A stretch of 64,000 nt of DNA from Klebsormidium nitens (taxonomy: Eukaryota > Plantae > Klebsormidiophyceae), in assembly GCA_000708835.1 (NCBI GenBank), contig DF236962.1, forward strand, positions 186,001-250,000, read 5' to 3'. Positions 1 through 64,000 of the stretch are shown in pieces. Both the position numbers and the translations under genes were made by a program. The notes under the pieces were generated by a model. That model was not told where the DNA came from. It ran no database searches and saw nothing but the letters and a program-made list of their open reading frames with translations. Every line of letters starts with the position of its first letter. Positions within the stretch are counted from its first letter, which is position 1.

Positions 1-1538
1 CGCGATCGCTCCTAGAATCTGCTGAATCTGGCTTGTCTGATCTGCTGGAGCCCCCAAGGAAGACAACCTCCAAACCGACCCCCACATAATGATTCCCCAA
101 AGCTTACCCCACGAACAACGTTCTGAAATCCTCTCAGTGAATCCGCAAAAGGCCGACCAGAGCTTCCTGAGACCTCCTCCAAACCTTGTCCAATCCCTTT
201 CCAAACCCCGTCCCGTTTCTCCTATCCCGGGACAGGCCCGGGACCTCCGACTTGGTCTTACCGTAGTGGGCTGCCCCTACCCACTCTCCCTCAGACTTGA
301 TACCCGCCGCTTAGAGCTGGCGGCCTGTGGGGAGCGACTGTCTGTTCTACAGGGCCTCTTCGTGTCACTCTTGGGGGGTCGAGTGCGACCTGGCCGCTGA
401 GGCAACGGTGCGCGGCCCCCCCTTATTGTTTTACCTGCGGACGACTTGCGGTTATGCGGTGTGGGCTGTTCAAGAGAAATGCGCTGGAGCACAGTCGCGC
501 CGGGCCATTGCGGAAGCTGCGGCGGGCGAACTGGCGGTGGTCCCAATGCCCCCAAACAACGAAGACGTGATCCCGGATCTGATCTACAACCGCGAAACCG
601 CTTCCGCAAGGAAAAAGACAAATAGAAAACTTCTAGTGTCCCCAGGCTTAGCACGGACAATCTGCCCCGTAGCAGCATTGAAACATCTCATTCGCACATG
701 ACATTCGATCCATGCATGCAGATCTGGTACATGCTCGCTAGAACAACTCGAGTTTGCAAATAATGTAGGTTACTTGCAACTTCCCGGATATGCCTTGCAG
801 CCGTAGCAAGCTGTCTAGAGTCGAATCCACCCGTCCCGGATCGCAGTCGGAGGTACCGTGCTTGATGACGGACCATGAGGGTAATGGCGTTAGTAAAGAA
901 AAGGATGCTGCATTGACTGGATATGCAGGCAACAATTGCATGCATGCTTTATGGATGGACGTATGCGTACATACAAACTCAGACCCATTCAACGCCGAAC
1001 GATGAGGCATAAATACGTGCACCGTCCGTAAAAGTTTAATAAAGCGATTCAAGTCGAGTATTGTTCTCCAAATGGCTTTGCACTAACCTGTCGACTTCAA
1101 CCTACATACGTTAAGCTCTGCCGTTGAAGCTCTTTGTAAATGACCATCACCTCTGTAGCGCGTGCTAATACCGTAATTTATGGCAAAGGCTCTTTAATCA
1201 GCTCAGAAGGTGTGATGGATCGCGCCCGCGCACTTATCTCGATTAAATCTTCGCTACAACCGGTGACCTTGTATTGACAAGAGCCTACGTTTTCTATATC
1301 CATTGCTCCGAGTTCCACCCCCAAATCTTTTTTGGACGACAGCTGACGTAAAGTGATAAGGCATTGGTCGCCAACTACTAGTCCCTAGCCAGCTTGAAAG
1401 GAACTCCATACCTAGATTCACATGCTTATAAAATGCAAAGTTCTGTATGCGAAAAACTTGAATGCAGTGTGGACTCGACTGATTATCGAAAACAACTGAG
1501 TGCGCGCCGCGAGCTTAAAGATAATAAGGAGTAACACA

Positions 1539-4500
1539 CTAGCTTGCGCTCTCGACTTTGAATCCCGTCCCCTTGACGAAGTCTTTCAAAACGACAACCA
1601 CATCCTGGAACGCGGGCCGTCCCCGAGGATCCCTGCGCGCGAGATATGTTACGATTCACATTGTAGTAGAATTTGGAAGCTCGAACAAACGAGTAAATCA
1701 TGATTGTCCATCGCTGAGAAGCGAACGTTCACAGCCCAGGCAACGACTGACGATCAGCCGCGTAAAACGGACACTGTCTTTTTCAGGTTACAAATGTGAA
1801 ACCTTTCAGCGAACTGTTCGACCAGTATTTTCCTTAAGCAGGAAGAGGACGAATTGCTGATTTGCGACATACCACTTATGGCCCTCTTAAAAACAACCGA
1901 GCACGTTCACTGCACCACAATTACCGCAAAGCAACGCAACTGGACAACCTGTTACTCAACACCGAGCCTCACCGTTTCCAACAGTTGCGTATGAGCGAAG
2001 CAATGGTGGGATCCACTGTGTCAGGAATGGGCAGCCGTTGATCCTGGAAGCCGACTGCTCCGATGATCTGCCGTAGGAAAGCAGAGCAGATGAGAGAGTG
2101 TAGCACACTTTTAGCGAACGCATCAACCCCGATGATCTGCCGCGAATATGCACAGCAGATCAGATGGTGCGGCATAGTTCTGACCAACGTAGCAGATCCG
2201 GATAGAGATGTCCGTTTCCTGGGCCCAAATTTAACCACCAGGGCTTTTGCTACGCTCGGAAGACCACAAAAAGGAGTAACTGCTGTCAAAATCCAGCAGT
2301 TTCGAGCCAAGACGATAGTTCGAGCGGCTATCGTTTCATCGGTTTTGGGAGATCTGAGTGCTGCTTCGAGAAGCGCAAGATAGACAACTGTCAGCCTTGG
2401 GATTGCTCGAAGACCGCACTGACCAGAATTCACAACAAACGCCCAAAAGCGCAGCAGGAACGAGGGCGTGCTTCGTGTACAGACCTGGCCTGTCTTCATC
2501 CCGCCCCAGGGCCGTTGCATGGTGGTCAGCTCCCACAGGATCACACCGAACGAGTACACGTCGCACTTCTCGTCGGACGGCTCCGAACGCAGCACCTCTG
2601 CGCAGTCACAAAAGAACCCATTGAGCAAAGTTTTGTAGATGACCGCAAGCCCAGAAGAGCTAATGAGTGGAAGAACGGAAGCAACGTGAGCACATGGGCA
2701 GGGTCTCATTGGCACGAACTGTCGATAATGTTCCTGACATGCATAGAGCGTTTTGAAACGTCTTGGGAGGAACTAGGACGTCCCAGATCAACACCACCTT
2801 TACGTCTCCGAAGAGTAGATGCTTGCTTTCAATGCAGGAATGCTAGCGCTGGCCGCGCGAGCCGACCTGGCGCCAACCCTGTCAGCTATGCTTGGCCCCG
2901 CATTTTTCTGCAACTAGTTGGGCGTGCCCAGAAGCTTTTGAGGATGTCCAAAGCATGCCAGAGAGTGTCACACTATAGTCGCAACCAGCTCAAATCTCAG
3001 TAAAGGTGCCAGCCGAGTGGCCTCACCCGGCGCCATCCACTCGGGTGTGCCCGCCCCAGTCATGGAGGAAATGTAGGTCGCGTGCTTGAGGCGCGACATG
3101 CCAAAGTCGCCCACCTTGGCCGTCCAGTCGCGGTCTACCAGAATGTTGGGGCTCTTCAGGTCCCTGCGAGCAGCAAGAAACCTCTGTAGTTCTTTCGGGG
3201 TTGAAAAACTTACGGTCTTGATGTTTCGGGCTTGCGAAGTTCCAAGATTTGGGAGCTTTTTCATGGATCATTCAGACGTTGTGGCTCTTCAGGTCCCCCG
3301 GGAAGCGGAAATCCAACCTATCAGACTGACGTAATGTCATGGTCGCAAGGTTCCGGAGACTTTCAAAATCGAAAGCAGGAGGCGAGGAGTTGACAATCTC
3401 GGCATTATGCTTTCGTTAATGATACGAGCTTTCGAGCATGCGTAAATCCATATTCGGAAGATTTTTAAAATACCAAGCGCGTGAGCTCCGCACCTTGTTA
3501 TTCCAGAGCTTCATACGGATTTCAGGAAACGGAAGGTTTAAACTTTTCAAACGACTGGATCTCCTCAGGCCTTTTTGAGATGAAACTGGAATGAATCCGG
3601 CTTTCATTCTGCAGTTGGGCGAGCGCGCTCACCTGTGCACGATGGGCGGGCTGCACGAGTGCAGGTAGTTCATGCCCTTAGCCACGTCCAGCGCCATGCG
3701 CATCCGACGGCTCTCCGAAACAGGCTCGCGCTTCGTCTGCACAAAAGGAAGAGGAGATGATACCTTAGCGATAACCGTCATTCAAGACCTCCCTGCATTG
3801 TGACTGCGCGTCACCATCCTAACCTAGCCGCCGGAAGTGCTGCACCCTTGGGCCCAAACAATGATCTCAACGATCTTCCTGGCACCTTTCGAAAGTCAGA
3901 CATACTCCTCAAGCCTTTCCCTATGCAGAAAGTCCTGCCAAACACTGGCCTTGCCAGCCGCTCCTGTGACACAAACGCCTGTCTCTGCGCAGCTTTGCAA
4001 AACCCACTTCCAGAGAGGGCCAAACCCGCTGACTCATTGAAACGTAGACCTTCGCAATCGTACATAGGTTGTTGGTCCGCTCTAGTTGCTCTCACCTGGG
4101 GCGTGTTGGTGTGCAGCAGGCGGAAGAGGCTGCCCCGCGGGAGGACCTCCGTGATGATGGCGAAGTTGGGCGGGGTTGTGACCGCCCCCATGAACAGAAC
4201 CACGTTTGGGTGCCGCGCACGCAGCATGATCCCTACCTCCTTCCTGCGGCAAAGGATAACTAAGTCAACATTCGCACTCTTGTTCCGGAACACAGGTGCC
4301 ATGAGGAACTTGAAGCCCGGCATTTTGGTTACAGAAGATCTGAGTGAACCCAGCCCTTAACCAGCCAGCACCGTAGGTTCCTGCTCCAAGTCGGCACGCG
4401 GGTACTTGAAGAACGGGCGAATTGAACACAGAGGCCTGAACTTTGATCCATCTGTAAATTATGCCAGCTTCGCAATAAGATGCCTTGCTCCTCTGTACGA

Positions 4501-7500
4501 GCACAGGCACTTGGCCAAGAATGGGCACTTTGTCGACTTTTCCAATTTTTGCTCAGAGAAGGGATGGGCGAACAAAGGGCATCGCAAGAAACTGCTCAGC
4601 GCTCACCCTCACAGGTAACGAGGAATGCCGCTCAGGCAGAGCAAGTTGGGGCGCATCCATTTGAAAGACGAGGACTAGGAAGTGCGGGAGGTAGAGCTAG
4701 CTTGAACGTCTCTTGTCACTTACCTTTGAGCTCGAACAACTGATGGAGAGAATATGTATACGATCCTGGCATCACAAGCTTTGACGAGCAAGACTCTGAT
4801 AGGGGACGACGTTCAGTAGGGGCCGTAAACGACCTCTTCAAGACCAACCTCCGAATGCAAAATCTTCCTATCTACAATTTGAGTTCACAGATGAGATATA
4901 GCATTCGAAGGGCATCTCAGCAGATTCGGAGGCGGGGTTTCTTACCTGAACTCTTGAATGAGCGCTGGGTTTACGTCCTCTGCCGTGAATACTTTGACAG
5001 CGACGTCACTGCCTTGCCACATGCCATGGTACACAGCTCCAGTTACACCGCGCCCAATCTCTTTCCCCTGCAAACGCGGAAATCTGTGAGCGACAGATCC
5101 TGTGACAGACGCGCAGACCCTGAAGATTACACATCACCAGCCTGAGAACTTACGAAAGAATGAGGAGGCTAATGCTAGACCGGCACGAACTTCCACGGAA
5201 AGATTCCGTGGCAGTGCGCCAAGATGAAACAGAAACACTAGGCACCAGACTTACCAGACATGTCATTTTTGACAGCTGCGGAAGATTCCGAGCCCCTCAG
5301 ATTTGACGGACACCCCCAAACAAAAGTGACCGACACCCCCGGAGAAAAGTGCCTGGAGAGATGTGCTACACTGCCCCAAACGGGCACTGCTTTCACTCCA
5401 CACAAGAACAACCACCCGCAGAGGATTGGCACTAATCATAACACAACAGTGATGCTTACCACCGTGACCTCATCCCAGGGAATGTTCCAGTCCAGCGTCC
5501 CGAGCACCTCGCTGTTCCCCCGGGGGCTGCTAGCCTCCTTGGGCGTTTCCGGTCTACCCGGACTTTCCGCAGCTGGCGACGCTGCCCCGCCCGCTTTAAA
5601 ATGCCCCGCGGGCCGCAAACTGTCCTCTCGCGCCCCCGACATATTGCTCGGGCCGGAGTTTTTCATTCTTCCGGGACTTATCGTGCTCTCCGAAGGGCCG
5701 GGTTCCAAATGCTGCTTCCCCTGCGTGCTGATTTGCTCCGCGTTCAGAAGCGGCTCATCGGTCTTGGCGGCCGCCTGCATGGAACTCAAATCCAGAGGAG
5801 GGGGCTTCGATTGAGCCCCCCGTTTCTTGGGCTGCTGAGCGCTGCTGCTCGACTCGGCTCCGGACCCTTTTGCGGACGCGGCAGCTTTTGCTGACGCTTC
5901 GGACGGTGCTCCGGTGCTGACAGCAACTGGTGGGAGAGCCTCGGTTTGCCTACTCGGTTCATGAACTCCTTGACCGGGTAATTTCTCCCGAGAAGCGCCG
6001 TCCTCTTGTTTATTTCGCACCTCGTCCGGCAACGTGGAGCGATCTAACGACCCACTCACCCCCGCCACTGAGGCAGCAATCGGTTTCCGAACAGCTTCGG
6101 ACTCTGTCTCTTTTCCCATTTCTCTCAAGATGCTATCAGGGCTTCTTTCTAAAGAGGGCCCAGCGGCACTAGCTGACCCGCTCCCTTCTCCCCCCCGGTT
6201 TGCGGATTCGGGGGTATCCTCCGCTACTGCATTAACGGTCGGTTGGACGGACTCCAGGTCCCAACTCCCGAAGCCTTCAGCGAGGGGGGACGAGGCACCC
6301 GGGCTTTGAGTATCCGGGCGACTGACAGACTCGACGTTTGTGAAATCGTCGCCACTAAGCCGATGCATTTCCGAGATGGTCGGAATGGCGGGCGTCCGGT
6401 CACTTGCCACGTGTCGAGCTACCGAACTCGTGACGTCAGCAAGCGGCACAGTGGATGCGGTCGACGCATCAGAGGGTGGGTCCTGCACAAAGCTGGTGAG
6501 GAAGCTTGGCGGCTCGACTGCTTCAGAGGTGCTTGACGGAAGCTTGTCACCTTGAGTAAGGAACCCTGCCAGATTCCCTCTAGAACCGCCGGTGATTCGT
6601 ACCACCTGTTCTTGTCCCGGCCCCCCCGTGCCCGCACCGCCATCACTTCTTTCGGAATCGTCGTTACCTTCTGCTGCGGACTCTGCACCTCTTAACGGTT
6701 CCGCTGGCCCCAATTGCTGCTCTCCTTCCTCTCCCCCCTTCCCTTCACCTCCATCCTTCTTCTTTGAGAGATTCTCCTTCGACTCGCCACCTTTTTCTGC
6801 CGCCCCTCCTTCCTTCCCAGCCGTATCCGACTCCGAGGACTTCTCGGAGCTCGACTTGCGCAGCAACGCTCGCACTTCGTCGTACCCCCCCTCCCCCGGC
6901 ACGTGGTCCAGGATCGCGCTCCCAAACGCGCCCTTGTCATTCTCGCCCGCATCCCGCTCGAGCGCGTCCGCAAAACCGCTGACGTCCCCTGCGTCTTCCT
7001 CGGGCACTGCGTCCACCTCGAGCCGCCACGTGGCATCTTCCTCGTCCAAAGAATGAAACTCGTCCTCCGTCTCACTCCCAAAGGTCGAACTCGCCTGCCG
7101 GCTCAAGTGACCCCCGGGCTTCTTTGCCTGATCCCACTTCATGTACAGCGACGGGTGCCACCCCCCCGGTTCCCCGATGCTCTCGACACTCTCCGTGCGT
7201 GCAATCCTGTGCCCAGACCCGGCCGCGCTGTCCGGTGCCAAGTCCCGGGCAAACTCCCCAGAAAGCCGGGGTGCTTGCGGCCATACGAGGTCGTTCTCAA
7301 AACCTTTAAACGCCGCCAGCCCAGCCTCCCGCTCGATCTCGCTGCTCGTTCTCCGCTGGCCGCCTATTCCCAGCGCCGTCCCAGTCCCCGTGCTCTCTGT
7401 GTCGAGCGACGACTCCTGGCTGGAAAATCCGCTCCCCTGCCGGGAAGGCCGATGCCGGGGCATCCCCTGCGGGGCAACGGAGACGTCGGGCTTCGACCAG

Positions 7501-10399
7501 CTGTCCCCTGAACCCCGTCCCGTCCCCCCCCCCCTAAAGCTCTCCCTAAAACCCTCCCGAAATCCCTCCCGATAGCCCCCTGCAAACCCTTCTCTAGCCG
7601 CCACTTCCCTTCCCGCACCCGCGGCCACGTCCCGCGCCCTGCCCGCAGGATCCTCTCTTACTTCCCCCTCTCTAGTTCCCGCGGCAGACCCCTCCACGAA
7701 CCCCTCCCCGGAGATACGCCGTTCCAGCCCTTGGCGCAAGCTCCCACTGCGCGACACCTGGCGCCCTTCCATCGTCGTTCGCATATGCCGGTACTGCTCT
7801 TTCACGTGGCTAAAATCCACCCTCTCTGCCCAAGCAGATCGCTCGCCCCTGGTCGAAGAAGGGGGCCCCTCGCTCTCAACGCTCGGATCCCGGCGCAGCT
7901 TCGGACCTCTAGGGCTTGGGGGGCCGGCGTTCCCGGTCTTCCTTGAGACCGACTCAATCTCTCTTTTGAAGTCAGGATCGTCTTCGGCTTCGCTCGCTGA
8001 TGCTGCGTTAGGCCGCAGAGCGCCCCACACACCTTTTACAAAACCCCAAATGCCTGTCGCTGCAGGAAACCGTGAAACGCGTTGAGAACACTTCTCCGGC
8101 TAACCTTGGGTCAACAAAGCTCGAATGCTGCAGTAATCTACGTTGCACGCTCTGCAGCAGCAAATGTCGACAAAGATGCAAGAAGGTCATTGGACTCGAG
8201 TTGGAATCAAGCCGTTCCTCGGATCAACTTCGTTATGGTTCGCTTTGGGCGGCATTGTTTTGCAAACCCTCCCCTTTCTGCCCCTGCTCTACTTCTCCAT
8301 CCCCGAACCCTTTGGTCGGAAAAGGCTTGCCAAAACTCCTTTCGCCAAACATTGAATGTCGCTGCTCCAAAACACCCGCCTGTGCTTCCAACGGAAAACA
8401 GATAGACACCCCCTTTTGCATCGATAGACACCCCGTTTCCCTTGGTACCATGACAAAACCCTTCTACTCCTTTGACGAGGTAAACGAAGCCTCTCAGCAC
8501 CCACCTGCTTCCTCTTGGGGTTCCTCCACAATAGGTGCGGCCACAAAATGTTCTCTGGGGCTAGGCAAGGCATGCACCCGGGGAAAGCCACCGGAAGCTC
8601 CCGGAAGAAACGTGGGGGTCGAGCAGAAGCCTGAGATGGCCAGAGCATTCTCGCCTGCAACAAGCGGCATTCATTGGTCAGTTGACCAGATGGATTGGGC
8701 ACTGGCAGTGGGTAAAAGGTGAAGTTAAGCACTCTGCAACTTTCTAAAAGGGGGTTCAAGGGGGTGGATTCGTAGTCAGAACGGCTGCACACTGACGTTG
8801 ATAACTTAGATGCCTTGGAGCGATGAACTGACTTGACAACCAAGGACCGAAACTTGCCATCTTCTGGATGACTCTCCAGAAATGTGCTCAAGAGCAGGGC
8901 CCATCCCAGGTTGCGACTCCTTACGAAAGAAGCACAACGACAATCCCCCATACATCGTCCATCCACAAGCACTAAGAAAGGAAAACATTGACGAAATCTC
9001 CTCAATGCAATAGGATGACCTGCAACAATGCCTGACAGGTAAAGCGCCAATCATGGAAAAAGCGACCTCACCAGCTTTTGGAAGGAAGCGCTTGAGCTCC
9101 ACAATGGTGCAGCACGTGGCGACCATGTCCCCGCGCTCGTCCAATATCGGGGTCGCCGTAATAAGCGTCCACAATACTTCGCCATCGACACGAACGACAG
9201 GAAACTGGCCCGTCCATGCTTCTTTCTACACCAGGAAAGGAAAGTAGGGCGCCTCAGGGAACCAACGGAACCAACTGCTGATATGGGAAGAGCCGTTGAG
9301 TGAAGCTAGAGACAAGGTAAGCAAGCAAGTGGAAGTGAGAATTGTTGTAAAATTATCAAAGCCACGAAGCGCTACTTCCGAGTATGTTGAACAGAGTCTT
9401 CTGCTGCTAAGGTCCCTGTACTTACCCCTAGGCGTCTGACTTACCCTGGCCAACCGTTCTACCACTTTCGCTCCAATGTTTTTAAAGCCGGGTGCCGCCA
9501 TAACTGTGACGGCGTCCTGTCCCAGAATATGCTGACGGGACCATCCAAATAACCTCTCGCAGTACCCGTTGCTGCGCAAGAACAAGGAACTCTTTGAGTT
9601 ATGCGAGCCACTCCCTCACCTTCGCTAGGCGCTCAACCACTTTGTACCCAATGTGTTTATAGCCAGGCGCCGCCATGGTCTTGGTGCCATCAATGCCCAA
9701 GACCTCCTGGCGCTTCCAACCTAACATGCGCTCAAACTCCCTATTGCTGCAAAACCAACAGTTACAGGCCCACATATATATTTCGGGCAAACAAATGCAG
9801 AATCAGGCATGCTCTTAAGGAGCCTGTAATCTCTGCCTGTTTCCCTCAATGCCACCAGCTTGCAAAGAGTCGCCAGCTCTGCCAATGAATATATTATTGA
9901 TCCATATGAGCCCTTTATGCTTTTTCACGGGTACTGTGACACCCGTAAAAGACCAAGCTACCACTGGCTAACTCCAACCAAATGTGAAAAACAGATTCCT
10001 ACAAGTTTACGCAACTTTGACAAGCACTAAGGATGTATGACACTCATAGATCCATTAGCACACCAACGGAGATGTGTGCCGACAGTCTTCAAGCAACCCA
10101 GGCTCAGGATTCAAGCCAAGTACTGCGCTCTGCAAACAAACCTGGGAACTCATGGACAGACACGAATGAGTGCATACAAAGTTCCACTTTCAAAGCCTGA
10201 CTTCAAGCGACGTCCTGACTTCAAGCGACGTCAACAATCTTTGCAAAACTTACACATAGAGGAGGCGCCCCTGCACATCCAGGCAGTAGACCCCCTGCCC
10301 CAAATTCTCCAGAATGTCACCCCCAAATTGGGGGGGCACCCTGAATTGCCCTGAGAAGTCATTAGGCCCAGCAAGCTGGGGCTGCTGGCCGCGCATCTC
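1539..10399 (-). CDS. PAS-domain Raf-like MAPKKK (B2 group, RAF10/RAF11-like), multi-exon, 5' end not resolved
   Basis: Exons read on the minus strand: 10254-10399 ([24 protein letters not shown] start), 9620-9746 or 9445-9571, 9072-9225 ([15 protein letters not shown]...[14 protein letters not shown] end), 8505-8654, 5460-8059 (long disordered region ending [12 protein letters not shown]), 4946-5067 ([27 protein letters not shown]), 4096-4243 ([20 protein letters not shown]), 3633-3736 ([13 protein letters not shown]...IVHR), 3027-3163 ([10 protein letters not shown]...KVGDFGMSR...GTPEWMAP), 2485-2597 ([24 protein letters not shown]), 1973-2067, 1539-1632 (stop). All junctions are GT-AG with consistent phases. 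Confidence 0.93.
9445..9571 (-). other. Alternative PAS exon A (127 nt), candidate mutually exclusive exon
   Basis: ttgcgcag|C AAC GGG TAC...GCC AGG|gtaagt; encodes [42 protein letters not shown]. Confidence 0.85.
9620..9746 (-). other. Alternative PAS exon B (127 nt), candidate mutually exclusive exon
   Basis: ttttgcag|C AAT AGG GAG...GCG AAG|gtgagg; encodes [42 protein letters not shown]. Confidence 0.85.
10197..10232. repeat. Perfect 18-bp tandem duplication in a kinase intron
   Basis: ctgacttcaagcgacgtc x2. Confidence 0.9.
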
Positions 10400-12172
10400 C
10401 TGCAGAGTCATCATCCTTGTAGCTGAGTACCTGAGTTTGGAAGAGTACCGCAGTTTGGAAGGCTGACAGCCAAAGAGGACTTGTCACAGCGCACCGTCAA
10501 TGCTCCTTTAGCAAGGCAGGTGCGTGTGCACGATTGGCTTGGATTTTGCGAAAATCGCCAGCCAGTTCTGAGGGCCCAAGGGTTGCTGCCATCCCCATTG
10601 GCGATACCTTTTGGGGCTACACAGAAGCAATCGGAAATCAGGGGCTGAGAGAGTTCCTTGCCAAGGAGCCACCACATTACAAATTAGTTTCCACAATAGA
10701 GGTAGCGTGGTTTCCACTGATGCTGCACCGGCAACTGGAAATGATTAGCAACATTGTCTGCTTCAATAGCACCATCCACACAGAATGCCACCAGCTTAGA
10801 TATGATTCGCCACAATCAGATGCGAGCATCTCCATCATGTCAAAGTCAGCTGCCAAAGTTATGCAACAATAGTGAAAAACACAGGAACCTATGGGAGCGA
10901 CAAAACAACGAATGCGGGTGTTCTCAGTCTCAATCTTATTCTCATGCGTCCTGGATTCTCTCAAAGGACAACTGATCAGAACTGATCTGCCTGATGAAAT
11001 TCGTGGACGATCAGGACGGCTTGCACTTCACTGATTGGCTGGCGGCAAAAGCGGGGCGCCTTTTGCGGAATCAGAGCATTCAGTAGTGCAACTAACAGTG
11101 ACTGGAATCTGCAGCAACTACCAAATCTCAATCGCAAACAGATGCAATCATCCTCACCTGCCTCAAGACTCCCGCAATCTGACGCATATCACCATCGCAG
11201 GTTCTGCCGCCTCATATGCTGATGTCAAACAGATTCAAGTGAGCGAAGCTTTCAGAATTACTTATGGAATCCTCTAGCTACAAATGCTATGGTGGTCAAC
11301 TTGTTTGCAGAGCACTTCCCGTACGAGATGGCCACCAATTTGTAATAGCTCAGTACCAAGGCCAATGGTGAGAAGTGCTGGCGGTAGCTTTACAATATAG
11401 CTCAGCTACAAAGATTGGCAAACCTTTTGCAGTAGATGCTCAAATATGGAAGAATCCTATATATCAGCAAAAGTGGGATGCGCGTCAGCGCGCAACCAGG
11501 TTAACCGAGCTCAGCTGTTTTCAAATCTTTGATCCACCTTCTCCACAAATGAACATAAGATACGCCGGCTAAGCGTATGTGGGACCAACGCAAGCAGAAT
11601 GCTATATGTGTCTTTATGCTATCTTGACGTGCCAACTTCCAAAGACAGCTGCACAGCGCCCCTCTCCTGCCCTGCATGAGAGAGATGTTTTCCTGCTGCC
11701 ATTTGCGCCTTCCTTCCGCCAGCAGGTTCAGTCTTCCACTTCGCCATAATAGTTCAAGTTGCAAATATCAACTTGAAATCTGTCAATCAGCAGATCTGCA
11801 TGAATCGAAACGAATCGGATACGCTTTGCAGAAGATCCGCCTAGGCAGGCGCAGGCTGGCACTGTAATGGCAACGGTGACCAGGCTCCCTAGGCCGCGGT
11901 GTGCAGTGTGCGTGTGCACCTGTTCAGTGAAGAAGCACTTTTGACGCAGACAGCTTGCAGTACCGCCACTTGGCGCTATATGACAAATGTTGCCTACACG
12001 TGGCACAAAAACAGCCCAGCCTCGACTCGAGTGCTACTTCCTTTGCCGTCGATTGAATGTACGGTGTTCTCATCGCACGACTGGAAGCTTCTCATACATA
12101 CTGGCAACTCTTGCTTCCACTAAGGGGTGCTTTCACAAAGATACAGGAGCCCCGGGCACCTCAACTAGGTAA

Positions 12173-12248
12173 AAACCCTAACCTAAATAATGACCCGCTC
12201 CTCACCCGTACCCACCCTAACTCCCAAAACCAACCCCACCCATCCCCC
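12173..12248. promoter_or_regulatory. Telo-box (AAACCCTAA) plus a C-tract cluster (G-quadruplex-type motif on the minus strand) between divergent genes
   Basis: AAACCCTAA at 12173-12181; seven runs of 3 or more C between 12205 and 12248 with loops of 1-8 nt. Confidence 0.35.
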
Positions 12249-13804
12249 GGGTGCCTGTCTTAGTGAAAGCACCCCTTAGTGAAAGCAAGAGTTGCCAGAG
12301 TTTCTCATGCGACGTTGAATTGCAGCCGTCCATCTGTCATGTAGTTACGTGACTTGGTTGACAAGCGCGGATTTTGGCACGCTCTGTTGCGTTCACCAGC
12401 TAGAATCCTTGATACAGGTGCCTTAACCAAGAGCCCTAACCATAACTTCTACGCGTTGTATACCCTAACCATCCAACCAACCCCACCGGGGCCCACCTTG
12501 TCTCCCGTCTCCCATGCGCCTACCTACTTATCTCGAGTAAAGTGCCTATAATGTGCCTGGAAATGGGAGTTTAATAATACCAGAGTGCCCAATTGTCAAG
12601 CCGGCCAGCTCTCAGCGAAGTCCTGTAAGGCATCGGACGGTCGTGAGGCAGCTGACATCATAGAGTGATGGCCGAATGCCGTCGATAAATTGCGGGGTAA
12701 CTGAGCTGAGTCGTAACCGCTTGCAGTTTCCTGTGAAAACCTCCAATGTGTTTGATGGCGCCAGTACTGTTTAACTTGATGTTAGAAGCTGCTCAACATG
12801 CCAATCTCCTTTTGTTGTATTGCAGGTCCCTTGAGCAGCACGACCCGCATAGAATATACTGTACCCCAAGGTCACATTAGACTCGGTTGAAGTCTGCAAG
12901 AAGTTCCCCTGCATTGAGCTGAGCTGAGGCCCACCAGGGAGGTTGATCACTAATGGTATTTAGTTGCCAAAGCTGGCCAGCTTTCCATCGTTTGTCGTTT
13001 TGCCGAAGGAGACTAAGACTTTCCACCTCCGTCCTGGTGACCTTCGGCTTAGCCTTAATTTGTGTATGGAAGCACCACCCTTTGTATGAGACTTATCAAA
13101 ATTGAGTACGTGGCATTGAAGGCACCAGATTGCCATCTTGCCGTTGGATCTTCCCAACGTTTCCTGAATGCGGAGGAAATGTTCAACAAACCTCATGACT
13201 GGTGCAGATTCTCAGTGAGCTGTCAATATTAACGCGTTTGTAGAACGTGTTCCACTAAACTGCGTCTACCAAACATCCCTGCTTGTAAAGTGGACGTGGC
13301 GATGGAGTCTCGAATGAGTATCTGCCAATGGCGTTGCCAGCAGAATTTGCGTTTTCAGAGACGAACGAGCTGTCTGCTGGGACTCTTGCAGCTGGCAGCT
13401 TTGGTGGTTGTAGCAGGTGAGGAAGTCTTGTGTTTTTGATTTGTTGCTGTTCAAGCTAATTTGACCCTACCGGTACAAGCTGAGTTCATCAATTGTCAGT
13501 AAAAGCTGGAAAGGAGACTTATGGCAGTCACTTAGAATAGTTTCGAAAGTTGGACGACAAAATTTGGTCCTTCCGTGATTCCCTACCCTCAACAACTGAC
13601 CTCTCCCTTTGTCCATCATTGGCTTGATTGAGAACCTTTTGCAATCGAGTCCATTACGACGCTCTTTCTCATTTAGGAGCGATTTCTGTTTGCATGTCAT
13701 CATTAACATCGGACTACAGCATGCTTACTGAGGACCTGTATAGGTGCTACAGATGATCCCCCAACGATCTAACAGCAGCTGATTAAGAATCATCCCTGCA
13801 ACAG

Positions 13805-16800
13805 GAGCTGCCACCACCCCCACAGTCCCAGCCGGATTTGGGCCAGAGGTCCTCCCTGGGCCCTTTCCGGACACTTTGTCTGGTGTCCAATTCTCCATGA
13901 CTGCCAGTGGGGTCAGCTCAGGCAATGGCACTGACACCAGCAGTCGCAGTCTGAGCATCTGTGGCCAGGGCCCTGTGCCATGGACTGCAGCCAGCTTCCA
14001 GCAAGGGGCAATTGCAGCAAGGCTGAGTGCAAGCAGGTGAGGGGGCGCAGCTTGTGCGAAATAATGGATGCAGCGCCTGACTGTCCTTGGATGGGAAAGG
14101 TATTCAGACAGGATGACAAGCGACAGAGCGAGCAAACGCTTGGAACCAGTTAGCAGCTGACTCTGCAAACCAGTGAACTAATATTATACTGAGGCTGTCT
14201 GCTTAATTAGGTGGAAGAGCAACTCGGAAATAGACCCCTCATAGCTGGCGGTTGAAACTAGCTGTGCCAGAAACTTCTGGAACATGCTTCACCATGCACG
14301 GGCAGCTCTTGCAGATTTTCCTTATGTCGCTCGGCTTGGTGAGGCTGACAAAAGAGCACGTGCCCTTGCAGTAACTCGAGCTTGGCGCTGACCGAGACTG
14401 GCCCCGGTGTCAGCAACAACTCGATTGCAGTTCCAGGCCAAACGGTGAGCTCGAATGCTGACCTGATTGCTGCTGAAATATACAGCTTGGATTATGTATA
14501 TGAAGCGTGTCACTTAGCACCTTGAACACTCGTCGTAGTACGAAGCCAAAAGAAGAAATGTCAGCGAAAATGAATCGTCTTCTTACAAAGAAGACGGTGT
14601 CCTTGAAATACTTGCCATCAAAATGAAGAGGGGTGACATACGTCAAAGGCAGCCCTGCTTCCAGGCCCTGACGCCTTCGTATGACAGTCACGGCTTCGAG
14701 TAGCGGAGTCAGGTGAAGACCTGCGAATTGTCCAATCCTCTTACTCTTCTCATACCAGAGTTATGTCTCTGCCACATATATTTTTCAGAATATATGCTTG
14801 GTATAGGAGGCTTAGGGAGCCTCTTTTCCCCCCGTTTTCCCGCCTTAAAACTCATTTTTTTCTTTTCTCCAGGGCTGGAGCCCCAGCACGGACTTCGGCG
14901 TCTTGTTAGCCACTGTCACGGCCAACGGCATGAACTGGACTTCTGACGAGGCGCCGTTTTACCCCGTGGTCGCCGCTGGTGTGAACAGCTCCTCAGCCGG
15001 CTATGACATGAGGACGGGCCAATTCACACCAGGGGGAACGGACATCGTCAGCAGCAAGGCAGGCCAGAGCGGGGGGACGTGCGATGCGGACGTCGGGGCA
15101 GTGTGGTTTCCCTTCTCGGAAGGTAACAATCAAGACAAACAGTTCCGTTGCAAACCGAAAGAGTAGAATAATGCCCCGTGAACGTCTGCAAGAGCAACAA
15201 GGTTGAGCAGAAAGAGCAACAAGGTTGAGCAGAAAGCTTAATCACGTCGTTGAGACAAAACGTGAGCCAACGACAAGGACGACCAGGGCCCTTTTTCTGT
15301 CTGCGCTACGGCACCGGTTGAAGCAACCTAATGCATGTCCTCGCTTTCCGATCTTTCCAACATTGATGTAAGAAAGACGAACGGTCGGACAGAAGTTTGA
15401 CCGAGAGCACGTGTCCTGAAACGACGCGAGACAACACTAACAACATTGCGCGCTTTTTGCGGTTCAGCAGACTGCCGACAGCCGCTTCAAAGAAAGGTTG
15501 CAGAAGCACTCATAAGCCGACGAAATTACCAAAAACCTAAACAAATTTTTCCATCGCAGGTTGGATGGCGGCTTCCCTTGCCGCCCCCGCCAACGTCAGC
15601 GCGCCCGCCGCTTATGTTTCTCCAACCGCTTATTCCGCCAACTTGCCCGCTGAAGCCGGTCAGATCTTTACTTCCACACCGACGGGCGGACATCTGACGC
15701 TCCCGGGAGTGCGTGCTAACAGCGGCGGGCTGCTCTTTGCTGTCTCGTGAGCCCAGCTACTAAGTCTGAGCTTTGGATCTGGCTGTGTTTCTCTGCAAGA
15801 TTGCAAACAAGCAGGTTTAGCGGACCGCGTGCAGTCGTTTCTGCTTTTTCTGTGGAGACGCTTGTCGAACACAATTTCGTGCAGCATACAAAGAATTACT
15901 CTGTATACGTGCGTTAAACCAATTTTTATCAAGTATGATCAAGTTCAAAGCTCAGAGTCTGCCTTTCTCAACTGATGGCGCGTCACTTGAAGAGTTGAAC
16001 GACGACCTTTCATGGTCAAAGACGTTTCAGAGTCTGAGAAATTCACGCGTCGCCCCAGTCTTCTAACCAAACGTCTGTCATAGTCAAACAGTTCGCCTGC
16101 GAAATTCAATTTCATTCAACGCCACTCATCATACGTTGACGTGCTTTTGCAGAACGGTGGACACCGCTCAGACAAACGGGTCAACCAGTGTTGTGTCCGT
16201 GGCCCCTCAGGGCGTCAGCTGGACCGTTCAGATCCGCAGTGACGTCAGCTTGGCGACCGGCGGTTTCGCCCCGGCCGCACAGAGCGCGTTCTCGTTCTTG
16301 TACCTGCCCTTCGGGTACACAGAAAAGTGAGCGTAGCAAACGATCTTTTCTAGGCCGTTTCTGTCAATCGCTCAAAGCGATGGCTTCGTGGCGTTCAAAT
16401 ATTGGTGGGAACGTCTCATACCTCGAGAGAGGTCTTGCTTGGCGAAACCAGACTCTTCGGTTCGTCCCATATGAACTCAGCTGAATGCCGGTCTGCAAAA
16501 GGAACGGTATACGTTGCGAATTTATGAGGTCCATACTACTTTGAAGGACGCCGGGGACCAGGCGCGTTTCCAGTAGAAGCCTTCGAATTGCCCTACAGAA
16601 CGGAACGTAATCCCCAACAGGGCCAGCACGCGGTTCAAAAGCCAATCACGCCCAAAAGCGCATTCAGGTACCTAAAAGCAGGCACATTCAACATAAGAAC
16701 TCCTGACGATCCGGATGGAGTTTCATCAATCCATGACAATTTGTGGCCGAGCAGCTCATTCCGGTGTACTGATTCCAATCCCCTTCCCTGCAGCCTGATC

Positions 16801-18928
16801 GGCGGCCACGTGGACGGCGTGTCCGGCACGACCGTATTCGGACAGGGCGCCTCCGTCGTGTCCAAAGTGGACGTCGGCCAGTACCAAGTCCGCCTGATGA
16901 AGCCGCGGAACCGGAACGTCTCGTGCTCGTAAGTCGCCACCCTAGTTACTCCCCTTTGCTCGGCCAATTTCTTGAGCTTTCTCCATTGTGTAGCGAACTC
17001 TGGGCAGGCGACTGAAGTTTACCTCAAAAGATCAACCTCGAAAATTCTGACCTCAAAGAACTAGGTCTTCCCATCCCTTGCTGCTATCGGACATTCTGGT
17101 CTACGAAATAGAGTTTGCTTAACTAGTTCCTGACCAGGCCCATTTGCTCTTGTGTCCAGGGACGGCGTGCTTCTCCTTCAAACAGTGGGTCTGGGGCCGG
17201 ACGGCAACACGAGCGACGCCGTCCTGTCCTACGCCTTTCAGGGCGACGGCAGCATGCTCGTGCAAGCCAGAACGGTCGCCGTCACGGGTGACGGGTCTCT
17301 GACGTACAACCTCACAGATACAGGTGCGAAGAAAGGTGTCCGGCAGTGGGATGCCTGATTCTGGATGATGACGGGGCCCCTTCTTTCATGCTTGATGAAG
17401 TTACCTTGCGCTATAGGCATTCGACGACGTTTTGACTCGAAGAAGGCCTTTATGTTTTCAGGCCGGCCTTCACTCAAGCGTCAGAACCCCAGTCGTCAAT
17501 CTGCCCATGAAGAGGTCCCTTCTTCATGCTTAACGAAGTTAGCTGGCGCTACAGGCGGTTGACGTCTTTATGACTTCAGGAGGATTTTTGTGAGTTCAGG
17601 GCGGGGGTTCACCTTAGCGTCAAAGTGCCCAGTCGTCCTGTATACCGTTCAGATTTAAATCCCATTGCAGAGTCTTACGTGCAGTCTGTAGCCGCCTCGG
17701 AATCAGATTTTACCTTCTTGGATTATTTTAATCGCCCTCACGAAATAAGCTCAACAATAGCATCTCGCGTGTCGTTGAACGATGCACTTTTGAATGTGCT
17801 CCACTCATCAAACTTTGACGACCATTATGACCCTGTTGCTCTTGTTGGCGTGCAGACTTCTACTTTGCCTGGGTCGACTTTCTGGAGCCAATTCACCCCG
17901 CTGGTTATGGCGCTCCTTCAATCGTTACTCAGCAAACGGAGTCTCCGGTCCCCTCCGCAGCTGCAGTCTCGGTACTCGGTGAGTGCGAAAACTGTTTCAT
18001 GGTATCTCCGCTTGCAGTCGGATCTGTTACGGCTCTAGCAATTCTTGCTACTTGGGGGCGGAAGCATGATTGCCAGTGAGTATGGAAAAGCCACCACTGA
18101 ACATCAGAGTGAGATGGTGGTATCAAAACTTACACATGGTACACAAAAGTTGTTTTTTGCGTCCTTTCGTTGAACTTTTCAGCCTTCATGATTTTTCATT
18201 GTACCTCCAGCGCTGAGTAGAGACGATATCATTGGGACCAGCAACCTTTGCATCATGCGGTTACTTTGATCTAAAATTGTCGTCCGCGGAACGCTGACAT
18301 GAGCTTATGGCAAATTATAACAGGACATATGGCAAACTCGAGACCTCGTCACAACGAGGAAAGGACGACGCTTTAAGCTTAGCTAACCGACCGTTCTTGC
18401 TCTTCTTTTCCAGCTCCTGTTTCGGGCCCTTCATCGTCCCCCGCAGCGGGCCAATCCGCAGCCGGCAGCCCTTCCCCCGCCCCCTCCGCCCCACTCTCCC
18501 CGGCCCCGGTAGGCGACCAACCGGCCGCCGCTCCCAACCAAGGACCCGCCGCCGCCTTTTCCCCCGCCCCCGCTCCGTCGCCTTTTGCCGGCGCCCCGGG
18601 CGGAAGCGTCCCGTCAACACTTAACCGCACCGCGGCGCTACTAACCGCTGGCGCATCTTCCCAGGGGTCTTCGACGGCGACCAGCGCGTCTCTGTCCTTC
18701 AGCACGAAGGTCGCCCTTGCCGTGGGGGTATGCGTTGCGGTCGCGGTGCTTGGGGGCGCCGTTTTGATTGTCGTGCGGAGGAGGAGGATTCGGTATCCAA
18801 AAATTAGTTTGGATCTGACGCGGATGAACAGCCTAGAGGCGCGGCGGATGAAGGGCATTCCGCTCGCGGAACTCGGGAGCGGAGGCGGAAGGACGTCCGC
18901 CACTGACTTTAACATCTTGCAAGTCTAG
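13805..18928 (+). CDS. Uncharacterised single-pass type-I membrane glycoprotein: beta-rich ectodomain, AGP-like Pro/Ala/Ser stalk, TM helix, short cytosolic tail; 5' end not resolved
   Basis: In-phase GT-AG exons 13805-14036, 14372-14444, 14873-15122, 15560-15746, 16153-16314, 16794-16928, 17160-17323, 17856-17978, 18414-18928. The last exon encodes PAAPSPAPSAPLSPAP..., the TM segment VALAVGVCVAVAVLGGAVLIVV, then RRRR and the stop at 18928. A possible further exon lies at 12826-12870. Confidence 0.75.
15190..15236. repeat. Perfect 22-bp tandem duplication in an intron of the membrane-protein gene
   Basis: aagagcaacaaggttgagcaga x2. Confidence 0.9.
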
Positions 18929-20824
18929 GGCCAGGGGACCTTTCTAAGTTATTCATTCCAGTTGACTGAGCCAACCTGTAGATGGCCAGAATCAACGGCA
19001 GGCCAACCAAAAGAGATTCTGACCCGTAAGCTGGGATCAGAATTAGCCGCGCTGAAGGATCGTGTACTATGTTACAAGTTTCAAGACCCGCTGTTTGCAG
19101 ATACAAGATAGGATTAAGCTGAACCTACTGACAAGAGCTGAGTACAACAAAAGTTGTGCTGCGATTCATGATCTCATAGAGCGTTGCTTTTACAAGCATT
19201 TCACAAACGTGTCACACGATTGAACAACTGAGCCAGACAAGCCTTCAAGGCGCTTGTCATGCATTTACTCGCTCATAAATGGTGACCTATGGCATACAAC
19301 GCGTTCCTCTACTGCCATCGGCCGGCTTCTTCTTTTAGCAAAAGCGTGCATGATAAAGCATCCATCGACTCGCTCTTTTTCTGATAGACCACGCATATTA
19401 ATCATCCACTTTCTGCCGACATCTATGACATCACGAAAAGGGGTCGACTTCAGCACTGCGAAGCGACTCGAATCTGTCGTTTTGGGAGTTTCTTGAGTTC
19501 CAAACAAGCTGACGCACGGGTTATCAGGAGGGACAAAACAGTAAGCCAAGAAAACTTGGCATGTAACACAAGGGGCTGGTTTTAGGCATGCAACCTGGGC
19601 ATCGGTGTACACGCACTGATACATCGCCGATAAAAGCACTGCGCACAGGACTGGGTATAATCAGCACTTCAAGATTTTGATAGTCAGTCTGCAGACCGTC
19701 GTGACGAACGCATTCAATCGCATCAACCAGATGGACAAGAAGTAAGGAAGAAGCCGGTTTGCCATCGACGGTGAAGGCTGAAGCTTTCCCAAAGATTTCT
19801 CGCTTCCGGCTTCAGACAGCATTTCCCTTTCAGAGAACGATGCGACTAAGGCATTGCATATTCCTTTGAGGAAAACAAGTTCGTTATCTTCCAAGAATGG
19901 ATCGGTGCAGCCATGCTCTTGGCGCCTTACCCAAAAGACTGGTACAGAAGTGAGACGACGGCGCGAGCCGACAAGCCGCATCTGCTACGGCCGAGATCCA
20001 ACAAAAACTGTCCATCAATTTCCGCTTTCCTAGTTATTACTCCAGCCGGAGTGTTTTCTAACCTAGGCCGCCTGCCAGACCCCCGGACTCAGCTCAATCA
20101 GCCCACCCCAGAGAACCAGTTCGCTCATCCTCCGCTCGCTTGCTTGTCAGGGTGCCGTTCTAGCTCGACGTTCAGCACCTGCGCCGAGCAAAGCATGACT
20201 TTTGCATTCAGAAGCGGTGCAGACTCTGTCAGATTCAATATCATAAAGCCGTTCCGATACACACATTCCAAGCTCCGTAGATATATAGAATGTTAAGGAG
20301 TTGGAAGAGCAATACGAGTTCGCCTACAGTTCTCTTGGAAAAACGACGACCCACAACTGGCTAGGGTACAAGTAGCTGCTTCCGCCCTCTGGTAACGCCT
20401 TTAGGGGCCAACGGATAGCTTTCAAAGTCGGCTTTTGGAATTACTACAGCCGAGTTACCGTAAAGAGCGAGCTTACAACAGATGTTAAATATTAAAGACG
20501 TGAGGACACGTGGGCAACCAAGCAAGAATTACGTTTAAGACCAGCTAATGTTGCTTCAGCTCAACGTTCCTGCGCTGTAACCGCAAGATCGTCTGCCCCG
20601 TTGAACGATTGACTCACTAAGAGGATTGACGTCTCAACCGCTAATGACCCATCGTTCGTGGTTATGTCGGAAGGCGTTGACCAGAACTCTTCAGTCGAGA
20701 TTTTAAAACGTGGCGTCTTTTGCACACTCGAGTGCGCTGACAAAAATTACATGACATAAACACTGACGGCTCGACAATTAGTGGAGACCAGCATATTTGA
20801 AAGGACCGGAACACGATCGATTCA

Positions 20825-22114
20825 CTAGTAGTCGAGTTCCAGAACCATGACCTTATTGAAAGAACTTTCATCAGTGCAGTGAACAGTTCCTCGCAAGTTC
20901 GACCTCGAAGCTGGAAGGGAGCTACATTGAGCACCTACCTCTGCTCCATTCTTCTCCATTCGTTCCACCATCAGATACATCAGCTCTTCCCCAACGCTCT
21001 CCCCGCTTCCGGCTTCAGCCCCTTCCTCGGTCTCAGCAACAGCCGCCAAACCCCCCTCCCTACCCTCCTCCTCTTCCCCTTCCCCCAGTCCCCACCTTTC
21101 CAGCGCCCTCATCAAAACCTCCGCGGTTGCTGGCCGGTTCTGCAAACCCATCGACGTTCCAGGGCGACTATTCACACCATCTGCTGACAGGGATGTCCCT
21201 GGGCGAGAATTGAAGCCGAGGCTCGTCCCTGGTCGACTGCCTGAAGCTGCCATTCTCATCGCGGCAAGTTGCTCTGGGGAGACGGCCGTTTTCGGCCGGT
21301 CAGGGATGCCGTGCTGGCTGAAATGCGTCAGGCTCGGAACCGTCCTCTGGGGAGGTTCTGGGATATCTTCGACTGGACGCGTGATCAGCTCCCGTCTCGT
21401 GAAAGTTTCCGGCATGATTGGTTTTAGAAGCGGTGTCTTTGCGGGGGGCGAGTTCTGGGGCCAAGTAGGGAGGGGTTCCAGCCGGTAAAACATCGTCGGC
21501 CGGCTTATGAGCGGGGTAGGGGGGCAGTACCGGGGCTCTCTGGCGGGGGGTGAATCGGGCATTGTCGCCCCTCCCCCTTCGCCTCGACTTTCCATCTTAG
21601 CAGGGCTGGTTGCACACCGTGCCGCCTCAACGGGGGGCTGGCTACCAGACGGTTCGAATCGCACGCGGTCACCCCCCGCCGTCCTCAAGCCACTTCTCAG
21701 CTTCTCCTCCTTCCCCCCTTTTTGACAACCACCGGCCCCCGCGCGCTGCTTTACCGGGCTGGCATGCTTTACCCCGCCCGCCTTCTTCAGCGCTTGCAGA
21801 AACGATGCCTCTGGTTTGTTTGGACTCCGCTCCTTCGCGAACTTAGTTCCCAAGCTGCTCCAGCAGAGCATGTCTAGTTTACCCACCGATTGCTCTGCCC
21901 CGGGGGACCGCAAATCGTCCCCCCCAGATTGCCTGCTGCGCCGCCCCCCCCGGAAGCAGAGCGCCCCCTCCGACTTCTCCCGCCTCAGCGCGGGGCTCTC
22001 GGTCTCCTCCGCCCATTTCGAAGCTGGCTCTCTCAGCCGGAGCACGTTTGCTCCGTGGATGTTTAGCCTACCAAGAGCTTTGGAGGTCTTTTTGGGGGAA
22101 GCCTTCGACGCCAT
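20825..22114 (-). CDS. Hypothetical low-complexity protein with repeated RPxT/S motifs; probably spliced onward at its 3' end
   Basis: 429-aa open frame with GC-rich coding-like composition; a possible donor (GAG|gtaggt near 20936) and acceptor (near 20178) suggest more exons; no recognisable domain. Confidence 0.55.
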   Translation of the reverse strand: MASKASPKKTSKALGRLNIHGANVLRLREPASKWAEETESPALRREKSEGALCFRGGRRSRQSGGDDLRSPGAEQSVGKLDMLCWSSLGTKFAKERSPNKPEASFLQALKKAGGVKHASPVKQRAGAGGCQKGGKEEKLRSGLRTAGGDRVRFEPSGSQPPVEAARCATSPAKMESRGEGGGATMPDSPPAREPRYCPPTPLISRPTMFYRLEPLPTWPQNSPPAKTPLLKPIMPETFTRRELITRPVEDIPEPPQRTVPSLTHFSQHGIPDRPKTAVSPEQLAAMRMAASGSRPGTSLGFNSRPGTSLSADGVNSRPGTSMGLQNRPATAEVLMRALERWGLGEGEEEEGREGGLAAVAETEEGAEAGSGESVGEELMYLMVERMEKNGAEVGAQCSSLPASRSNLRGTVHCTDESSFNKVMVLELDY

Positions 22115-22699
22115 CTCAGCAGCGAAAGGGTGCGCTCATCGATGTTTTACCGCTTTGTTACAGGGGTTGCACCCTCTTATATTCGCATGTGAGGGTTTCG
22201 AAGCAAAAGTGTTTGCTGCTCAGTTCCCTACTTCAAACGTCCCTTTTGTTCGTCAAAGGCGCTCTGCATGTAATCCTGAATGCAACCGCTTCACATAATC
22301 TGGATTGAAGCAATACAGCAAACCTCGGCGTACGATCTGCAGCATTGCCTCAAGGCTTCATTGTCCTTCAACTTTGTGTTCATAAAGCATTCTTTTATGG
22401 ATCCTTTCAACAAGGTGCCGGACTCTATTCCGTGCTGTTCTGTTCAACGTCATCTTCTTGAAGCTTTATGTCCCCGAGGAGGAGAATCTCTTACTTGACT
22501 ACACGGGCTCGTTGCGTCTATGCTTTGGTAAGGATCATTTGCTTCTTCCTTCTGATTCATCGAGAGACACTAGTTTCTGATTTGATACTTCATACACAGC
22601 GCGACTGCACGTGTGACAGGCGTATTTGAAGGTCGGTAAAGGGGAGGCTTTGTTGACCTGGACTTACCTATATGAAGGGTGATAGAAGCTTTGAAGATA

Positions 22700-23033
22700 C
22701 AGCATTTTCAGGGCATGCTTCCCGGTTGCGATGGATAGATAGGGTCTATTTAGATACAAAATTCTAGCTAAACTTTAGATATTGCTTTGACGTCATCGAA
22801 CATCTTTCCGCAGTAGCAGCCGCCAAGGTAGAACAGGGGTGATCATCGAGCCGTAAAACCACCGGGCAGGTTCCATCCGACGCGCTAGATTCTTCCACGT
22901 GTCACAGCCACTCTCTTAGATGACGTCAATAAATCTGGTGATGTGACTAAACTTACACTAAACTTAGCCTAAGTTTAGGCTAAATACACCCTATCTATCG
23001 AACGCAACCGGGAAGCATGCCCTGAAAATGCTG
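22700..23033. mobile_element. MITE, Tc1/mariner (Stowaway-like), 334 bp, 54-bp TIRs, TA target-site duplication
   Basis: Left TIR 22700-22753 (CAGCATTTTCAGGGCATGCTTCCCGGTTGCG...) and right TIR 22980-23033 match at 51/54, with the first 31 bp perfect; TA at 22698-22699 and 23034-23035; no coding capacity. Confidence 0.88.
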
Positions 23034-23998
23034 TATACTTATACAAAGTGTCAGACGATGGTTTGCTGGTAGTCCTCTGTGACACAGGTCTACACATGCA
23101 CGTTGTAATGACCTTCAAGTTAGACTTTGAAATTTGGCCGCTGGCGTTCAAGTTGAAGCGGCAGAATCAAGCGGCAGAATCAGATCCGATCTTATCCAGT
23201 CGTTGCAGACTCGGAACCGTTTGACTCGTCGACAATGACAAGTGTCTGAGTAATGCGCCTGTGGATCATTTCCCGCATGAGGAGCGGAACCCCTCCTCAG
23301 TTGATCTGTGATCCCAGCTTCACTGTCAACATGGCTTGGTTTGTTGGTTTCGCAGTCAAGCTCGAAAGCAGGCCGGCCGAAAGAGGAGAAGTGGTTGACC
23401 AGGGGTGCGCGCGCGGCTGCTTCTCTCGAGGCAGGAGGACCGTTGACCCGTTCTCGCGATCGATTCTGGGCCATTCGCTGGCTTGCTTCAACGTGCCCAC
23501 ATGAGAGACGCGAAAGCTGCCACGCTGGCATGCGAACTCGAAACCAGAGCGAAAGATCTCCGGTTAAATTGAGGGTTTGCTGTTAAGACCATTCGATTCG
23601 TCCTAGAGTACACTACTTTTGCAGACCAGTGTCGTCGAAACAGCAGAGGAATTGGTAAATAGCTCAAACCCGAAACAGATTCTGGCCGCTAGATGGAAAG
23701 AGAGGTGATCCCTACCGCAAACTGTTGTGGATAGGGATCTCATCACTACAGATTCGTGATGCTAAGAAGAAGGTGTAACGCTGATATTTCTGCTCCGGTT
23801 GAGCGTTACAACCAGATCTTGTGATCACAGCAGACCATGCAAGGAATCTGACATTCGCCGTCATAGGCAACAAATGCAGCAAAAGTTGTCTGCTGCATCT
23901 TCCATTCTTGTGTTCAGAAACTTGAAGGAAGAAGGAAAAGGCGCTGCATTCATCTCCTGCGCCATCTCCTTCTCGTCTCCTCTGACAGAGTAGGCATC

Positions 23999-26900
23999 AT
24001 GGCTTCCACCGCTATGGCTGGCGTCGCCGCCAAGGCCCAGCTTGGGTTCACCAAGTCCACCTTCAGCGGCCAGAGCCTGAAGGCTTCCTCCTCTGCTGTT
24101 GCCCCTGCCGTCAGGGCCAAGGCTGGGATCCGCGCTGCAGGTTACGATGAGGAGCTCAAGAAGACCGCTAAGACCATTGCCACCAAGGGCAGGGGTATCC
24201 TGGCTATGGATGAGTCAAACGCAACCGCAGGGCTCCGTTTGGCTTCCATCGGTGTTGAGAACACCGAGGAGAACCGCCGCCAGTACCGTGAGCTCCTAAC
24301 CACTGCCCCCGGGTTGGGACAGTATGTGTCTGGTGCCATTCTCTTCGAGGAGACCCTGTACCAGTCCACCGCTGACGGCAGGAAGTTCGTGGATGTCTTG
24401 AACGCGGAGAACATTGTTCCTGGAATCAAGGTTGACAAAGTAAGTGGTCAACCGTTGTGCTTGAAGCTGATCTTCGGAAGTGAATGTGCAATACAACATC
24501 GTGAGAGATGCACAGTGGATCTCAAACTCGTACAGGTGCAATGTGTGCAAACAAGCATATTTATAATGCAATGCATTCACCAGCAGATCGGTTTTGCAGC
24601 ATTTGGATTCAAATGGTTGGGAATGGGTACAATCAGATCTAGGCTTGCTTAGCATATTTCTTGCTTATCAGCAAGGAAGGAAGAGTACTGCGCTCTGTAG
24701 GTTGCCATGTTTAGCACAAGTGTACAACAGAAGACATGCTAACAGCAGTGAATGTGACTGTAAATACCTCTGTAGATGCAGAGGATTATCCAATGCTTTG
24801 TGTTGAAAACACGCATATTCGCATATTCCTGGCGCATATGTCAGTGTTCCGGACCTCCGGAGTGGTCTTGGAAGAAAGTTTGTCAGTATTCGCTTTCTGA
24901 TATTGACCAAGCAGCATCTTGACTCTGCAGGGTCTGGTTCCCCTCGCCGGATCCAATGATGAGTCGTGGTGCCAGGGTCTGGATGGGCTTGCTTCAAGGA
25001 CAGCTGCCTACTACAAGGCTGGTGCTCGGTTTGCCAAGTGGTGAGACATTGAAGACACCGAAGCTCTTATCATTGATGCTTTATCGAGCAGTTCGCGAGT
25101 CTTGACTGCTTGCATGAGTTTGCAAGGGCAAGGGAACAGGATCTGTGATGTGCGACCAACAGCAGGCCTGCACGTCCAGATGCTTTGCTAGTCATAAGGG
25201 ATAGACCAGGGGGAAGGATGAGCATTTGTCGATTTGTCGACTTGCACAGACCAGGGGTCCAGTCCAAGTGGAAGAAATCATTCGCAGGAGTATTTGCTAG
25301 GAACCCGCATAGGAGCCAGCATGATCAACAATGTGGTACTGCATAAGTGGCATTGAGCAACCCTCTTTCCGAAGTTGTCGTAGGGTTGAAGGAGTTTGTC
25401 TGAGTTTTGTTTGTACTTTGACTGATAGGTGTTGGTGGATGGGTTGAAATACAGCAGGGTGCCTCCTACAATTTCAGCAGTGGAGCAGTGGTCCAATCCA
25501 GGTCTCCTGAGAGGTTGACAAGTTGTTGGATAAGCAAAATTCAGGTTTCTACACAGCTGTAGCAATCGCAGCATTTCAAAGCATGCTCCTGGAAGGTGTT
25601 ACAGAATATACTAAGTGTTTGAGGTTGGAATTTGCAGGAGAACGGTTGTGAGCATCCCCAACGGCCCTTCCCCTCTGGCTGTGAAGGAGGCTGCCTGGGG
25701 TCTTGCCCGATATGCCGCCATCTCTCAGGTAAGGAGCACTCTGCAACATGGCTCCTTCACCTGCAGAGTCATTTGCTTGCAGATTTTGAACGATCTGTCA
25801 GCATGAGATTTGGTGTGCTGGCTGGTAGATATGTTACCAGGTTCTCGCAAACGATTTTTGAGAACGCTCGCATTCGCAGGAGCACTACTATCAGGTCTCC
25901 ACGGCATTATCAATGGTTGGACTACTGCTAGTGTGGTAACCGCTCAACTGCTTCGGTACTCAATTAGGGTTCAGATAGTCGGGCTTGCACAAGGTCGCAA
26001 TTGGATTACTGCAACAAGCAGACAATGGTCTCCAATGCAGAGGAGACAGGGTTTTCCGCATTTACCAAGTGATGTTCACCTGGTCTGTCCGCGCATCTTC
26101 TTTTTTGGTTTCCATAAGGGCTGCACTTTCTTTGGATTTGCACAAGGCTTGCAGCATCTAGTTCAGCATTTTGCAAGGGAGCACATGTACCACCATAGCA
26201 TCGCTTTTGCATCCACCCTTCTTAAGTTCCTCTGTTCTTCTGCAGGACAACGGCCTCGTCCCCATTGTTGAGCCCGAGATCCTCCTCGACGGCGACCACG
26301 ACATTGACAGGACTCTGGAGGTTGCTATGGATGTGTGGTCAAACACGTTCAAGTACCTGGCAGAAAACAACGTCCTCTTCGAGGGCATCCTCCTGAAGCC
26401 TAGCATGGTCACCCCCGGAGCCCAGCACAAGAACAGGCCCACCCCCGAGCAGGTTGCTGACTACACCCTGACCCTCCTCAGGAGACGCGTCCCCCCCGCC
26501 GTCCCTGGTATCATGGTGAGTGCTGCAAGAGATCGCACTTTGCTTGGACTTGGTAATGTAGGAAGCTGCATGGTAAGAGCAAACGTGCTGGCTCGAGGAA
26601 GCTGAAGTGAGGTTTGAGCAAATACTGAAGCTGTCTGCTTGGAGGAGAGCCAAGTTCGAGCATGAAGCTAATTGTGCGCTGCTGTGATCTTGTCGTGATG
26701 ACCATTTACCTGAATGCATAGGAAGACATGCTCTCTTGCTAGAGGAAGTGCAAGGCAATGACCTAAAAGAAAGTTATGTTTGGTTCTGGCATGAGGAGCG
26801 CACTTCTAATGCGGACGGGAATATCTGAAGCAGTTTGGTTGTTTAGGATTGGACCAGCATGTCTGACACGCTTGTTTTTCCGTCTGCAGTTCCTGTCCGG

Positions 26901-27168
26901 AGGACAGTCCGAGGTCGAGGCCACCCTTAACCTTAACGCCATGAACCAGAGCCCCAACCCGTGGCACGTATCCTTCTCATACGCCCGTGCTCTTCAAAAC
27001 TCCGTCCTGAAGACATGGCAGGGCAAGCCCGAGAACTTCGACAAGGCCCAGCAGGCTTTGTTGATCCGCGCCAAGGCCAACTCTTTGGCCCAGATCGGAA
27101 AGTACAGCGAGGAGGGTGAGGCTGCTGAGGCCAAGCAGGGCATGTACCAGGCCAACTACTCGTACTAA
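23999..27168 (+). CDS. FBA: Fructose-bisphosphate aldolase class I, plastid-type
   Basis: Transit peptide [17 protein letters not shown]...; exons 23999-24439 ([10 protein letters not shown]...[11 protein letters not shown]...GIKVDK), 24931-25040 ([22 protein letters not shown]), 25638-25728, 26246-26515 ([11 protein letters not shown]...GILLKPSMV), 26890-27168 (FLSGGQSE...SFSYARALQ...C-terminal Y). Confidence 0.97.
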
Positions 27169-28233
27169 ACAGTCTAGGAGTTGTGAGCCAGGTTGAATGT
27201 GTTACATCCATACAGGTGACGTGAATCGTTGTCGGACCTCAGGTTCAGTGTGCTTTGGGGCTTGCAAAGTGTGGCATGTTTGGCCACCGCAGATCAGAAA
27301 GGCACATAAGCATAGGGGGCTTGCCATTCAGGCCTCTAATCCGCGTATGAGTACAGCCCTTGAAACTTTTGAGATACATATTAGCTGCTGCCTTCAGGTC
27401 AAGGCTTTTCTAAACGCACCATTGTGCACACTGCGCCACGTGCTAGCTGTCAATCCGTGCAGTCATTCACAGCACGCCAAGTTCATTATCTTGTTCAACT
27501 GCAATGCCTTCAGCTCTGATGCTACCTCATAGCAAGGAATTGCAGGAGGTATGTTGCATCCCACCATCATGTGGCCGCCAGGGATTCTGCATATCAGTCG
27601 CATTTAGTGCCCACGATAATTCAGGCCATGCTGATGCACTAGAATATAGTTGCATGGAGATTGGAGCGGAGCCAGATTCGCCATAAAATGCCGCACAGAG
27701 TGTACACATGGACAGTTGTGACCAGACCGGCCGGTTGGGCATGATGTGCAGACCCACACTCTGAAATCTTTTGGCTTGGTATTCAATTCAGGCTTCGACC
27801 AACAAGCTGCTTGGTATACAAGCATGAGCGCTATCCATTAGATTTGCGTGGGGCCGGCGAGCTGGACAGCAACCGGTAAGTTTGGATTTGCACTGCGTGC
27901 CATGGGCCGGTGGTGACAAGTTTGTCCATACTCCGGATGTTCTATCACTGTGATATCGGGCCACATATATAGACTGCATGAGCTTTGAATTTGGCCTAGG
28001 GTAGCAAGCATTCGCAAAAAAGTGCATGAACCAAGAATACTGGTTCCGGCCATTGATTTAATGCAGGATCATGGTGCCAAAACACCAATATTGACAGCGA
28101 CGTCTAACAGTGACGCGACCTTTTAGCTTTATATCTAAAGGAACCACTTTTCCAGATGTGCTGCACAATCATCAATACATGGCCTCAACCAACCTTGAAA
28201 TTTTACAACGGCTCAGAAATGAACACCCTGCCG

Positions 28234-31200
28234 TCAAGACGGCGCAACCATCATATGTTCCCCCCAACTCAAGAGCCTCGAATTTTCTTGTTCTCTAATG
28301 CTGTGGTGTGACAAATAACTGCCCCCATGACTAGCCTCAATAGCCCTCGTTTCACCTTGGGGAACCCTCCCTGACGGAGGGCGATGCTCCCCAACCACCA
28401 GATGGGTATGCGATATTCCGTCTACTTGCCTCTTTTGATAGCTGTATAGTCTTGGTCGCTTTGGGAGGCTATCTTCCCCATCACTGCTGCTAGCAGCACT
28501 CTGCATTTCTGCCAACCTTTGAGCAATCAGGTTCACAGACTCCATTTCTTCCCGTTCTTCCGCTGGATCTTTCCGCCTGCGTGAGAACGACGGCTGACCG
28601 TTGAGCATTTTGGACACGCACACGTGTTCAGCTATCAGCAAGAGATTTCGCGCAACAACAAAGGCATCCAGCTATCAATTTCTAGGGTTGGTTGAGCCCC
28701 TTCCATTCGAGCACCCCACCTCACCAGGCCTTGAATCCTGGCAAAGCCACACGAAACGTATCGTTGATAGCATGCGAATCCGCTCAAATTTCAGGAATCC
28801 CGCACAAGCCTGCGAAGTCTGCACCTGGAGTCGTGCAAGCAGTTGACTTTTCAACCGACTGCCTGAGGCACGCATCGGACATGCCTCTCAACGGCCGATA
28901 AGTCCCCAACTTTTAATGAGGTGACCCCAAGAACAAGCAAACTCACCTCCGTTTGCTCCCTGCGGTGGCTACTACCCCAAGCCTGCTTAAGCCCAGGTCC
29001 TCTTCCGCCCCCCAGCCTCCGCTAGTGCTTGCCGCCAGCGGACTGCTGGTGTCACACCGGCACATGCCCTCCAATTCGACGCCGCAGGAAGGACACGCGA
29101 CCCTCCTCCTGGCAAGCACAACACTTCGAACAGTAAGTCATGGCTAGCGTCGGCCGTCAGGTAAGCTACTGCCACTCGCTACATAAAGCTGCTTATCGCA
29201 CTCGCTTCTTTCCAACCAAGTTCCATCATGAGAGGATGAGTCGAGGCCGGAAGGTCGCACTAACTGAGGAGCGACCCGACGGACGGACCGGCCGACTTGA
29301 GTAAGCACACGAAGCACCAGCAAACCAATTTTGAACGCAAAACGAGTCCTGCCCGAAGAATTGCCTTCATAACCAGGCGCTCCGCCTCGAGTGGGACCTC
29401 GAGCTCGTTCTGTTGTCGAAACGCGAGAAGATCAGACCAGGCCAGCTGTACTACCCCTCTTATTAGACAAGACCATCGGGTGAGATTCATACTGAAAGGG
29501 TGAGGGCAGACAAAAGGAAAAGGAGGCTGCCTTACCGACACATGATGGCCACGAAGTCGTCAATCAACACGGGCCACGCCCCTTCCGGGTCGTAGTTGCT
29601 TAAGTCCTCGTGGATACTTCTGCTAAAGTCCAACACTTGGCGCCACGTGTCTTCTGTAATAGCATGCTTCTGGTGCACCTAATAAGAGAGGTCAGCGGAT
29701 AAGTAAGACAGGACCCGTTAATGTACTGATTGCAAGCACGTCAGCTCTCGGAGAACCCATGAAAGTCCCGAATTTTGATGTAGACGGAGTTCATGGTCGA
29801 ACCGACAGTCATGGCAAATCAGGCCCGAAATGCCAAAGTTTCACAGGAACTGGCTGAAGCTGAGATCTCGTCTTCAGCCCCTGAGATTCTTCGTTACACA
29901 CCATAATCAAAACAGGTAACTACCTACAAAGGACTCAAGGAGGGAAAGGATTGTCCAACTAACCAGGGTGGGTCGAGACATGAAGGATTGGGCATATCGC
30001 ACTTCTCAGCCGCGACCTTTCACTTCGACTTTACAAGAAGGTGCGTGCATAGTTTCACAAACCTCAATCGAGGGATGATCATCAGCTGCATCCTGGCACA
30101 AACACAAAGGCGAATCCGGTTCCGCAAGGAGCTGCCAAGTCTCTCTGCTTCTCCTTTGCAGACCGGCTTTGCTAGGGGCAACTACGACGGGTGTTTGAAG
30201 TTTACGATTTACCCGAACGAAACTGCACCACTGATCGAGTAGCCTGAAACGCCCGGCCAACACAAGCCTCCATGCATCAATAGCCCCCTCAACACCTGGG
30301 AAGAACGTGATCAGATTTGTAAGCGATCACAAGCCATCCTGAGGAACTTTCGGCACTTCAAATGGTAACTACTCGACAGCAAGTATCCAAGAGCAAGCGG
30401 CGAGCCCCAAACCAGGGAAGCAGATTTCGGTTTTCTGGCCGAGGAATGGAATTGGACCGAAGCACAACTACACATCAGTGAGTCAAGAACCAGATATGCA
30501 GCACATGCTGAGCAGTCCTGGACCCAACATGACATAGGGGCAGATATGGAAAGAAGAATCACCCTCCATGATGAGGAGTCACAGGTTCCATTCACTCACT
30601 GAGATTCTTCTGTCCTCGTTCGCGTGCGACAAAGAAGACAAACCGGTAGAAGATACCATACCGAGATGTATCCAGCAACTGCACGAACAGGTAGGTTGAG
30701 ATCATTTTCGCGATTGGGGATTGGTGATTCTTGGAAGCCCTCAGGAAATCAGATGCACCCATCTGGCTGGGGCGACGTTGAGTTGTAGGGTGCAAGCTTT
30801 TTGGGTTTAACCTCATCTCTGAGGGAGCTGTGCACTGTCCATGTCTCTCATAGCATCAATTCTCCAACACACCATTACAAGACATTGATTATCGACCAAC
30901 CGAAGTCAAATCAGACCCAGCAGTAAACCTGGGAGACGATGACCTATCAAGAGTGGCCTCATACCTCCCCTCGCAACTCTGAAGCGAGCCTCCGTAAAGT
31001 GTTCAAAGACGCACGCCTGCAAGAATAACGATGTGTGGCAGCATCAGTCAAGAGGATGCAGTCACCGAACACGGTACTCTCGACCGTTCGAGAGTCGAGG
31101 CCAATGCTGCCTCCTCTTTGTGCCTGCTTAAGCTATTAACAACCCACATGTAGTAGCTAAGCAGTGCAAGACTGGAAACTCGGGCCCATGGCCCATTGAG

Positions 31201-31679
31201 AAGGCGGCTTTGTGAAGAAAACCACTATTGACATTGTGTAGTGTGAATGAACGCCAAGGTCAAGGTGACTAAGGGATCAAGAGAAAGAAGAGTCCATCAG
31301 ATCAGGATGCGAACCTCACCCCACCAGATTATGAGATTCAATGTATGACAAAAGGGGCGCCAGTCTGGCCCTTGTGCCGGCGGCACTATCCTCTTTCAAA
31401 AGAATACCTGCAGAGCACTCAGGAAGAAAGTTCAGATACTCTTCAAGTTTGCCGGACACTTCAATTGTAAAGACAGGAGAACTATCAGTCATCGAGCGAA
31501 CATATCAAGGTACCAGACCCGTGCCCCGCGCATATCCTGACCAGGAGCAATCATCAGTGACAATACTCACTCTGGTATTCACAATAAACCGTGCGAAGGT
31601 TGTTGATCTCCGGGAGAGCTTGATTGTACGGCTGTGACCTTGACCACTCATCCGCATCTTCCATCATGCCATCCTCCAT
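28234..31679 (-). CDS. AAR3: DCN1-like (cullin-binding/PONY domain) protein of the AAR3 type with a C-terminal extension
   Basis: Spliced exons give [91 protein letters not shown], the DCN1 signature with AAR3-like wording. Putative ATG at 31679; the 3' end at about 28234 is less certain. Confidence 0.8.
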
Positions 31680-32498
31680 TGTGCTGTCTGATGTTGCAGG
31701 CAAATAGTGAGCCCTTCCACCTTCTGCCCTTCTTCTTCCAAACTTTCTAGCACAGACAACTACCAGCTCTGACTTACCACCAGCTATCTATTATCAACAA
31801 ATCGTCATAAGTTGTATTCCGTCTACCCCGCCACCACCACTGCAAAACGCGGCATAAGAAGGTGCACAATTGTGGTGCGAGATAGCGCTTTTGTAAGAAA
31901 TGGTTTGCAAAATTGCCTCCAGCTCCTCAACTCCGACTCTGAGCGCCTCCACCTGGTCCAATCTGCTGTTCTCTTGCCCAAAGTTTTCTGCTTGCGAGAC
32001 TCCGACTCGGACATGCAAGTTCAACTTCAGACGGCGCTGCGCCGCTGGCCATTTTGGTCGTGATGTACGAAGGATAGATCTCGGAGAACCCCTTGCGAAA
32101 CACCGGGATACAGATCCAAGACGTCCGCGAAATTCTGAAATTGAGTCATTCTGAAACTGGAGACCCTCATATCGATATTTCCGACTTATCCGCTTCGCTT
32201 ACCTACTAAGAAATTGGTTTCCTGTCTGGACTCTGGACTCGATTGCTGGAGTCACTTCAACAGACCTGCAGTCACTGTTCAGGGCGCGTGGGGTAGCGCC
32301 ACAGAGCAGCTCGAAAGACAATTTGGAAGCAGGAGAAGGAGCACCGTGACAGAGGACGCAGGAAGGTGTGAGCAAGCCAGTTCGGATTGTTTATTGGTAT
32401 TATGGAAGTAGCATTTGGCCTCTGTCGGAACTGCATAGGATCAGCTGTGCGTGTGTAGAGCAAAGAAACCCCTCACGGCGCAAAAAAGGGCGGGCAAG

Positions 32499-35400
32499 AT
32501 GGAGAAACCGTGTCATTTGCTGGTGCATTTTGACAAGGGCACCCCCGCCTTGGCCAATGAGATCAAGTCGGATTTGGAGGGGAGCGATGTCGTCAGGAAG
32601 CAGGATGCAATGAAGAAAGCAATTATGCTCCTGCTGAATGGGGAGCAGCTCCCGACACTGTTTATCACCATAGTGCGCTACGTGCTCCCTTCAGAGGATC
32701 ACACAGTGCAGAAGCTCCTTCTGCTGTACCTGGAGATAATTGACAAGACGGATGCGGCGGGGAAGGTCCTCCCAGAGATGATTCTCATTTGCCAGAATCT
32801 GCGCAACAATCTGCAGCACCCGAACGAGTATCTGCGGGGGGTCACGCTGAGGTTCCTGTGCAGAATCCAGGAGAGGGAGCTGCTTGAGCCGCTGATCCCG
32901 TCTATCCAGGCCAACTTGGAGCATCGGCACTCCTTTGTGCGCAAGAACGCCGTGCTCGCAGTCAACGCCATCTACAAGCTTCCTCATGCGGAGGACTTCC
33001 TGCAAGATGCGCCAGAGTTGATTGAGCGCTTCTTAGGCAATGAGCAGGACGCCTCGGCGCGGCGCAATGCGTTCCTTATGCTCTACCACAGCTCGCAGGA
33101 GCGGGCCGTCCACTTCCTCCTCTCCAATCTGGACAACGTCCCCAACTGGCCCGACATCATGCAGATGGTCGTGCTGGAGCTCATCCGCAAGGTTTGCCGC
33201 ACAAACCCTGGCGAGAAGGGCAAGTACATCAAGATCATCCTCACTCTCCTGGGGACCACATCCACTGCTGTGGTCTACGAGTGCGCTGGTACTCTGGTTG
33301 CGCTCTCATCCGCCCCCACCGCCATCAGGGCGGCGGCAAACAGCTACTGCCAACTCCTGGTTTCAGAGAGCGACAACAACGTCAAGCTGATCATCCTGGA
33401 CCGGTTGCAGGTGAGGAATCTCAGGATGGATCTCAATTGTCTGATGACATTTTCTGAGGCATTCTTACTATACGCCACCAATGTCCCGGTGGCAGCTGAT
33501 TTCTGGATTTATTGCATTCTGCTGATTTGCAGACATTTCATTATCACAAGTTGGGATTGATGACACTGCTACGTTTGTGGAGTCCTGCTTGCTTGCCCGC
33601 TTCATCTTCACTGGATTGTTCATCTGGCTTATCCCAACTTGACAGATCTTCCACAACGCGCCATAAGCAGTGCCTAGAAGGTTTTCTGGTTCGCTGTAAT
33701 CAGGGGTGTAGAAACCTTGTTCTTGGGCCCCATTTTATAGGCCACAGAAAAGCTGGAAAAGTTTATGGATTTCCTCTTTTAGGCACTTTGTGCTTGTCAG
33801 CTCTCCAGATTGTGCAGATGGTGACTAATGGATTTGATCCCTCTACGGGCTCAAGTCCTTCCCACTAGAAGGTGTTGGTTGTTTTGTCCATCAGCCAAGT
33901 AATACTTCAATGGAACGCTCGACAGTTCCCCTGTAGCAAGTTAGCCTTTCAACATAGAACGGGAGGTCAGCTTTCTTCTTCCATAAACAAATTTCTGTAG
34001 AAGTCCTATAGATTGAGATACTGCAATCTTAGCTTGATGACCTTACGTCTCCAGGAACTCAAGTCCAGCCACCGGGAGGTGATGGTTGACATGATCATGG
34101 ACGTGCTGCGCGTGCTGTCCAGCCCCAACATGGACATCCGGCGCAAGACGCTGGACATTGCGCTGGACCTGATCACGCCGCGCAACATCGACGAGGTCGT
34201 GCTCACGCTCAAGAAGGAGGTGGTCAAGACGCAAAACAAGGAGCTGGAGAAAGTGGGGGAGTACCGGCAGATGCTCGTGCAGGTAAGTGGGGCTGGCATG
34301 AACTGTGAGCAGCTTGTTTGCACATCAGCAGGGGCTGCTTTGTACAACTTCAATCTCAGAAAGGACAGGTCGCCTGAGCAAGGGTTGTTTTGACCACCTG
34401 ATTCATTGCAAGCAGTTGCAAATAAGTCTTCGAGGGAGTGTGGCTGGATACTGAGAAATGCACTTTCAGTGAGATTGAAGGATTCGTTGGAGATTCCTCC
34501 TTTGCGCTTTACAGTCAACGGTGCTGAATGCCTGCAGATTGCTTCCAAAGACTCAATCTGATTCAATCTAGAACCACGCAAGCAAACCTTTCCAGCACTG
34601 CTCGCTCGCCAATTCTGCAGAGTACTGACCAACTCCTAAAGACTCGGCAACAATGTTGCCTTCAAATCAGCTCCATCCAAGTACATTCTTCTACCTTCCC
34701 TTCCCTTTGTTTACAAGGCAAACCGCAAGTAACCCTCCACTAACCCTTCATTCCTGGACTTCAGGCGATTCACAACTGCGCCATCAAGTTCCCCGACGTC
34801 GCCAGCAGCGTGGTGCACGTGCTGATGGACTTCCTCGGCGACAGCAACACGGCATCGGCGCTCGATGTGGTCTTCTTTGTGCGCGAGATCATCGAGACCA
34901 ACCCCAAGCTGCGCGAGTCCATTGTGACGCGCCTCCTCGACACCTTCTCCCAGATCCGCTCCGCACGCGTCTGTGCGTGCGCGCTGTGGATCATCGGCGA
35001 GTACTGCCAGTCGCTGCCCGAGGTGGAGTCCGGCCTCAGGTATGTTCCTTGCGAACCTCTGCTGCTAGGTCAAAAAATCTTAAGGTATGGTCTACAGGTA
35101 ACGAGTTGCAGGCTCTTCTTCCACCCCGTCTCAAGCAGTAGCTCTTTCTGCATGGCCGAGTGATTCTTCTCTCACAACCTATGTGGACAAGCTTTACCGT
35201 TCGCAACAAGGAACTGGTGACTTAAAGTAAACACGTCACAGAAGGAATCTGAAAGGGCTCCGCTGAATGACCTGATGGTGGGCAGCCTACCACGTGCCTT
35301 CATGCGTTCAAGGTCTTGGTTTCGATCCTTTCGCAGCTTCAATTGAGTTCACAGTTTGATGGCTAGTCCCTCAGGTCCGTCGGGTCCACCGCGACCCTCG

Positions 35401-38400
35401 GAAAGTCCGCTTTTGGAGAACGGATGTAAGAGATGGTGAAGCACCTGAGGACCATCAACTGACATCACGCATCCACCTCCACTCGTCTGAACAGTAGGAG
35501 CCCGAAACTTCGTAGGTAACATCGATTCTGCTCTCTCGTGTTCTTTTTCCTGACGATTCTGGCTTCTCTTTCCGTAGCACGATCAAGACCTCCCTCGGCG
35601 ACCTCCCCTTCTTCACCGAGGAAGAGGCCCCCGCCGAGAACAACGAGAGCAAGCCCGCGCCGACGTCCGTCACGCCCGTCGTGTCGTCCAAGCGTCCGGC
35701 GGTCCTCGCAGACGGTACGTATGCCACCCAGAGCGCTGCGGTGGAGCTCGCGGCCGTTGCGCCGACCACGACGTTGGCGGCGGCGGCAGCCGCGGCGGCG
35801 AACCTCCGGGCGCTGCTTCTGACGGGTGACTTCTTCCTGGGGTCGGTCATTGCGACGACGCTCACGAAGCTGGTGCTGCGGTTAGAGGACCTGCATGCTT
35901 CCAAGGTGAGGCTTAGTCTGTGTTGCAAAGCGGTTGCGAAGGAAGTTGTTCGAAGTAGGTTTGGAGGGTTGTCCCTTGCTGGTCAGATCGGCGTATAAGG
36001 AGTTGCTTCAATATCGATCTGATCTACTCAGAACGAGCTTGTGCCGTTAGAAAAATAAAGGCTTCCGCATGTGACGAGGAGTCGCGGGTTGCAAACCGTC
36101 ATTTGGAGGCCTCATTGCACAGCCTGCTGGACGTTCACCAACACGTACCATATAGATTCCAACACTGTCCGCTGCAACATTTAGCACTGCAAAAGAGGTT
36201 TTAGAATTCCCAACTTTCGACCCAACTAAAGGATATTCACACTGTTCGCTAAGAAAGGGTCCCTATGAGCATTTCATCCCGTATTGGAGAGCAACGTCAT
36301 TCTTGCAGTGCTGTCTGCTCCACTCGTATCTTGCCAGAGCGTTACGACAGGGGCGTTTGAGTTGTCTCGAGTCCAACACGTTGTATCCACGCCTTCTCAC
36401 TTGCTGCTCCAGGTCGCGATCAACAAGGCGACCGCGGAGGCGCTCCTGTACCTCGTCTCCATCCTGCGGCTGGGCGAGTCCACGGCTCTCCCCCACCCGA
36501 TCGACGACGACTCCCGGGACCGCATCACGCTCGCGGTGCGCATCCTGTCGAGCCCGAGTGACGTCATGCGGCTCGTGTGGCTCAAGTACTGCCAGGACAG
36601 CTTCCGCAAGATGATTGTGGAGAAGCAGGCGCGCGAGACGGAGGAGTCGCGCGCCAAGCAGGCTGTCGCGTCCGCGCAGCCGGATGACCTCATCGACTTC
36701 TACCACCTCAAGAGTAGGAAGGTGAGGCGGCTGGTCGGTCGAAAGTTTGAGGTCCGACTGTTTATTCGTTTCGGACTCGAAACGCAGGGAGGTGGTCTTC
36801 TTCGAGGCTCATGTAGCAGGAGAATCGAGAAGTTGATTTGTAGTGATTACTGCCCAGGGATTAGTCACCAATGTGTATCATGCGCAGCTGACGAATGTTG
36901 GAGATGTCAATGTTTAGAAGATGATGCAAATGCAGCCCGGGTCGGAAACCTGATATATACGTTGAGGTCTTGAATCAGGGCGTCTCCCAGTAGCCTAAAA
37001 ATGTCGCACACTCCAAATCAGGGTGTACGATACTTTTCTATGCACTCATGAGGAAGTCAGGGAGACTGTCCAAAACGATACCAGCCAACTCCGTTTTGCA
37101 TGTTGGAAAAAGTCGGTTTACGACATGAGTTTGAAAAAGTATGTCATTTGCGCTTTGCCGACTTGGGACTACGTCCGGACTCTTTCAAGACCGCTCGACA
37201 TGATCAGAGATCTAGCGACCGGACAGAAGCCCTGTTGTTCCCCAGATCCCGTTGTCACAGTGGCGTAGTTGAAGCCCTTGTTTTGTGAGCAGCCGGAGTT
37301 GTATGCAACCCTGCAGTCAATGCCATACTAGTGTGCTTACGATTCATCGAACTTCTTTTGGCGTTTCAGGGCCTGAGCCAGGTGGAGCTGGAGGACGAGG
37401 TGCAGAACGACCTGAAGCGCGCGACGGGCGAGATCTCCAAGGAGAGCGAGGGCATCCGCAAGCTCAACCGGGTGCTGCAGCTAACGGGCTTCAGCGACCC
37501 CGTGTACGCAGAGGCCTACGTCACTGTGCACCAGGTACGGTCTTGCGCATGTAAACTATCGCTCGCTGTCTAACCTTCGTCTTAAAAGCTTGATTTGCAC
37601 AAGAGAGAACTGACGAGGTACAACTCTGCAGTACCGGTCGCGCTTGAAATCAGTTTTGATGGCGCGGGCTTGCCCAATTCACTATGGGCAGATTGGGCTT
37701 GGTTGGTGACTGCAGCTACTCCTGCCCGGCTTTTTTAGTGCTTCTTCATCATTTTTGCTAGCTGATGCTCCAAAATGAATGGCGCCCCGAAAGTATCAAT
37801 GCTTTCTGTGGTCCGTTGGATGCAACAACAATCGTGCGAGGAGACATTACGACTTTGTCTGGCACACTTGCAAAATGTCGCTGTTCACCGCAAAGAGGCA
37901 AGTAGTACAAACAATCTGATCCGTGCCAGTCGCTTACTTGGAAAGGAATTAAGAAAGCCGGAGGAGAAGAAAAGGTCTGTACGGCGATTCTAAAGTTTTT
38001 CATCCACGGAAGCCCATGGCACGTGTACCAATTCTTATCCGTCCGATTCTGCAGTACGACATCGTGTTGGACGTGACGGTGGTGAACCGGACGAGCGAGA
38101 CGCTGCAGAACCTGTGCTTGGAGTTGGCGACCATGGGGGACCTCAAGCTGGTGGAGCGGCCGCAGAACTACACGCTCGGGCCGGAGGCCAGCAAGCAGAT
38201 CCGGGCCAACATCAAGGTGGGTTAACGCTTGGGTCAGCGCTCGGTTTACAGGCTCAATTCGCGCAGCCTCGTTATGGCCATATCCTGGTCTCTGTCAGGA
38301 CCTGTTCCTGATCCAATTGGGTTCTCGTTGCTTGCTCTGATTCGACACAATCCGGACGCTCGGAACGTAGAAAACACGCCCATTTGCTTGTGAGCGTTCT

Positions 38401-40451
38401 TAATGTCACCTTTTGCTCCGAGCTTCATCCCCGATTCTGGACAGGGGTTTGTGGATGCAGGCGTTTTCCTCAGGAGAGCAAATGCAGGCACTTTAGCTCC
38501 ATCAAGGATGGGGTTTGTTATTGTTGCTTGTGGCATTGACAAGCCCAGCATCATCTCTCAAGAGGCACGGACGATGCAACAGCGAATGAAGCTTGTGCAC
38601 CTCTAGAGGCATCCGCTTGACTTTAGTTGGTCGTAGTTCTTCGCTGAGGTCGTCAGATACTAGACGCTGATTGTGTCAGCGATGATTTTTTCGCTGTTGT
38701 TCAACTCGACTAATCATTACCGATTGACATTACCTGCCTCCGACTGTTAGCTATGCAAAGTACGTGGTCCTTTTCATTCTACTTCTTCGTCCTTCATTGC
38801 AGAAAAGAAAACGTGGCGGCACCCTCCCCCTCCTTTTTCGTCGTTTCATTGCTTCTAAAACCATTTGGAAGATACCTATGGCCATGGAATTCTCCATATA
38901 TTTAGAATGCTCGTTGCTTGTGGAAATGATGCTTGCTTTTCATCTAGACGGCGGGGCTATGTTGTAAAGTGCTCACAAGCTCGAGAATGATTTGCAAACC
39001 CTTTCTTCAGAAGGTCTCTGCTTCCGATTGCCAAAAACGCGATGCCTCCTGCAGGGAGGCGCAGAATTCTCTGATGGCGAATGCTGCGGGGGGGACATGG
39101 CACAATCTTTCCACAAAAAGCTATTCGTGATCAACTCCCCCCTTCGCTTTTGCGCTCTTATTGATCGGTTGGATTGGAGAAGGACGACGTCGTTTGGCAC
39201 CACCTTTCGTCATTGTTCCTCAGTCGACAAAACAATCACCATTGCTTTGTCGACTTTTATCATTGTTTCAAATCCACTAATCCCGTCAATTAGTTTGTCC
39301 GACCACCGGCTATGTTCAGCGCGTAGATCCGGCGACTGAAAGCACTCTTCCGGTTTCAGGTGTCGTCCACGGAGACAGGTGTCATTTTCGGGAACATCGT
39401 GTACGAGACCACGGGGAGCGCACTGGAGCGCAACGTGGTGGTGCTTAACGACATCCACATCGACATCATGGACTACATCTCGCCTGCCACGTGTCAAGAC
39501 GTGGCCTTCCGGAACATGTGGGCCGAGTTCGAGTGGGAAAACAAGGTGAGGCGCTTGCTCGGGCGAGCAGAGAGGCGGATCCTCCTCGGAGAGGTTGTCA
39601 AATGAGTGTTTGAAGACGGGGTCGATGAAAGTAGTTTCGTTGAGGGCCATGACATCGACACCAGGCCAAGCAGGGTCGGGCGTGAGCAACGATTTAAAGC
39701 AGACTTTTTGGTGACGGCTTTCCTTGGTGACTTTGAATGGCCAGGGAAAATCAGCCGTCAAAAGAAGGTGGGCGAAAAGTTGAATGGCGTTTGGAGCACA
39801 GACGGTGATCCTGCTGTTTCTGAGCTTGACCTCCCAAGTCTGAGAGCACATGTTTCGTCTCCCTCATACCGTGTTCTCTTTGTACAGGTTGCGGTGAACA
39901 CGTCCATCACAGAGGTTTCGCAGTTCTTGGAGCACATCGTCAACTCGACCAACATGAAGTGCTTGACGCCTCCGTGAGTGCCAGGACCGTCTCCTGTTGT
40001 CGGATCGTACTCATAAGTAGAAGTCGAAAGCGCTGGCGATTCGTGCTTCTTTTGGGCCCTGCTCTTTCAGATTTGCCTGTCGAATCGGGAGAAATGATAT
40101 TGGGGGCTTGTGTTGAACCCTCCATTTGAGGCTCCCTTACAACGGGTTCTTGTTTCTGCGATTGTCCGTTTTGCTGAGCGACAGAGTTTTGATTGACGAC
40201 GGTTTTGAGGAACTTTGTACTGATATGTGTGATCCTTTTTGATTCGTTGCAGGTCTGCTTTGGATGGGGACTGCGGCTTCTTGGCGGCGAACTTGTATGC
40301 AAAGAGTGTGTTTGGCGAAGATGCCCTGGTCAACGTGAGCGTAGAAAAGCAGCCTGATGGGAAGCTGGGTGGGTACATCCGGATTCGTAGCAAGACGCAA
40401 GGTATTGCCTTGAGTCTGGGAGACAAGATCACTCTCAAGCAGAAAGGCTAG
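32499..40451 (+). CDS. COPB1: Coatomer subunit beta (beta-COP)
   Basis: [14 protein letters not shown]...[27 protein letters not shown]; exons 32499-33410, 34055-34282, 34765-35039, 35578-35905, 36413-36721, 37370-37534 ([15 protein letters not shown]), 38055-38216, 39360-39545 ([13 protein letters not shown]), 39888-39973, 40253-40451 ([24 protein letters not shown]). Confidence 0.98.
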
Positions 40452-41701
40452 TCGCTGAGTCCAGCAATCTGGGGAGAGCAGTACTGCACCATTGAAACGG
40501 GGTCTGTTTCTTGGAATGAAGTCGAGCTCCTGCAGATATTCCATTGTTAAGCACACTGCTGCAGATTCTGCATGCATTATGAGTCATGACGGCCCGCCTC
40601 TTGAGTAATCGTGATCCAAAGTGTACACATGGGATCAGTGCCGCATGTATTGTGGTGCCTAGATCGAGTGATCCCTGTTCGCACCATGCGTTTGTCATGT
40701 CTGTTGACTTCTTGAAAAAAACATGGACGGCCGAAACATGAGACATGGAGCTTGTCTAAGATAGCTGACGTTGCAGCGTGCAGTTCAGGGCATGCGGAGT
40801 GCATCATCATATACTGTTAACTGACGACATGTATACGACCATAGGTACTTCATGTGCACATTGATCTGCAATTCAGCATGCGGGTTATACAAGATTGAGC
40901 ATACGCTTTGCAAGTTAGACTCGAACACAATAATGATCAGATCTGATCGTACGCAGCATGCATGGTTACTGTAGCTATATATCTGCATGATATAGCGTCG
41001 CTATGATGTAGATTCGTCTCAGTGTACATGGTCACAGTCAACTCTCTACACTGATCTTGAAGTCGTTTCTTTGTGCGCTCATAATTTGAAAGAACCAAAG
41101 CTTCGTAACTTACGATCGATTGGCCGCGATTCATGCTGTTTCCTGGCTATATGGACTCAAGAGCTTAGGCCGGGTTGCCTTGTTTCCAATAAACGTTTCC
41201 GGGGTGCTAAAAGAGCATAAAACTTCTACAGACTGGGTTACGTGCGACCCCATCAGTACCTGTATGTAGGAAGACGCCACGGCAGTCGGGCGTCAGTAAG
41301 ACACAGTTCTTTGAAGCCCGCGCAGCGACATTGACATAAGCAGTCCAAGAAGGTCATGAGATGCAGAAAACATGCTTCGCTCAAAATAGGGGCCTCTTGT
41401 GAACGACCCAGTGATTAGATCTGCAGAGATGATTTGAGAAGTCTTCAAGAATCTAGATTTCTCTGTCTCGTTGAGTGTTTTGGCACACCTGCAAGCCGTG
41501 GAAGCTTCTATAGTGATAAAGAACTAGAGGCTTAGAAACAAAGTCTTCGGTTGAGAGGCGATCACTGCTCTTGAGAAGGAGCGATCAATCAAACTCTGCG
41601 ACTTACCTCAGCCCTCAGCCACAAACCCCAGTGGGCTGCGGTAGACTGTCACCAGAGCGCTTTCCCTCCCAAATAACGAATGCCCTGTTCAACGGTGCAT
41701 C

Positions 41702-42499
41702 TCAGGTTTCCCCGGTGATATCTTTCCGGTCCCACGCTGCCAATCTTTCCGGCGACTCTTCCCCCTCTAGACCACGCCCTACCCACTGCCGCTCCCCCCC
41801 CCCGGAGAGAACTTCCTCCACCCAGCTTGGCGAGAAATCTTCTTCCTCAGAGTCAGCCCAGTACGTCTCGTCTGAGCCCGCCGTATTGGGGGGTCCTTCT
41901 TCCCTGGTCACGGGAACCCACCCTTCCCCACGCTCAAGGTTTGTGCTTGAGTCCCCGGGGTAACAAACGAGGTGATACGATTCAGACTCAAGGTCAAAAG
42001 AGGAGCCCAAGCTGCGTGGAGAAGTGGCCTTTTGGCTGAGCTGCTGAGGAGTGACTTTAAATTGATCGAGCCACTGCTCGAAGGAATGTTTCTTTTCTTT
42101 CAAGGGGGCCGCAAAGAGCCCTTTTCCGGAAGGAACTTGGCCGATGTCTTGGTCACGCGAACCAACACATGCAGTCAAGCGAATCTTCCTTCCTTCGCCT
42201 TCTGCCCACGTGTCAGGTCCAGATTGGACAACGTGCTCATAAGCTTGCAAGCGCAAAGAAAGCCAGCTTGGCAACGGGGATGAGATGATGACCTTTGGTC
42301 CGCAAGCAGTCGCCGGGTTGCCAGACTTGGTCCCTGCGACGGTTTCTGGCAAACCCAATAGCTGCAGAATCGTGTCATCACTAGATTTGGGAGCCCTTTT
42401 GGAGTGCCGCATGGAAGAGCGTTGACGGGGGCTCTCGCTGCTTTCCGTCTCCTCCGTTTGCTTTGCCATTCCGCTTGAGAAACAGCGCCAAAAAGGCAT
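41702..42499 (-). CDS. Hypothetical protein, probably the terminal exon of a gene extending to about 44 kb
   Basis: 265-aa open frame with an acidic C-terminus; upstream fragments with acceptor-like sites lie at 42.5-44.3 kb but could not be joined confidently. Confidence 0.35.
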   Translation of the reverse strand: MPFWRCFSSGMAKQTEETESSESPRQRSSMRHSKRAPKSSDDTILQLLGLPETVAGTKSGNPATACGPKVIISSPLPSWLSLRLQAYEHVVQSGPDTWAEGEGRKIRLTACVGSRDQDIGQVPSGKGLFAAPLKEKKHSFEQWLDQFKVTPQQLSQKATSPRSLGSSFDLESESYHLVCYPGDSSTNLERGEGWVPVTREEGPPNTAGSDETYWADSEEEDFSPSWVEEVLSGGGERQWVGRGLEGEESPERLAAWDRKDITGET

Positions 42500-45108
42500 C
42501 TCTTTTGAAAGGAACGCCTAGCTTGATCACTTCAATGTGCCTCTGACATAACGAGGAGAGCACTTGCTTGGCCTGTGGGTGGCCTTACATATCATTAAGG
42601 TGGTCCAAGCTGCAAAGATTTCGACGCGCCTCTTCCTTGCCAACGCTTCTTGCAAACGCGGCTGTCGTTACCCGTACGATATAAACGGAAAGTAAGTCCT
42701 CCTCTGCCTGCGCTTGCTCTTCTACGTGTAGAGTATCGCTGCCTAGGATGACAGAAAGGTAGGTTTGATCCTGTGAAGTCTTTCCAATCCTGCAGTCCTC
42801 CTTGCAACCACAGGCAAGGCAGCTGCAAGTTTATGGGCTTTGAGAAGTTTCCCAATCTTTCAAGCCTACGATCTGGAAGATTGGTACCAAGAAAGCCTCT
42901 TGCCTTCGATCCTAGAAAGGCAACGTATTCTAGCGGGCACTGAAAAACATCCACGCGTCGCAATCGAATGAAGTGATGCCGACGTCCGACAGTAACTGCC
43001 AGTGCTGTACTTTTACAGTTCAAAATCTGTTCAAATTCAGCGAGACAGCTGCATCAGCCCGGTTTGCTACTGTGGAACTTTAATTTATATCAGAAGCTTG
43101 AGGACGTTTAATGGCGACTGCTGCATCCGCCGTCGTTTCGATCCCCACTTGCAAGAGACAGCTGCATTCGATCAGCCCGGTTGGCTTCCTAGTATAAGGA
43201 TGACAAAGTCAAAGCTGTTCAGGGACTGAAGAAATTTAAGATGTTGCTGTGTAAACCACTGACAGTGGCAATTGAAGAGTGACTCTGGTCTGGGTGAAAG
43301 TACGGCCAGTCAACGAGAGACCAAAGCGGAAAGCAGATTCGGAACAGCGGATACTCTGGACCGTTGGATTGGTTGACGTGACAGAGCCGGTCATTGTGCC
43401 GTCATAAGGCCATCCCCCTTGCAACTTCGAAAGCAACCACGTGCACCCACTTCCGAAAGCGATGTGACCTGCGAGTAGGAAGAACGGAACGCAGTGTCTG
43501 CAACAGTTGACTCATGCTCCCTTCATCAAGGCGGCCATGTCAATATTGCAGGCTTTGTAGGAAGAGAGCCAGTCGAAGCAGAGATCTACTCTGAGGTAGG
43601 CATAGTAGAGAAAGAGACCGCTTATACCACGTTGTTTCTTGCTTCCGCGATGAACATACGCTCGACTGTTTGGACATAGTCTGCCCGAGCAGGAACTCAT
43701 AGGCTACGAATCCAAAAGAGAAATCAGAAAAGTCCTCATCAAGAACCTGGGCCGAACAGGTGCAAATGTGAGCTCGACATAACCACTTTTCCATATACAA
43801 GCAGGTTCGATATCACTAGGCGAGAGCGGCGCCAGAGCATAAAGTGCATCCACCGATCGACTTCGCCTCTCAGCTGTCTGCTCCACCAGAGAACGGTTCT
43901 GATCCGTAAGACTCTTTTCCGCTCTCCACAAAGAAATCATATGTAGGCACTTGATGCAGATTGGGGAAACCGAGTTGTGCTTCATTCCAGATGCAGCGCG
44001 AGTCTCCGCTGCAGGCAGCTCAAACTGCAGAGAAAAGTGACGTTATCATTCACTTCAGGGTCGCTTTCCCAATCTTCGCCCATAAGCGTTCTCAGTCCAG
44101 CGTTGTGCGCGAGTTTCCAGGCCGCGTAGTGGTACCGCGCGGCCGCGGCACGGGTTTAGCGATGCGGCCGCGCGTCAGGCCTTGAGCGGCCGCGGCCGCG
44201 CTCGCGGCCTGTCAAACCTCCGAGTCTGGCCCAGCGAAGTGCCGCCGCGGTGCACCTGGTCGACACGTGGCGCGTTTCGAAGCTGCGCGCGGCGCGGCTG
44301 CAAACAGTCAGCGAGGTTTAGCTTCTGGAGGAGTGACTTGAGGTTGACTTTTCAAGCTTGTCGCCGAATCTTCGTCACTTCTCATTTTGCAGATTGCAGC
44401 ACAGGCGCTTTCGTGAGGAATTTCTGACGCTCTGGTCTTGCGATTACAGGCGAAAGCTACAGCGAAGGTTTCTGCGAGAGAGTAGCGACGATCTGGACTG
44501 CTGAGAGATTCTGAGTCTGAGAGAGAAGTCCTGGAAGGAGATTTCCGAGAGAGAGGAGTTTTGAGACGCGAGAGGTTCCTCAGACGAGAGGGAGAAGCGC
44601 AAAGCACACCATTGCAGGTCTCTGCGAGAAAGCGAAACGATTCAGAGCAGGCTTGCTTTTCTGGATTTGAGGTCCACAGCGGTTGTTCAGTTATTTGAGA
44701 CAGTGACTTTGTAGACTCTTCCTTGTGTTGTTCCTTTCTATTCTCCCGCTTCGCTCTTGTGTTTTCGCCTCCTTGCTTTGCTAGTCAGACATCTTCCTTT
44801 CCATCACTAGATACTGGCACGGAGATTCTGTTCTGTTCTGCTTGTTTGTCCCACTCGGTTGATCGAAAGTGAAAGCAACAAGGGCAAGAGTAACAATACA
44901 TAACAGAAAGAACCAGTCACAAAAAGCAAAATCACCAAAAACACAAAAAAAACAGAAAACAAAGAAAAGACAAAAACAATCTCCTCTCTGCTACTTCTCA
45001 CGAAAAAACCTGTGCTCTTCCCTTTCCATTCCTGTGCTTTCTTGAGAGTACACGCCTGTTGAATGTTTCAACTTTTACACTCACCCAGAAATTTGTTCAG
45101 CACACACT

Positions 45109-46935
45109 ATGGCGTTCTCTGCTGTCTTCTCCGCCGTAGGCTCTCTCGCGTGTGCTGGCCTGTCCGCCCTTTCCCGTCCATCCTACAGGAGAAGCACTCA
45201 AGGTGCGCCTGTTGCTCTGAGATCCACTAACAGGGGCCTTGCCAGCATCCTGAGTCATCCACTTGCTGCTCGTCCCTCTGCTTTCAGGCGTCCTGTCATT
45301 TCGAGCCCTGTCAGATGTGCTCAGACGGCTTTGCTAGATCCTCTCCCGATCCCTGAGCTTGCTGTTCCTGCTCCTCTCACTGATGACGTCATCTCCCTCT
45401 CCATCTTCTCCCCTTACACAGAGTTCCAGGATACCCCCACTGCTGCACATGCTCCTGTTCAGACTGGTCCTGCCCTTGCTGACGTCACCCCTGAGTCTCT
45501 GACATCACCCCTTGACAGGGGTGCCATCCGTAGAGCGATTCTGTCCGCTGTTCCTTCCTTGCAGCGAGTCGACCTAAACACTCTGGACTCTATCGTCGAC
45601 TCCCTGCGCCTGATTTCCTTCTCCTCAGGTGACGTCATCTGCCCTAGCGAGGGCACGGGCGTCTTTGTTCTGGCTCAGGGCTCCGTCCTTAACCTCTCCG
45701 TTGAAAACCCTCTGGTTGCTGCCTCCGACTTGTATCTAAGTGCAGGACAGGGGTTTGGGGGTTTGGAGCCGTCTCGTTCTGCATTCGTCGCAGATGCTGA
45801 CGTCATGGTCCACGTCATCTCTGCAGAGGCTGTGGCGAAACTTGTACTCGCTGACATTTTTGCCTGCCCTCCCTCTGACCGTCTCTCTCTCCTCGACGAC
45901 TTGGACCTCGCAGATTTTGAGGTCGTCAGGATGCTGGGAAGGGGTTCCTTTGGTGCTGTTGCTTTGGTTAAGCACCTCCCCTCTGACCGCTTTTTCGTTC
46001 TTAAGCAGGTTATCCACCAGGACAGCCCCAACTACAGCCCCCAGAACGAGGGTCTCATGGCTGACCTCATCTCACAGACTAACCCCGTTCCCTTTGCTCC
46101 TGACACGTGTCCAGAATTCATGTCCTCTAACGCCCGCCCTTTCATCTGCCGCCACATTCAGACTTACGACCACGAGGGCACCACTTTCTTTCTCCAGGAG
46201 TTTCTTCCGGGCGGTTCTTTCTCGACTCTCCTGGACAGGATCGGTGTCCCAAGCAGCCACGTGGCGCGCGCGCGCATTTTGTCTGAGTCTGATTCCCGGT
46301 TTTATCTCGCCTGTCTCGTGCTTGCAGTGAGCCATATCCACGGCACGAGGCACATGCACCGGGACATCAAGACCGACAACTTCATGCTGGACCACCTGGG
46401 ATACGCTACCCTCATCGATAACTCTCTCGTGGTTAAGACTAACCACCGCGGCGTTGCCCGGGGATCTGCAGGGACGCTCAGCACGATGGCCCCCGAGGTC
46501 GCCAAGAGCCTGCAGTTTGGTTACTCTTTTCCAGCTGACTTCTTTTCTCTCGGCGCAGTTCTGACACGGATGATCACGGGGAGCTACCCCTACGACCACT
46601 CCGACAGGAAGCAGCTCCTGACCGCGCTCAGGGGCCCCAAACCCGTTCCAATCCCCTCTAACCTCTCCCCTGACCTGACTGACCTCATCACCCGGTTGCT
46701 TGAGAAGGACCCCGACCGCAGGATTGGCGCGGAGAGGGGCCTGCAGGAGATCCGGGACCACTCCTGGTTCCACGGCTTCGACTGGGGGGCCCTCGAGAGA
46801 AGAGAGCTGACACCCCCCTTCGTGCCGGTTATTTCCTCTCCGCAGGACTGCCAGAACCTGGGCCCGCTCGACGAGTCCCTTGAGAAGATCAAGCTGCCGA
46901 CGAGCCGTCGAGGGGCCGTTTCTGATTCTCAATGA
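45109..46935 (+). CDS. Intronless PKG-like AGC kinase with a degenerate cNMP-binding domain and a transit-peptide-like N-terminus
   Basis: Uninterrupted 608-aa ORF. The Ser/Ala/Arg-rich N-terminus ends in VRC|A. CNB-like segment ILSAVPSLQRVDLNTLDSIVDSLRLISFSSGDVI...FVLAQGSV...FGG...SRSAFVA. Kinase motifs LGRGSFGAV, VLK, HRDIKTDN, LDHLGYATLIDNS, MAPEV, and an AGC tail WFHGFDW...TPPFVPVISSPQDCQN. Confidence 0.88.
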   Translation: MAFSAVFSAVGSLACAGLSALSRPSYRRSTQGAPVALRSTNRGLASILSHPLAARPSAFRRPVISSPVRCAQTALLDPLPIPELAVPAPLTDDVISLSIFSPYTEFQDTPTAAHAPVQTGPALADVTPESLTSPLDRGAIRRAILSAVPSLQRVDLNTLDSIVDSLRLISFSSGDVICPSEGTGVFVLAQGSVLNLSVENPLVAASDLYLSAGQGFGGLEPSRSAFVADADVMVHVISAEAVAKLVLADIFACPPSDRLSLLDDLDLADFEVVRMLGRGSFGAVALVKHLPSDRFFVLKQVIHQDSPNYSPQNEGLMADLISQTNPVPFAPDTCPEFMSSNARPFICRHIQTYDHEGTTFFLQEFLPGGSFSTLLDRIGVPSSHVARARILSESDSRFYLACLVLAVSHIHGTRHMHRDIKTDNFMLDHLGYATLIDNSLVVKTNHRGVARGSAGTLSTMAPEVAKSLQFGYSFPADFFSLGAVLTRMITGSYPYDHSDRKQLLTALRGPKPVPIPSNLSPDLTDLITRLLEKDPDRRIGAERGLQEIRDHSWFHGFDWGALERRELTPPFVPVISSPQDCQNLGPLDESLEKIKLPTSRRGAVSDSQ

Positions 46936-47054
46936 CCCAGAACTTTCTGCCGAGTTGACCGACTGACAAAACGTTTTACCTGGCAGGGTGTAAAGAGAGG
47001 AGCGAAATACTCGTGACCCACCATTTGAGACGACGATCTGTCCATTGTTTTCTG

Positions 47055-47255
47055 GGACTGGTTACCGCGCATCTTCGCAGGCAGCACACTTCACAGAGGA
47101 AAAAGGAACAGTACAAAAACGTCCCACAAAAATATTTATCTATTTTCTTATTCTCTAGGACTGGTTTCGATCACCGCGCATCCCGCAGGCAGCACGTTTG
47201 ACAGAAGAAAGAGGAACAATACAAGAACGTCCAAGAAAAACATTCATCTTTTAGC
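47055..47255. repeat. Two diverged tandem copies of a ~103-bp unit downstream of the PKG-like ORF
   Basis: ggactgg...accgcgcatc...cgcaggcagcac...gaggaaca.tacaa.aacgtcc at 47055 and again at 47158. Confidence 0.75.
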
Positions 47256-48431
47256 TGTTTCCTTTCTTTCTTTTTGTGTATTCCATTTGACGTTTGCAGG
47301 TTGGAGGTACCGACTTACTCCGTGAGCCAATCAAGGAACCGCAAGTGTTTACTCTTTTTTCACAACTATCCCACGCATTCGTCTAGAAAAGCTCTTCAAA
47401 AATTGAATCGCTCAGATCGTCTTAGCAATCATGCAGTCATATGTATAGCTAGCTGCAGACTTAGATGCTGACTTGCTACATCACAGGAATACCGATAGGA
47501 ATAGGACTCCGAAATAGCTGACTAGGAATAGGAACAGCCGATCTCGCGAGGTCGACAAAATGTGCTACCTAGAAGGATAGAACACTAGGTATAGGAAATT
47601 AGAATGTAGGATAAGACCGATCAGGGACTCACTTGAGGTTATAATTTGCTATGATTTTCAGTCGATCGATGAAAAGATTGTCGAGACGAAATTTGCCGTC
47701 GCGACTCTCATATAACAAACAGCTTTGCTCGTAAGCATTCTAGCTGCCGACCGATTTCCGACTTCGTATGTCAAGCACAGAGGCCTTGCATGACTGTTTC
47801 CGAGGCGATGGCTGCATATGTTAAACGTTGTACACGGAGTCAGCTCTTGTGTGCATGTGCATGTGAGACAGTACTTTCCCGCCGTATCCGAAATCTCATA
47901 CTTAGTAGTGCATGTATCAATCGTCGACAGGCCGCGCTCTCACTTCGACGCGACGGTCACTCATCACATCTTCATGAGCAAACAATGTCGAAGTGAGCGC
48001 GCTCGTTCATGCGCGGTTGCATTCAATTCATGGCCATCCTTATCACAATCGCTGCAATCCTCGGTGCCTTTCCTTTGGAAGGCGGAGCTTGTCAAGAAAG
48101 ATGATTTAGCAATCTATCATGACCTTTGTCATGTAAACGACTTCGAGATTCGTGGTCTTTCAAATACAAGCATGCGCTGGCTTCCCGGTAGACAACTCAG
48201 AAAACTTCTAACTGCAAGACGGGCAGCTTGAAGACGGCAAGTCTAGCAACGAAGACTTCGACTTTGTCCTCATCCAACAAGAGCGACTCTAAGCTCTATC
48301 GCTCTCCCGCTCTGACGAATCGAGGCCCTGTTCGTTCGGGTGTCGTTGATTGAATCGGTTTGCCCTGTCCATAGGCGAGTCGCGAATTGCTTGTTCGCTG
48401 ATAAGAAGTTGGCTTCAATCATGCCATAAGG

Positions 48432-51400
48432 TCACGTGCCTGCTCCTCCGGACTGTTTTCTTCGTATTACTGGAAACGACATTTCGATATGCCCAGTGAT
48501 ACCAGCCGTGATTTGCTGGCCAGCTTTGACAGGCCCCACTCCAGGAGGGGTTCCTGCAATTAGAAATGTCTACATTCAATATTTGTTTACAGGAATTTTT
48601 GCTCGAGATAAGCTCCAATTGTGAACGGAGGGGTTCCTGCAATTAGAAATGTCTACATTCAATATTTGTTTACAGGAATTTTGCTCGAGATAAGCTCCAA
48701 TTGTGAACGGAAACGGGAGCGCGGCCTTGTTTGGCCATCCCTCTTGCCAGTCGCTTCGGTGCAAAGCTCTTGGAACGGGCAGACTTGATCTACACTTTGG
48801 AGCTGCAGAAGTCCTTCGAGTGAAGCCTCCAGCATTACTCAATCTGCAGCAAATGATTACATGTTTCTGACATGGCCGTAGAGATAGCAAACACTTTCCA
48901 AGCGATTGCGTGGGCATGAAATGCCCCTGCGCTGAGCAGATCAACACTTTCGGTCCCGCTGGCAACCCTAATTCTACTCGGTTTCGAAACCCTTATGCCG
49001 AGTTCGCCGACGGCTCGACAGTTAGAACGCACTAACCATCCGCCCACAACTTTCATCCGTTCGATCAACGGCTCACCCGTGACGATGAGGTCTCCTTCCT
49101 CCAGCGTCATGATGCTGCTGATGTAAGCGATGAGGTGAGGAATGTCGAACAGCATGTCGCCCGTGCTGCCCTTTTGCCGCAGCTCGCCATCCACCTGTAG
49201 TAGTGAAGAGGTTGGTCAGTACACGGAGAAAGAACTGGTTAAGAGGCCGTCAGTGTAACCGCTTGACGAAGAGTCGGAAGACTGCCTATTCAGGACGACG
49301 GCTCAAATTCATTGAGAGGCTCGTTTGTGGGCCGGCCGCTTAGTGTGTCGCTTCGACGAAGAGTAAGAAGATTGATTGGGTGCTGCCAACTGACTGTCCT
49401 TCGCCGTCATTCTGCAGAGAGGAGAGGGCTCAAAAGACGAATCACTTTCTACTCAGTTGACTGAATCTAAGGCCAGTATTTGTAACCGCTCGACACGGCT
49501 CTCAAAGATCACTTAGTACAGCTCCGACTCTGCTCATGGACGCAACGAGAACGTCGATACCGCTTGAGGGATTCTGGACGATCACTGTCCAGGCAGATTC
49601 GAAGCAATCCACCATAGCGGATTGCTAAAGAAAACTCAAGTGCGACGTACAACACTCTTGTGAACACAACGAGTAAGGAAGACCTACCTTGCACCAAAGC
49701 TCAAGTTCTTCTGGAGACCGAATCTTGTTCTTTGGAATCTGCAAATCGGATCGATTGACACTTCAGACATCTGCGCATACGGCCTCAGAAGTTGATTCAG
49801 GTCCCGAAGAGTCAAGGGCTCCGTTCCAGCACTTCTGCAAAACAAGGTAACAAGAGCCCCGACGTCTGGGGCGCCAACGAGGCAAAGGGTGCATGGCAAG
49901 ACCGACTTTCACGGCTGGCAGGTTTTGCAACTTGCATAAGGACCAGAACTGATTCTCTCGAAGTACACAGACTGGATGAGTACGCTGGTAGCTTAAATGC
50001 CGGTTTGGAAGGTCATGGTACAGGTTCAAGAATGGCCTTCGAAACTAATGTTTACGAGTCCCCAGACGTCTTACAGCCTTTTCGTCATGCTGGAGCCCAA
50101 CTTTTGCGGCTTTCGGTGCAAGCAGTCACCTCTCGAAGTCCTTCAGCTACAACGTGGCGAAGTTGGGGTTGGAAATGAGGCTACTTACGAAGTCGCTGAC
50201 GGGAGTGAAGGTGTCGTAACATTTGCCCTTGGTCCATGGCAACCCCTTGGCCTGCATAGACATTCGCAACCCGTCAAGACGAGCTCGCTTTGACTGTTAT
50301 GTTCAAGCATAGCCAGCACACTGTCTCCAGGCGCGTGAAGTCCGCGAACCCTGTCTAGGTGTTTCTTAGTTCAGGTGGCTGAACATTTCTTACTGAAAAG
50401 TACAACCAATTCCTTCAGCAGCAACAGTCTCTGCTGAGGCAGACTTTTGTGAGTCGGAAAAGAGTTGCGCTGCGCATGTCGGGCTTCAGCTTGTGACTGG
50501 CACTCACCTTTTCTTGTGCTTGAAGCTCCCTGGCGGTCATGTCCAGAACGAGCGCATAGCCTGCAAGCGAAACAGGTTTTCGGACGGGTTAACACGGGTT
50601 GAACAACATAGTAATCAAGATGGATGCTGACGCTTAGATCCGTCGTTTTGACTTGGCGGGCAGATCCAGGAATGACCTTTTAGATAGTCTGTTCTCGCGT
50701 TTTTGTCGGCCTTGATAAACACACGGATCATCTAGGTAAGGCCCCGGTCATGCATATTTAGAATGGTCAACTTCTTTTCGAAAAGTTGTCAGGAGCGTGT
50801 TACTTAACCTCCCGTCAATTTCCTGCACATCCTCTCGTCCAAACACACTGGGCCATCTTCACCAGGAGTTCTCGACATTACCAGACCGATGTCAACGTGG
50901 TGTGATTGCTCAACAACACAAGGAGTCAGGACAACTTGAAAGAGAAAGTCGCACGTAAGCTTCTGATTTAAGATTGTCAGAAGCAAAGTGACTTTGCAAG
51001 GCTTCTGCTCCAACTAACTACACGGTCCCATCGTGGCACACACCAATGTCCAAAATGCATCTTACCTCGCCAACTATGGCCAGCACATGTCGCAAATGTG
51101 CGACTATGTCACGGCTCCGTTCTGGCACCTCGAATCCAAAGATCGAACTTTCAACAACAAGGCAGATTGCTTCCGCACCCGGCGGCAGTTCAATAGTATG
51201 ACAGGCTTACCTGCTATGTAGTCTAGCGCGGTTTCCTGGGTAATGTCCCTCCCGTTCCTGCTCATAACCACGCCTAGTTCCACCTCATGATCCAGTGTGT
51301 CAGTCCCTGGGGGAATCTCGATTGCCGCACCTTGCCGGATGTAAGACGACGTTGGTTTGAGAAAGATGATTGGTTCCTGAGGCAGGCAACAGTCCATGGT

Positions 51401-51876
51401 TTAGTTTCACATGGCCCCTAACGACAGCCTCAGCGCCGGAGAATGAAGAACCCCTTCCTAACAAGTTTGATCTTGTGTGCGCAGTCGCTTACGCAGTAAA
51501 AGAACACAAATAATGCATTTAAATAACAAAAAGGACTCCTCCTACAATGCAGAGGTCCTAACTTCTGACCGCGGTGTCCATGAGAGAAGCTACGCCAGAG
51601 TTTAGAGTACTCTCTCAATGGAGGGTTTGCACACCCAATTGTCCCTTTCAACTGGCAAACATGGAACTCAATGTCTGCATTTTATCTCCCAAAAGATCTT
51701 CTTCAAGTGCTGGAGTGGTTACAATGGGTGCAATGCGAAATATTCAAGGAAGATCGTCGTTCCCTCACCTCTGGGACTGCGTTGCCCAGCTCCTTGGCAT
51801 GCGCAGCGTAATTGCGGCCCACTGCCACAATCTTTGTCCCAAACCCGACGAGCTTGTTTCCAATGAATTTTGACAT
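48432..51876 (-). CDS. FAHD1: Fumarylacetoacetate hydrolase domain protein (FAHD1-like acylpyruvase/oxaloacetate decarboxylase)
   Basis: Exons give MSKF...KIVAVGRNYAAHAKELGNAVPE, EPIIFLKPTSS...LDHEVELGVV, GYALVLDMTARELQ, KGLPWTKGKCYDTFTPVSDF, IPKNKI...LELWCK, VDGELRQKGSTGDMLFDIPHLIAYISSIMTLEEGDLIVTG, TPPGVGPVKAGQQITAGI; stop at 48432-48434. Confidence 0.95.
48544..48711. repeat. Near-perfect 82/83-bp tandem duplication spanning the last FAHD1 acceptor site
   Basis: ggaggggttcctgcaattagaaatgtc...ctccaattgtgaac at 48544-48626 and 48627-48708; the only difference is one T in a homopolymer. Confidence 0.92.
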
Positions 51877-53026
51877 GGTGGTATGCAAGGGAGAGAGGTG
51901 AGGATCGCACCCCCTGTACTTGCTTCAGGCAAAAGCTATCGTCTGTAATGTCCTACCTGATCTGCAACGCACACCTACACTGGGAGTGCTAAATTAGAGG
52001 GGTTGGAGCTATTGATGTGCTTCCACTCCTTTCCTCCCAAAATCACGCAAGAACACAATGTGCATACCTGACTGAACTTCGTGTCTGCCTCAATTAGCTT
52101 TTCCTGCTGAGCACTTTCATGTGGTTGACAGAAATGCTGGGATTTGGAAGAAAAGAAACTGATCAGCAGGCTGGAATTTGGGAAGCTGAAAAGCTTTTGA
52201 GCAGCAACGATCGAAGCGCTGCGGCTGCGCTTGCAGGACGCTTGCAGGACCCTAGCAGCTCAACCAAAGGTCCAAAATCGAGGAACCGGTATTGAAACTT
52301 GACACGCGTCACTTGGCAAGCGCGATTTAAGCTAGCCATGTGGTCAAAAGCGGCATGACGTAATGTACGGAAACATTTATGACATGGTGACGAATTTGTT
52401 GAATTTTGTTTTGCAGATATTATCTTGCGAAAAATCTGCTGACCGCTGCAAACGGCGGGAGTAGCTCGGTACCAGGGGAAATACCCCGGCCCTACTACAT
52501 GGCTTGTTGACCTGGTCAACCGACAGCATCCAAGGACCCGATTGCCCGGCGATTCGTCCCTAGGGAATCGCTGTGCCCGGTTGATCGGTGTCCTTTCAAG
52601 AGAAGATCAAATCTCGTCAGCCCGTGAGGCTGTGACGGTGACCTCCTACGGTACCTGGTTACGCAACTGCTCGACTGAAAGCAGCTCAGCCAGCCTGCGC
52701 TGTGTTGAGTCTGGCCGAAGCGAAACTCCAATTTCAACTTCAAGTTTCAACAAGACAAGAAGAAATCTTTGCGAAGGCGATCCGGGTTTGTTGCCCACTC
52801 TGAATAAGTCTTTTAATACCCTATTATCAGCTGAAGACGAGGAGAGAGAGCCACACAGGGGTGCATTTTGAGGCGCAGCTGAGCTGAAGGTCTTTTGTTT
52901 TGAGGGAGCTACGAGGACGAACGCTTATTGGGAGACCTGTCATTCTGCCAGCCAACAAGATTGACAGCAGTCTTTCATAGTCTGAAGGCCCTCGACTCCC
53001 TAGGCGGTCTATTTTGTGTGCTCATC

Positions 53027-55691
53027 ATGCAGACAGCCAGCAATTCAGATCACCGAGCGGCCTTGAAATCAATTCCTAGGCCACAATGGAAAGAAAAGGT
53101 GTGCACATTGAGTTTGCTGAGTTTCTTAATCTGAGTATCGCAAATGTTAATTGCAGTCAAACGTTTCAAGATTTATTGTCCAGGCCATGCGTAAAATAAC
53201 TGACTAGGTTGTCTAAGTTGCGGGTCGTCATTGTTGACTCATTTGCGCCCGCTTGACGGAACTCCCTTCTGAACGAACTTTGAAAGAAATTGGGGGTGCC
53301 TTGTGCCTCCTTGTGCTCGTCTTGAAGTTCCGAACCCTGAGATTGTTTCGTTTCGCATACGCGGGACTATCTCATCTTGCACCCGATTCAATGACTTGGC
53401 TCCAGCCTATAGTCAGAGACGTGCCTTTGATATGTCGATGGCACAACAATTTCTTAAGCCAGAACTTAGAGCAACTCAAACTTATATATGCCCTTGCCTC
53501 ATGCAGTTGGCAAAGGAATGCATAGAGCGCGTGAAGAAGGACCGAGCGTCTCTGCTGTGGCAGCAGCGGACGCTGGGGAATGGCTTGCGCACGTATGCGA
53601 GCAGAGAAGTCCTGCAAAATATTCTTGCTCAAGAGCTGCACAAAGTAGGAGAAAGTCCTGGAAATGCTCAAGAAGAGACTGGCACTCCTAGCACCAGCTT
53701 TCCACGCTCTTCAGATACCTGGATCAAAGAAAGCAGTGTCCCCGACAGACTTGCCCTAGGGCTGGAGCAGAGTTATGTAGTGGAGTTGCCCGCCGAGGAG
53801 AGCGCTGTTGAGATCAGGACGGATGGAAGCGATGCTGACATCGACATGATCTGGGATTCAGAACCTGCAGAAGTATCAAACAGGAGCAGAGATTCCTCAG
53901 GGAACATCAGCGATGCAGACTATGAGGACCTGATGCTGGAGATGGAGCGGGCGCTGAATGAGGAGATGGAGGAAAATGCACAAAGACATGGTGAGTGGAC
54001 CACCTTCACCTGAATGCCGTCTGAGATTCTGATATTGTCAGGGGGAAGTCGAAGGTCAAACAATATCAGCTGTTGTCCAACAAATATTGAAACTAGCTTC
54101 CTTTATAACTGCTGAAATATGGAGCCGATGCCTTTTCTCTTCCATCCACATCATCGCGGATTCATGGTTTCCCGTAAAGTGTTGGTGATTTGGAACGAAT
54201 TTGTTTCGTGTGCCTGCAGAGATGGCGATAGTGATGGAGTACGAGAAGGCAGAAGCAGCTTTGAGGGACAGCATAGAGGCACATGAGAGGATGATGGTGA
54301 GCACTTGTTTCCTCTTGCTGAGTGGGTGGCGTGATTCGGAAGTGTATGTTTTTCGTTTCAAACAGATCCAGATTCAATCGGTTCAAGGATCTAAGTATTG
54401 TTGCATGACACATCCAGAAAAGAGTGACGAGAGAGTGCTCATGCTATTTTCTTTTTTTGCTTGAAGCTGTGTGTTTGTGTCCTGCTTATTCCAGCTCCGT
54501 CTTCCATTTGTTGCAAAAGTGAGGCCAGGGAATTGGTGGGCTTCCTGAAACATTGCCCTCATTATATCGAGTAGTACTTGGATTCGATCTCAATGTTTAG
54601 TAAAAGAAGTTTCAAGCAAATTTCAGCCTTTATCTCAAAGCAACCAAACAATATGTCCCTCTTGAGAATCTGAGAACACAGAGTCGTTCCTCGGGCATTC
54701 TATCACCATGGCAAAAACGACGCGTTTGAGCTGATAAATTGGTGTGAAAGCCCTGTCTAGGAAAATGAGGAATGCCAGCAGGAATGCTGGAATCACCGCA
54801 AGTGATTGGATAGCAAAGCTGTCCACACTGTGAAACGTTGTCGTCCTTGTGCCCTCAATTTATCGCCCTTCGAGTAGCACTGCGTCGGAGGCTCCGCTTT
54901 CGAGTACTTTGCGGCCTGTCCTAATGAATCTCGGATTTGTTGTTCTCAGTTGGAAGGGAGCACCCCTGCCGTCTTGTGCCCTCTCTGCCAGAAGGGACGA
55001 CTCTTCTCAAGCGACCATTCCATCTTCTGCATTAATGGTGACTTCCGGATTGACACGCAGCACGATCATGTAAGCCATCTCTCGGTTCCGTATCCTGGTA
55101 TTGTTGGAGTGTTTATGCATATCCGAGCTAAAGGCAAGTTGTGGAAGCTAAAAACCAAAGTAAGGGAACGAACGTGTCATATGGCAGTGTGACTACTTGT
55201 GAAAGGCTAACGTTGGAGCCGCCTTGTGCTTTTCTCTGCGAGTAAGTTCGACGCCTTACGGCCGGCAGGAAGCAGCAGAAGCGAGATGGTCGGCCAGACT
55301 CCTCAGTCTTCCTCGTATCAATGAACCTTGCTGATATGATCGAAGACGTCGTTGGTTGGGGCTTGAAAGTGGAACTTTGGTAGAACTCGAAGGAAGTGCC
55401 AATCCGAGAGAGCCGTTGGTGTCTTGGGTGAGGCACCTCGTTCGCTGGGATCTTTCTGAACCATCTCCGATAGACGAATTTTATGCTGCTCCTCTCTATT
55501 ACGAGTTGAATACGGTATTCTTTTGTGTGCAGATCAATCTCGAGTACTTGCAGAACCGGCTTGAGGAAGCATGCCATGAGCATTCGAAGAACTGTCATCA
55601 TGTTCCAGGTTTCGTGCTACAAGAACGATTTGGCATCAAAGCTCTGTATCTTGCCTGCCAAGACTGTGGCGCACTTCAAATAGTTGTTTGA
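53027..55691 (+). CDS. RPAIN: RPA-interacting protein (RIP/RPAIN)
   Basis: PQWKEK|LAKECIERVKKDRASLLWQQR (N-terminal motif); DYEDLMLEMERAL; zinc-binding-type motifs VLCPLCQKG...IFC and HEHSKNC...LACQDCGALQIVV*. Confidence 0.85.
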
Positions 55692-57710
55692 CAAACAGTA
55701 TGTTTGTTGCCAAACTAGCTCGAAGAGTCATCTAGGTAGATCTCTTCCCCTGGTCTTGCTCGATGTGTTCGTGCAATACAAACGAAGTCCCATTCTTACT
55801 GGATAAGGGCTGCCTCGAGCCTCTCTTTCAAGATTTCAGCCGCAGTCTAATAGTACCTGAGGATCTGTTATTAGTATTTCCGAATTGCATTCTCATGCTG
55901 AGATAGGATCGTTTAGTGTCGCGTCATAGTTGAATAGACTGGACTCTCAAGTATTGGTGACCGACATTTCACATGGGGTTAGTAACTGCAACCGGAAGGT
56001 TGAGGAAATATGCGTATGCAGCTCTGTGTACATTGAGTAGATGCATGCGGGCATGGCTGGCGGCCGGCCAATTTAACTCTGTTTCGAACCGAGATATTGG
56101 ATTGCCATGCACTTGCAGTGCCGCAGTGCGTAATATTGTTTGGAATATGCATACATGTAACTCGGGCTTTCGCCGCCTGACTGCACATGCACACGGGGTA
56201 GTAGCATTAGCCACCTTACCGTCGAAATTGCAGATACTTTATACTGTCCATTCCTTTTTGAATCGTCGCGGACGTCCAATTCGATCTTAGATGCGCATGT
56301 AGTTGAACCAGGTCGATCGAGATCATCCGGATGAAACCTAATGAAATTGTCTTTTCTTTGTAGCCCTGATGGCTCGCGTCATTTTGGTGTGCATGACTGC
56401 CTAGCCCTGCCCACTGAGGTGCATGCTAGATCATCGGCATACGGTATGCGAATTCTGCAACTCGAATATCTTTGCAACAGAGACACACGCATGAATGTCA
56501 TCCTTGGCGCATCATTGCGAGTCGGATGAAATTTGCGTCATCGGGCCGTCTTGAGCATGACCGTCCAGGAACCGTCCACTGGTAGGAAAACTTGGAAGTC
56601 TTGGCGGCATGAACCAAACGAGCTCGAGCCTGTCTCTTGTCGTGGCATACGTCATGCTAGCAAAGGGGGTTTGGACTCTGGCAGTCAACCTGGTTGCACA
56701 CCATCCAAATGCTCTGCCAAAGGGGATCCGATTAGTGAGAGAGTTGCGGCTTCCAGAATTGTGCCTGATACAGAATGAGACGCGTGCATGCGCGTACGCA
56801 AGCCATTGCACATGGCCAAGCTGGGCACTGTGCGCATCGTTGCATAGTATACATTTCTCTCTCAATCAGGACTACAAAGCTCCACAATCTGACGTCAGCT
56901 AGAGATGGTCATGTAGTGTCGAGCAGCATTCAGGAATCATGCGGGGGCTTCACAAAGAATGACCTGTTTATCAAGGCTCTCGGACAGGATAGTTAAGACG
57001 ACCACAGACGGTTGCCAAAGCTGGGGCAGCTGCCAAACAGCACGGGCTTGTGTCTGCGGCATCTTCGAGCATCAAAAAGCTGGTTACTCCAGTATGTTTT
57101 AGGCGCTCAACTCCACGTCAAGCTATTACATGGGATGGCTCGGCTTTGATATGGGAAGGTCAGTCGATGTGGCAGTTGCTCACCTCTACAGCTTACTCCA
57201 CGGTCAGTTGAGAGTTTGGCAGTTGCCTCATGACCAACTTCATGCGCCACAGCAGAGTACCTGCGCAAATCCACATGCCTTGTCTGAACTTCCCGTCTTC
57301 TCAAACTCTGCGCCTGATCTCGAAGTGATGAAGCCCGGAGACTTCTGCCTGTGACCACCTCCCCGAGACGACAAGCAGTTGCATGACTACAGTAGTCAGG
57401 CTTTGGCAATATCGGTTTTTCATTTTCTCGGGGAAGTCAGCCCGTTGTTATCAACGGCAGCAGATGCGACCAACAATGCCAGACGACTCAAACTAGCTCC
57501 TTGCTGCTTGTAGACCGAGCTCTTAGCTGGGACCTTGACACCTCCGACTGAGGAGAGAAAGACCGTGCTACATCTCCTCCTAAAACCACAAACAGAAAGA
57601 TACTTCAAGAAAGGATGCGGTCACGTGTTGAAGTGCCGCACTTGTGGTAAGGTTATATAACCACAGCAGCTTCGTGTTGAGCTCCTAGTCTTTCTTTTCA
57701 GTAAGGGAAC

Positions 57711-63868
<6,158 letters not shown>

Positions 63869-64000
63869 AGGATCTCCATTCTGGTTTGCTTCTGCTTAGA
63901 TTTGCAGGATCATAAGAAGTGCGTTCGCATGTATTGATCAGGTTGATGACTTTTGATACATAATCTCTTGAGGCGGACTGCTGCGGGGCGCTCGCTTTCA

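Follow-up and report, generated by a model that had tools for sequence, protein, structure and literature searches.

In osmostress signalling, SnRK2 is activated by kinases of the B2/B3 Raf-like type. The B2 Rafs of land plants, including RAF10 and RAF11 of Arabidopsis and MpB2Raf1/2 of Marchantia, consist of an N-terminal PAS domain and a C-terminal Raf-like kinase domain and have no EDR1 domain (PMC9370073). In both the B2 and the ARK-type Rafs of land plants, dimerisation is the sole role attributed to the PAS domain, which seems not to be needed for the ABA response (PMC9370073). The moss ARK/ANR proteins are composed of PAS, EDR1 and kinase domains, and the structure of their PAS homodimer has been determined (5IU1).

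Exons 2 and 3 of mammalian alpha-tropomyosin are mutually exclusive and are separated by an intron that is too short. A different arrangement, docking/selector RNA pairing, is seen in insect Dscam and human ATE1. In C. elegans, exons 5A/5B of egl-15, exons 9/10 of let-2 and pairs in bet-2, gly-5 and gly-6 are exclusive with a too-short intervening intron (PMC4165533). Most exclusive clusters of this nematode whose exon lengths are not a multiple of three depend on NMD (PMC4165533). Internal homologous exclusive exons have rarely been reported in Arabidopsis, and a survey of such exons found none described in the sources it searched (PMC3923563).

The gene described here lies in a 64-kb window of the Klebsormidium nitens genome, which is the whole stretch of DNA that was analysed. 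Two neighbouring exons in its PAS-coding part, designated A and B, are very likely true mutually exclusive homologous exons that stem from an old tandem exon duplication in a B2/B3 Raf-like MAP3K, and the gene would then encode two kinases differing in the PAS core. A sequence-only reading of the window had made this claim, and RNA joints, conservation and a structure model now support it.

Gene organisation and the twin exons

The features of the locus are collected in Table 1. Pfam places the PAS domain at residues 39-144 and the kinase domain at residues 1068-1322 of the public K. nitens protein P0001, and the largest exon encodes an 870-residue low-complexity linker. P0001 represents the B form only: its residues 60-101 match exon B, and exon A is absent. 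Since the public annotation holds the B form alone, comparative studies miss isoform A.

Table 1. Features of the PAS-kinase gene, in coordinates of the window
Feature	Position	Strand	Description	Evidence
PAS-kinase gene	1542-11190	-	mapped extent	tblastn of P0001 on the window, RNA joints, Pfam
Upstream constitutive exon	10254-10433	-	N-terminal part of PAS, strands A and B	RNA contigs, 4/4 runs
Intron 5' of exon A	9747-10253	-	507 nt	RNA contigs
13-nt element in upstream intron	9927-9939	-	12/13 complementary to first bases of exon B (9557-9569)	significance unproven
Exon A, alternative copy	9746-9620	-	127 nt; AG before, GTGAGG after	
Inter-twin intron	9619-9572	-	48 nt; GTGAGG...GCGCAG	zero RNA contig depth
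CATAAC, branch-point-like	9603-9598	-	intron positions 17-22; TAAC from position 19	sequence motif
Exon B, default copy	9571-9445	-	127 nt; AG before, GTAAGT after	
Intron 3' of exon B	9226-9444	-	219 nt; GT..AG ends	RNA joint 9445/9225
Downstream constitutive exon	9071-9225	-	PAS strands G, H and I	joints at 9225 and 9071/8653
Further downstream exon	8653-8505	-		
Large low-complexity exon	8059 to ~5460	-		
Seven kinase-domain exons	to ~1542	-		

The upstream constitutive exon ends with the residues GRLLY and the GT of a split Val codon, and its donor at 10254 reads GTAAGT. Its 5' border is at 10433 or 10430, because CAG is repeated on either side of the joint. The loose end of the RNA contigs of this exon resumes at 11161-11190.

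Exons A and B each begin with the last base of a split codon (phase 2) and are left in phase 0, and neither contains a stop. They are identical at 25 of 42 full codons (26 of 43 when the split Val that they share is counted) and at 78 of 127 bases. A tblastn search of the whole window with one twin recovers the other at E ~1e-14, which places their similarity far above chance, and finds no third copy. Synonymous sites between A and B are saturated (pS 0.78), and pN is 0.28. The twins thus form a homologous exon pair by adjacency, equal length, phase, splice-site type and homology. The size, AG/GT borders, phases, 25/42 identity, open frames and 48-nt spacing had all been noted in the sequence-only reading and are confirmed. 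In length, phase, splice-site type and homology, and in the replacement of a compact domain unit, the pair resembles the homologous exclusive exons of animals (Kassiopeia, PMC3923563). It differs from these cases in lying in the plant lineage, and both RNA joints and its conservation among related algae stand behind it.

Splice joints in RNA

RNA was available as assembled contigs of four runs (X1-X4) from four studies; the assembly drops rare variants, and all contigs match the window at an identity of at least 99%. Joints that include B only, 10254/9571 and 9445/9225, are present in 4/4 runs with depths of 33-91 and GT..AG ends. The joint from A to the downstream exon, 9620/9225, which skips B, is also found in 4/4 runs, and the joint from the upstream exon to A, 10254/9746, in 1/4 (X4, depth 56). 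These are the four junctions that had been predicted from the genomic sequence. The flanking exon ends, 9197-9225 and 10254-10283, are common to all alternative contigs. Both twins therefore occur in spliced RNA, each joined to constitutive flanks, and at the level of contigs, from which rare forms may be dropped, a transcript contains exactly one twin joined to both flanks.

The joint between the twins, 9620/9571, is absent from the contigs of the four runs even at depths of 70-90, and the double-skip joint 10254/9225 was not reported among them. Contig depth over 9572-9619 is likewise zero in all four runs. Low levels of twin joining or of retention of the 48-nt intron are compatible with these contigs, which drop rare forms, but routine splicing or retention of that intron, either of which would have spoken against exclusive use, is seen in no contig.

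The depth ratio of A to B is 6.6:91, 8:33, 6:84 and, in X4, 88:73. As a share, this is about 7:93 in the first and third of these runs, 19:81 in the second and about 50:50 in X4. In X1-X3, a single contig joins 9225 to 9620 and then continues unbroken from 9620 to 10283 or 10185, retaining the 507-nt intron; the clean 10254/9746 joint is missing from the contigs of these three runs. In X4, the retained upstream intron is found in a separate contig at a depth of 15, compared with 56 for the clean A joint and 73 for B. Productive A mRNA is shown in X4 only.

The reading frame discriminates among these products. Because 127 is 3n+1, wrong combinations of the twins shift the frame. Translation confirms the earlier claim that inclusion of both A and B leads to a stop, which lies within exon B. 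Skipping of both twins results in a frameshift and a stop 109 codons on, and retention of the 507-nt intron in a stop one codon past the exon border. The frame is open through the 870-codon exon in the A-only and B-only products alone, and all others meet an early stop.

The intron between the twins

A motif scan places the candidate branch adenosine of CATAAC 21 nt from the exon A donor and 27 nt from the exon B acceptor, in agreement with the distance of about 20 nt from the donor given in the sequence-only reading. The statement that the other introns are much longer also holds: the other 12 introns of the gene measure about 219-727 nt, some as defined by RNA joints and some by protein mapping, and each of them exceeds the inter-twin intron in length by a factor of four to fifteen. 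The literature searched yielded no intron-length statistics for K. nitens. We infer a steric block by the 48-nt intron, with which the data agree; disposal of the frame-shifted products by NMD would look the same.

The arrangement is like that of the C. elegans steric pairs and of alpha-tropomyosin, in which the intervening intron is far shorter than the others, is never seen excised and crowds the donor and the branch region together. All five steric clusters of C. elegans have exon lengths of 3n, whereas the algal twins are 3n+1, which would add a frame-shift/NMD backstop.

The swapped segment of the PAS domain

The AlphaFold model of the PAS domain, made for the B form, has a pLDDT of 81.7. 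The swapped segment corresponds to model residues 39-80 and comprises exactly the four helices (residues 40-46, 50-53, 58-62 and 65-79) between strand B and strand G, which make up the entire helical half of the fold. The model thus bears out the assignment of the segment, proposed from sequence, to the helical part of the PAS fold. In other PAS domains, these helices bound one side of the pocket for cofactor or ligand and contribute to the surface. Since the same helices line the cavity and surface there, the two isoforms would be expected to differ in what the PAS domain binds or pairs with.

The best fold matches include the PAS domain of PpANR and flavin-binding PAS/LOV domains. The hallmark of LOV domains is a GRNCRFLQ-type motif in helix E-alpha, with a photoactive Cys and flavin-binding Arg and Gln. 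At the aligned positions, B has GQDAVTVM and A has GIDGTKTM, and the motif is absent; a LOV-type photoreceptor or flavin-binding PAS is rejected. What the fold has in common with LOV and NifL is no more than the general PAS fold.

Comparison with land-plant Raf-like kinases

The kinase domain matches Pfam PK_Tyr_Ser-Thr with an E value of 5e-61 and shares 60-65% identity with B3 (SIS8/EDR1-domain) Rafs and 45-55% with B2-like matches. In a kinase tree, the algal protein falls in a clade with the B2-like and the B3 sequences (support 100/99), and these three lineages part in a three-way split. The protein is a member of the B2/B3 group of Raf-like MAP3Ks. No match to the EDR1 domain (PF14381) is found in P0001 at E values up to 0.01. 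The sequence-only reading had called the gene a B2 Raf; the architecture, with PAS and kinase domains and no EDR1 domain, agrees with that label, while the kinase tree leaves the choice between B2 and B3 open. Assignment to the ARK/ANR type of B3 Rafs was rejected, as P0001 does not contain PF14381, which is present in Sphagnum ARK-like proteins.

A B2-type PAS is nearest to the algal PAS, with 34% identity, an E value of 1e-22 and a common WTGQFPV motif. Among solved structures, moss ANR matches best by sequence (E 7e-11) and is one of the best matches in fold. A Sphagnum ARK-like gene has an intron at the same place as the algal gene, just before the helical segment. Unlike the algal gene, it lacks an intron on the far side of the segment, which it contains only once. 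In the B2 Raf genes of land plants, an exclusive exon pair like that of the alga has not been reported.

Conservation in related algae

Collinear orthologous loci were found on two algal metagenome contigs (L002 and L003) by look-up of large-exon matches. Both have the twins as well, each 127 nt long and bordered by AG/GT, with an intron of 62 nt in between, and their downstream PAS exon is 86% identical to that of K. nitens. Between L002 and L003, the twins are 96-97% identical, compared with 76% for the flanking introns and 89% for the short intron. The flanking introns gain and lose bases, while the length of the short intron stays exactly equal. Within the short intron of both, a yTnAy motif is separated from the donor by 38 nt and from the acceptor by 24 nt. 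Both twins are open in the two relatives and more conserved than the adjacent constitutive exons, which speaks against neutral decay of one copy, the outcome that would have told against the original claim.

The six exon copies of K. nitens, L002 and L003 form one clade with a support of 91/95. A separate duplication in the L002/L003 lineage was rejected (AU p = 0.037). The tree of the 42-residue segments gives no one-to-one pairing of A and B with the copies of the relatives. Exon A has a dN/dS of about 0.1-0.2 against these copies, and across copy comparisons pN is 0.26-0.28 and pS is 0.67-0.78 or more. With open frames and a length of 127 nt in three genomes, both copies have been kept as coding by selection.

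The large exon of a closer relative is present on a further contig (L001) with 68% identity; the contig begins 493 nt upstream of that exon and does not cover the PAS exons. A word-index protein search with the PAS region returned bacterial multi-PAS proteins only, with no algal or plant orthologue. The best 150 matches of an exhaustive search of representatives were also mostly bacterial multi-PAS proteins, with one useful match, P0106. This sequence is a transcript fragment of another alga (L008), a single cluster member without genomic DNA. A metagenome scan with the downstream PAS exon gave four weak matches of 14-30 residues at 43-79% identity, presumably unrelated PAS domains.

Discussion

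Each mature mRNA of this gene would contain either A or B and would specify one of two kinases that are identical except at 17 of the 42 residues spanning helices C-alpha to F-alpha. B would be the default form, and A may make up as much as about half of the transcripts. Exclusive use most likely rests on two layers of control. In the first, the 48-nt intron would hold both the exon A donor and the branch site and acceptor of exon B, and would probably be too short for a spliceosome to assemble on; a committed A donor would block the B acceptor, and vice versa. In the second, double inclusion, double skipping or intron retention gives an early stop, because 127 is not a multiple of three, and the product would be removed by NMD.

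The pair could be exclusive with no steric role of the intron, the choice being made by competition of splice sites or by regulators, and A+B and skipped products being cleared by NMD. An intron of 62 nt, as in the relatives, is of a size that many eukaryotes can splice, and the early stop met by every wrong combination of 3n+1 exons fits this explanation, as does the NMD dependence of most non-3n exclusive clusters in C. elegans (PMC4165533). It accounts less well for an intron so far below the others of the gene, with a length fixed in the relatives while the flanking introns vary, and for the absence of A+B contigs at considerable depth; we regard it as somewhat unlikely. Selection of the exon by competing RNA base-pairing of the docking/selector type is considerably more doubtful. 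The 13-nt element of the upstream intron could pair with the start of exon B, and a second, weaker complementary element is found at position 126 of that intron. About 0.3 such 13-mer pairs are expected by chance in the stretch (an estimate), however, and stems exceed shuffled sequences only weakly and inconsistently: the K. nitens upstream intron has 12 stems of at least 12 nt against 2-8 in five shuffles, and the other five comparisons are within or below the shuffled range. A stem scan found no equivalent of the element in common with L002 or L003, and we judge this explanation very improbable.

A further possibility is that exon A is a regulatory decoy, such that stop-containing, intron-retaining RNA is its main product and the choice between A and B sets the dose of a single B protein. 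The exon A contig of X1-X3, which runs through the retained intron into a stop and is not accompanied by the clean joint, is what a decoy predicts. In X4, however, the clean joint clearly outweighs the retained intron and approaches B in depth. Exon A moreover retains an open frame of 42 codons in which, compared with three other copies, pN is far lower than pS, and the twins of the relatives surpass their neighbouring constitutive exons in conservation; a decoy would need no conserved protein sequence. A decoy role is thus improbable, if less so than control by base-pairing. An assembly artefact, or a pair of alleles or paralogues, is hardly credible as the source of the pattern in place of alternative splicing of one gene. 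The data are indeed short-word contigs and not single molecules, but the twins stand in tandem within one genomic sequence that has no third copy in the window, and the contigs agree closely with the window, share their flanking ends and repeat the pattern in four studies.

Given mutually exclusive use of A and B, we tentatively suggest, with somewhat less than even confidence, that the choice is a regulated switch. A would change from about 7% of transcripts, mostly intron-retaining, to about half, clean in one study, and the switch would re-tune the ligand or partner specificity of the PAS domain in an ancestral B2/B3 Raf; the pair would be older than the split among Klebsormidium-like algae. 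Two helical halves have been kept for a long time and the A:B ratio shifts strongly between data sets; we therefore argue that the PAS domain does something specific. Isoforms A and B provide two natural variants for probing its role. Homologous internal exclusive exons characterise animal genes, with hardly any record from the plant lineage (PMC3923563). The present case is documented by RNA joints and by related algae that conserve the pair, and its structural meaning is clear. If the proposal is true, the pair would constitute an RNA-level sensor switch in a stress pathway that plants carried onto land.

Twin exons in the sequence

The minus-strand gene for a PAS-domain kinase contains two adjacent exons of equal length, designated A and B, the latter being the default copy. 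Their coordinates, with those of the orthologous exons on L002 and L003, two metagenome contigs of related algae, are listed below.

Coordinates of the twin exons and their neighbours in K. nitens (window positions) and on two contigs of related algae (contig positions)
Feature	Position	Strand	Description
Upstream exon	3' end 10254	minus	donor GTAAGT
Exon A	9746-9620	minus	127 nt, AG before, GT after
Intron between A and B	9619-9572	minus	48 nt
Exon B	9571-9445	minus	127 nt, AG before, GT after
Next exon	starts 9225	minus	
L002 twin exons	6116-6242 and 6305-6431		each 127 nt, open, AG/GT borders
L003 twin exons	2959-3085 and 3148-3274		each 127 nt, open, AG/GT borders

Both exons complete the same split Val codon and leave in phase 0. 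At the nucleotide level the two agree at 78 of 127 bases, and 25 of the 42 full codons encode identical residues. When the whole window is searched in six frames, A and B retrieve each other at an E value of about 1e-14, and no third copy is found. Six splicing outcomes were translated. The frame stays open through the following 870-codon exon in the A-only and B-only forms alone; early stops are met when both exons are included, when both are skipped, when the 48-nt intron is retained, and when the upstream intron is retained. The sequence-only reading, which had proposed a mutually exclusive pair swapping the PAS core of a B2 Raf kinase, described the exons, their lengths, phases, borders, spacing, identity and frame effects correctly in every checkable detail.

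Two copies of a perfect 18-nt direct tandem repeat also lie in the upstream intron (window 10196-10231), at a distance of 23-58 nt from its donor, and a related 11-nt motif is found at 10087-10097.

Transcripts containing exon A or exon B

Twenty public runs contain 0.4-0.7 of the sampled words from a 5-kb stretch of the gene. Assembled contigs of four runs (X1-X4), each from a different study, were aligned to 8400-10800 with a reporting threshold of 1%. All aligned contigs match at least 99% and skip introns with GT..AG ends, and thus represent RNA. The B-only form is present in all four runs as a single contig with joints 9225/9445 and 9571/10254 flanking exon B, at a depth of 33-91. All four runs also show exon A spliced past B to the downstream exon (9225/9620). 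In X4, exon A has a depth of 88 and two continuations diverge at 9746: one is joined cleanly to 10254 (depth 56), the other retains the intron (depth 15); clean, fully spliced A is seen in this run only. In X1-X3, the A contig has a depth of 6-8 and reaches the upstream exon unbroken, reading through A and all 507 nt of the upstream intron. By contig depth, a rough measure, A accounts for about 7% in two runs, 19% in another and about half in the remaining one.

No contig in the four runs covers 9572-9619, and neither joint 9620/9571 nor joint 10254/9225 is reported at the 1% threshold, in assemblies that drop rare variants. Both single-inclusion forms therefore exist, while double inclusion and double skipping are unseen in these contigs. 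Thus, as the sequence-only reading anticipated, both exons enter transcripts, and the 48-nt intron is neither spliced nor retained at the level that contigs report. Together, RNA and conservation make it highly probable that A and B are spliced in an either-or manner.

The A contigs of X1-X3 have already lost the downstream intron and exon B, yet keep the 507-nt upstream intron (window 9747-10253, minus strand), which is mostly removed in X4. This suggests that removal of the 507-nt intron is the regulated or slow step toward the A form.

Conservation and origin of the pair

L002 and L003 were found as large-exon matches in JGI metagenome contigs. At both loci, collinearity with the K. nitens gene extends from the PAS exons through the last kinase exons. 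The downstream PAS exon is 86% identical to that of K. nitens, most kinase exons are 88-98% identical, with lower values toward the 3' end, and the low-complexity exon is 35-38% identical. The same tandem pair lies at the same place in both, separated by an intron of 62 nt. Between L002 and L003, nucleotide identity is 96-97% in the two twin exons, 90% and 94% in the neighbouring constitutive exons, 76% in the flanking introns, whose lengths have changed, and 89% in the short intron, whose length is equal in both. With both copies open and far better conserved than the flanking introns, neither is decaying neutrally.

Within K. nitens, A and B differ with a pS of 0.78, at which synonymous sites are saturated, and a pN of 0.28; A compared with the relatives' copies gives a dN/dS of about 0.1-0.2. 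Phylogenetic analysis of the 42-residue segment groups all six copies in one clade (91/95), apart from another alga's transcript, angiosperm B2-type PAS domains and Sphagnum ARK PAS domains. A tree forcing the two L copies together is rejected (AU p = 0.037), so the duplication is older than the split of the K. nitens and L lineages; the tree does not pair A and B with particular copies of the relatives. A Sphagnum ARK-like gene shares the intron position just before the segment, but lacks the intron after it and the second segment copy that the algal gene possesses.

The twins of each relative start with 12 identical bases, CAATAGATACTG (L002 6116-6127 and 6305-6316; L003 2959-2970 and 3148-3159). 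The downstream intron of both also has, at about 135-140 nt, a conserved element complementary to this acceptor region. These features may be remnants of gene conversion or may serve a regulatory pairing. L002 also contains a retrotransposon gag/pol-like gene (21464-22678; Pfam Retrotran_gag_2, Pol_BBD), which lies about 2 kb downstream of its orthologous kinase gene.

How exclusivity may be enforced

The intron between the twins is short: the other 12 introns of the gene (219-727 nt) exceed it four- to fifteenfold. It contains a branch-like TAAC whose A lies 21 nt from the donor of A and 27 nt from the acceptor of B, the geometry of the classical steric model. The short intron of L002 and L003 has a yTnAy motif, with 38 nt separating it from the donor and 24 nt from the acceptor. 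Exons 2 and 3 of alpha-tropomyosin are a known case of this model. In C. elegans, five clusters whose introns are shorter than 40 nt also follow it (PMC4165533). Machinery at the donor of A and machinery at the branch site of B could not coexist; this would leave the donor of A to be used with the far acceptor, or the acceptor of B with the far donor. Exon length would add a second layer: at 3n+1, wrong combinations are frame-shifted and would be left to NMD as a backstop, a layer also present in most C. elegans clusters with exons of non-3n length (PMC4165533). The contig data are compatible with both layers alike, as contigs cannot show rare NMD substrates.

Selection of the exon by RNA pairing of the docking/selector type has little support. 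A single 13-nt stretch of the upstream intron is complementary to the start of exon B, roughly as expected by chance; stems are at most weakly commoner than in shuffles, and no pairing element is common to K. nitens and L002/L003. The steric mechanism is the best-fitting candidate explanation, with about even odds.

The kinase and its PAS domain

The public K. nitens protein for this gene, P0001 ('Protein kinase superfamily protein', 1339 residues), is 100% identical to the large exon and includes exon B but not exon A. Pfam identifies a PAS domain (39-144) and a protein kinase domain (1068-1322), and no EDR1 domain. The kinase domain is 60-65% identical to those of land-plant B3 Rafs (SIS8-like, EDR1-domain proteins and Sphagnum PAS-EDR1-kinase proteins) and 45-55% identical to those of B2-type PAS-kinase proteins. 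In the kinase tree, the algal protein joins the B2 and B3 groups in a clade (support 100/99) whose internal three-way split lacks resolution. The PAS domain is closer to a B2-type PAS (34% identity, E 1e-22, with a common WTGQFPV motif) than to the Sphagnum ARK-type PAS (31%, E 1e-14). Its best solved relative by sequence is 5IU1 (E 7e-11), a PAS homodimer of the moss ANR/ARK kinase. By sequence comparison, the gene is assigned to the B2/B3 group of Raf-like MAP3Ks, with a B2-like architecture. The proposed B2 label agrees with the architecture and the PAS affinity; given the three-way split of the kinase tree, it is plausible but not proven.

One exon (window 5460-8059, minus strand; about 870 codons) encodes a low-complexity Ser/Gly/Glu/Ala-rich linker from PAS to kinase, occupying the position that the EDR1 domain has in ARK-type Rafs. 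Its conservation is 68% in L001, a closer relative's contig, against the lower values in L002 and L003. At the 5' end, contigs of all four runs join 11161/10433 (equally 11158/10430; minus strand), so that the annotated start codon at 11187 is out of frame with the PAS domain. The P0001 model requires an acceptor about 28 nt further down, which is absent from the contigs of the four runs. Translation probably starts at the ATG at 10414 (MMTLQEM...), preceded by a short upstream reading frame that overlaps it.

The B-form PAS domain, as modelled with AlphaFold (mean pLDDT 81.7), contains strands at 25-29, 34-38, 84-91, 97-108 and 114-123, and helices at 40-46, 50-53, 58-62 and 65-79. The alternative segment corresponds to model residues 39-80, that is, all four helices from Cα to Fα and nothing more. 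Fold comparison, at E values of about 1e-9 to 1e-8, finds matches to many LOV domains, the PpANR PAS and the NifL FAD-binding PAS. Opposite the LOV motif GRNCRFLQ stand GQDAVTVM in B and GIDGTKTM in A, which rules out a LOV photoreceptor. The 17 differences between A and B are located in Cα, Dα/Eα and the start of Fα; the second half of Fα is nearly constant, with a sole change at the last residue (K in A, R in B). The differences do hit positions that line the cofactor cavity in NifL/LOV-like PAS domains, and by analogy the two PAS forms likely differ in ligand or partner. The PAS domains of land-plant B2 and ARK-type Rafs have so far been tied to dimerisation alone (PMC9370073).

Significance

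Homologous exons used in a mutually exclusive way have been described before, as have short introns between them and a backstop by NMD. Plant-lineage reports of such exons are rare and mostly predictions (PMC3923563), and our literature search found no account of exclusive exons in either PAS-Raf kinases or Klebsormidium. The novelty lies in the location: a streptophyte alga, and there the sensor domain of a Raf-like kinase whose group acts upstream of SnRK2. The share of exon A changes greatly between data sets, and in three of the four runs its use is tied to retention of the upstream intron.

Follow-up and report, generated by a model that had tools for sequence, protein, structure and literature searches.

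Single-pass surface proteins composed of a signal peptide, a head, a stalk rich in Ser, Thr, Pro and Ala, a transmembrane (TM) helix and a short tail that lacks catalytic function are known from the yeast wall sensors Wsc1 and Mid2 and from plant chimeric arabinogalactan proteins (AGPs). Among recognition heads, those of the C1q/TNF type (5hzf, 5kca, 4zch and 4dou) consist of three beta-sandwich units in one compact body that serves as a ligand- or receptor-recognition device, while the tips of phage tail fibres and tailspikes (Syn5 and ACG-2014f; the C-terminal domains of phiAB6, LKA1 gp49 and Pam1) are surface- or glycan-recognition modules. Bacterial genes have reportedly been acquired by streptophyte algae, the GRAS and PYL cases in Zygnematophyceae being examples. 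Of all organisms, streptophyte algae are most closely related to land plants, and both their surface proteins and their bacterial gene gains are central to ideas of land colonisation; Verrucomicrobiota are common algal associates and degraders of polysaccharides. The locus described here, on contig DF236962.1 of Klebsormidium nitens, belongs to a family of predicted single-pass surface proteins whose large head domain is unnamed in any domain library, and the head module is shared by sequence, outside eukaryotes, essentially only with Verrucomicrobiota. Positions refer to the window, i.e., the whole stretch of 64,000 nt that was analysed.

Reconstruction from splice sites and reading frame gave a gene of 10 GT..AG exons on the + strand (13302-18928), consistent in phase, with a CDS of 1956 nt that encodes 651 aa and has an intact reading frame with one terminal stop. 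Nine exons, from 13805 onwards, had been proposed in an earlier note on this DNA and proved correct, their GT..AG bounds canonical; a signal-peptide exon was now added upstream. This exon 0 (13302..13416, donor GTGAGG) supplies the ATG and the signal peptide, 38 aa plus 1 base, with a hydrophobic core at approximately aa 24-38 (most hydrophobic 15-mer, mean KD 2.63); its ORF ends in phase 1, as the exon at 13805 needs, and it is conserved, as a block at 13287-13427, in L001, the closest related genomic contig. Exon 1 (13805..14036) begins the ectodomain and its first subdomain, D1, with the motif GQGPVPW; it aligns to homologues and is 91% identical to L001 in amino acids. It is followed by exon 1b (14372..14444), a variable D1 loop of 24 aa with consistent phases, and by exon 2 (14873..15122), the best-conserved part of D1 (GWSPS..GV.LATV..NG, AGYDM.TGQF, KAG and VWFPFSE), in which the residues that hardly vary across the family (W, G, G, F, GY, G, AG and WFP) are retained. 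The next intron is common to Chara and falls on the boundary between D1 and D2; exon 3 (15560..15746, LTLPGV..GGLLFAVS) and exon 4 (16153..16314, W.VQIR.D and FSFLYLPF; contig X4 covers 16148-16302) then provide the two halves of D2. Exon 5 (16794..16928), which starts D3 with LIGGHVDG and G.Y.V, shows 100% amino acid identity in L001 and is preceded by an intron common to Chara and Closterium. Exon 6 (17160..17323) continues D3 with DGVLLLQ and LSYAF..LVQAR; its donor at 17323 was chosen over 17335 because the intron then matches Chara and Closterium in column and phase. Exon 7 (17856..17978) contains the end of the module (DFYFAWVDFLEP) and the start of the linker, and exon 8 (18414..18928), 84% identical to L001, contains the stalk, TM helix, cytoplasmic tail and stop codon TAG (18926-18928). 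The 3' UTR, on the + strand, occupies at least 18929..19100; the first record of contig X1 runs from 18705 past 19100, and the RNA-type contigs X1 and X3 cover 18684-19100. All ectodomain motifs listed previously were found within exons in the order given, and three of them (VWFPFSE/GW, FLYLPF-G-LIGG and NLTDT/DFYFAW) cross exon junctions exactly as described.

The protein thus reconstructed runs from the signal peptide through an all-beta ectodomain of approximately 430-440 aa and a stalk to one TM helix and a tail of 50 aa. About 11 N-glycosylation sequons had been claimed, and 11 N-X-S/T were counted in the 651-aa model; likewise, the AP/SP/PA-rich stalk was located at 18416-18709 (98 aa, 69% P/A/S/T, with AP seven times, SP six and PA seven), the single TM helix at 18710-18775 (22 aa), and the YPKI of the cytoplasmic tail (18776-18925) at 18794-18805. 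The protein thus has the signal peptide and the region of more than 50% P/A/S/T, bearing AP/SP/TP glycomotifs, by which classical or chimeric AGPs are recognised. Judged by their sequences, the signal peptide, stalk, TM helix and tail are of eukaryotic type. The overall layout is that of Wsc1/Mid2 and the chimeric AGPs, with a stalk that is probably O-glycosylated, and one eukaryotic family member has a WSC domain, which is carbohydrate-binding. However, the head shows no relation to WSC, fasciclin or any other known AGP partner domain, and the C-terminus is a TM helix with a tail rather than a GPI signal, by which AGPs are often anchored. The long stalk was seen only in the Klebsormidium lineage; other algal members seen have short linkers.

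By alignment, the ectodomain consists of a single copy of an all-beta module that has not been described before, a unit of approximately 430 aa and three beta-sandwiches that is defined here by alignment A1. Searches of Pfam, NCBIfam and PDB sequences gave no match to it, and so no widespread eukaryotic domain emerged as its best match. A phmmer search with exon 2 alone against 1.84 billion representatives recovered 23 distant homologues; the homology was collinear over all of exons 1-7, from the GQGP.PW motif to DTDF.F.W.DF..PL, and tblastn of five family members against the window matched exons 1-7 in order. Exon peptides matched family members, the ectodomain being approximately 35-45% identical to bacterial proteins, while the bacterial protein P0007 matched algal proteins with E values of 1e-47 to 1e-75. 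Invariant or nearly invariant residues, in P0007 numbering, were W104, G111, G121, F132, G146, Y147, G152, G167, W184, P186, G250 and F253; those of D1 are present in the aligned window exons, and G250 and F253 correspond to GGLLFAVS of exon 3. An NRGD motif kept by most members is lost in Klebsormidium (QQGA). Streptophyte members were membrane proteins of Mesostigma, Chara, Spirogloea, Mesotaenium, Netrium and Closterium, and a marine clade also carries the module, including the Prorocentrum cordatum (dinoflagellate) protein that bears the WSC domain. With its signal peptide, module, single TM helix, short tail and shared introns, the Klebsormidium gene fits the eukaryotic subgroup. An exhaustive HMMER scan, in which exon 2 alone was the query, found no land-plant member, and no paper was found that mentions the family's gene identifiers.

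An AlphaFold (AF2) model of a bacterial member (pLDDT 91, pTM 0.91) comprised three beta-sandwiches in one chain, of unequal size (approximately 165, 125 and 115 aa), a compact architecture worth solving. When the model was compared with the PDB by Foldseek, no entry reached E <= 1e-3. VIA placed at the top, over model residues 28-425, single-chain trimers of C1q, Cbln1, APRIL-BAFF and adiponectin, which ranked 1, 2, 3 and 5 of 48,161 PDB representatives with Z of only 5.7-6.5; all fold matches were weak (Z < 8), and the pseudo-trimer reading rests on the ranking of entries, not on score. D2 and D3 matched each other by profile (E 3e-5), while D1 alone matched tailspike tips, VP37, TNF and H-type lectins (Z 3-4.6). 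The best matches in the viral library were Synechococcus phage tail fibres (E 2e-6 to 2e-5, probability 1.00), and phage tips recurred as best matches of D1 and D2. The three modelled beta-sandwiches weakly resemble both single-chain C1q/TNF trimers and phage tail-fibre tips. The first resemblance is qualified by an rmsd of approximately 5 A, 6-9% identity and the lack of a collagen stalk; moreover, the single chains in the PDB were engineered, whereas here the covalent link between three units of unequal size is natural. Neither the pieces of the window nor 18 homologues matched the C1q or TNF models of Pfam. The second is qualified by TM-scores of 0.27-0.30 and no common sequence family, and the phage domains are homotrimers of one unit, whereas three different units stand in one chain here.

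Extrapolating from the bacterial model, the head would consist of three beta-sandwiches packed like a single-chain trimer of the C1q/TNF type, each subdomain similar to the receptor-binding tips that phage tail fibres carry, and would act in non-enzymatic recognition of an extracellular ligand, most likely a glycan, a polymer of the wall or the surface of a microbe. The AGP-like stalk, which is probably Hyp-O-glycosylated, would hold it off the membrane in Klebsormidium, and the short tail, with YPKI, would have a part in sorting or endocytosis and none in catalysis. Such a protein would be an adhesin, or a wall or surface sensor without a kinase, and the family a candidate for a part in algal wall sensing or in adhesion between alga and bacterium; this ligand-binding role is something we infer only, from the model. 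It is unlikely that the ectodomain is instead an enzyme, e.g., a lyase or hydrolase of wall polysaccharides. Conservation is strongest in D1, where aromatic, Gly and acidic residues form a cluster (QAWRP, NGQ.W.DG, GYGYSM.DG.FG, EANID and WFPYDQGW) that could line an active site, and the tailspike-like matches come from proteins that also have depolymerase domains; however, those matches are to C-terminal receptor-binding or trimerisation domains and not to the catalytic beta-helix, searches of Pfam, NCBIfam and PDB sequences brought up no catalytic family, and the partner domains of the module (Ig, CHRD and WSC) are all non-enzymatic.

In bacteria the module sits within large secreted multi-domain proteins, where it is accompanied by Ig repeats and CHRD but by no enzyme domain. 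When one genome for each prokaryotic species was scanned, 79 loci emerged, nearly all labelled Verrucomicrobiota and a few with other MAG labels; the peptide patterns used came from verrucomicrobial members, and phyla whose motifs have diverged could escape them. The earlier note had suggested a likeness to a domain in large secreted or PEP-CTERM proteins of Planctomycetes/Verrucomicrobia. The verrucomicrobial part of this was borne out by homologues that align along the whole module, down to ...DTDF[YV]F.W.DF..PL, which corresponds to the end motif DFYFAWVDF..P singled out there, but none of the 79 loci was labelled Planctomycetes, and the PEP-CTERM connection was wrong, since 0 of 73 complete bacterial C-termini were PEP-CTERM-like and 68 ended in [FY][FY]R[LV]xx. 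Hundreds of large secreted module proteins on the verrucomicrobial side are without annotation and equally unexplored.

In an unrooted tree, 21 eukaryotic and 28 bacterial sequences formed two clades, separated by a branch with support of 100/99, and the Klebsormidium protein fell among the eukaryotes. The branching order inside the eukaryotic clade was roughly that of the streptophyte species tree; the Klebsormidium sequence sat on a very long branch (1.8 changes per site) and was deviant in composition. Six introns fall at exactly the column and phase seen in Chara, and four at those seen in Closterium; because Klebsormidium and Chara have these six in common, the gene already carried introns before the algal classes concerned diverged, and on this sequence evidence it is ancient in streptophytes. 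The distribution of the family suggests that a gene passed between bacteria and algae long ago, and the family offers a transfer between domains of life that can be dated. Like the GRAS and PYL cases, this is a streptophyte family whose closest non-eukaryotic relatives are soil and freshwater bacteria; unlike them, it went undetected in land plants (in the exon 2 scan) and its partner phylum is Verrucomicrobiota. The horizontal acquisition and intron gain suggested previously were supported, with a correction: bacterial homologues and introns are present and the transfer itself is inferred, but it would not be specific to Klebsormidium, the gene being a member of an old streptophyte-algal family with an additional marine clade. 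The most plausible history is a single ancient transfer from a bacterium of verrucomicrobial type to an early streptophyte or green-algal ancestor, after which a signal peptide, TM anchor and introns would have been gained and the gene would have descended vertically, to disappear later in land plants or before their origin and to reach the marine clade by a secondary spread.

Since the two clades are reciprocally monophyletic in an unrooted tree, the direction of transfer is not given by it. The module might have arisen in early green or streptophyte algae, an ancestor of Verrucomicrobiota having captured an intron-free copy that diversified; eukaryotes are indeed not nested inside bacteria, and by sequence the bacterial side is essentially one phylum, as a single capture would give. 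This reversal is nonetheless decidedly unlikely. The bacterial copies form at least three deep subfamilies across several orders and their architectures are varied (Ig repeats, CHRD, tandem duplication, and N- or C-terminal position). Smaller proteins of similar shape occur in Cyanobacteriota, Actinomycetota and Myxococcota (TM 0.58-0.60 by query, 0.69-0.87 by target) and, with the phage tail fibres, argue for prokaryotic roots of the fold; transfer of a spliced gene from eukaryote to bacterium is, in addition, the rarer event. Taken as a whole, the preferred explanation, i.e., a constrained gene, a transfer of verrucomicrobial type and a three-sandwich recognition head, is fairly probable. 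A fuller reading, in which a natural single-chain C1q/TNF-like head from Verrucomicrobiota became a kinase-less algal receptor or wall sensor, was long kept in several algal classes, spread to dinoflagellate-type protists and was lost before land plants, is tentative and rather doubtful. If true, it would define an unrecognised class of cell-surface recognition protein from before the embryophytes, bacterial in origin, which several classes of algae in the plant lineage would have retained over hundreds of millions of years.

It is very improbable that the ectodomain belongs to a family already catalogued as DUF4082 (Pfam PF13313). The exon 3 piece matched profile positions 65-117 of 143 with E 0.01, but its 16.2 bits lie below the gathering threshold of 28.4 bits, and 0 of 10 full-length homologues matched even at E 0.01, nor did bacterial full-length proteins; this candidate was rejected.

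That the exons splice together was confirmed by their consistent phases, by the intron positions common to Chara and Closterium, and by an RNA-derived contig that joins 14036/14372 and 14444/14873, i.e., both junctions of exon 1b; RNA support thus extends to only two of nine junctions, from contigs of low depth, the RNA status of whose source runs is a guess. In related algal genomic contigs every exon, and essentially only exons, was conserved, with amino acid identities of 82-100% in L001 and 64-82% in L002 and L003, and dN/dS relative to L001 was 0.17. Bacterial contamination of the algal assembly or a decaying pseudogene, which the similarity to bacterial proteins and the lack of a public full-length protein of this gene among the homology-search matches might suggest, is already refuted by the nine spliceosomal introns in phase, the spliced RNA contig and the introns shared with other algae, by the intact frame and eukaryote-type signal peptide, stalk, TM helix and tail, and, as regards decay, by the exon-only conservation and low dN/dS. 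The pattern of exons, motifs and conservation is far beyond chance, and the gene is real, spliced and selectively constrained, encoding a type I membrane protein of 651 aa that is a putative glycoprotein.

The gene under study (13302-18928, forward strand) lies in eukaryotic DNA that is moderately GC-rich and in which open segments are short. Ten exons were identified. Nine of these had been described in an earlier note and were retained as the last nine of the present model by sequence reading and a script check: exons 1 (13805-14036), 1b (14372-14444), 2 (14873-15122), 3 (15560-15746), 4 (16153-16314), 5 (16794-16928), 6 (17160-17323), 7 (17856-17978) and 8 (18414-18928). To these was added exon 0 (13302-13416), which supplies the start codon (ATG) and the hydrophobic core of a signal peptide, and ends in the phase (1) that the exon at 13805 requires. 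All introns begin with GT and end with AG, the phases are compatible throughout, and the joined coding sequence is 1956 nt long (651 codons), with a single terminal stop. The peptide motifs quoted in the earlier note were all found, three of them spanning exon junctions, and its estimate of about 11 N-glycosylation sequons agreed with the 11 N-X-S/T sites counted by script on the joined model. Exon 8 encodes the stalk, membrane anchor and tail that had been proposed: 98 residues, 69% of which are Pro, Ala, Ser or Thr, then a transmembrane (TM) helix of 22 residues and a 50-residue tail, in which YPKI occurs seven residues past the helix. The joined model was used for length and sequon counts, for intron mapping and as one row of the phylogeny; database searches, family scans and folding used single exons or database homologues as queries.

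The gene is real, spliced and under purifying selection, as shown by conservation confined to exons, by substitution rates and by junctions joined in a sequenced contig. A word-index search with exon 2 recovered two open reading frame fragments, which came from genomic contigs of related algae (L001 and L002/L003). The exons were each kept in the same order in these contigs, with 82–100% amino acid identity in L001 and 64–82% in L002/L003; at the DNA level, blocks of similarity matched the exons and weakened in the introns, and the signal-peptide exon 0 was among the conserved blocks. Comparison of exons 1–7 with L001 gave dS = 0.36 and dN = 0.059 (dN/dS = 0.17; Nei-Gojobori). Downstream of the gene, a stretch of 30 nt (19136-19165) was also 93% identical in L001 (6814-6843), and could represent a conserved regulatory element or part of a conserved 3' UTR. 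Parts of the locus occur in four public sequencing runs, as short contigs only and with RNA status guessed; the look-up for this locus returned no run on record as RNA. One contig record connects 14036 to 14372 and 14444 to 14873, with GT..AG ends, so that the splicing expected by the earlier note has direct RNA evidence, from a run of guessed status, at two of nine junctions, while the phases fit at the other seven. Further contigs span the last exon plus approximately 170 nt of 3' UTR. A record from one of these runs (X4, record 5; 13886-14126) is unspliced over the exon 1 donor (14036/14037), and reflects either a retained intron, pre-mRNA, or DNA in a run of guessed RNA status. For this gene, the exhaustive exon 2 scan brought up only open reading frame fragments from related algae, and no public protein of full length; exon 2 may be missing from the public gene model for K. 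nitens, or the gene may be absent from the annotation altogether.

Beyond the two fragments, an exhaustive phmmer search with exon 2 against 1.84 billion cluster representatives identified 23 distant homologues. The motif series runs end to end through the homologous sequences, and exons 1–7 align with them collinearly; residues 1–440 of a bacterial member (P0007) matched algal proteins over approximately 400 positions (E = 1e-47 to 1e-75). Eukaryotic members were found in Mesostigma viride, Spirogloea muscicola, Mesotaenium endlicherianum, Netrium digitus, several strains of Closterium and Chara braunii (GBG91124.1), in each case with a TM helix and a short tail. Transcripts from MMETSP, Tara and JGI form a marine group. 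It includes one protein of Prorocentrum cordatum (P0045, 460 aa), where the module precedes a Cys-rich stretch and a carbohydrate-binding WSC domain (residues 367–436); this gene model begins within the first subdomain of the module and may be partial. There were no land plants among the traceable sources of the 23 homologues.

The module belongs to an undescribed domain family, since it is nameless in Pfam, NCBIfam and PDB, and the collection of papers that was searched, both for the gene identifiers and by subject, yielded nothing about it. Pfam searches with individual exon pieces produced nothing above threshold; a sub-threshold match of the exon 3 piece to DUF4082 was not reproduced by the homologues, nor were matches of the TM piece to Podoplanin and SKG6-like families, which were noise. 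The module of the homologues likewise had no sequence match in Pfam, NCBIfam or PDB, including by PDB sequence profile search, and so these searches offered no widespread eukaryotic domain under which the earlier note's ectodomain could be subsumed. A feature search among named clusters of the ESM Atlas was blank, and clusters of similar shape were labelled 'hypothetical protein'. Streptophyte algae are known to acquire bacterial genes, and type I proteins on glycosylated stalks are an established design; what is new here is the family itself and its unusual distribution across Verrucomicrobiota, streptophyte algae and marine protists.

The bacterial side was scanned with patterns from an alignment of the bacterial subset, using one genome per prokaryotic species and confirmation by tblastn. 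This identified 79 loci, nearly all labelled Verrucomicrobiota (Limisphaerales, Verrucomicrobiales, Pedosphaera and others); other taxon labels were confined to a few short MAG contigs, and counts for other phyla are a lower bound because the patterns derive from verrucomicrobial members. The likeness to Planctomycetes, Verrucomicrobia or PEP-CTERM proteins suggested by the earlier note therefore held with respect to Verrucomicrobiota, but not to PEP-CTERM, which resembled none of 73 complete bacterial C-termini. Instead, 68 of the 73 verrucomicrobial proteins (L004-L082) terminate in a near-identical strand, [FY][FY]R[LV]xx(P), that follows a beta domain of approximately 90 aa; this region has the look of a C-terminal domain for sorting or anchoring that is typical of the phylum. 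The bacterial proteins are approximately 800–1400 aa long, and the module varies in position among them, accompanied by up to nine Ig I-set repeats, CHRD domains or unannotated regions. P0003, a protein of 921 aa from a Logan contig, contains two whole modules of approximately 430 aa in tandem (residues 17–435 and 431–862); this duplication is recent, since both copies are each other's closest relatives in the phylogeny. The neighbourhood of one bacterial member (L086) contained unrelated housekeeping genes only, and no functional clue.

Phylogenetic analysis (IQ-TREE, LG+C20+F+G4 PMSF; 49 rows, 455 columns) placed 21 eukaryotic and 28 verrucomicrobial sequences on either side of a single branch (support 100/99). 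Among the eukaryotes, Mesostigma grouped with the marine clade (88/89), and Klebsormidium with Zygnematophyceae plus Chara (81/67), an order that roughly reflects the species tree. Klebsormidium had a very long stem, of 1.8 changes per site, and an amino acid composition that departed from that of the other aligned sequences. When the genes of Chara (L084) and Closterium (L083) were placed on a common alignment, six introns were identical in column and phase between Klebsormidium and Chara, with two more lying within five columns, while four were common to Klebsormidium and Closterium; Chara and Closterium had three additional introns within the equivalent of Klebsormidium exon 2. These common introns exclude contamination or a recent transfer. 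Given the positions and phases that Klebsormidium shares with Chara and with Closterium, the gene already carried introns before Klebsormidiophyceae separated from Chara and Zygnematophyceae. The gene spans 5.6 kb in Klebsormidium; its Chara braunii orthologue (BFEA01000874.1, 1001-44844) extends over approximately 44 kb, with 510 codons and 12 introns, the longest of approximately 12 kb. The introns retained with Chara include those at the boundaries between the three predicted beta-sandwich subdomains of the module (D1, D2 and D3), at 15122/15560 for D1 and D2 (WFPFSE|GW) and at 16314/16794 for D2 and D3 (YLPFG|LIGG), such that exon structure mirrors domain structure; these introns were presumably gained after a bacterial origin. 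On an unrooted tree, the direction of transfer, from bacterium to alga, is suggested by the deep divergence and varied architectures among the bacterial copies, by smaller proteins of similar shape in other bacterial phyla (Cyanobacteriota, Actinomycetota and Myxococcota), and by phage tail fibres being the best viral matches.

An AlphaFold2 model of P0007 (residues 1–440), built from a 21-row family alignment, was all beta (pLDDT 91, pTM 0.91). VIA-align, applied with 48,161 PDB representatives, resolved three units at approximately 28–189, 190–312 and 314–423. Profiles of D2 and D3 matched each other (E = 3e-5, probability 72%), and D1 had no profile match to D2 or D3. Among the top five structures were the Cbln1 trimer and single-chain forms of C1q, APRIL-BAFF-BAFF and adiponectin, which aligned across residues 28–425 with weak scores (Z = 5.7–6.5). 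D1 of an algal member, folded alone (pLDDT 84), weakly resembled (Z ≤ 4.6) structures of the same classes, namely the tips of tailspikes and tail fibres, WSSV VP37, TNF ligands, BclA and H-type lectins. Foldseek returned nothing from PDB at E ≤ 1e-3, whether the query was the complete model or just D1. Since these scores are weak, the modelled folds point to resemblance rather than family membership. The structural analogues are all recognition heads, the domains that accompany the module are Ig, CHRD and WSC, and the tail has no catalytic domain; by analogy, the module would be a non-enzymatic recognition head in the form of a covalent pseudo-trimer, which in Klebsormidium would be displayed on the AGP-like stalk. 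That such a head acts in adhesion, or senses wall or microbial glycans, is a tentative proposal, rated at somewhat below an even chance.

Follow-up and report, generated by a model that had tools for sequence, protein, structure and literature searches.

The closest described systems are the PKGs, known as PKG I and PKG II in animals and as multi-CNB proteins in algae, ciliates, diatoms and apicomplexans, in which an AGC kinase domain and its C-terminal tail follow a kinase-proximal CNB domain. Other degenerate CNB domains include the non-binding third CNB of Plasmodium PKG (CNB-C) and the CNB-homology domains of KCNH channels. In trypanosomatids, the CNBs of PKA-R bind nucleosides (PMC10959531). 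A streptophyte protein that also unites CNB and kinase domains is the PP2C-type plant PKG (rice OsPKG, Arabidopsis At2g20050), which includes a PP2C phosphatase domain, occurs widely across the green lineage as a single-copy gene, and has a K. nitens homologue, GAQ83023.1 (PMC8728061). For the kinase domain alone, RSK and S6K are also relevant; these have a canonical DFG, a T-loop Ser and a hydrophobic motif, and lack a CNB.

Here, these systems are compared with gene GAQ78450.1 of the charophyte alga Klebsormidium nitens, which lies in a window of 64,000 nucleotides (the whole stretch of DNA analysed, from which all positions are counted; Table 1). The reading judged probable is that of an expressed, single-exon nuclear gene for a lineage-specific, strongly diverged PKG-type kinase, in which a CNB fold precedes an AGC kinase that is probably catalytic and non-canonically regulated, and in which the N-terminus is most likely a presequence. 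A paralogue, GAQ78430.1, lies 152 kb away; it is 80% identical, equally intronless, with a full ORF of 613 aa, and shares the same traits, and Ka/Ks between the two is about 0.2. In a literature search, neither GAQ78450 nor GAQ78430 was mentioned in any paper found, and queries for Klebsormidium PKG/PKA or for plastid PKG turned up general context alone. The original prediction had found a PKG surprising by the standard of flowering-plant genomes. A protein search identifies the genome as that of K. nitens, and a flowering-plant source was rejected. That surprise disappears with an algal host, as fusions of a CNB to a kinase occur commonly among algae and protists.

Table 1. Features of the GAQ78450.1 locus, in window positions.
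Feature	Position	Strand	Details
5' UTR of unspliced mRNA, ~711 nt	44398..45108	+	A-rich tract at 44928-44979
Single uORF, 55 codons, frame +2, overlapping main start	45063..45230	+	Weak context: T at -3, T at +4
Coding sequence	45109..46935	+	Single exon of 608 codons and a stop; A at -3 and G at +4 around the start
Presequence-like N-terminus, aa 1-70	45109..45318	+	S/A/R-rich, no D/E, ends V-R-C↓A; aa 1-33 82% identical in paralogue; RRST at aa 27-30
'Intron' of the GAQ78450.1 model, 219 nt, in frame, GT..AG	45203..45421	+	Retained in assembled transcripts; coding
Proline- and acid-rich linker, aa 71-135	45319..45513	+	Poorly conserved, 46% identity to paralogue; low model confidence
Degenerate CNB fold domain, aa 136-262	45514..45894	+	Foldseek top match PKG I CNB-B 4ku8; PKG-type CNB profile 26-28 bits
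Phosphate-binding cassette remnant, aa 216-227, FGGLEPSRSAFV	45754..45789	+	Glu to Gly, helix deleted, Arg-Ser-Ala kept
AGC-type protein kinase domain, aa 270-554	45916..46770	+	Pfam Pkinase 2.9e-35; PDB matches RSK2, PKG I, PKA
D-N-S for D-F-G, aa 437-439	46417..46425	+	Identical in paralogue
AGC C-terminal tail, aa 555-608	46771..46932	+	PPFVPV..SPQD; FxxF hydrophobic motif absent
3' UTR, ~700-790 nt	46936..47700	+	Contig ends at 47627/47670/47723; genomic poly(A) remnant not found

The CNB fold immediately precedes the kinase within one polypeptide, and sequence, fold and embedding searches agree on the PKG-type architecture originally proposed. PDB sequence matches to PKG I cover aa 144-589, and alignments to the CNB-bearing matches are colinear over aa ~131-590. 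An AF2 model (pLDDT 80, pTM 0.70) finds as its best two-domain matches in Foldseek the human PKG I R-C complex, PKG CNB-B with the catalytic domain, and Plasmodium PKG, over ~450-490 columns; both this model and a CNB-only model were built on PKG-type alignments, a choice that favours those folds. The ten nearest ESM-Atlas clusters listed (scores 0.95-0.98) all represent protein kinases, and nine of the ten also carry cNMP_binding; the CNB and kinase families among them include chlorophyte ones. Against this likeness, identity to any PKG is only 25-35%, no leucine zipper is recognisable, and a 135-residue N-terminus composed of a presequence-like part and a linker is added.

The CNB was assigned by profile, fold and alignment in place of Pfam, whose cNMP_binding family gives no match to the whole protein (E<=1) or to the CNB part (E<=10). 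A profile of 18 PKG-type CNBs, with the Klebsormidium rows left out, detects the domain at the score given in Table 1, and a column-by-column alignment is possible with the CNB that adjoins the kinase in PKG-type proteins. For the CNB-only model (pLDDT 80), the best 50 Foldseek matches are all CNB domains. Each Klebsormidium protein has one CNB match, compared with 2-4 in most of the 33 CNB-bearing matches; a tandem CNB is absent, and upstream of the single domain there are only 59 linker residues.

Within the phosphate-binding cassette, the intact pattern FGE-helix-R[ST]A is not preserved. F216-G217-G218 replaces FGE, a gap of 4-5 residues falls at the cassette helix, and R223-S224-A225 is retained; in the CNB-only model, no helix lies between the two cassette strands. 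The degenerate CNB with a shortened cassette that had been described from the sequence is seen in both alignment and model. As in Plasmodium PKG CNB-C, KCNH channels and trypanosomatid PKA-R, the fold is retained and the canonical cyclic-nucleotide contacts appear lost or repurposed; those domains differ by single-residue substitutions, whereas the Klebsormidium CNB lacks the whole cassette helix. Ka/Ks of the CNB between the paralogues is 0.19. The domain probably no longer binds cAMP or cGMP canonically. It could instead have a structural or autoinhibitory role, or recognise a different ligand.

The kinase domain is an AGC catalytic domain followed by an AGC C-terminal tail. Sequence matches in the PDB, at 1e-33 to 4e-41, are chains of PKG, PKA and RSK whose alignments extend through the PPFxP tail, and comparison with the catalytic domains of PKG I-alpha and RSK2 gives TM values of 0.81-0.88 (normalised by target length). 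Following helix C, at aa ~322-341, about 11-15 residues are inserted according to model and alignment, in a part modelled with low confidence. The motifs listed in the original prediction are all present: the G-loop GRGSFG, VLK299, HRDIKTDN (417-424) and APE (461-463), with DNS for DFG and G452-S-A-G-T for [ST]xCGT, which leaves no Ser/Thr at the canonical activation-loop position. At its end, the C-tail has the conserved sequence LExIKLPTSRRGA[V/I]SDS, in which RRGAV occupies aa 600-604. LDHxGYAxLxD, RFYxAC and TPPxxPxxxSPxD, which had been offered as PKG/PKA hallmarks, are by consensus general to AGC kinases.

A pseudokinase, the other suggestion made for this domain, is usually recognised by loss of the VAIK Lys, the HRD Asp or the DFG Asp, and is not indicated on that basis: K299, D419 and D437 are kept in both paralogues, as are K421, N424, APE, D477 and R538, with a kinase Ka/Ks of 0.18. 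The kinase is probably still catalytic, as it retains the Lys that anchors ATP, the catalytic Asp, Lys and Asn, and the Asp that binds Mg. Its competence is made less certain by DNS and by the helix-C Glu, which is E314, D319 or Q323 depending on the alignment. Regulation is probably non-canonical, since the protein lacks a phospho-acceptor at the PDK1 position and a hydrophobic motif, and carries Asn at the regulatory-spine Phe site.

One alternative would be a catalytically dead scaffold that has nonetheless retained the catalytic triad. The exchange to DNS removes both the regulatory-spine Phe and the hinge Gly, and among the 128 nearest kinase domains, 117 have DFG and none has DNS; Gly452 in place of the activation-loop Ser/Thr, the uncertain helix-C Glu, the absent hydrophobic motif and a very long stem branch point the same way. 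The catalytic residues held in both copies under the Ka/Ks given above argue in the opposite direction, leaving a dead scaffold unlikely. Some active kinases, such as haspin, also lack a canonical DFG.

Relatives of this probably active kinase are distant. An exhaustive HMMER search of 1.84 billion representatives found no relative above ~40% identity beyond the Klebsormidium pair. It returned no orthologue outside Klebsormidium, which separates the protein from the PP2C-type plant PKG, whose PP2C domain it also lacks. A word-index protein search recovered only the public model of this gene, its paralogue in K. nitens and unrelated kinases. Peptide-pattern scans of JGI metagenomes and IMG/VR gave no confirmed relative, which is weak evidence of absence as exact 8-mers were required. 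The best foreign match reaches 195 bits at 28-40% identity, and the matching taxa are mixed: animal RSK, PKC and PKG, together with diatom, prasinophyte and Mesostigma proteins.

For the kinase domain taken alone, RSK and S6K give the top sequence scores (RSK2 PDB 3g51, 4.1e-41; best library matches P0058 and P0059). In a quick free search over 130 kinase domains, the pair sits on a stem of 2.09 changes/site beside other long branches and is not placed in the clade of CNB-kinases; its grouping with RSK joins long branches and is unsupported. In an AU test (72-row set, LG+G4), holding the pair with the 31 CNB-bearing rows gives a p-AU of 0.90 and scores above the quick free tree. These data neither show nor reject membership of the kinase domain in the PKG clade. 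Considering the whole chain, the protein is best described as a very divergent variant of the PKG-type family that is common in algae, not as a new kind of system.

The origin of the pair can be addressed from the genomic surroundings. The divergently transcribed upstream neighbour was duplicated along with the kinase gene. Because this second gene was also copied, the duplication was DNA-based: the pair arose by a segmental duplication that included the upstream neighbour. The original prediction had instead derived the gene by retroposition or horizontal acquisition and proposed a search for paralogues and for an intron-bearing parent, of which the first were found, in the form of the intronless paralogue, and the second was not. 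Of the marks of a processed retrogene, intronlessness is present, but neither a parent nor, in the genomic sequence 3' of the gene, a poly(A) remnant was found.

A retrocopy of an intron-bearing PKG gene, or acquisition from a source such as a protist or a giant virus, would be in keeping with the long branch and with the single exon of both copies amid intron-rich neighbours (one spreads 226 aa over 3.4 kb, another 303 aa over 2.7 kb). Set against this are the lack of a candidate parent or donor, with only distant and taxonomically mixed foreign matches, the empty IMG/VR and JGI scans, the absent poly(A) remnant and the DNA-level copying of the gene with its neighbour; together, they make such an origin quite improbable. 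Recent horizontal transfer and double retroposition were both rejected on the lack of relatives, the lack of a poly(A) remnant and the segmental duplication. A single ancient retroposition could still have preceded the duplication.

The segmentally duplicated gene is transcribed. Three studies (runs presumed to be RNA) provide transcript contigs, 3316, 3299 and 3201 nt long, that are colinear on 44398-47723 without a joint, and the mRNA is thus unspliced over about 44400-47700. Their 5' ends fall at 44398, 44408 and 44427, one with an adapter directly at 44398; contig ends agree among the three studies, and the flanks are without coverage. The gene's stretch is contained in 19 runs from five studies. 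Expression and the lack of introns, both raised from the DNA alone, are borne out by these contigs, and the ORF and its start codon are as described at that stage. The leader contains one ATG where 11.9 would be expected (P=0.0002), and this depletion together with the good start context supports the start at 45109. The A-rich tract of the leader is a tandem A-rich repeat. The next Met in the ORF is at aa 233, and no downstream start would retain the CNB domain.

The public model of GAQ78450.1 differs at the N-terminus. It is 535 aa long and splices out 45203-45421, corresponding to aa 32-104. If it were correct, the main product would lack these residues and hence a long presequence. The excised segment has canonical GT..AG ends and a strong polypyrimidine tract and is in frame, and as contigs drop rare variants, a minor spliced isoform is compatible with them. 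However, the segment is retained in three independent transcript contigs, at depths up to 237; its frame is open in both paralogues, with indels in multiples of three and a Ka/Ks of 0.42; and the public model of the paralogue excises a different segment (aa 10-77), as is typical of ab initio prediction. A 535-aa main product is highly improbable. The 219-nt in-frame intron is unsupported, and the model wrongly splices the N-terminus out; the two public models drop 69-73 codons that are present in transcripts.

With the N-terminus restored, its composition can be examined. Starting with MA, aa 1-76 contain 16 S/T, 14 A, 9 R/K and no D/E, for which the chance is about 7e-5 given 11.8% D+E in the remaining protein. 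V68-R69-C70↓A71 aligns with I-T-S↓A in the paralogue. The first 33 residues are the best conserved portion of the N-terminal 135 and hold the peak hydropathy of the protein (KD 1.73 over 19 residues; helical moment 0.88); for a transit peptide, they are unusually conserved and hydrophobic. Ka/Ks between the paralogues is 0.23 for aa 1-76 and 0.14 for aa 1-31.

The composition is as originally noted and agrees with that of chloroplast transit peptides (40-80 residues, S/T/A-rich, basic, acid-free, [VI]-x-[AC]↓A), a pattern that is not specific for plastid versus mitochondrion. Plastid targeting is plausible on this basis. A cleavable presequence for either organelle is slightly favoured as the role of the acid-free 70-residue N-terminus, and a plastid presequence in particular is a substantial possibility. 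The original prediction went further and proposed a PKG derivative re-targeted to the plastid stroma, acting there as a cyclic-nucleotide sensor or pseudokinase. The acid-free composition, the V-R-C↓A site, an N-terminal extension that is coding and present in the mRNA, and the lack of a CNB-keeping downstream start are consistent with it, but a presequence composition cannot tell plastid from mitochondrion, the truncated cassette speaks against cyclic-nucleotide sensing, and all three pseudokinase-defining residues are kept. As a whole, that proposal is doubtful. A further version, in which a PKG-derived kinase would be imported into the plastid (or mitochondrion), its CNB would respond to a ligand within the molecule or to a different metabolite of the organelle, and the DNS loop would allow phosphotransfer independent of the activation loop, has a low probability.

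Another possibility would be a kinase that is cytosolic or membrane-associated and whose N-terminus is regulatory, not a targeting peptide. Here, aa 2-22 would form a conserved helix, amphipathic or hydrophobic, that serves in dimerisation or membrane association; a substrate-like RRx[T] site would come next, and together they would occupy the place where PKG and PKA-R have docking and inhibitor sequences. A pseudosubstrate may be provided by RRGA[V/I]S at the C-terminus. RRGAI is the inhibitor site of PKA RI-alpha. The conservation and hydropathy of the first 33 residues are in line with this arrangement, as are RRST / RRAT conserved at aa 27-30 and RRGAV and RRGAIS within the final 10 residues; by chance, RRxA[VILMF] would occur with a probability of 0.004 in the last 30 residues and 0.07 anywhere in the protein. 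However, the RRST and RRGAV motifs were found post hoc, the RRxT site has Gln at P+1, which is poor for PKA/PKG, and a membrane span is unlikely given 5 Ser and 2 Gly among 21 residues. A run of 76 residues without any acid is also more typical of presequences, and a regulatory segment is considered fairly unlikely. An organellar presequence is retained as the preferred reading of the N-terminus.

The segment deleted by the public models is exactly the part that suggests organelle targeting. Consequently, proteome-wide localisation predictions for the model charophyte K. nitens miss the presequence-like N-terminus of both paralogues. The family combining CNB and AGC kinase is common in algae and protists, and the general importance of this gene is limited by its occurrence, so far, in a single genus. 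If the presequence is real, a PKG-type kinase would reside in an organelle of an alga closely related to land plants, a setting in which cyclic-nucleotide signalling is poorly understood, and import into the plastid, if true, would make it the first AGC/PKG-type kinase inside a primary plastid. The pair offers a natural experiment in which a CNB without a phosphate-binding helix and an AGC kinase with Asp-Asn-Ser have both been under purifying selection.

The original observation at this locus is confirmed, and its interpretation holds in part. The kinase gene is a single open reading frame of 608 codons. By word-index search it matches the public model GAQ78450.1 ('serine/threonine protein kinase', 535 aa) at 100% identity across 83% of its length; its identity to a second K. 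nitens model, GAQ78430.1 ('putative cGMP-dependent serine/threonin protein kinase', 544 aa), is 80%. Scaffold DF236962.1 bears both, ~152 kb apart: the kinase gene at 231109-232935 (+) and this paralogue at 76758-78599 (-; positions 10001-11842 of L001, the sequence piece of the paralogue locus). No mention of GAQ78450 or GAQ78430 was found in the literature. The search identifies the host as Klebsormidium nitens, a charophyte green alga; the flowering-plant framing of the original prediction therefore fails, and with it part of the surprise.

GAQ78450.1 departs from the open reading frame in that aa 32-104 are removed as an in-frame intron of 219 nt (45203-45421) with GT..AG ends and a good polypyrimidine tract. 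Assemblies of three independent studies, compared with window 44000-48000, each gave one contig, and coverage beyond the contig ends is essentially none in that interval. Because the assemblies are 28-39 Mb, the ends coincide and the flanks are silent, the contigs fit transcripts, not genomic DNA, with RNA as the run type a guess. The kinase-gene stretch is present in 19 runs from five studies.

Transcript-supported structure of the kinase gene (window positions)
Feature	Position	Strand	Length	Remarks
Transcript contig 1	44408-47723		3316 nt	genome-colinear, no joint
Transcript contig 2	44398-47670		3299 nt	genome-colinear, no joint; Illumina adapter directly at 5' end
Transcript contig 3	44427-47627		3201 nt	genome-colinear, no joint
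5' UTR		+	~711 nt	from transcript contigs
CDS	45109-46935	+	1827 nt	
3' UTR		+	~700-790 nt	from transcript contigs

The annotated intron region is open in both copies, with indels in multiples of three and a Ka/Ks of 0.42 between them. The paralogue locus also reads through as a single frame of 613 codons, from which GAQ78430.1 drops a different in-frame N-terminal segment (aa 10-77). Differing removed segments are as expected of ab initio artefacts, and the N-terminus of GAQ78430.1 probably carries the same kind of annotation error. We conclude that the main kinase mRNA is unspliced; the contigs are compatible with a minor spliced isoform. The gene is thus both intronless, as predicted, and expressed. 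A further contig of 163 nt, which shows 13 differences and has 3 extra nucleotides at 46656, carries the extra codon of the paralogue, which is therefore probably also expressed. In X3, one sequencing run, a 7625-nt contig touches only window 44186-44209 and 45469-45486 (24 + 18 nt), its remainder being unlike sequence; the contact probably reflects chance or low complexity rather than a transcript of the locus.

The predicted start codon is upheld over a downstream start. It has A at -3 and G at +4; the reading frame contains no in-frame start upstream and the next Met is residue 233, so the N-terminal extension belongs to the protein. The 711-nt leader holds one ATG versus 11.9 in shuffles (P=0.0002), with 5 in its reverse complement and 7 in 765 nt of 3' UTR. 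This sole ATG, at 45063 in weak context, opens a 55-codon uORF (45063-45230, +) that overlaps the main start out of frame and may be a translational control element. The 5' UTR also contains an A-rich imperfect tandem repeat of AAAAACACA-like units (44928-44979, +). In the 3' UTR, two ~95-nt direct copies are visible by eye (47040-47135 and 47150-47245, +; pattern ctggtt..ccgcgcatc..gcaggcagcac..acaga.gaa..aggaaca.tacaa.aacgtcc..aaaa), unreported by the tandem-repeat tool at its thresholds.

Residues 1-76 comprise 16 S/T, 14 A, 9 R/K, 6 P and zero D/E, versus 11.8% D+E in the remaining protein (P about 7e-5), which bears out the presequence-like composition; V-R-C|A at 68-71 aligns with I-T-S|A in the paralogue. 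Judged from sequence, targeting to an organelle is slightly favoured, and targeting to the plastid specifically is a tentative reading, somewhat less probable than its opposite. Nowhere in the first 135 residues is conservation higher than in residues 1-33 (82% identity to the paralogue; Ka/Ks 0.14 for aa 1-31), and hydropathy over 19 residues also peaks there for the protein as a whole (KD 1.73, helical moment 0.88); for a transit peptide this is a little unusual. These features, together with a conserved RRx[T] site at aa 27-30 and RRGA[V/I]S at the extreme C-terminus of both copies, are leads to an alternative in which the termini are regulatory segments. The C-terminal motif is similar to the PKA RI inhibitor site; RRxA[VILMF] would occur by chance with probability 0.004 in the last 30 residues and 0.07 anywhere in the protein. 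The terminal motifs were found post hoc.

Pfam recognizes only Pkinase (2.9e-35). The kinase domain finds its PDB sequence matches in the RSK2 N-terminal kinase, PKG I, PKC-theta and PKA (1e-33 to 4e-41); the alignments to PKG I extend over aa 144-589, taking in the part that precedes the kinase. When 1.84 billion cluster representatives were searched exhaustively with HMMER, the gene's own cluster scored 1165 bits and no other exceeded 195 bits (28-40% identity). Named matches were mixed (arthropod RSK and PKC; vertebrate and Ciona PKG); PKG-like matches came from Pyramimonas, Thalassiosira, Rhodelphis, Colponema, Palpitomonas and Syssomonas, and CNB-less AGC kinases from Mesostigma and Closterium. 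CNB domains occur in 33 of 149 matches, usually 2-4 each. In Foldseek, an AF2 model of aa 105-608 (52 aligned sequences; pLDDT 80, pTM 0.70) aligned best, over 450-497 columns, with the human PKG I regulatory-catalytic complex (7lv3), with PKG CNB-B plus catalytic domain (7t4t/u/v) and with Plasmodium PKG. Modelled on its own, the segment aa 128-268 (pLDDT 80) best matches PKG I CNB-B (4ku8), all 50 matches listed being CNB domains (TM 0.52-0.69). A profile of 18 PKG-type CNBs, Klebsormidium rows left out, matched both paralogues at 26-28 bits. All ten nearest ESM-Atlas clusters listed carry a kinase and nine also cNMP_binding (scores 0.95-0.98; several chlorophyte). The stem leading to the pair in the kinase-domain tree measures 2.09 changes per site, and its neighbours are also long branches; constraining the pair with CNB-bearing kinases was not rejected (p-AU 0.90) and scored above the quick free search. 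Architecture, fold and embeddings therefore point to a PKG-type protein, as proposed; the phylogeny is neutral.

The CNB N-terminal helices and beta-barrel align well with relatives (ILSAVPSLQRVDLNTLDSIV...FSSGDVICPSE..GVFVLAQGSV). The phosphate-binding cassette (PBC) reads FGG-L-EPS-RSA versus FGE-RALL-xxx-R[ST]A: Glu is replaced by Gly, as the original prediction noted in calling the domain degenerate, and 4-5 PBC-helix residues are absent, leaving only a tight turn in the aa 128-268 model. Canonical binding of cyclic phosphate and ribose is thus predicted to be unlikely. Ligand-switched CNB domains are known in trypanosomatid PKA (PMC10959531).

The kinase domain keeps GRGSFG, K299, H417-R-D419, K421, N424, D437, A461-P-E, D477 and R538. 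The DFG position is D-N-S, as first reported; DFG stands in 117 of the nearest 128 kinase domains, and DNS in none. The activation-loop phospho-acceptor column holds G452 (S453 adjacent), where almost every relative has S or T. The assignment of the helix-C Glu depends on the alignment (D319 or Q323, with E314 nearby), and the AF2 model places a low-confidence insert after helix C. The C-tail keeps PPFVPV..SPQD and lacks the FxxF hydrophobic motif. The suggestion of a pseudokinase is not borne out by the usual criterion, under which the VAIK Lys, the HRD Asp or the DFG Asp is lost. The paralogue has exactly the same derived CNB and kinase traits (Ka/Ks 0.18 for the kinase, 0.19 for the CNB domain); on this comparative evidence they are constrained, functional design, not decay.

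The suggested retroposed or horizontal origin is unsupported. Both copies are single-exon and their neighbours intron-rich, and one older retroposition may lie behind them; the genomic sequence past the 3' UTR holds no poly(A) remnant. No parent or donor was found among the 1.84 billion cluster representatives or by peptide patterns in JGI metagenomes and IMG/VR, and recent horizontal transfer is unsupported. About 2.6 kb upstream, head-to-head with the kinase gene, lies a divergently transcribed 265-aa ORF (41702-42499, -) with no Pfam family. A homologue in the corresponding position upstream of the paralogue (L001 6183-6974, -) has 32% identity over 250 aa and shares IISSPLPSWLS and ERQW motifs and a 92-nt DNA match. 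A segmental duplication at the DNA level, spanning at least 5.2 kb, therefore copied the kinase and its neighbour together, after which the neighbour diverged much faster than the kinase.

K. nitens also encodes GAQ83023.1, a homologue of PP2C-type plant PKG, and candidate PDEs (PMC8728061); an algal class III adenylyl-cyclase-like gene is present and CAPE absent (PMC5159850). The general family is already known; the kinase described here is a strongly derived PKG-type member restricted to one genus, and its public models are wrong at the N-terminus.
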